The translations under genes were made by a program, and so were the position numbers. DNA of 19,856 nt. It comes from Candidatus Hodarchaeota archaeon. Its GTDB lineage: Archaea; Asgardarchaeota; Heimdallarchaeia; Hodarchaeales; Hodarchaeaceae. The stretch is from assembly GCA_029856365.1 (NCBI GenBank), contig JAHQWW010000070.1:1-19856 (forward strand), written 5' to 3'. Under the pieces are notes generated by a model. The model made no database searches. It worked only from the letters and a program-made list of their open reading frames with translations, and was not told the origin of the DNA. Below, piece after piece: positions 1 through 19,856 of the stretch. The number at the start of each line of letters is the position of its first letter. Positions within the stretch are counted from its first letter, which is position 1.

Positions 1-80
1 CATTGATTCTTAAAATTTTAACCGATAAATTTGATTTAAATTGAGTTAATTTTTAATAATCTTAAGTAATTAAAAATAAC

Positions 81-99
81 AAAAGTAAAACTTTATATA
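81..99 (+). promoter_or_regulatory. archaeal BRE + TATA box upstream of the wHTH gene (probably leaderless or short leader)
   Basis: A-rich aaaagtaaaac followed by TTTATATA (92-99); ATG at 129; 12-bp palindrome ataaaattttat (104-115) between them. Confidence 0.5.
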
Positions 100-128
100 T
101 TTTATAAAATTTTATTAATCTGAGAAAC

Positions 129-1109
129 ATGAACCAACAAGAAGAGCAACTTTTTTCCCTTATTGCTGCTGATGTTCCGTTGACAATACTTTCGGAACTC
201 ATTATAGAAAAAGAGTTGACTATTTATGACTTCAATGACAATACCAATTCTCTAGCACAATATAGATATGCTTTACAAAAACTACTTGCCAACAAAATTA
301 TTCAATCAAGAAGAAAAAATAGAAAATGTTACTATTCTCTCTCTCCTGCTTATAAAGACAAAATCAGGTCGTTAATAACCTGTTATTTATCGTTTAATCG
401 GAAGAATATCTTGAAAATTTTACAAAATTTTGATGGATGGGCTTTTAGAGATAAATCTGCACTACGACTTTATGTCCCCTTTCTTACGCTTGTTTCGTCA
501 AAATATACCATTTCTGTGCGAAGTATTAAGGAACAAGAAAGATTAGAACAGCTTCTCCCTAATTTAGACTCTCTTTTTGACATAAAAGTCCAACCAACCT
601 ATTTTAGGATGTCAACCCACTATGTTCTCAAATTCAATGGTTATCCTGTATTAAGACCAGAGATAATCTTTCCTAACCTTCTTAAATCTGATGACGCCCG
701 AGTACGCCTCGCCACAATATTCCTCTTACCATACATTCAACCAGATTTATTTTACAGGCAAATTAAACAAGATAAAAGAATTTTTTTGACTACTGTTTAT
801 TTATTATTTGCTTTACAGGAGTTTCTTCAAGAGGAGAGTCAAGAGAAAAGGAGAGATTTTTTCAAGACATGGTTCTATAATTTTGACCAAATGGATCATA
901 TAATGATTTTTGACCGATTCTTGATCATTTATTCTCAGACAAGCTCCAAGAAAAAAGCATCTGAAACTTTTTTCCGATCCTTACAGAAAACGTGGAAAAA
1001 GCAAAACGATCGTTTTACGAAGTGGGATCAAGTGGCTAATCTTGTATCAGATCGTTTAGTGACATTCTATCCCAAATCATTTGTTGAATTAACATCAATT
1101 GAGGCATAA
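129..1109 (+). CDS. winged-helix protein, AbiEi-like putative antitoxin/regulator
   Basis: N-terminal wHTH-like segment (YALQKLLANKIIQSRRKNRKCYYSLS); directly upstream of and co-oriented with an NTase gene. Confidence 0.55.
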   Translation: MNQQEEQLFSLIAADVPLTILSELIIEKELTIYDFNDNTNSLAQYRYALQKLLANKIIQSRRKNRKCYYSLSPAYKDKIRSLITCYLSFNRKNILKILQNFDGWAFRDKSALRLYVPFLTLVSSKYTISVRSIKEQERLEQLLPNLDSLFDIKVQPTYFRMSTHYVLKFNGYPVLRPEIIFPNLLKSDDARVRLATIFLLPYIQPDLFYRQIKQDKRIFLTTVYLLFALQEFLQEESQEKRRDFFKTWFYNFDQMDHIMIFDRFLIIYSQTSSKKKASETFFRSLQKTWKKQNDRFTKWDQVANLVSDRLVTFYPKSFVELTSIEA

Positions 1110-1140
1110 ATACAATAGCGAAAACAGGTATGACCCATAA

Positions 1141-1821
1141 ATGACCTCTAAAGACATTTTCGGAATTATAGATTTATCCACTATTCGAAAGATCCAAGAA
1201 GCTGTCCAAAAAGATTCTGATATTATGTGTCTTCCTATTGGAGGTACATATCTTCAAGTCAAATACCCCTCTGAGGCGAGAGGTTCTGAAGATATCGATT
1301 TTATTGTATTTCACAAGAAGGACATTAATGAATCAGAATTAGAACGAATGGTTATAGAACGATTACAGTCAATCAATTGTCGGAGATATACAGAATCAAA
1401 TAACCCTCTGGGTTTTAAAACACACATGGGAATTAAAGTCCACGTTTATAATCAAAATATAGATGAGTTCGAAATATCAGCTGCTATGAAAGAGAGGGCT
1501 AGTACTAATCATAGTCTTGCTATAGAAGATTTTGTCTTTTTAAAATTATTACTTTCTGATAGGGAAAAAGATATTGGAGACATAATATTCATTTTACAAA
1601 ACAACCAGAATTTTGATTGGAACCAACTGTTCACAGAATTAAAGAGCCAATTGGAGAAGTTTGAGAGAAAGAACGGGCCTAGTACCACAACAAGAAAAGT
1701 TACCGATATTGGAGCAACATTGGAACAAATCAAGGATGAATATCCCGACTTGGTTTCACATGAAACACTGAAATTGATAACTGAATTGTATTTTTTTTAT
1801 GATTCGTTCCTAGGAAGCTAA
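1141..1821 (+). CDS. Pol-beta-superfamily nucleotidyltransferase, AbiEii/DUF6036-like putative toxin
   Basis: IGGTYL...RGSEDIDF (GG...R.x.DxD) and EDFVFLKLLLSDREKDIGD (KL...R.KD..D) motifs. Confidence 0.75.
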   Translation: MTSKDIFGIIDLSTIRKIQEAVQKDSDIMCLPIGGTYLQVKYPSEARGSEDIDFIVFHKKDINESELERMVIERLQSINCRRYTESNNPLGFKTHMGIKVHVYNQNIDEFEISAAMKERASTNHSLAIEDFVFLKLLLSDREKDIGDIIFILQNNQNFDWNQLFTELKSQLEKFERKNGPSTTTRKVTDIGATLEQIKDEYPDLVSHETLKLITELYFFYDSFLGS

Positions 1822-2357
1822 TCATTAGTAATTAGATAGAAATCTCCACCACATTCTGCAAGATGAGCAAGAATTATTACAATAAGAAATAATGAAATCC
1901 AAACCAAGTTTTGATAAATAGTCATAATCAAAATTATTGAAAGGGCAGCTGTGATCAGAAAGCAAGGGGCCAAACAGACAATGATAAGTTGGTTCCTGAA
2001 GAAAATTCCTTTAGAATAAGCATAGAAAACAGGAATAACATTATACATTATTTTGAATCCATATTTTACATTATTTCCATAGAATCTAAAAACAAGACCA
2101 TAAATTCCTTCATGAAGGCATCCAATAATTAACATAACAATAAGAGGGGAAACAGGATCAATAATGATTTGGAATTCCCCTGGGAGATTAATTATCCCTA
2201 AGAAGAATAAAAACAATATACTAATGAAAAGTCCAATAACACTTAAGACTAGACCCACGATTGTTATCCAGATAATAGTTTCACGATTATTATTAATTTC
2301 GCTTACTTTATACCATGCAGGATGAGGCTGTTTCTCTTGAGATGATATGTGGACCAC
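1818..2357 (-). pseudogene. DUF3267-like membrane zincin-type protein, probably damaged
   Basis: TM helices, LHEGIYG (HExxH with second His replaced by Tyr), LAP, and GGDFY; ends 5 codons after GDFY, overlapping the NTase stop; in-frame upstream ATG (2399) is cut off by TAA at 2375-2373. Confidence 0.55.
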
Positions 2358-2496
2358 CTTTCTTTGAATTGATTATAAGACGATTATTTCTGAATCCATC
2401 TAAAAAACCTGATATTTTTTGTAATTAAAAATATCCATAATAATATGAAATTAAAATGACTACCAATCTCAGAAAATTTCTCATAAGGGAAAATTT

Positions 2497-2985
2497 TTGA
2501 AAATCAACCGCAAAAACCCAAGTGATAGAAATAAGATCAAACCTAAATTCGTTAGAAGAGAGTATTACAACAAAGATCCTGAATTGAGTATCGATACAAT
2601 TACATTGAAACGACTAAAAGCAAAAGGAACTATTTTGACAAAGCTGACTATTGCTTTGCGACCTCTTTCTATTCGCATTTTTTATCATTCAGTAATTATT
2701 GCATTCATTCTATTAATTCTGGTTATTATGTCAAACAGTGTATCAAGTACATTTACTTTAGGTGTCACACTCCTTCTCGGCATGTTAATTCTACTCCCTT
2801 GGGCATTAAGTAGACAAGTTTGGGATAGTGAAAAAGCTAAAGTAATGTTAGAATATCATAGTAGTTCATTCCGCGCTGGAGCATATCGTTTTGGAACCTT
2901 TATTCGATGGATGTATGTTCTAGCTATAATTATTGTCATATTTTTCCTTGTTGTTGGTTTTTTTCGGGGATATTGGTTTCTTTAA
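2497..2985 (+). CDS. hypothetical membrane protein (about 3 TM, basic N-terminus); start codon uncertain
   Basis: 162-aa ORF with three hydrophobic stretches; a paralogous 5' fragment lies at 12880-13086. Confidence 0.7.
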   Translation: MKINRKNPSDRNKIKPKFVRREYYNKDPELSIDTITLKRLKAKGTILTKLTIALRPLSIRIFYHSVIIAFILLILVIMSNSVSSTFTLGVTLLLGMLILLPWALSRQVWDSEKAKVMLEYHSSSFRAGAYRFGTFIRWMYVLAIIIVIFFLVVGFFRGYWFL

Positions 2986-3127
2986 AGCAATAAAACCTTC
3001 CCTTCAATATTCACATAGGAACCTTTGGTGATAATTCCATAATTTCTAATTTATCAGCTGAAAACCAAATACTTCAACCTTAATATAACTAAATCTCTGG
3101 AATATAAAGATTAATAACTCCTCTACC

Positions 3128-3153
3128 ATGGCGTGCCCCTGACGAGCTATCAG
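3128..3153 (+). repeat. GC-rich dispersed repeat, copy R1 (short internal fragment)
   Basis: atggcgtgcccctgacgagctatcag matches 3381-3406, 5702-5727 and 7018-7043. Confidence 0.8.
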
Positions 3154-3308
3154 AGACGGGGAAGTGGAGTCAGGTCACTCAAATAACCGACACCCACGCC
3201 ATTACTAACGATTTTACTGACGGGATTGTCCCTGGTTTCTCCCTCGTCATTCTCTTCCTTAGTTTCCTGATCACTATCATACAAAGAAGAAGAAAAAGGC
3301 CGATTTGA
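3153..3308 (+). pseudogene. orphan 3' gene fragment encoding a PGF-CTERM-like anchor
   Basis: Translates ETGKWSQVTQITDTHAITNDFTDGIVPGFSLVILFLSFLITIIQRRRKRPI*; no in-frame ATG back to TAA at 3105; 16 mismatches in 156 nt versus 7765-7920. Confidence 0.8.
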
Positions 3309-3320
3309 TCCTAGGCAATT

Positions 3321-3436
3321 GTTAGAGCGAAACGAGTTTGGTTATCGAGAGCAGCACTTAGGTTGATGTTAGATCCTCCGATAGGGTGCCCCTGGCGAGC
3401 CACCAGAAGCCAGCTTGCTTTCTGGAGCGATACTCT
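3321..3436 (+). repeat. GC-rich dispersed repeat, copy R2
   Basis: gttagagcgaaacgag...gagagcagcacttaggttgatgttaga...atagggtgcccctggcgagccaccagaagccagcttgctttctggagcga; blocks shared with R3, R4 and R5. Confidence 0.85.
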
Positions 3437-3803
3437 CAACTTTCATTTGCATAAAAAAATTGTGTGAATTTCACCATAAATTGATGTCATCTGACCTAAG
3501 ATAATACAGGATTTCCTTATATCGATATTATACTCACAACCAAAGTCACAATCGTTGTGGAAAAAGTTTGACAAAATAAACTGTCTCTTAATGTGATTAA
3601 AAGACATGATTTCCAAAAGAATAGGTAAAAAGAAAGAGTACTCCTTGAAGCTGAATTTTAAAAAGGACTGGAGAAAAAAATAAACATTTTAGACCTTGGA
3701 AGCATTTTGAAAACAATGTTTATTAAGCTAAATAGTCTAAACATTCTTATTTCTTTTTTCATCAAGTTTTCTGCTTGTCTCCATTGAAGGGGAAGAATTT
3801 TCT

Positions 3804-4751
3804 TTGTGTTATCGGATCTGTATCGTGAAAAACCTCAGTAAGTCAATTGCTGGCCAGCTGATCATCAATAATATATCCTTTATAATTGTGAAAGGAAAAA
3901 TTACTGCTATAATTGGTCCTAATGGCGCAGGTAAGACAACTCTTATGAAATTAATTATGGGGACAATCAATCCAGATTCAGGAAGCATTTTGGTATTAAA
4001 TGATGTGATTGAAAAATCAAGTATCCGTGAACAGGTTGGGTATATTCCTGAACATTTAGAATTTCCCCCAAGATCGACACCTAAGCATTTTCTTCGTCAT
4101 CTCTGTATATTGAATTCTTTCACGTTTCAACAGGCCCAGAATCATATTTATCAGATTGCTAAGAACCTTGAATTTGGTTCACTTCTAAACAAGGGATTTT
4201 CTACTCTCAGTGCAGGGATGCGGCAAAAAATTCGTTTGGCTGTGGGATTTATGCATCAAGATCTCCAATTTTTATTGGTAGATGAGCCAACAACGAACCT
4301 TGATATTCTTGCAAGAGAGATTTTCTTAAACTTTCTTCAACAAAATGTTCGTGAGAATGGTTTAACTGTCTTTTATAGCAGTCATGTGTTTCCAGAAGTT
4401 AAACGGATAGCAGATTATTTGTTTATTTTGCATGAAGGTTCAGTGGTTGGACAATATGATTTTTGTGAGTCAATACTTAAACACAAAACTAGGAATTATC
4501 GGCTTCGTGTTGACAATATCCATTTGGCTGTTAGAGTCCTAGAGGCTAACGGTTTTTCTGTCTCTCTGATTCACAACGACTCTCTCCTGCTTAAGTTACA
4601 ATCCCAACAGAAATCTAACGATTCTATTGATTTGCTTCGTAAGCATGATATCCAAATCCATTCTTTCACTGAAGATCCCCATGTGGAAGCCTTTAGTCAA
4701 TTACTCAAGATACAACAAACGACATCAGAAAAACTAATTCTGGAGAATTAA
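3804..4751 (+). CDS. ABC transporter ATP-binding protein (ABC-2/CcmA-like exporter)
   Basis: Walker A GPNGAGKTT, signature LSAGMRQK, Walker B LLVDEP, H-loop SSH. Confidence 0.92.
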   Translation: MCYRICIVKNLSKSIAGQLIINNISFIIVKGKITAIIGPNGAGKTTLMKLIMGTINPDSGSILVLNDVIEKSSIREQVGYIPEHLEFPPRSTPKHFLRHLCILNSFTFQQAQNHIYQIAKNLEFGSLLNKGFSTLSAGMRQKIRLAVGFMHQDLQFLLVDEPTTNLDILAREIFLNFLQQNVRENGLTVFYSSHVFPEVKRIADYLFILHEGSVVGQYDFCESILKHKTRNYRLRVDNIHLAVRVLEANGFSVSLIHNDSLLLKLQSQQKSNDSIDLLRKHDIQIHSFTEDPHVEAFSQLLKIQQTTSEKLILEN

Positions 4752-4753
4752 TT

Positions 4754-5596
4754 GTGACAAACACTTGGGATTTGATCAAAATCGAATTATATCATATTCG
4801 TGCCCGAATCTTTGCCTTCTGGGGCATTTATCTCGTCCTCGGGTCTCTAATTAGTCTAGTTTGGTTCAACAGCTTACCTGGCCAGGAAAGTACTATCAGA
4901 TCTTTTCTTCAATTTAATCTGACATCAAGTGCACTCGATTGCTTTCTCCAAACTCCCCCTTATCTGATTCTGTCCACATTTTGTACCATTTTAATTGGTC
5001 CCTCTATAATCCTTCTTGTTATAGATATTATTCCTACCGAAATTGCAACCAGTCAACTTCTGGTGATGAAAACTTCTGGAACAGAACTACAACGTATCTA
5101 TAACATCCGCATTCTCCTTATTACATTCGGTTTTCTCTTTCCTCATTTATGTATATGGGCATTTATTCATATTTTGACTGTGGTACATCTTGTCAATGGA
5201 TCTGTTATTTTTTATGATGCGTTATTTCTATCTTTCTTGCAGTATCTATTTTTTGGTTTTATATTTCTCGTATTCCTCGTTTTTTGTCTTTTATTAGCCT
5301 TCCTTCTTTCAACAACCTTAGAGAATCAAGTTACCTCCTCTTTTATAGCAATTTCTGCTTTTTTAATCCCAGAAATCGTACAATCATTCTTATATTACCA
5401 AGAAATTGATTTTACTATGTCCATCTCCGCGATATTTAATAATTTATATTATTCTATTCCTTCCCCAGATGGAAAAGTTAAGCTTCTTTCCGCATCCAAT
5501 TCTTATGTCTTTATAGGCCTAATAGGACTTCTTACTATCGTACTTGGGCTGATTTTAGCATTTAATTGGATGATTCAGAAGAAAGAAGTTTATTGA
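4754..5596 (+). CDS. ABC-2 type transporter permease
   Basis: About 6 TM helices; starts 2 nt after the ATPase stop; LIKIEL N-terminus and KKEVY C-terminus typical of ABC-2 permeases. Confidence 0.8.
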   Translation: MTNTWDLIKIELYHIRARIFAFWGIYLVLGSLISLVWFNSLPGQESTIRSFLQFNLTSSALDCFLQTPPYLILSTFCTILIGPSIILLVIDIIPTEIATSQLLVMKTSGTELQRIYNIRILLITFGFLFPHLCIWAFIHILTVVHLVNGSVIFYDALFLSFLQYLFFGFIFLVFLVFCLLLAFLLSTTLENQVTSSFIAISAFLIPEIVQSFLYYQEIDFTMSISAIFNNLYYSIPSPDGKVKLLSASNSYVFIGLIGLLTIVLGLILAFNWMIQKKEVY

Positions 5597-5610
5597 AAGC
5601 AGGCTATCGG

Positions 5611-5787
5611 TGAAACGAGCATCCTCAGTGAATGTAAGCTGAAGTAATGGTCTCTTCGGAGATCGTGGAGAGCAGCGCTTAGGTTGATGTTAGAAACTCG
5701 GATGGGGTGACCCTGACGAGCTAACAAAAGCCAGATTACTCTCTGGAGCGACGCCCTTCTATTTTCTTAGAATTAGAAGTCAAATAC
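5611..5787 (+). repeat. GC-rich dispersed repeat, copy R3 (longest; contains a cUUCGg hairpin)
   Basis: gaaacgag...gagagcagcgcttaggttgatgttaga...atggggtgaccctgacgagc...ctctggagcgacgcccttct...ttcttagaattagaagtcaaatac; hairpin at 5647-5666. Confidence 0.85.
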
Positions 5788-5924
5788 AAGTTTTCAATAT
5801 GTAATTCACCTAAATAGGATCTCTTTTCTATTACTTTTAGATGAATATGTATTTATTATAGGGTTAGAAATGAGATGACAATTCTATCAAGATGGATTAT
5901 TCGATTGCAAATTAATATATTCAA

Positions 5925-5942
5925 ACTAAAAACTTTTATATA
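5925..5942 (+). promoter_or_regulatory. archaeal BRE + TATA box
   Basis: actaaaaact followed by TTTATATA (5935-5942), 40 nt upstream of ATG 5975. Confidence 0.5.
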
Positions 5943-5974
5943 TTGGAGTAATTCTTTAATAAATCAGAGTAGAC

Positions 5975-6442
5975 ATGTTTCTTGACATGAATAACGAAAT
6001 GAGTATTGATAAAGTTTTTGGCACTCTCTCTGCCCAAAGAATCTTCTTTACTTTAGCTGTATGGGAAAAGCTAGCTGTATCTGATATTATTACTAAAACG
6101 AAGTTAAGTGAGAGTCAAATCCATCAAACCTTGAAGAAATTATCCAATGTTCAAATGGTGGAAAAGGTCTCACGAGGAGTTTATGCTCTAACCAAGACTA
6201 CTACTACCGAACATTTAAAGAAATTCTATTCGCAGCTATTAATTGAACACGTAGGGGAGGAATTGTATAGGTTATCTAAGAGTATCGATACTCAACCGAT
6301 TGAAGCTGTTTCTGTTCAGTTAAATGCCTTACTTCTTCAATGGAAACCATTAATTGACCAACATTATTCTTTTAGAGTATCCTCATTGGTTGAAGCTATC
6401 ATTGATAAATCGGTGTATGAGCAGAATGTCATTAACGAGTAA
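5975..6442 (+). CDS. winged-helix transcription regulator (ArsR/TrmB-like fold)
   Basis: LAVSDIITKTKLSESQIHQTLKKLSNVQMVEKVSRGVYAL is HTH + wing. Confidence 0.75.
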   Translation: MFLDMNNEMSIDKVFGTLSAQRIFFTLAVWEKLAVSDIITKTKLSESQIHQTLKKLSNVQMVEKVSRGVYALTKTTTTEHLKKFYSQLLIEHVGEELYRLSKSIDTQPIEAVSVQLNALLLQWKPLIDQHYSFRVSSLVEAIIDKSVYEQNVINE

Positions 6443-6905
6443 TCATTTTTTGAACCTCGTTGCCGAAGCGCGAAAATTAATTTTACGTGAATTTAATGTA
6501 CATACGAGTGCTAAGGTTGAATTATGCACAGAAATTGAACTCGCTGAAATAATACTTGATGATGCTCAGAGACGAAATCTGTCTAAACAAAAAATCCAGC
6601 ACATTATGCAGTTACTTCCTTTTTTATATGGAAAATATTTCCTCCATTCACACACCGCCTACGTTATTCTTGGAAGAGGAGACAACTTAGCAATAATTAT
6701 CCATGAATTATTGCATTCTATCCAATTATGTGCACCTAATAGAGAAGATATTGTGGATTATATCTCCTATAAATTAACAAATGAGACAAAATTTATTGAT
6801 CCAGCATTAAAACGAGAATGGGAGGAACTTGAAAGAATCTACACATGGGAAAAAATCAAACATCGTCTTTTGATTGCAGGTAATTGCGAAGACTTTGACT
6901 GGTAG
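6417..6905 (+). CDS. small HEXXH zincin-like metallopeptidase (start probably ATG 6417 or 6426, not 6354)
   Basis: IIIHELLHSIQ motif followed by RE; overlaps the end of the wHTH gene, suggesting translational coupling. Confidence 0.65.
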   Translation: MSRMSLTSNHFLNLVAEARKLILREFNVHTSAKVELCTEIELAEIILDDAQRRNLSKQKIQHIMQLLPFLYGKYFLHSHTAYVILGRGDNLAIIIHELLHSIQLCAPNREDIVDYISYKLTNETKFIDPALKREWEELERIYTWEKIKHRLLIAGNCEDFDW

Positions 6906-6919
6906 ACCGTACCCAAACG

Positions 6920-6968
6920 GAAAAAACTGTCTGTTTCAGTTAATTTGTTCTGGAAAGACTGTTTTTTC
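6920..6968 (+). terminator. long imperfect inverted repeat after the peptidase gene
   Basis: Left arm gaaaaaactgtctgtttcag; reverse complement of right arm gaaaaaacagtctttccag; ends in a T-run. Confidence 0.5.
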
Positions 6969-7017
6969 ACTTGTAAGTATCAAAACTGCTTTGTTAAAAA
7001 TCTATCAAAATGGTCCA

Positions 7018-7103
7018 ATGGGGTGCCCCTGACGAGCCACCAGGAGCTGGGTTTCTCTCTGGAGCGACGCCCTTCTTCTTTCTTAGAATTAGAAGTCAAA
7101 TAC
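7018..7103 (+). repeat. GC-rich dispersed repeat, copy R4 (3' half)
   Basis: atggggtgcccctgacgagccaccagg...ctctctggagcgacgcccttct...ttcttagaattagaagtcaaatac, colinear with 5702-5787. Confidence 0.85.
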
Positions 7104-7250
7104 TAATTTGTATTTTGTAATCCATGTAAAAATCAAAAAAAAAGAGAAATGAAAAAAATAGAGTTCAATTGTGAACAAGTAATACCCAAAAAGAGGCCAA
7201 ACTAGGATCTCAAGCAAAAGTTATTAATTAGTAAAAACTGAGAATCTCTG

Positions 7251-7920
7251 ATGGGGAAAGTGACTCCTAACAAAAGACCCTTGGTAAAGACTACAGAAAG
7301 CCTGATCATTATCCTGCTTCTCTTAATCCTTTCTGTTCTCAGGTGTCCTCCCATTACAAAATGAAAACACTCAGTCTAGCTTGATCAGATCTGTATCGGC
7401 TTCCAGGGATTATTCTTCCTACACTCCAAGAGCCTTCCGCTCAGATTCAGGCCAACCCCATCTCCTCTTTCTTCATAATACTCAGCAGTATGATTTTGGT
7501 GACGCTAACTTTTATCATTCTTATGAATTGGAAGATCGTAGCTGGTCAGTACCGTTTAAGCTGGAGGGTTTAGCCTTCTCAGATATTAATTTTTTGGTTA
7601 ATCTTATGGTTATTAAAAGTGAATCCTGTGAAGATGACTTCTGTGTCTATTATAATAACGAGGGAGAACTATTCAAAAAAGCCTATGATGGCCAATAACA
7701 TCAATGGTCGGATTCTGAAAAACTGTTTTTCAGACACGAGATCTTTACCGTCTTGTATCACACTGAGACGGGGAAGTGGAGTCAGGTCACTCAAATCACC
7801 GATACCTGCGCCATTACTGATGATTATATTGACGGGATTGTCCCTGGTTTTTCCCTCGTCATTCTCTGCCTTAGTTTCTTGATCGCTATCATACTCAGAA
7901 GAAGAAAAAGGCCCGTTTGA
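7251..7920 (+). pseudogene. disrupted secreted/cell-surface protein with PGF-CTERM-like C-terminal anchor
   Basis: ATG 7251 gives a signal-like MGKVTPNKRPLVKTTESLIIILLLLI; frameshift near 7327-7350 into the frame of ORF 7381; in-frame TAA at 7696-7698; frame continues to ...DGIVPGFSLVILCLSFLIAIILRRRKRPV* (7920). Confidence 0.8.
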
Positions 7921-7932
7921 TCCCAAGAAATC

Positions 7933-7979
7933 GTTAGAGCAAAAAGAGCTAGCTTAACGAGAGCAGCGCTTAGGTTGAT
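7933..7979 (+). repeat. GC-rich dispersed repeat, copy R5 (5' part)
   Basis: gttagagcaaaaagagctagcttaacgagagcagcgcttaggttgat, colinear with 3321-3367. Confidence 0.8.
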
Positions 7980-8043
7980 CCTAAGATTATAATAATCTTG
8001 GGAAGTCACAAAATAAGTGTCATATAGAGAGAGATGACTGAAA

Positions 8044-8340
8044 ATGAACCTGGAGAAAATCTCCACTTGTGGAGAAATATTATTCTCTGATGTAGTATAC
8101 TTAACAACTTGCCGGCTAACTAGTGTAAATAGGTACAGAGGAGACTCTATGTTTGGAATAGGAGCAGTTCTCATTCCAGTCCCAATCCTTAACTTCTGGT
8201 ACGATTATGGAAATGATGACTATGGATTTGATGGTAAATTTGCCATTCCCTATCCTAATTTACTGGCAGCCCCACTAATTATAGAACTGCATTATGCAAT
8301 TGGTGCATTTTCTACATCTTGGCTTACAATCCTAGCTTAA
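8044..8340 (+). CDS. hypothetical protein or gene remnant
   Basis: 98-aa ATG ORF with no recognisable motif. Confidence 0.3.
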   Translation: MNLEKISTCGEILFSDVVYLTTCRLTSVNRYRGDSMFGIGAVLIPVPILNFWYDYGNDDYGFDGKFAIPYPNLLAAPLIIELHYAIGAFSTSWLTILA

Positions 8341-8405
8341 AGTAATCTTGGTGAATTCATTGATAATTAAATTTATGCTACTACTCATAATTAATCCTCT
8401 TACTC

Positions 8406-8723
8406 TTATTCAATCAAAAAAATTTGTTTCTTCCATTTGTCTGCAAGAAGCTTAGCTTCTTTTTTCTTCAATCTGTCAACAATGATCTTGCCCACCTCTT
8501 CAGGATTTTCAAGATTCATGTGCTTAAAACTTTCTAACAGGACACTCGAGTCTTGGGAAATCACATCAGTGAGCATGTGGTCTAAACTCTGCCAAATAGC
8601 TAGTTCTACTAAATCCATCTCAGAAAAATCGGGTTCTTCCATTACTTTGCGGGCAACAGGTAAAAATCCTCTTATCCACCTCCATATCTCATCAGAGATG
8701 AAGACCTTATGTGCATCTTTCAA
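8406..8723 (-). CDS. hypothetical small helical protein
   Basis: 105-aa ORF, TTG start preceded by SD-like GAGGT, protein-like composition. Confidence 0.65.
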   Translation of the reverse strand: MKDAHKVFISDEIWRWIRGFLPVARKVMEEPDFSEMDLVELAIWQSLDHMLTDVISQDSSVLLESFKHMNLENPEEVGKIIVDRLKKKEAKLLADKWKKQIFLIE

Positions 8724-9291
8724 GGAAATAACCTCAATATTCCTTTTTTCACAACAAACACTTTCTCACAATTCAAGAAAACCCACTTCATCAGTACTAT
8801 ATTGTAAGAGTTGATATCAATATGTGGTGTCTTCGTGAGGGTCTCAAAGTAGGCTTCTTTCAGGGAGAAACGAATACAACATACACTTAGATAACTATCA
8901 AGCTTATCATTTAAAGCCAATAGAAATAAAAAATTACAAATTACCACGAAAAAACTGTTAAATATTTTTAGGACTATTTCAATATATTTACCAATTCTCC
9001 TGATTTAATCGACTCCTTCTTCTCTCCCATTATCCTTTTTGGGTTTGATTATTCATTAAAGAGGATTATAAGGTACCAATAAAAAGCAGCTATAATTGTA
9101 TCTTAACTCCTCATGGAGAGAGGTTCCTGAAAGTTTAGACAAGTCAATTGAAATTTACTTAAGTAAATTGTAGTAGTAGATTTTTCAACAAACTTCATAA
9201 AAAAAATTGTCATTTTTTTTCTCTATAGAATTTAAATAGTAATCTCGAAAGGAAAATGTGAGATCATTAGAAAACAAAGGAGGCGAAGAAA

Positions 9292-9783
9292 TTGGTAAAT
9301 GATCTTATTACAAGTATTGCAGCTTTTGGAGGGCTACTGTTAGGCTTTGTTGCGTTAATCCTTTCAATTTATAATACGTGGCAAAACCGAATTCGTGGGC
9401 CACAATTCAATCTTACAGAAGCTCTTGTAACAAAAAGACACCACGACAATATCGATGTAATAATTCTCATCCAAAATATCGGGGATCGAATGGGATATTT
9501 GAGATGGGAACGTATCATCATTAAATTAAGTAAACAAGAAATAGGATCAAGCAGTCCAATGACGTTTGACTGGGAAGCACAACCAGATACACAGACAAAA
9601 AAACGATTTTTATTCCCGATACCTGAAGCAAAAGATTTAGCTGGTGCGATCTTTGTAGCTAATGGCGTTTTTTCAAGTCATAAAGGAAAGATGGTTACGG
9701 AGGTATGGGAAGTTCCTCTTATTGGAAAAATTGACCCTTTACCAAACAATTGGACATCTCGGATCCCATCACCATTCGATTAA
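9292..9783 (+). CDS. hypothetical membrane-anchored protein (N-terminal TM + beta-rich domain)
   Basis: GGAGG upstream of TTG; TM at about aa 8-28; IQNIGD motif resembles Ig/CARDB-like strands. Confidence 0.7.
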   Translation: MVNDLITSIAAFGGLLLGFVALILSIYNTWQNRIRGPQFNLTEALVTKRHHDNIDVIILIQNIGDRMGYLRWERIIIKLSKQEIGSSSPMTFDWEAQPDTQTKKRFLFPIPEAKDLAGAIFVANGVFSSHKGKMVTEVWEVPLIGKIDPLPNNWTSRIPSPFD

Positions 9784-9828
9784 TACAATAAAATCGGAGG
9801 ATTTGCTATACCAACATTTCAAGAGAAT

Positions 9829-10247
9829 TTGAAAAATCACTTAGAGAAGATTTTCAGAAATAGATCTGTTGATAATAGTGAACTTGTTCACTTAATGGTT
9901 TTAACAAGACAAATTCTTGAGTCAAGAAATTTAAAGGGGGGAATTATGAATTATTGTATTTTTACAGCCATTGATGCCTTCATTCGGAAATATCACATTC
10001 TCCAAAACGTTATGAAATATTTTCAAAAACAACTGACGTTTTGGTAGACGAGCGTTCAAGTACTGATATGAAGAAAATCATTTTACGCATCTCAGAGAGC
10101 TGATCATTCCCAAAGTTACGACGTAAGCTCACTGATCTTTACAAATCATTATATCTTCCTCTATTTCTATTTGAGAATAATGAGGCTTGGAAGAGTTTTC
10201 TTAGTGTTTATCTATCAACAATATTAGAAACCTTCTTGCTTCTTTAA
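9829..10247 (+). pseudogene. frameshifted hypothetical protein
   Basis: After the G6 run (9936-9941) a shifted frame reads NYELLYFYSH*CLHSEIS...ISES*SFPKLRRKLTDLYKSLYLPLFLFENNEAWKSFLSVYLSTILETFLLL*, with TGA at 9972 and 10101. Confidence 0.55.
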
Positions 10248-10325
10248 GAGAGAAATTGCATTAGCAATTAATGGTACTAATTGATTATTCAGTCAAGAAA
10301 GAAAAATCTGAAGAAAGAAAAGATC

Positions 10326-11936
10326 TTAATTCCTTTCATTCTTCCTACATAGTAAAATGAATACAGTTAAGGACACTAGAAGAATAAGCGAAGTTAAACC
10401 TGGGGACACTTGAGGTATTGATATTGTAGTGGTTGTTGTACTTGTTGTTTTAGTGTATTCGGTTGTACTCGAAGATTTAGTAGTAGTTGGAGGTTCTGTG
10501 ATGGTGGTTGGGGATTCAGTAGTAGTAGTGGTTGAGGGTTCCGTAGAGGTGGTAGTTGAGGGTTCCGTAGTAGTAGTAGTAGTAGTAGTAGTGGTTGAGG
10601 GTTCTGTAGAGGTGGTAGTTGGGGGCTCAGTAGTGGTAGTTATATCCGATACTTGAGGATCAGTCCCATTTAGATATTCATCATAATTTGAAACACCATC
10701 ATTATCTGGATCCTCATTTGCATCATTTATCTTATGATTCAATCCATTCAGAATTTCCCAAATATCAGGTAGATTATCGGAATCCATGTCCAACTGGTTT
10801 ACTCTTGGTTTCATATCTACATTATTACTACTCCCTAAAATGTAAAAAGGATCATCAACATAACCATCAGAATTCATATCAGCTGTACTGGAATGAGTAC
10901 CCCAATAATTTTTTGAAAATATATTTGATGTACCGTTATCCAACGCATCAATTGTATTCCCAAAATAATCATTCATTGTTATATTCATGTTTTCAGCATC
11001 AATGCTTAGACGCGTTCCATACTGATTATTAATGAAATAATTAAATGAGAAATTCGCCAATCTCTTCTTTCGATTGTCAAAAGCCTCTACTTCTAGGCCA
11101 TATTCATTGTTCAAAAGGATATTTGACTTATAGATATTATTCTCTGCCCAGTTTCTAAGGTAAATCCCATAGGTTTTATCAGATACGATATTGTCGGTAA
11201 AGTTATTATTATTCGACAGATTAGGATTAAGTCCTCTTGTACCAAACGATGGGGAGGATGTTTCTAATCTGTTTCCTGTTATGATATTATTGTTAGAATA
11301 AAGTAGGTACAGACTGTAATAGTTTGAGGTAACATTATTGAAATCAACTCGATTGAAATGAGAGGTGTGTAAGTATAGTCCATTGTTGCTATTAATTAAC
11401 GTGTTATTCACAATGCTATTGTAATCTGAATATTGTAACTCAATTCCCCAATACGAGGTGTTTATGTAGTTATTGCTTACAATCATGTATTGGGATTCGA
11501 TTATTTTAATACCTTCCTCTAAAGTATTATTCTCAATTACAGAGGTTGTAACATTTGTTAATTCAATTCCCATGGGTGTTGAAGGAACTCCATTAAGGAT
11601 GTTATTAAAAATCTTAAAGCTCAATGAAACGTTATGGATTTCTATTAAAATGGATGATCCTCTAATATTCAAACCTTCGATTATATAGGGTTTGGATATT
11701 GATCCATCTCCCGATAAACCTTCATTGTTTGCGTAATCGATTAATTCATCATCCCCAACGATGTATATTGGAGCATGATCTATGAAACTGATGCTATTGA
11801 GATTAAATGATTTAACCTCATTATTCTCCTCTACGTCTGATTGAATCATATTTTGTATTCCATTAATTGAAATAATCAATAACATTATTAAAACAATAAG
11901 TAATTTATTTCTTGAATTTCTTCTTTCACTAACCAT
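10326..11936 (-). CDS. cell-surface NosD/CASH-type parallel beta-helix protein with Ca-binding DxDxD repeats, Thr-rich linker and C-terminal anchor
   Basis: Likely start ATG 11936 with GGAG upstream; signal peptide; HAPIYI..D and GDGS..KPYIIE cap; repeated GI.L..S..N.I..N; DMDSDNLPDIWE and DPDNDGVSNYDEY; poly-Thr; SPGLT-TM-RKNERN. Confidence 0.85.
   Translation of the reverse strand: MVSERRNSRNKLLIVLIMLLIISINGIQNMIQSDVEENNEVKSFNLNSISFIDHAPIYIVGDDELIDYANNEGLSGDGSISKPYIIEGLNIRGSSILIEIHNVSLSFKIFNNILNGVPSTPMGIELTNVTTSVIENNTLEEGIKIIESQYMIVSNNYINTSYWGIELQYSDYNSIVNNTLINSNNGLYLHTSHFNRVDFNNVTSNYYSLYLLYSNNNIITGNRLETSSPSFGTRGLNPNLSNNNNFTDNIVSDKTYGIYLRNWAENNIYKSNILLNNEYGLEVEAFDNRKKRLANFSFNYFINNQYGTRLSIDAENMNITMNDYFGNTIDALDNGTSNIFSKNYWGTHSSTADMNSDGYVDDPFYILGSSNNVDMKPRVNQLDMDSDNLPDIWEILNGLNHKINDANEDPDNDGVSNYDEYLNGTDPQVSDITTTTEPPTTTSTEPSTTTTTTTTTTEPSTTTSTEPSTTTTTESPTTITEPPTTTKSSSTTEYTKTTSTTTTTISIPQVSPGLTSLILLVSLTVFILLCRKNERN
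10494..10640 (-). repeat. intragenic tandem repeats encoding the Thr/Glu/Pro linker
   Basis: (GTA)8 at 10567-10590 and a ~40-bp direct repeat (about 10518-10558 and 10581-10621) encoding TTTSTEPSTTTTT. Confidence 0.85.
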
Positions 11937-12412
11937 AGTTACATCTCCTTTACTTCCACAAAGGTGAATGTCAGTCAATAATGTCAGACAAACTTCGTGT
12001 TATAAAAATGAAGTCATATTACTCGAAATTGTTACTTTCTTTCACCAGATTCATCATTCATTCCCTCTTTCGGGGTTCTTTTCTGAATGAATTCTGTTCA
12101 AACCACTCAGTATCAACTTATGGTCGAAGTCATCATCCCGCCATTCCTTTTAGGGGAGAAATGTTAATCTGAAGTAATGTTTGAAAACTGATAATCTAGG
12201 AGATAAAATATCCTTCATTTTTATTTGATTTTAGAATGATTTATGTATTAATCCCTCTATTTCTTCATAAGAAGTGTTTATTTTCTTTATGGGTCTTTTC
12301 ATAACAGTTATGTTGTAATCAAAGGTAATAGATCATCACAGAACTATTCAGTAAAAGTTGGATGGGAAATCTTAAAGATGGGGACTATTAATTTGAGGAA
12401 TAGGATATCAAA

Positions 12413-12868
12413 ATGCGCCAAGCACCTCTTCTCCATGTTTTAGGCTGTTTTATTGGCTTTATATTCATGATTCTCGCAACTGTTCTTGGAGATGTTCAAC
12501 TATCACTATTAGGATCTAATTTATTCATTTTGACATGGCTATTGTTTAGTTTACGCGAACTTCTAATATTTTTAGTGATTTTATGGCAACAAACAAAAGA
12601 TAAAGGTGTTTTCCTCATCGTTGGCTTAAGAGCTGGTTTCCTGGTTGACTTCGTGTTTTTCTATACGATTATGACAGGGATCACCTTTGATGTCCCGCCT
12701 TTTTCTGTCTTGGAACATAATCCCACTTGGTATATGATTGGTATAACGCTCCCAGTGATTCTATTACTCGGGATAGGAATGGTTTGGCTGATTGCAGAAC
12801 AAAAATTATCTCCAACTCTACCCATTGGTAAAGGTTGGGTTTCTCAGTGGCCATTTAATAAAAATTGA
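12413..12868 (+). CDS. hypothetical membrane protein (about 4 TM)
   Basis: 151-aa hydrophobic ORF, ATG start with GAGGA upstream. Confidence 0.7.
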   Translation: MRQAPLLHVLGCFIGFIFMILATVLGDVQLSLLGSNLFILTWLLFSLRELLIFLVILWQQTKDKGVFLIVGLRAGFLVDFVFFYTIMTGITFDVPPFSVLEHNPTWYMIGITLPVILLLGIGMVWLIAEQKLSPTLPIGKGWVSQWPFNKN

Positions 12869-12879
12869 TTACCTAGAGG

Positions 12880-13086
12880 AAAAACTCAAATGATAGAATG
12901 AGAATCAAACCTAATCTCGTTAGAAGAGACTACTACAACAAAGATACTAAATCAATTATTGATACAATCACATTGAAACGACTAAAAGCAAAAGGAACTG
13001 CTTTGATAAAGATGGTTATTGTTTCACGACCTCTTTCTATTCACATTTTTTATAATTCGGTAATTGTTGCATTCTTTCTATTTTAA
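12880..13086 (+). pseudogene. truncated paralogue of the 5' part of gene 2497-2985
   Basis: 12904-13082 versus 2536-2714: about 25 mismatches in 179 nt, no indels; stops within the first TM helix. Confidence 0.8.
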
Positions 13087-13122
13087 TTTATTGAAAAAGC
13101 ATATACTAAATCCAGTAGTAGT

Positions 13123-15069
13123 TTAATATGATAATATATGTTCTTCAGACATTTGAAGAGCCGTAAGTGCTTTCTCTGATATGTAGACTCTTGTAATATC
13201 ATGGTGTGTTATCCACCCAATTAACTCAGGGAACTCGTTTTTCTGACTTAGAGGTTTGATTACCACAGGAAGACGTGAAATATCTTTACTTTCCATAATA
13301 TGAACAGCATGCAGTAAAGTTGCATCCTTGTGGATGCAAATAAGAGGTCTCTTCTTCGTTATTAATACATCAAATACATTCCAATCTTTTGGAGAGCTAT
13401 GCAATGCATCTTGAACATCTCCTAGTGTTATTACACCAAGTAGCTTATCTTGTTCAACTATAGGAAATCCTTCGTGACGGGTAGTTCGGACAAGCTCCAT
13501 AACTGTTTCTAATCTTGTCTTGGTATCTACCACAATCAATTTTTCCCTTGGGGTCATTGCTTCTTCAACAGTGATTGTCTCAAGGACATCAGCAAGAGGT
13601 TCCTGTAAGACAACACCTCTCCGAATGAGTTTCAAAGTATAAATATTGTCTTTTTCAAGAACAACGGAAATAAGCCAGCTTATTGAAACGACCACCATCA
13701 GAGGAATAGTTAAAAAATAATCCCCCGTCATTTCTGCAGTCATAATAATGGCTGTTAGCGGTGCACGACCTGTTCCTGCAAAAAACGCAGCCATTCCCAA
13801 TAAAGCGAGTAGAGAAATTGGAACATTAGCTATAATAATGATATCATCGACTATTATTCCAAATATTGCTCCTAACATAACACCCAAAAATAAAGTTGGA
13901 GCAAATACTCCTCCTGAACCACCAGTACCAATTGTAAAAACAGTGCTAAGTGCTTTTAGGATAAATAATAAAATTAATACACTGAGAACTAGAAAAACAG
14001 ATCCTTGTATTAATGAACCTTGAAAAATGGCATCCATGGGAAGATAAGTACGCCCCATAATTGTAAATGATTCCCATTGATCACCTACAAAGAAGAATGT
14101 TAATACTAGCATCGACCCCACTAAAGCTCCCCCAATAGCTGGTTGCACGATATCAGGAATGTTTAACTTTTCAAATATGTATTCTAATATGTCCTCTGCT
14201 TTATAAAAGAATTTAATCCACAATGCAGAGCCAATTCCACAAATTAAGCCCAGAACTACAAAAAGAGGGATTAAATACGGTTCATGATATTCTAAAGCAG
14301 GAAATCCAGAGAAAGCCGGATTTGTTCCTAGTAATAATTGCCCTGTGACCACCCCAACAACAGCTGCTACAACTATTGGAATCAACAACCCCGTTACGCT
14401 CCCTCCTCCCATTAATATTTCTAAGGCAAATAACGATCCCCCGATAGGCGCATTAAACGTAGATGCTATTCCTGCTGCGACTCCAGAAACAACTAATGTC
14501 CGCAGTTCTTTGGGAGAAAGGTCTAATTTTTGTCCCACTAATGAAGCAAACCCAGCTCCTATCTGAGCGATCGGTCCTTCTCGTCCTGCTGATCCACCGG
14601 AGCCAATTGTTGTTGCAGAAGCAATGATCTTAATGAATGGAATCCTTAAATTCATTTTTCCATTTTTTAAAGCCACAGACTCTAGAACTTCTGGAACACC
14701 ATGCCCTTTCGTTTCTTTTGATACTCGAGAGGTAAGATAACCGACGATTAATCCACCAATAATTGGTGCGAGAAGGAACGGTATCCAGGTTATGTAAGAT
14801 AGTGCTAGAGTGTTCAATACACGCATTGGTAGAGAATAAAAAACCTCATAGATAAGAGTAATCGCTAATCGAAAAACCCATGAGCCCAATCCTCCTATTA
14901 TACCTACTCCGATTGCAAGAATATTTAATTTAATTAAAGGAGGCAGATTTTTACTTTTTTTTCGTAAGTATGCTTTAATTCTACCAAATGCTTTATCTTC
15001 TTGGAATAAATCCTTTATGACTCCTTTTTTCGTTGTAAAATGCCTCCAAAAGAATATACTCGTTTCCAC
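13123..15069 (-). CDS. ClC family chloride channel/transporter with C-terminal CBS pair
   Basis: GHGVPE, GSAGREGP, FNAPIGG, GGVFAP, APLTAIIMTAEMTG, IY motifs; two CBS domains (HEGFPIV..LLGVIT, ISRLPVV..LIGWIT); start position uncertain. Confidence 0.93.
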   Translation of the reverse strand: METSIFFWRHFTTKKGVIKDLFQEDKAFGRIKAYLRKKSKNLPPLIKLNILAIGVGIIGGLGSWVFRLAITLIYEVFYSLPMRVLNTLALSYITWIPFLLAPIIGGLIVGYLTSRVSKETKGHGVPEVLESVALKNGKMNLRIPFIKIIASATTIGSGGSAGREGPIAQIGAGFASLVGQKLDLSPKELRTLVVSGVAAGIASTFNAPIGGSLFALEILMGGGSVTGLLIPIVVAAVVGVVTGQLLLGTNPAFSGFPALEYHEPYLIPLFVVLGLICGIGSALWIKFFYKAEDILEYIFEKLNIPDIVQPAIGGALVGSMLVLTFFFVGDQWESFTIMGRTYLPMDAIFQGSLIQGSVFLVLSVLILLFILKALSTVFTIGTGGSGGVFAPTLFLGVMLGAIFGIIVDDIIIIANVPISLLALLGMAAFFAGTGRAPLTAIIMTAEMTGDYFLTIPLMVVVSISWLISVVLEKDNIYTLKLIRRGVVLQEPLADVLETITVEEAMTPREKLIVVDTKTRLETVMELVRTTRHEGFPIVEQDKLLGVITLGDVQDALHSSPKDWNVFDVLITKKRPLICIHKDATLLHAVHIMESKDISRLPVVIKPLSQKNEFPELIGWITHHDITRVYISEKALTALQMSEEHILSY

Positions 15070-15533
15070 TTGTAACCAGGCGAAATTCTACTAAAATCCT
15101 CCTACTATTATTGAGGCTTAAAAAATCTTATCTCCCTATTATTTTCCTAAATTTATGAGTACTAAATTTGTATATTCTGCCTAGTACATAAAAGAATAAC
15201 AGGTTTATCTATCCAATAATACTTTTTACCATTTTTTCTCCTAGATATTCTATATAGGCGTGCCTTATAACCTTTGAGGGACAATAACTCAAAATAATCA
15301 AGATTAATTTTCAGAAAATGAAATCACTATTAGACATGTCTATATGATTCTAATCGATATATTAGTGTTATCGCAAATTTAGATATATGATTAAATTTAT
15401 ATAGGCCTGATTATATCACTTTCTTTACATGTTACCAGATTTTTTCATATAGATTGATGAAAAATTTAGCTTATTTCAGTTTAGACTTGCCTATATGGTA
15501 TTGAAGAATACTAGGTGAGATTGGAATATAAGG

Positions 15534-16241
15534 ATGCGCTTAAGGTTGCCAAAAGGTAACGCAGAAGTTACAGATCAAATGTTACACTCAAAATTAGAGT
15601 CATTTGAACGTCCTGTAACAATCAATGATCTTACCTCACGGTTAAATTGGAGTCGAGGGAAAGTTGACGGTGCCATCAATCGTTTGCAAGATAAGAACAA
15701 AGTAGCTGTGGTTAAAGTTTCATTACCGAAAGGTCAACGTCGGCGTTACATTGGTTTACCACATAAGGCTTATTGGCAACGATTTTATCAGAATATAATT
15801 GTTCAAGAAAAAAACATCCTTCTTAATGATCCTCTTGGAGTCCTAAAAGACTCTATACCTCAAACAAATCCTCTAAATACTTCTCTTGTTGAAGAGCTTC
15901 AAAAAACAGTTAACAATCTATATCGTACATTAGAAGATAGAGAATTGCAAATCAAATTTCTCAAACAGGAAGCTTTAGAAAATAGCGGACAAATAGATCC
16001 CATGATTATCAAGGTGATTAAGGAGCAACTAGATCTGATTACTACTGCAGCTAATCAACGCAACATTACACCTGCTGAACTGTTGAAATCTGGTATCCCT
16101 CAAATTGCTGATCCAAATTTTGATTTAATTACTAAGATTGTTACTGTTGTAATAAATGAAAGTCGATCTGAGGTCGATTCTATCGAGCGGACGGTGGCAC
16201 GTACTTTTCTTCGCCGTGCCCAAACTCTAGAACGTAGATGA
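15534..16241 (+). CDS. uncharacterised DNA-binding protein: N-terminal wHTH, coiled coil, possible C-terminal ribbon-helix-helix
   Basis: VTINDLTSRLNWSRGKVDGAINRL + wing; heptad segment VEELQKTVNNLYRTLEDRELQIKFLKQE; IIKVIKEQLDLITTAANQRNITPAELLKSGI. Confidence 0.7.
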   Translation: MRLRLPKGNAEVTDQMLHSKLESFERPVTINDLTSRLNWSRGKVDGAINRLQDKNKVAVVKVSLPKGQRRRYIGLPHKAYWQRFYQNIIVQEKNILLNDPLGVLKDSIPQTNPLNTSLVEELQKTVNNLYRTLEDRELQIKFLKQEALENSGQIDPMIIKVIKEQLDLITTAANQRNITPAELLKSGIPQIADPNFDLITKIVTVVINESRSEVDSIERTVARTFLRRAQTLERR

Positions 16242-16251
16242 GGTAAGTATA

Positions 16252-17292
16252 ATGTCTGATAGATTAGAACGAGAGACAATTAAGAAGCTTACTTCGGTTT
16301 CAAGCGTACTGAAGAATCCTTATAAAAATCTAGAAGATATCCTTATACAATTGGGAGAAATAGATGAAATTTCACGATATAAAAGGGAAGGGGTATATGA
16401 GAAAGAATTAGAATTCCACACGGTTGGCGAAAAAGCGAGAAAAGCGCTCATTGAGGTTGAAGAAGAGGTTAACAATCCAAGTGAAAGCTTAACCAAGGTA
16501 TTAAGAGATCTTGGTGAGATGTTCAAAGTTTGTGGTATTTGTGGCAAGGGAATCATGGATAATGAGCTTGTTTCAGGCGTTTGTTTTGATTGTTATCGTA
16601 AAGGGGAAGTGATACACGCGCAAAATATAAAAATAGGGGAATTGGAAGCTCAAGTAAGAAATATGGAGTCCAAATTAGGAAATTCACCCCCACGAGATTA
16701 TATGAGTGACATTATTGATGAAATTCTTGTAACTATCCGAAAGGATATTGAACACGATCTTAAATCAATAAAAAGTGGCTTATCTTCTACTCAGAAAATT
16801 CAATCTCCTCCGTCACCTCCTCCTCCTCCAAAAACAAACGCTTGGGAAAATGGAATTATTAATTCTCATGATCTCGATTTTTCTAATATGAGTCTGGCAG
16901 AATTAAAAAAGTATACACCAAAATTTCTCTCTGAATTACCTCTTTCCCAGCGGAATCAGTATAATACTCGCTTAAAAGAATTGCAATTATTAGAAAAGAT
17001 GTCACAGAAGCAGAAAAAGGAATACTTTCGAAAAAAGAGAAAGGAACAAGAGGAAGCTACGAATTTAGATGAGTTAAGGGATTCATTGAAAAATTTAAGT
17101 GAATCAGATAATCCTTTGTTTTTGAAAATGAAACAGCAAGCTGAAAAATCAGTTCTAGCAGGGCAAGGCACCTTAGGTAATTTTGGGCTGAAAGAAATAT
17201 TCGTTAATTGTCATAAATGCAATACAACAAATAAGATAATAGAAGGTAAAAAAGCTCGATGTAAAAAATGTCGTGCTACTTTAAGAACGTGA
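16252..17292 (+). CDS. uncharacterised protein with two C4 zinc-binding motifs, coiled coils and a polyproline tract
   Basis: CGIC-x12-CFDC; IKIGELEAQVRNMESKL; SPPSPPPPPK; C-terminal CHKC-x13-CKKC; SD-like GAGGT at the upstream stop codon. Confidence 0.8.
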   Translation: MSDRLERETIKKLTSVSSVLKNPYKNLEDILIQLGEIDEISRYKREGVYEKELEFHTVGEKARKALIEVEEEVNNPSESLTKVLRDLGEMFKVCGICGKGIMDNELVSGVCFDCYRKGEVIHAQNIKIGELEAQVRNMESKLGNSPPRDYMSDIIDEILVTIRKDIEHDLKSIKSGLSSTQKIQSPPSPPPPPKTNAWENGIINSHDLDFSNMSLAELKKYTPKFLSELPLSQRNQYNTRLKELQLLEKMSQKQKKEYFRKKRKEQEEATNLDELRDSLKNLSESDNPLFLKMKQQAEKSVLAGQGTLGNFGLKEIFVNCHKCNTTNKIIEGKKARCKKCRATLRT

Positions 17293-17334
17293 AATTCAGT
17301 ATTCAAATATTTCACTAATTAAGAAGTACATATA

Positions 17335-17883
17335 TTAGAAAGCACTTTTTTCTGAACGTAAGAAAATTCCGATATCTACCAAATTCTGCAACCATGCATT
17401 TTTCTCTTTTGAAAAAATCTTTGCATATCCAAGTGGAATGTTGTTATCCGAAAATACCATGATAGTAGTGTTCTCTTCAAGGTGTTCTATCTGTTTCTGT
17501 AATGAAATAGTATTAATAACAATATCCTTGCCATATATAAACTTCTGTGTGTTTTTTGTGTCCAAAGAAATTCTTTTTCGTGTTAATGGGGATAATAATG
17601 TTAAAGATTCGATTCCAATAAGGAATTTCTCATGAATAAAAAAACCTAATTTAATTCGTGCATGTTCAATACTAAAACTCTTTTCAGGAAGCTTTGAGGA
17701 AAGACGTTCAAATAAAGAAATGTCTTCTTTTAAAACCAAATAAACATCATTTCTGTCCCCTTTTATTTTGATAAGCATTTTTCTTTTAAGAATAATGGTC
17801 ATAGCATCAGAGTCAAGTATTTGGTTGATTGTTGTTTCAACCTGGTTTGTTTCATCTTTTGTTAATTGTTTGAAGAGCTTCAA
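17335..17883 (-). CDS. Nip7-like PUA-domain ribosome biogenesis/RNA-binding protein
   Basis: KFIYGKDI, NIPLGYA and C-terminal LVDIGIFLRSE match the Nip7/PUA pattern; adjacent to a Nop2/RsmB gene. Confidence 0.75.
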   Translation of the reverse strand: MKLFKQLTKDETNQVETTINQILDSDAMTIILKRKMLIKIKGDRNDVYLVLKEDISLFERLSSKLPEKSFSIEHARIKLGFFIHEKFLIGIESLTLLSPLTRKRISLDTKNTQKFIYGKDIVINTISLQKQIEHLEENTTIMVFSDNNIPLGYAKIFSKEKNAWLQNLVDIGIFLRSEKSAF

Positions 17884-17887
17884 TTAA

Positions 17888-18814
17888 TCACCTTTTTTTT
17901 AAAATAGCGGTGAAAAAACCGTCATAACCGAGTTTCGGGAATATACGTTTAGTTTTCACTAATTGAGTATTGAGGGGGGTTTTCCAGTTTGTATTACTAC
18001 CAGAGGAACCAATATCAAAAGGTATAGAAAGGAGAACAACTTCATTTTTATGAAGTTCAAGGAAGTTCTCAATCTGTACTTCCCCCTCTTCAGGTTCTAG
18101 GCTACATGTAGAGTAAACAAGAGTTCCATTTGGTTTTAATTGCTCCCAAGCTTTTTCTATTAGAGCTTCTTGTTGTTTTGCAAGGCGAAAAATATCATTA
18201 AGTATTCTTGGCCTCAATCGTTTATTTTTTGTAAGTTTAAGTCCTGTTCCTGAGCAAGGTGCATCGAGAAGGATATGATCTACTTGAATGTCTAGCTTAG
18301 GGAACAAGACAGAATCAAGATTCAGAATTATAGTGTTCAAAACTCCCATTCTTATTAGATTTGCTTTTAATGCTGGTATCCGCTTGCTAGATTTTTCGAT
18401 AGCAATGATAGTTCCTCGGTTATTCATTTGTTGAGCTAAAAGACTAGTTTTTATTCCTGGAGAAGCAGTTAAATCAGCAACGATGCTGTTGGATGAGGGT
18501 TGTAGACTTAGTGGTGGGATTAAAGAGGAGAGTGCTTGAATGGAAAACATCCCAGATAAGTATTCAGGTGTTGAAACAATATTAAACGGTTCGAATGTCA
18601 CAATTAATCCGTTAAATTCATTTATCTTTTTAAATTTGAAACCATTACTTTCTAATTGAAGTACTAGATTGGGAATATTGGTTTTAAGTAGATTTGGTAC
18701 TATTATTCGTGGTTCATTTTGTCTAAGATTGTGAATAATAGATTCGGTCTGAGATTTCCCATAAAATGACTTCCATCTTTCAATAAATTCCATTGGAATA
18801 TTATTTTGACTCAT
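17888..18814 (-). CDS. RsmB/Nop2/NSUN family RNA (cytosine-C5) methyltransferase
   Basis: DLTASPGIKT (motif I), ILLDAPCSGTG (motif IV), LVYSTCSLEPEEGE (motif VI), DGFF. Confidence 0.93.
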   Translation of the reverse strand: MSQNNIPMEFIERWKSFYGKSQTESIIHNLRQNEPRIIVPNLLKTNIPNLVLQLESNGFKFKKINEFNGLIVTFEPFNIVSTPEYLSGMFSIQALSSLIPPLSLQPSSNSIVADLTASPGIKTSLLAQQMNNRGTIIAIEKSSKRIPALKANLIRMGVLNTIILNLDSVLFPKLDIQVDHILLDAPCSGTGLKLTKNKRLRPRILNDIFRLAKQQEALIEKAWEQLKPNGTLVYSTCSLEPEEGEVQIENFLELHKNEVVLLSIPFDIGSSGSNTNWKTPLNTQLVKTKRIFPKLGYDGFFTAILKKR

Positions 18815-18817
18815 GAC

Positions 18818-19399
18818 TCAGATTCCTTTCGTATTAAGTTGCTTTTCTATCAGTAATTCTAGGTACGATTTTCTTTCATCTTTTCCAGACCAAGTGGGGA
18901 TAATTTCTTGTGCAAGGTGGATGATTTTTTCTTTACTTTTGGTAATTTCCTCTGAGTGCTCTGAAGTTGTTGTAGTCTCAATCTCAAGAAATAGTCCTAA
19001 GTTTTCCACTATATCAAATGAAATTACAAAACTATTCTGTCTCCAATTTATCCTTTTCTTTTTGATTTTTGTAAATGTCTGAAATCCTAAGTTTTGTAGG
19101 ATTCTTTTTGCATTAATGATATTTGAAGCTTCGATGGTAATCTCTTCTCGGAGTTTCATATTTTCACCTTGTTTTGGCCCTTTATAGGTAATTTCGCTTT
19201 TTTCTTTTCCTGATTCAGTCAAAATATGTCGTAATCGAAGTGCTTCATCAGATTTCCGAAAATTATGGATTGGACTCGTAAAATATGTATCAATTTGAGT
19301 GATTTCCTCAGAAGGAGTACCTAACTTCTTTGACAGGAGCGTTAATACTTTTTCAATGGAATTATCTGCCTTAAGAGGAATTTTCATTTCTATTTCCAT
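18818..19399 (-). CDS. cyaB: CYTH domain protein (class IV adenylate cyclase/triphosphate tunnel enzyme, CyaB-like)
   Basis: Likely start MEIEMK (ExExK), QIDTYF, ALRLR, ITYKGPK, REE, LGLFLEIE, KSYLELL. Confidence 0.88.
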   Translation of the reverse strand: MEIEMKIPLKADNSIEKVLTLLSKKLGTPSEEITQIDTYFTSPIHNFRKSDEALRLRHILTESGKEKSEITYKGPKQGENMKLREEITIEASNIINAKRILQNLGFQTFTKIKKKRINWRQNSFVISFDIVENLGLFLEIETTTTSEHSEEITKSKEKIIHLAQEIIPTWSGKDERKSYLELLIEKQLNTKGI

Positions 19400-19528
19400 G
19401 AGACTACATCCATAAAGGATCTTAAGTACAAGGCATTTATTCAACGAAAAACTAGCAAGTATTTTTATACGACTTTGCTTTAGAAATCCCTAGATAAGTC
19501 GAGGAATGTATTTTCATAAGGATGCTTT

Positions 19529-19856
19529 ATGTCACCGCCTAACCAGTCTACTAAAAAGAAAAGCACAAAATCTGACGTTAAAGACCTCCCACAACCTCCC
19601 TCGGTGTTAGACCAAGAAATCTCCTCGCTTTCTGCTCCCCGTGTACAATCACTAGATATTTTAACACGTCCTCCTTTTCCTGAATCTCCACCAAAACCAT
19701 CTGTTCGGGATCAAGATTCCATTGTTATCCAAGACAACTTAACAAGTGATATACTTAACGAATTACGTGAGGGGGAATTTGGATCTTTCCTCCAGCAGGT
19801 TCCAGAAAAACGTCCGTTAACTCTAGATGAGATAGAAGGGCCTCGATCTTTAGCTG
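19529..19856 (+). CDS. hypothetical protein with Pro/Ser-rich disordered N-terminus (runs off window end)
   Basis: Open frame from ATG 19529 to the end: MSPPNQSTKKKSTKSDVKDLPQPPSVLD...TRPPFPESPPKPSV...EIEGPRSLA. Confidence 0.7.
   Translation, partial: MSPPNQSTKKKSTKSDVKDLPQPPSVLDQEISSLSAPRVQSLDILTRPPFPESPPKPSVRDQDSIVIQDNLTSDILNELREGEFGSFLQQVPEKRPLTLDEIEGPRSLA

Follow-up and report, generated by a model that had tools for sequence, protein, structure and literature searches.

Why should a gene array of a Hodarchaeota archaeon carry several copies of one GC-rich sequence, some of them directly behind stop codons? The window analysed here, a stretch of 19,856 nt, is a complete contig whose 5' end lies inside the array and whose 3' end lies in conserved genes beyond it. 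A preliminary description had located five copies, assembled them into a consensus and offered three readings: a non-autonomous mobile element, a structured 3'-UTR RNA, or a cassette boundary analogous in position to integron attC. Its observation is confirmed. The five copies (R1 to R5) lie where it put them, all on the + strand, and are richer in GC (0.51-0.63) than both the window (0.345) and their flanks of 200 nt (0.28-0.41). R2, R3 and R5 each come shortly after a stop codon (3306-3308, 5594-5596 and 7918-7920, respectively), and a single duplicated block (3153-3367 and 7765-7979, 87% identical) includes R2 and R5. What are these copies, and what brought them there?

The copies are pieces of rnpB

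The consensus was right as a sequence, but it is the 3' half of a known gene, rnpB, which encodes archaeal RNase P RNA (RF00373). The copies derive from this half and are truncated at the 5' side, and the consensus words GAAAC and CTGACGAG, capitalised in the description, are parts of the gene. By BLAST the copies are 83-100% identical to a relative's rnpB, with whole-genome E values between 2e-61 (R3) and 0.03 (R1, 27 nt). A whole-genome BLAST counts six fragments in 4.2 Mb, five of them within one 5-kb stretch:

3128-3154, +, R1: rnpB fragment, reference 336-362, both ends cut; BLAST identity to a relative's rnpB 89%
3321-3436, +, R2: rnpB fragment, clear homology at 3344-3430 (reference 299-385), heavily decayed
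5598-5768, +, R3: longest rnpB fragment, reference 232-402, T-rich terminator included
7014-7084, with flank to 7103, +, R4: rnpB fragment, reference 332-402; 83% identity to rnpB
7933-7979, +, R5: rnpB fragment, clear homology at 7959-7979 (reference 302-322), 3' end cut
C204:127342-127444: sixth rnpB fragment, the only copy in the genome outside the window

The clearest case is R3, where homology begins only 2 nt past the stop codon. It is 90% identical across 171 nt to the rnpB of a relative (G014), itself a 149-bit match, and this identity together with a truncated Infernal match marks it as a pseudogene fragment of RF00373. The 3' flank of R4 is shared with R3 (repeat D5, with 5702-5814). 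R2 matches rnpB at 83% identity (E 2e-18) and scores under the Infernal detection level, R5 is 100% identical over 21 nt and lies in repeat D2, and the 3' end of R1 is joined to the tail of a surface-protein gene at an AGA microhomology.

Could any of these be a working gene? The homologous loci of relatives are full-length RNaseP_arch genes of 127-154 bits (gathering score 84). We took a functional gene to be a full-length match of at least 84 bits, with a 5' half carrying the CR-I GAGGAAA element and the P4 5' strand; the best window copy, R3, reaches 25.8 bits (E 5e-6), is 5'-truncated and covers model positions 156-288 only. A whole-genome CM search gave 10.6 bits at best, and nothing in the assembly matches reference positions 1-231 of rnpB. 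The assembly is 84% complete and intact rnpB is absent from it, so the placement of the window array behind rnpB rests on synteny with relatives. An ABCE1-like upstream gene is truncated at the end of contig C48.

Decay, and the case for a selected RNA

The pieces have decayed. At columns invariant in 15 intact genes, 66 of 747 cells (9%) are changed, mismatches at such columns rise to 22-33% in R1, R2 and R4 (R2 22%, R4 24%), and the universally conserved ACAGAA...GGAUUAC block is altered in R2, R3 and R4. Across the window copies there is no smooth rise of decay with distance. As RNase P the tails do not function; the most they may do is provide the rnpB terminator for the cassette gene upstream.

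Is a structured RNA nevertheless selected in the 3' UTRs of the cassettes, for instance a hammerhead-like ribozyme (CUGANGA/GAAA), a K-turn or a SECIS-like element? Copies do stand directly 3' of stop codons; the letters allow a GGGGUG/CGCCCU pairing, for which R2 has a compensated variant; and as each copy carries the rnpB terminator, the upstream transcript probably ends there. Even so we consider a selected RNA very unlikely. Changes at positions invariant in 15 intact genes leave such a function unsupported, invariant and variable positions are substituted equally often, and the copies are cut arbitrarily at both ends. RNase P is the sole Rfam family that matches, whether the cut-off is the gathering score or an E of 10, and the motif words lie in rnpB itself and in a hairpin, specific to the lineage, that is inserted in the gene. 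The hammerhead-like words in particular are rnpB J11/12-type sequence plus this hairpin, and no Rfam hammerhead matches 3000-8100 at either threshold.

The mobile-element reading fares no better: all six copies derive from one cellular gene, five of them are clustered, and no terminal inverted repeats were noted in a general repeat listing, as distinct from a dedicated search. Another idea is that RNase P RNA was reverse-transcribed, 5'-truncated as in target-primed reverse transcription, and inserted behind genes. It would suit the common 3' end and variable 5' truncation of the copies, but they extend past the mature 3' end into the terminator, they are almost all found on a single strand just behind the parent gene instead of being scattered, and no RT was found among the window and array reading frames scanned, which makes retro-copying hardly credible.

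Arrays behind rnpB in relatives

How is the locus arranged where rnpB is assembled? Arrays were found in six relatives, namely five genomes (G007, G009, G011, G014 and G017) and one metagenome contig. In the five genomes an intact rnpB is followed by 1-5 partial copies on the same strand, spaced by 0.8-10 kb blocks of unrelated accessory genes. The readings in the preliminary description are supported in part. The cassette boundary, attC-like in position, agrees with where the copies lie: in six relatives and the window, rnpB pieces bound and separate the unrelated gene blocks of a hypervariable island. The repeat criterion of Williams/Islander (a direct repeat of the 3' end of an RNA gene, downstream on the same strand, bounding non-syntenic DNA) describes what is seen in all five genomes, and in the window by synteny only.

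The pieces, pooled from genomes and metagenome contigs, have scattered 5' ends (reference 174, 212, 225, 232, 249, 254, 260, 267, 285, ~300, 318, 332, 344, 345, 352 and 357), and no breakpoint falls within the first 173 nt of rnpB. Their 3' ends lie mostly at 383-404, the gene end plus terminator. Pieces also occur off site, on C204 in the source genome and at a second locus in G015.

Island size varies between 45 nt and 23 kb in close relatives; at the empty site of G010, rnpB is 45 nt from a PUA-domain gene. The gene 5' of rnpB varies by genome (M20 peptidase, histidine kinase or an unknown protein). Cassette genes are of metabolic, transport, regulatory and toxin-antitoxin types. A radical-SAM cassette is first behind rnpB in G007 and fifth in G011, and the two are homologous from the end of rnpB, across the genes and up to where the right-hand tail ends, but no further.

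The window fits into this picture from its distal side, where 12413-19444 shows synteny with the relatives' arrays at their distal end and in their far flank. Its genes and cassettes are:

3153-3308, +: orphan surface-protein gene tail, last ~52 codons, VPGF-TM-RRRKR ending; copy of 7765-7920
3804-5596, +: cassette, ABC transporter ATPase (3804-4751) and membrane protein (4754-5596)
5975-6905, +: cassette, wHTH regulator (5975-6442) and 183-aa protein of no known family (6354-6905)
7357-7920, +: degraded surface-protein gene, in-frame TAA at 7696-7698, ~265 codons lost relative to the C204 paralogue
12413-15069: distal cassettes common to relatives' arrays, 151-aa protein (+) and CLC chloride channel (-)
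15534-19444: conserved core flank past the island, with 235-aa, 346-aa, UPF0113 PUA-domain, RsmB/F and CYTH genes

The distal cassettes (CLC channel: PF00654, E 1.5e-87) have counterparts in the arrays of G007, G009 and G017, with aa identities of 80% and 83-85%, and the core flank is syntenic with the region past the arrays in the same genomes; its PUA-domain, RsmB/F and CYTH genes adjoin rnpB in array-free relatives as well. The ABC cassette (ATPase: PF00005, E 5e-28) reaches no more than 24-29% identity with the ABC genes of relatives' arrays and is therefore unique to the window array, and no homologue of the wHTH cassette (weak HTH_9/TrmB/HTH_5 matches) was found in those arrays. By tblastn the degraded surface-protein gene covers aa 26-154 and 420-459 of the 484-aa C204 paralogue in one frame; the orphan tail, part of direct repeat D2 (87% identical), matches aa 431-459.

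How might the arrays have formed?

We put at roughly 80% the reading that insertions have recurred at the 3' end of rnpB in this Hodarchaeota-type Asgard subclade, and that the arrays are scars of cassettes inserted by single crossover and later reshuffled. A DNA, presumably circular, would bring some genes together with a stretch of rnpB tail. A single crossover between the circle and the chromosomal rnpB would restore an intact rnpB and displace the truncated tail copy and the old downstream DNA by one step. Repeated rounds would yield the order rnpB, cassette, tail, cassette, tail and so on to the core genes. Recombination between tails could then duplicate, delete and reorder cassettes, and the R1-R2 stretch, its gene deleted, would be a reduced copy of R4-gene-R5. 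Observed are the identity of the pieces, the layout of the arrays, their synteny, the decay and the lack of a linked recombinase; the circle and the route of recombination are inferred.

Could the arrays be of purely local origin, built by tandem duplications with one breakpoint in rnpB and the other downstream, then divergence and loss, with no import of DNA? Local duplication does occur in the window (R4-gene-R5 versus R1-(deleted gene)-R2, and further 2497-2714 versus 12865-13082), and cassette genes such as NadA, malate/lactate dehydrogenase and the CLC channel have ordinary cellular functions. But adjacent cassettes are mostly unrelated to one another and to those of sister genomes, one cassette has different neighbours in G007 and G011, and the spread of island sizes in close relatives also speaks against it. 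We regard a purely local origin as quite unlikely.

For insertion at rnpB, what is the agent? As described before, the window holds no transposase, integrase or RT domain, in a scan of 34 ORFs of at least 62 aa (28 against Pfam alone, 6 against Pfam and NCBIfam), and no recombinase was found in ~80 reading frames of arrays and flanks. The genome-wide recombinase search covered PF00589 tyrosine recombinases, with other families addressed by Pfam scans of array frames; the PF00589 matches lie at loci distant from the arrays. The integrase within the element that Williams/Islander also looks for is lacking. A circular or free cassette was not found either: viral contigs gave 0 matches, and all 5 metagenome matches look chromosomal.

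Ordinary homologous recombination on the conserved tail seems likelier than a dedicated recombinase, and we would give it about an even chance. Several points count against the main reading as a whole. The absence of intact rnpB from the assembly, the failure to find a circular or free cassette and the uneven course of decay along the window all weigh against it. The missing breakpoints in the first 173 nt call for an extra assumption, that long repeats are quickly lost; the off-site copies (C204; G015) are not explained by insertion at rnpB; and tails as short as 29-44 nt would make poor substrates for homologous recombination and are more att-core-like. Might an unlinked, trans-acting site-specific recombinase instead use the last ~30 nt of rnpB as attB, together with an identical stretch on circular cassettes, and insert and excise these in integron-like fashion or by island accretion? 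The three shortest fragments that reach the 3' end (357-385, 352-391 and 345-388) all retain these ~30 nt, a typical att-core size; cassettes behave as discrete modules at differing array positions; and G007, G009 and G011 have second, non-Xer-like PF00589 genes elsewhere. The likeness would be to the 'cis-mobilizable' islands, free of an integrase, that lie behind ssrA in Dehalococcoides, where about half of all ssrA islands lack the integration module (PMC3146451). Yet no array has a recombinase inside or adjoining it, the gene upstream of rnpB being variable, the repeat 5' ends spread across 180 nt rather than being fixed, and the source genome, a MAG 84% complete, has one full PF00589 gene, scoring like the relatives' top conserved match, plus one weak partial. 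We think it an unlikely explanation.

An extension of insertion at rnpB is that small cassettes lacking a recombinase, each tagged with an rnpB tail, excise as circles and re-insert at rnpB or any tail, within and between species, with host recombination or a trans-acting recombinase yet to be discovered as the driver. We offer this only tentatively. If true, the locus would function as an archaeal equivalent of the integron that has an essential ribozyme gene as its base.

Comparison with known systems

A textbook sign of integrative elements is a set of tandem islands marked by 3' fragments of tRNA or tmRNA genes. The closest likeness is with the ssrA islands of Dehalococcoides: behind an essential single-copy structural RNA gene come several direct repeats of its 3' end, on the same strand (PMC3146451), each closing a strain-specific gene block, many blocks lack integration genes, and the region is highly variable among close relatives. 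Here, however, the target is rnpB and not ssrA or a tRNA gene, the repeats are 21-211 nt long with scattered 5' ends rather than a fixed 20-bp repeat at a mapped insertion point, and the blocks are mostly smaller (0.8-4 kb). A DsiB serine-recombinase module is carried by 16 of 31 Dehalococcoides islands (PMC3146451), against no recombinase-bearing block in the genomes examined here.

As in the tycheposon arrays of Prochlorococcus, where successive integrations at one RNA gene displace older elements (bioRxiv 10.1101/2020.12.28.424599), partial RNA-gene copies and degenerate remnants are strewn through the island. Tycheposons have tyrosine recombinases, replication modules and excised circles detected by PCR (same source), whereas neither an integrase, an integrase fragment nor a circle was found here. 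Integrons (IntI/attI/attC) share the small, mostly same-orientation cassettes of 1-3 genes, a boundary repeat for each and a fixed platform site. Unlike in integrons, no IntI-type integrase adjoins the platform, a variable gene adjoining the 5' end of rnpB instead; a piece of a cellular RNA gene serves as boundary repeat in place of attC sites, imperfect palindromes with R/L boxes and a folded bottom strand; and many cassettes have their own intergenic regions, with some genes on the opposite strand.

The phage site at ffs (4.5S/SRP RNA) of Enterococcus faecalis is likewise a non-tRNA structural RNA target with an identity segment at the gene end, but there one prophage brings its own integrase and the core is 27 nt long (PMC12540744), instead of many integrase-less cassettes. 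The RNA-gene targets named in that 2025 paper are tRNA/tmRNA, csRNA and ffs, without rnpB. In the literature we found no published description of rnpB as a target of tandem islands.

With unusually small cassettes, ordinary genes and never a recombinase, the arrays point to possible recombinase-independent, homology-anchored gene capture. To our knowledge, Hodarchaeota-type Asgard archaea count among the nearest relatives of eukaryotes known so far, and very little is known of how their genomes acquire genes. On the practical side, rnpB repeats break assemblies at an essential marker gene, rnpB being missing from this MAG, and rnpB fragments can be mistaken for novel structured RNAs.

Identity of the repeat

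The five GC-rich, same-strand copies noticed from the sequence alone are all present on the + strand, with a GC content of 0.51-0.63 against 0.345 for the window. They are:

3128-3154, + strand, R1, rnpB fragment
3321-3436, + strand, R2, rnpB fragment
5598-5768, + strand, R3, rnpB fragment
7014-7103, + strand, R4, rnpB fragment
7933-7979, + strand, R5, rnpB fragment

What is this repeat? When 60 related genomes were searched at the DNA level, 14 of the 21 members of the same genus proved to have the sequence, with no credible match beyond the genus. The conserved block in relatives reaches further 5' than the window copies and is a full-length archaeal RNase P RNA (RF00373; 127-154 bits, Rfam gathering score 84). 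The window repeat is the 3' half of this gene, rnpB, and its fragments are referred to here as tails. R3, taken from its breakpoint onward, is recognised by Infernal as a 5'-truncated hit covering model positions 156-288 (25.8 bits, E 5e-6). Searched against Rfam, the window as a whole has no match at gathering score, and 3000-8100 has none even with E relaxed to 10. Only one further copy exists in the whole assembly (4.24 Mb in 204 contigs, 83.6% complete), on contig C204. R2, R3 and R5 do begin just past stop codons (2-15 nt after those at 3308, 5596 and 7920), and the preliminary description, which offered a mobile element, a 3'-UTR RNA or an attC-like cassette boundary, was right about position, the tails lying at cassette boundaries, and missed the identity as rnpB. 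A hammerhead or other ribozyme, prompted by the words CUGACGAG and GAAAC, was rejected: no Rfam match appears either at gathering score or with E relaxed to 10, and both words proved to be rnpB sequence. GAAAC is conserved in rnpB; CUGACGAG is part of a lineage-specific hairpin of ~25 nt (GAUGGGGUGACCCUGACGAG) that interrupts the model between positions 257 and 258; this extra hairpin is found at window 5690-5725 and in every rnpB of the genus. Its sequence covaries between subclades (GGGGUGACCC vs UUAGGUGACUUA).

Are the tails functional RNAs? When the fragments are aligned with 15 intact rnpB genes from the genus, 66 of their 747 cells at columns invariant in all 15 are changed (9%), a rate about equal to that at variable columns. 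The changes at invariant columns reach 33% in R1, 22% in R2 and 24% in R4, and the universally conserved block ACAGAAGCUGGAUUAC reads CCAGAAGCCAGCUUGC in R2, CCAGGAGCUGGGUUUC in R4 and ACAAAAGCCAGAUUAC in R3. Decay along the window is non-monotonic. The fragments are decaying relics, and the structure seen in them is a heritage of RNase P RNA. In view of this identity and decay, a K-turn or SECIS-like 3'-UTR element, which had been suggested by GA..GA and by GGGGUG/CGCCCU pairing by eye, was set aside.

Tail arrays in related genomes

Each copy was mapped onto one full-length rnpB reference. Five relatives (G007, G009, G011, G014 and G017) each carry one intact rnpB followed on the same strand by 1-5 partial copies spaced 0.8-10 kb apart, and metagenome contigs supply additional copies. 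The fragments' 5' ends are sharp and scattered, at reference positions 174, 212, 225, 232, 249, 254, 260, 267, 285, about 300, 318, 332, 344, 345, 352 and 357, with no breakpoint within the first 173 nt. The majority extend through the gene end and the T-rich terminator (383-404), and the three shortest copies reaching the rnpB 3' end (357-385, 352-391 and 345-388) all retain its last ~30 nt. The blocks between copies, referred to here as cassettes, hold unrelated genes:

Cassette genes between tails
Transport: ABC transporters, CLC channel, MFS transporter
Metabolism: radical-SAM enzyme with methyltransferase-like partner; NadA; malate/lactate dehydrogenase; flavoprotein; GNAT acetyltransferase
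Regulation: PadR regulator, HTH regulators
Toxin-antitoxin/defence-like: PIN protein, AbiE-like pair
Surface: beta-helix proteins

How widespread are such arrays? Self-BLAST set each rnpB against the sequence downstream of it, to a distance of ~16 kb or to the contig end if that came first. No extra copies were found downstream in 20 genomes of other genera or in 10 other members of the genus, except in G081, a member of another family, where the final 23 nt of rnpB recur 57 nt past the gene (locus L087, 2579-2601); in this distant lineage the repeat may represent a minimal insertion scar or a duplicated terminator. The genus member G010 offers an empty site, with 45 nt from the rnpB 3' end to the conserved PUA-domain gene. 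In G001, G005 and G016 this place is occupied by other DNA (2.5-9 kb), in which degraded tail remnants are undetectable. The island, that is, the whole variable stretch between rnpB and the conserved core genes, spans about 4 kb in G009, about 23 kb in G007 and >15.5 kb in the window.

Where, then, is the intact gene of this organism? Synteny with the G007, G009 and G017 arrays covers window 12413-19444, taking in their distal cassettes (151-aa gene, CLC channel) and the conserved genes beyond the arrays, and the contig starts within the island because the window is the entire contig C82. No sequence matching rnpB positions 1-231 occurs anywhere in the assembly, and the ABCE1-like gene, which lies upstream of rnpB in relatives, is truncated by the end of contig C48; the intact rnpB therefore most likely falls in an assembly gap made by these repeats. 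The Rpp21 RNase P protein family is matched weakly, below threshold, on C79 (26.8 bits vs a cut-off of 29.3), which hints at an RNA-based RNase P in the organism. The window has no distal tail remnant separating the CLC gene from the core genes; compared with G007 and G009, the intervening stretch is deleted.

How the arrays could have formed

The pattern is the trace that single-crossover (Campbell-type) insertion of circular DNA carrying the 3' part of an RNA gene leaves. Insertion of this kind is known for elements that target tRNA and tmRNA genes. Dehalococcoides ssrA islands have 20-bp repeats at their boundaries, and about half of them lack an integration module (PMC3146451); partial tRNAs occur in tycheposon arrays (bioRxiv 10.1101/2020.12.28.424599). 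Unlike tRNA- and tmRNA-targeting elements, the rnpB arrays have no recombinase and the 5' limits of their repeats are scattered instead of fixed. A model without a dedicated enzyme fits these two features: a circle would form when a random point in a donor's rnpB is joined illegitimately to a point downstream, and would integrate by homologous recombination on the conserved rnpB tail. Homology would then stop at the terminator, where lineage-specific downstream DNA starts, as is observed. We give homologous recombination as the agent a probability of about 50%.

A site-specific recombinase acting in trans seems rather unlikely; what speaks for it is that some tails are very short (29-44 nt) and that the cassettes are discrete modules. 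No tyrosine recombinase lies near the arrays, any PF00589 gene being on another contig or separated from them by hundreds of kb, and no recombinase was found in ~80 reading frames from arrays and flanks. The gene upstream of rnpB differs among genomes; an integron-style integrase there was rejected, the genes being an M20 peptidase, a histidine kinase or an unknown protein. Among viral contigs, no free element with an rnpB tail was matched (0 matches), and the five metagenome contigs that matched are all additional array or gene pieces without recombinases. As a control, the tRNAs of this genome, only 14 of which were detected, were checked for classical integrative elements; the sole candidate, at a tRNA-Gly on C79, was discarded, since the genes it encloses are core housekeeping ones and it is probably a second tRNA left unannotated. 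RNA-gene attachment sites in a 2025 paper comprise tRNA/tmRNA, csRNA and ffs (PMC12540744). The rnpB-tail cassette arrays are a variant of known RNA-gene island systems, for which a full-text literature search found no description of rnpB itself as target or as an integration or cassette platform.

Rearrangement within and beyond the island

Do cassettes move as units? The radical-SAM cassette is block 1 after rnpB in G007 and block 5 in G011. Nucleotide homology between the two (76-86% identity) runs from the left rnpB end through the genes and the right-hand tail and ends just beyond it, and the neighbours differ on either side.

R2 and R5 belong, as had been pointed out, to one duplicated block (3153-3367 vs 7765-7979, 87% identical): R1, an orphan gene tail and R2 are a copy of R4, a surface-protein gene and R5 with an internal deletion, whose junction has AGA microhomology. 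A direct repeat of 218 nt, 83% identical (2497-2714 and 12865-13082), by which the start of a 162-aa ORF (2497-2985) is duplicated beside the 151-aa gene, is more evidence for segmental duplication inside the island. Purely local duplication as the source of the tails is nonetheless improbable in our estimation; the blocks between tails are mostly unrelated to one another. The surface-protein gene (7357-7920) is degraded, with an in-frame TAA at 7696-7698 and ~265 codons fewer than its C204 paralogue. Its tail has no match to the NCBIfam PGF-CTERM model, so the label 'PGF-CTERM-like' refers to the VPGF-TM-RRRKR motif only.

The C204 copy sits in a segment (C204:125819-128042, locus L002) with a full-length 496-aa surface-protein gene upstream, the rnpB tail (reference 300-402) and a 153-aa gene. 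Its tail-to-153-aa adjacency matches the G017 array and lies 127 kb into an unrelated contig. Of three flanking genes tested, two lack an orthologue in five relatives; the other has a match in G007 alone, on a contig that does not carry the G007 array. This segment could be a translocated array piece or a mis-join. The insertion model does not account for the off-site copies, on C204 and at a second locus in G015, nor for the lack of breakpoints in the first 173 nt of rnpB or the non-monotonic decay along the window. The sole rnpB of G015, a single-contig genome (C1:754884-755269, L024/L054), scores 71 bits, below the gathering score, and aligns to the reference from position 63 onward only; it may be 5'-altered or interrupted.

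Other genes of the island in the window are:

129-1821, AbiE-like toxin-antitoxin pair: wHTH gene, then nucleotidyltransferase (weak AbiEii match, E 8.5e-5)
1818-2357, DUF3267 gene, with a homologue 92% identical inside the G007 array
10326-11978, - strand, NosD/beta-helix surface protein with a Thr/Ser-rich tandem repeat at 10473-10664 (period 21-39 nt)

The AbiE-like pair had also been picked out in the preliminary description, and the G007 array holds a beta-helix gene related to the NosD/beta-helix gene. The orientation of rnpB between the PUA-domain and ABCE1-like genes is opposite in different subclades of the genus (L095 of G003, 2557-2917, vs L092 of G010, 16495-16857; also G002, G013 and G020), the RNA gene alone being inverted between these neighbours.
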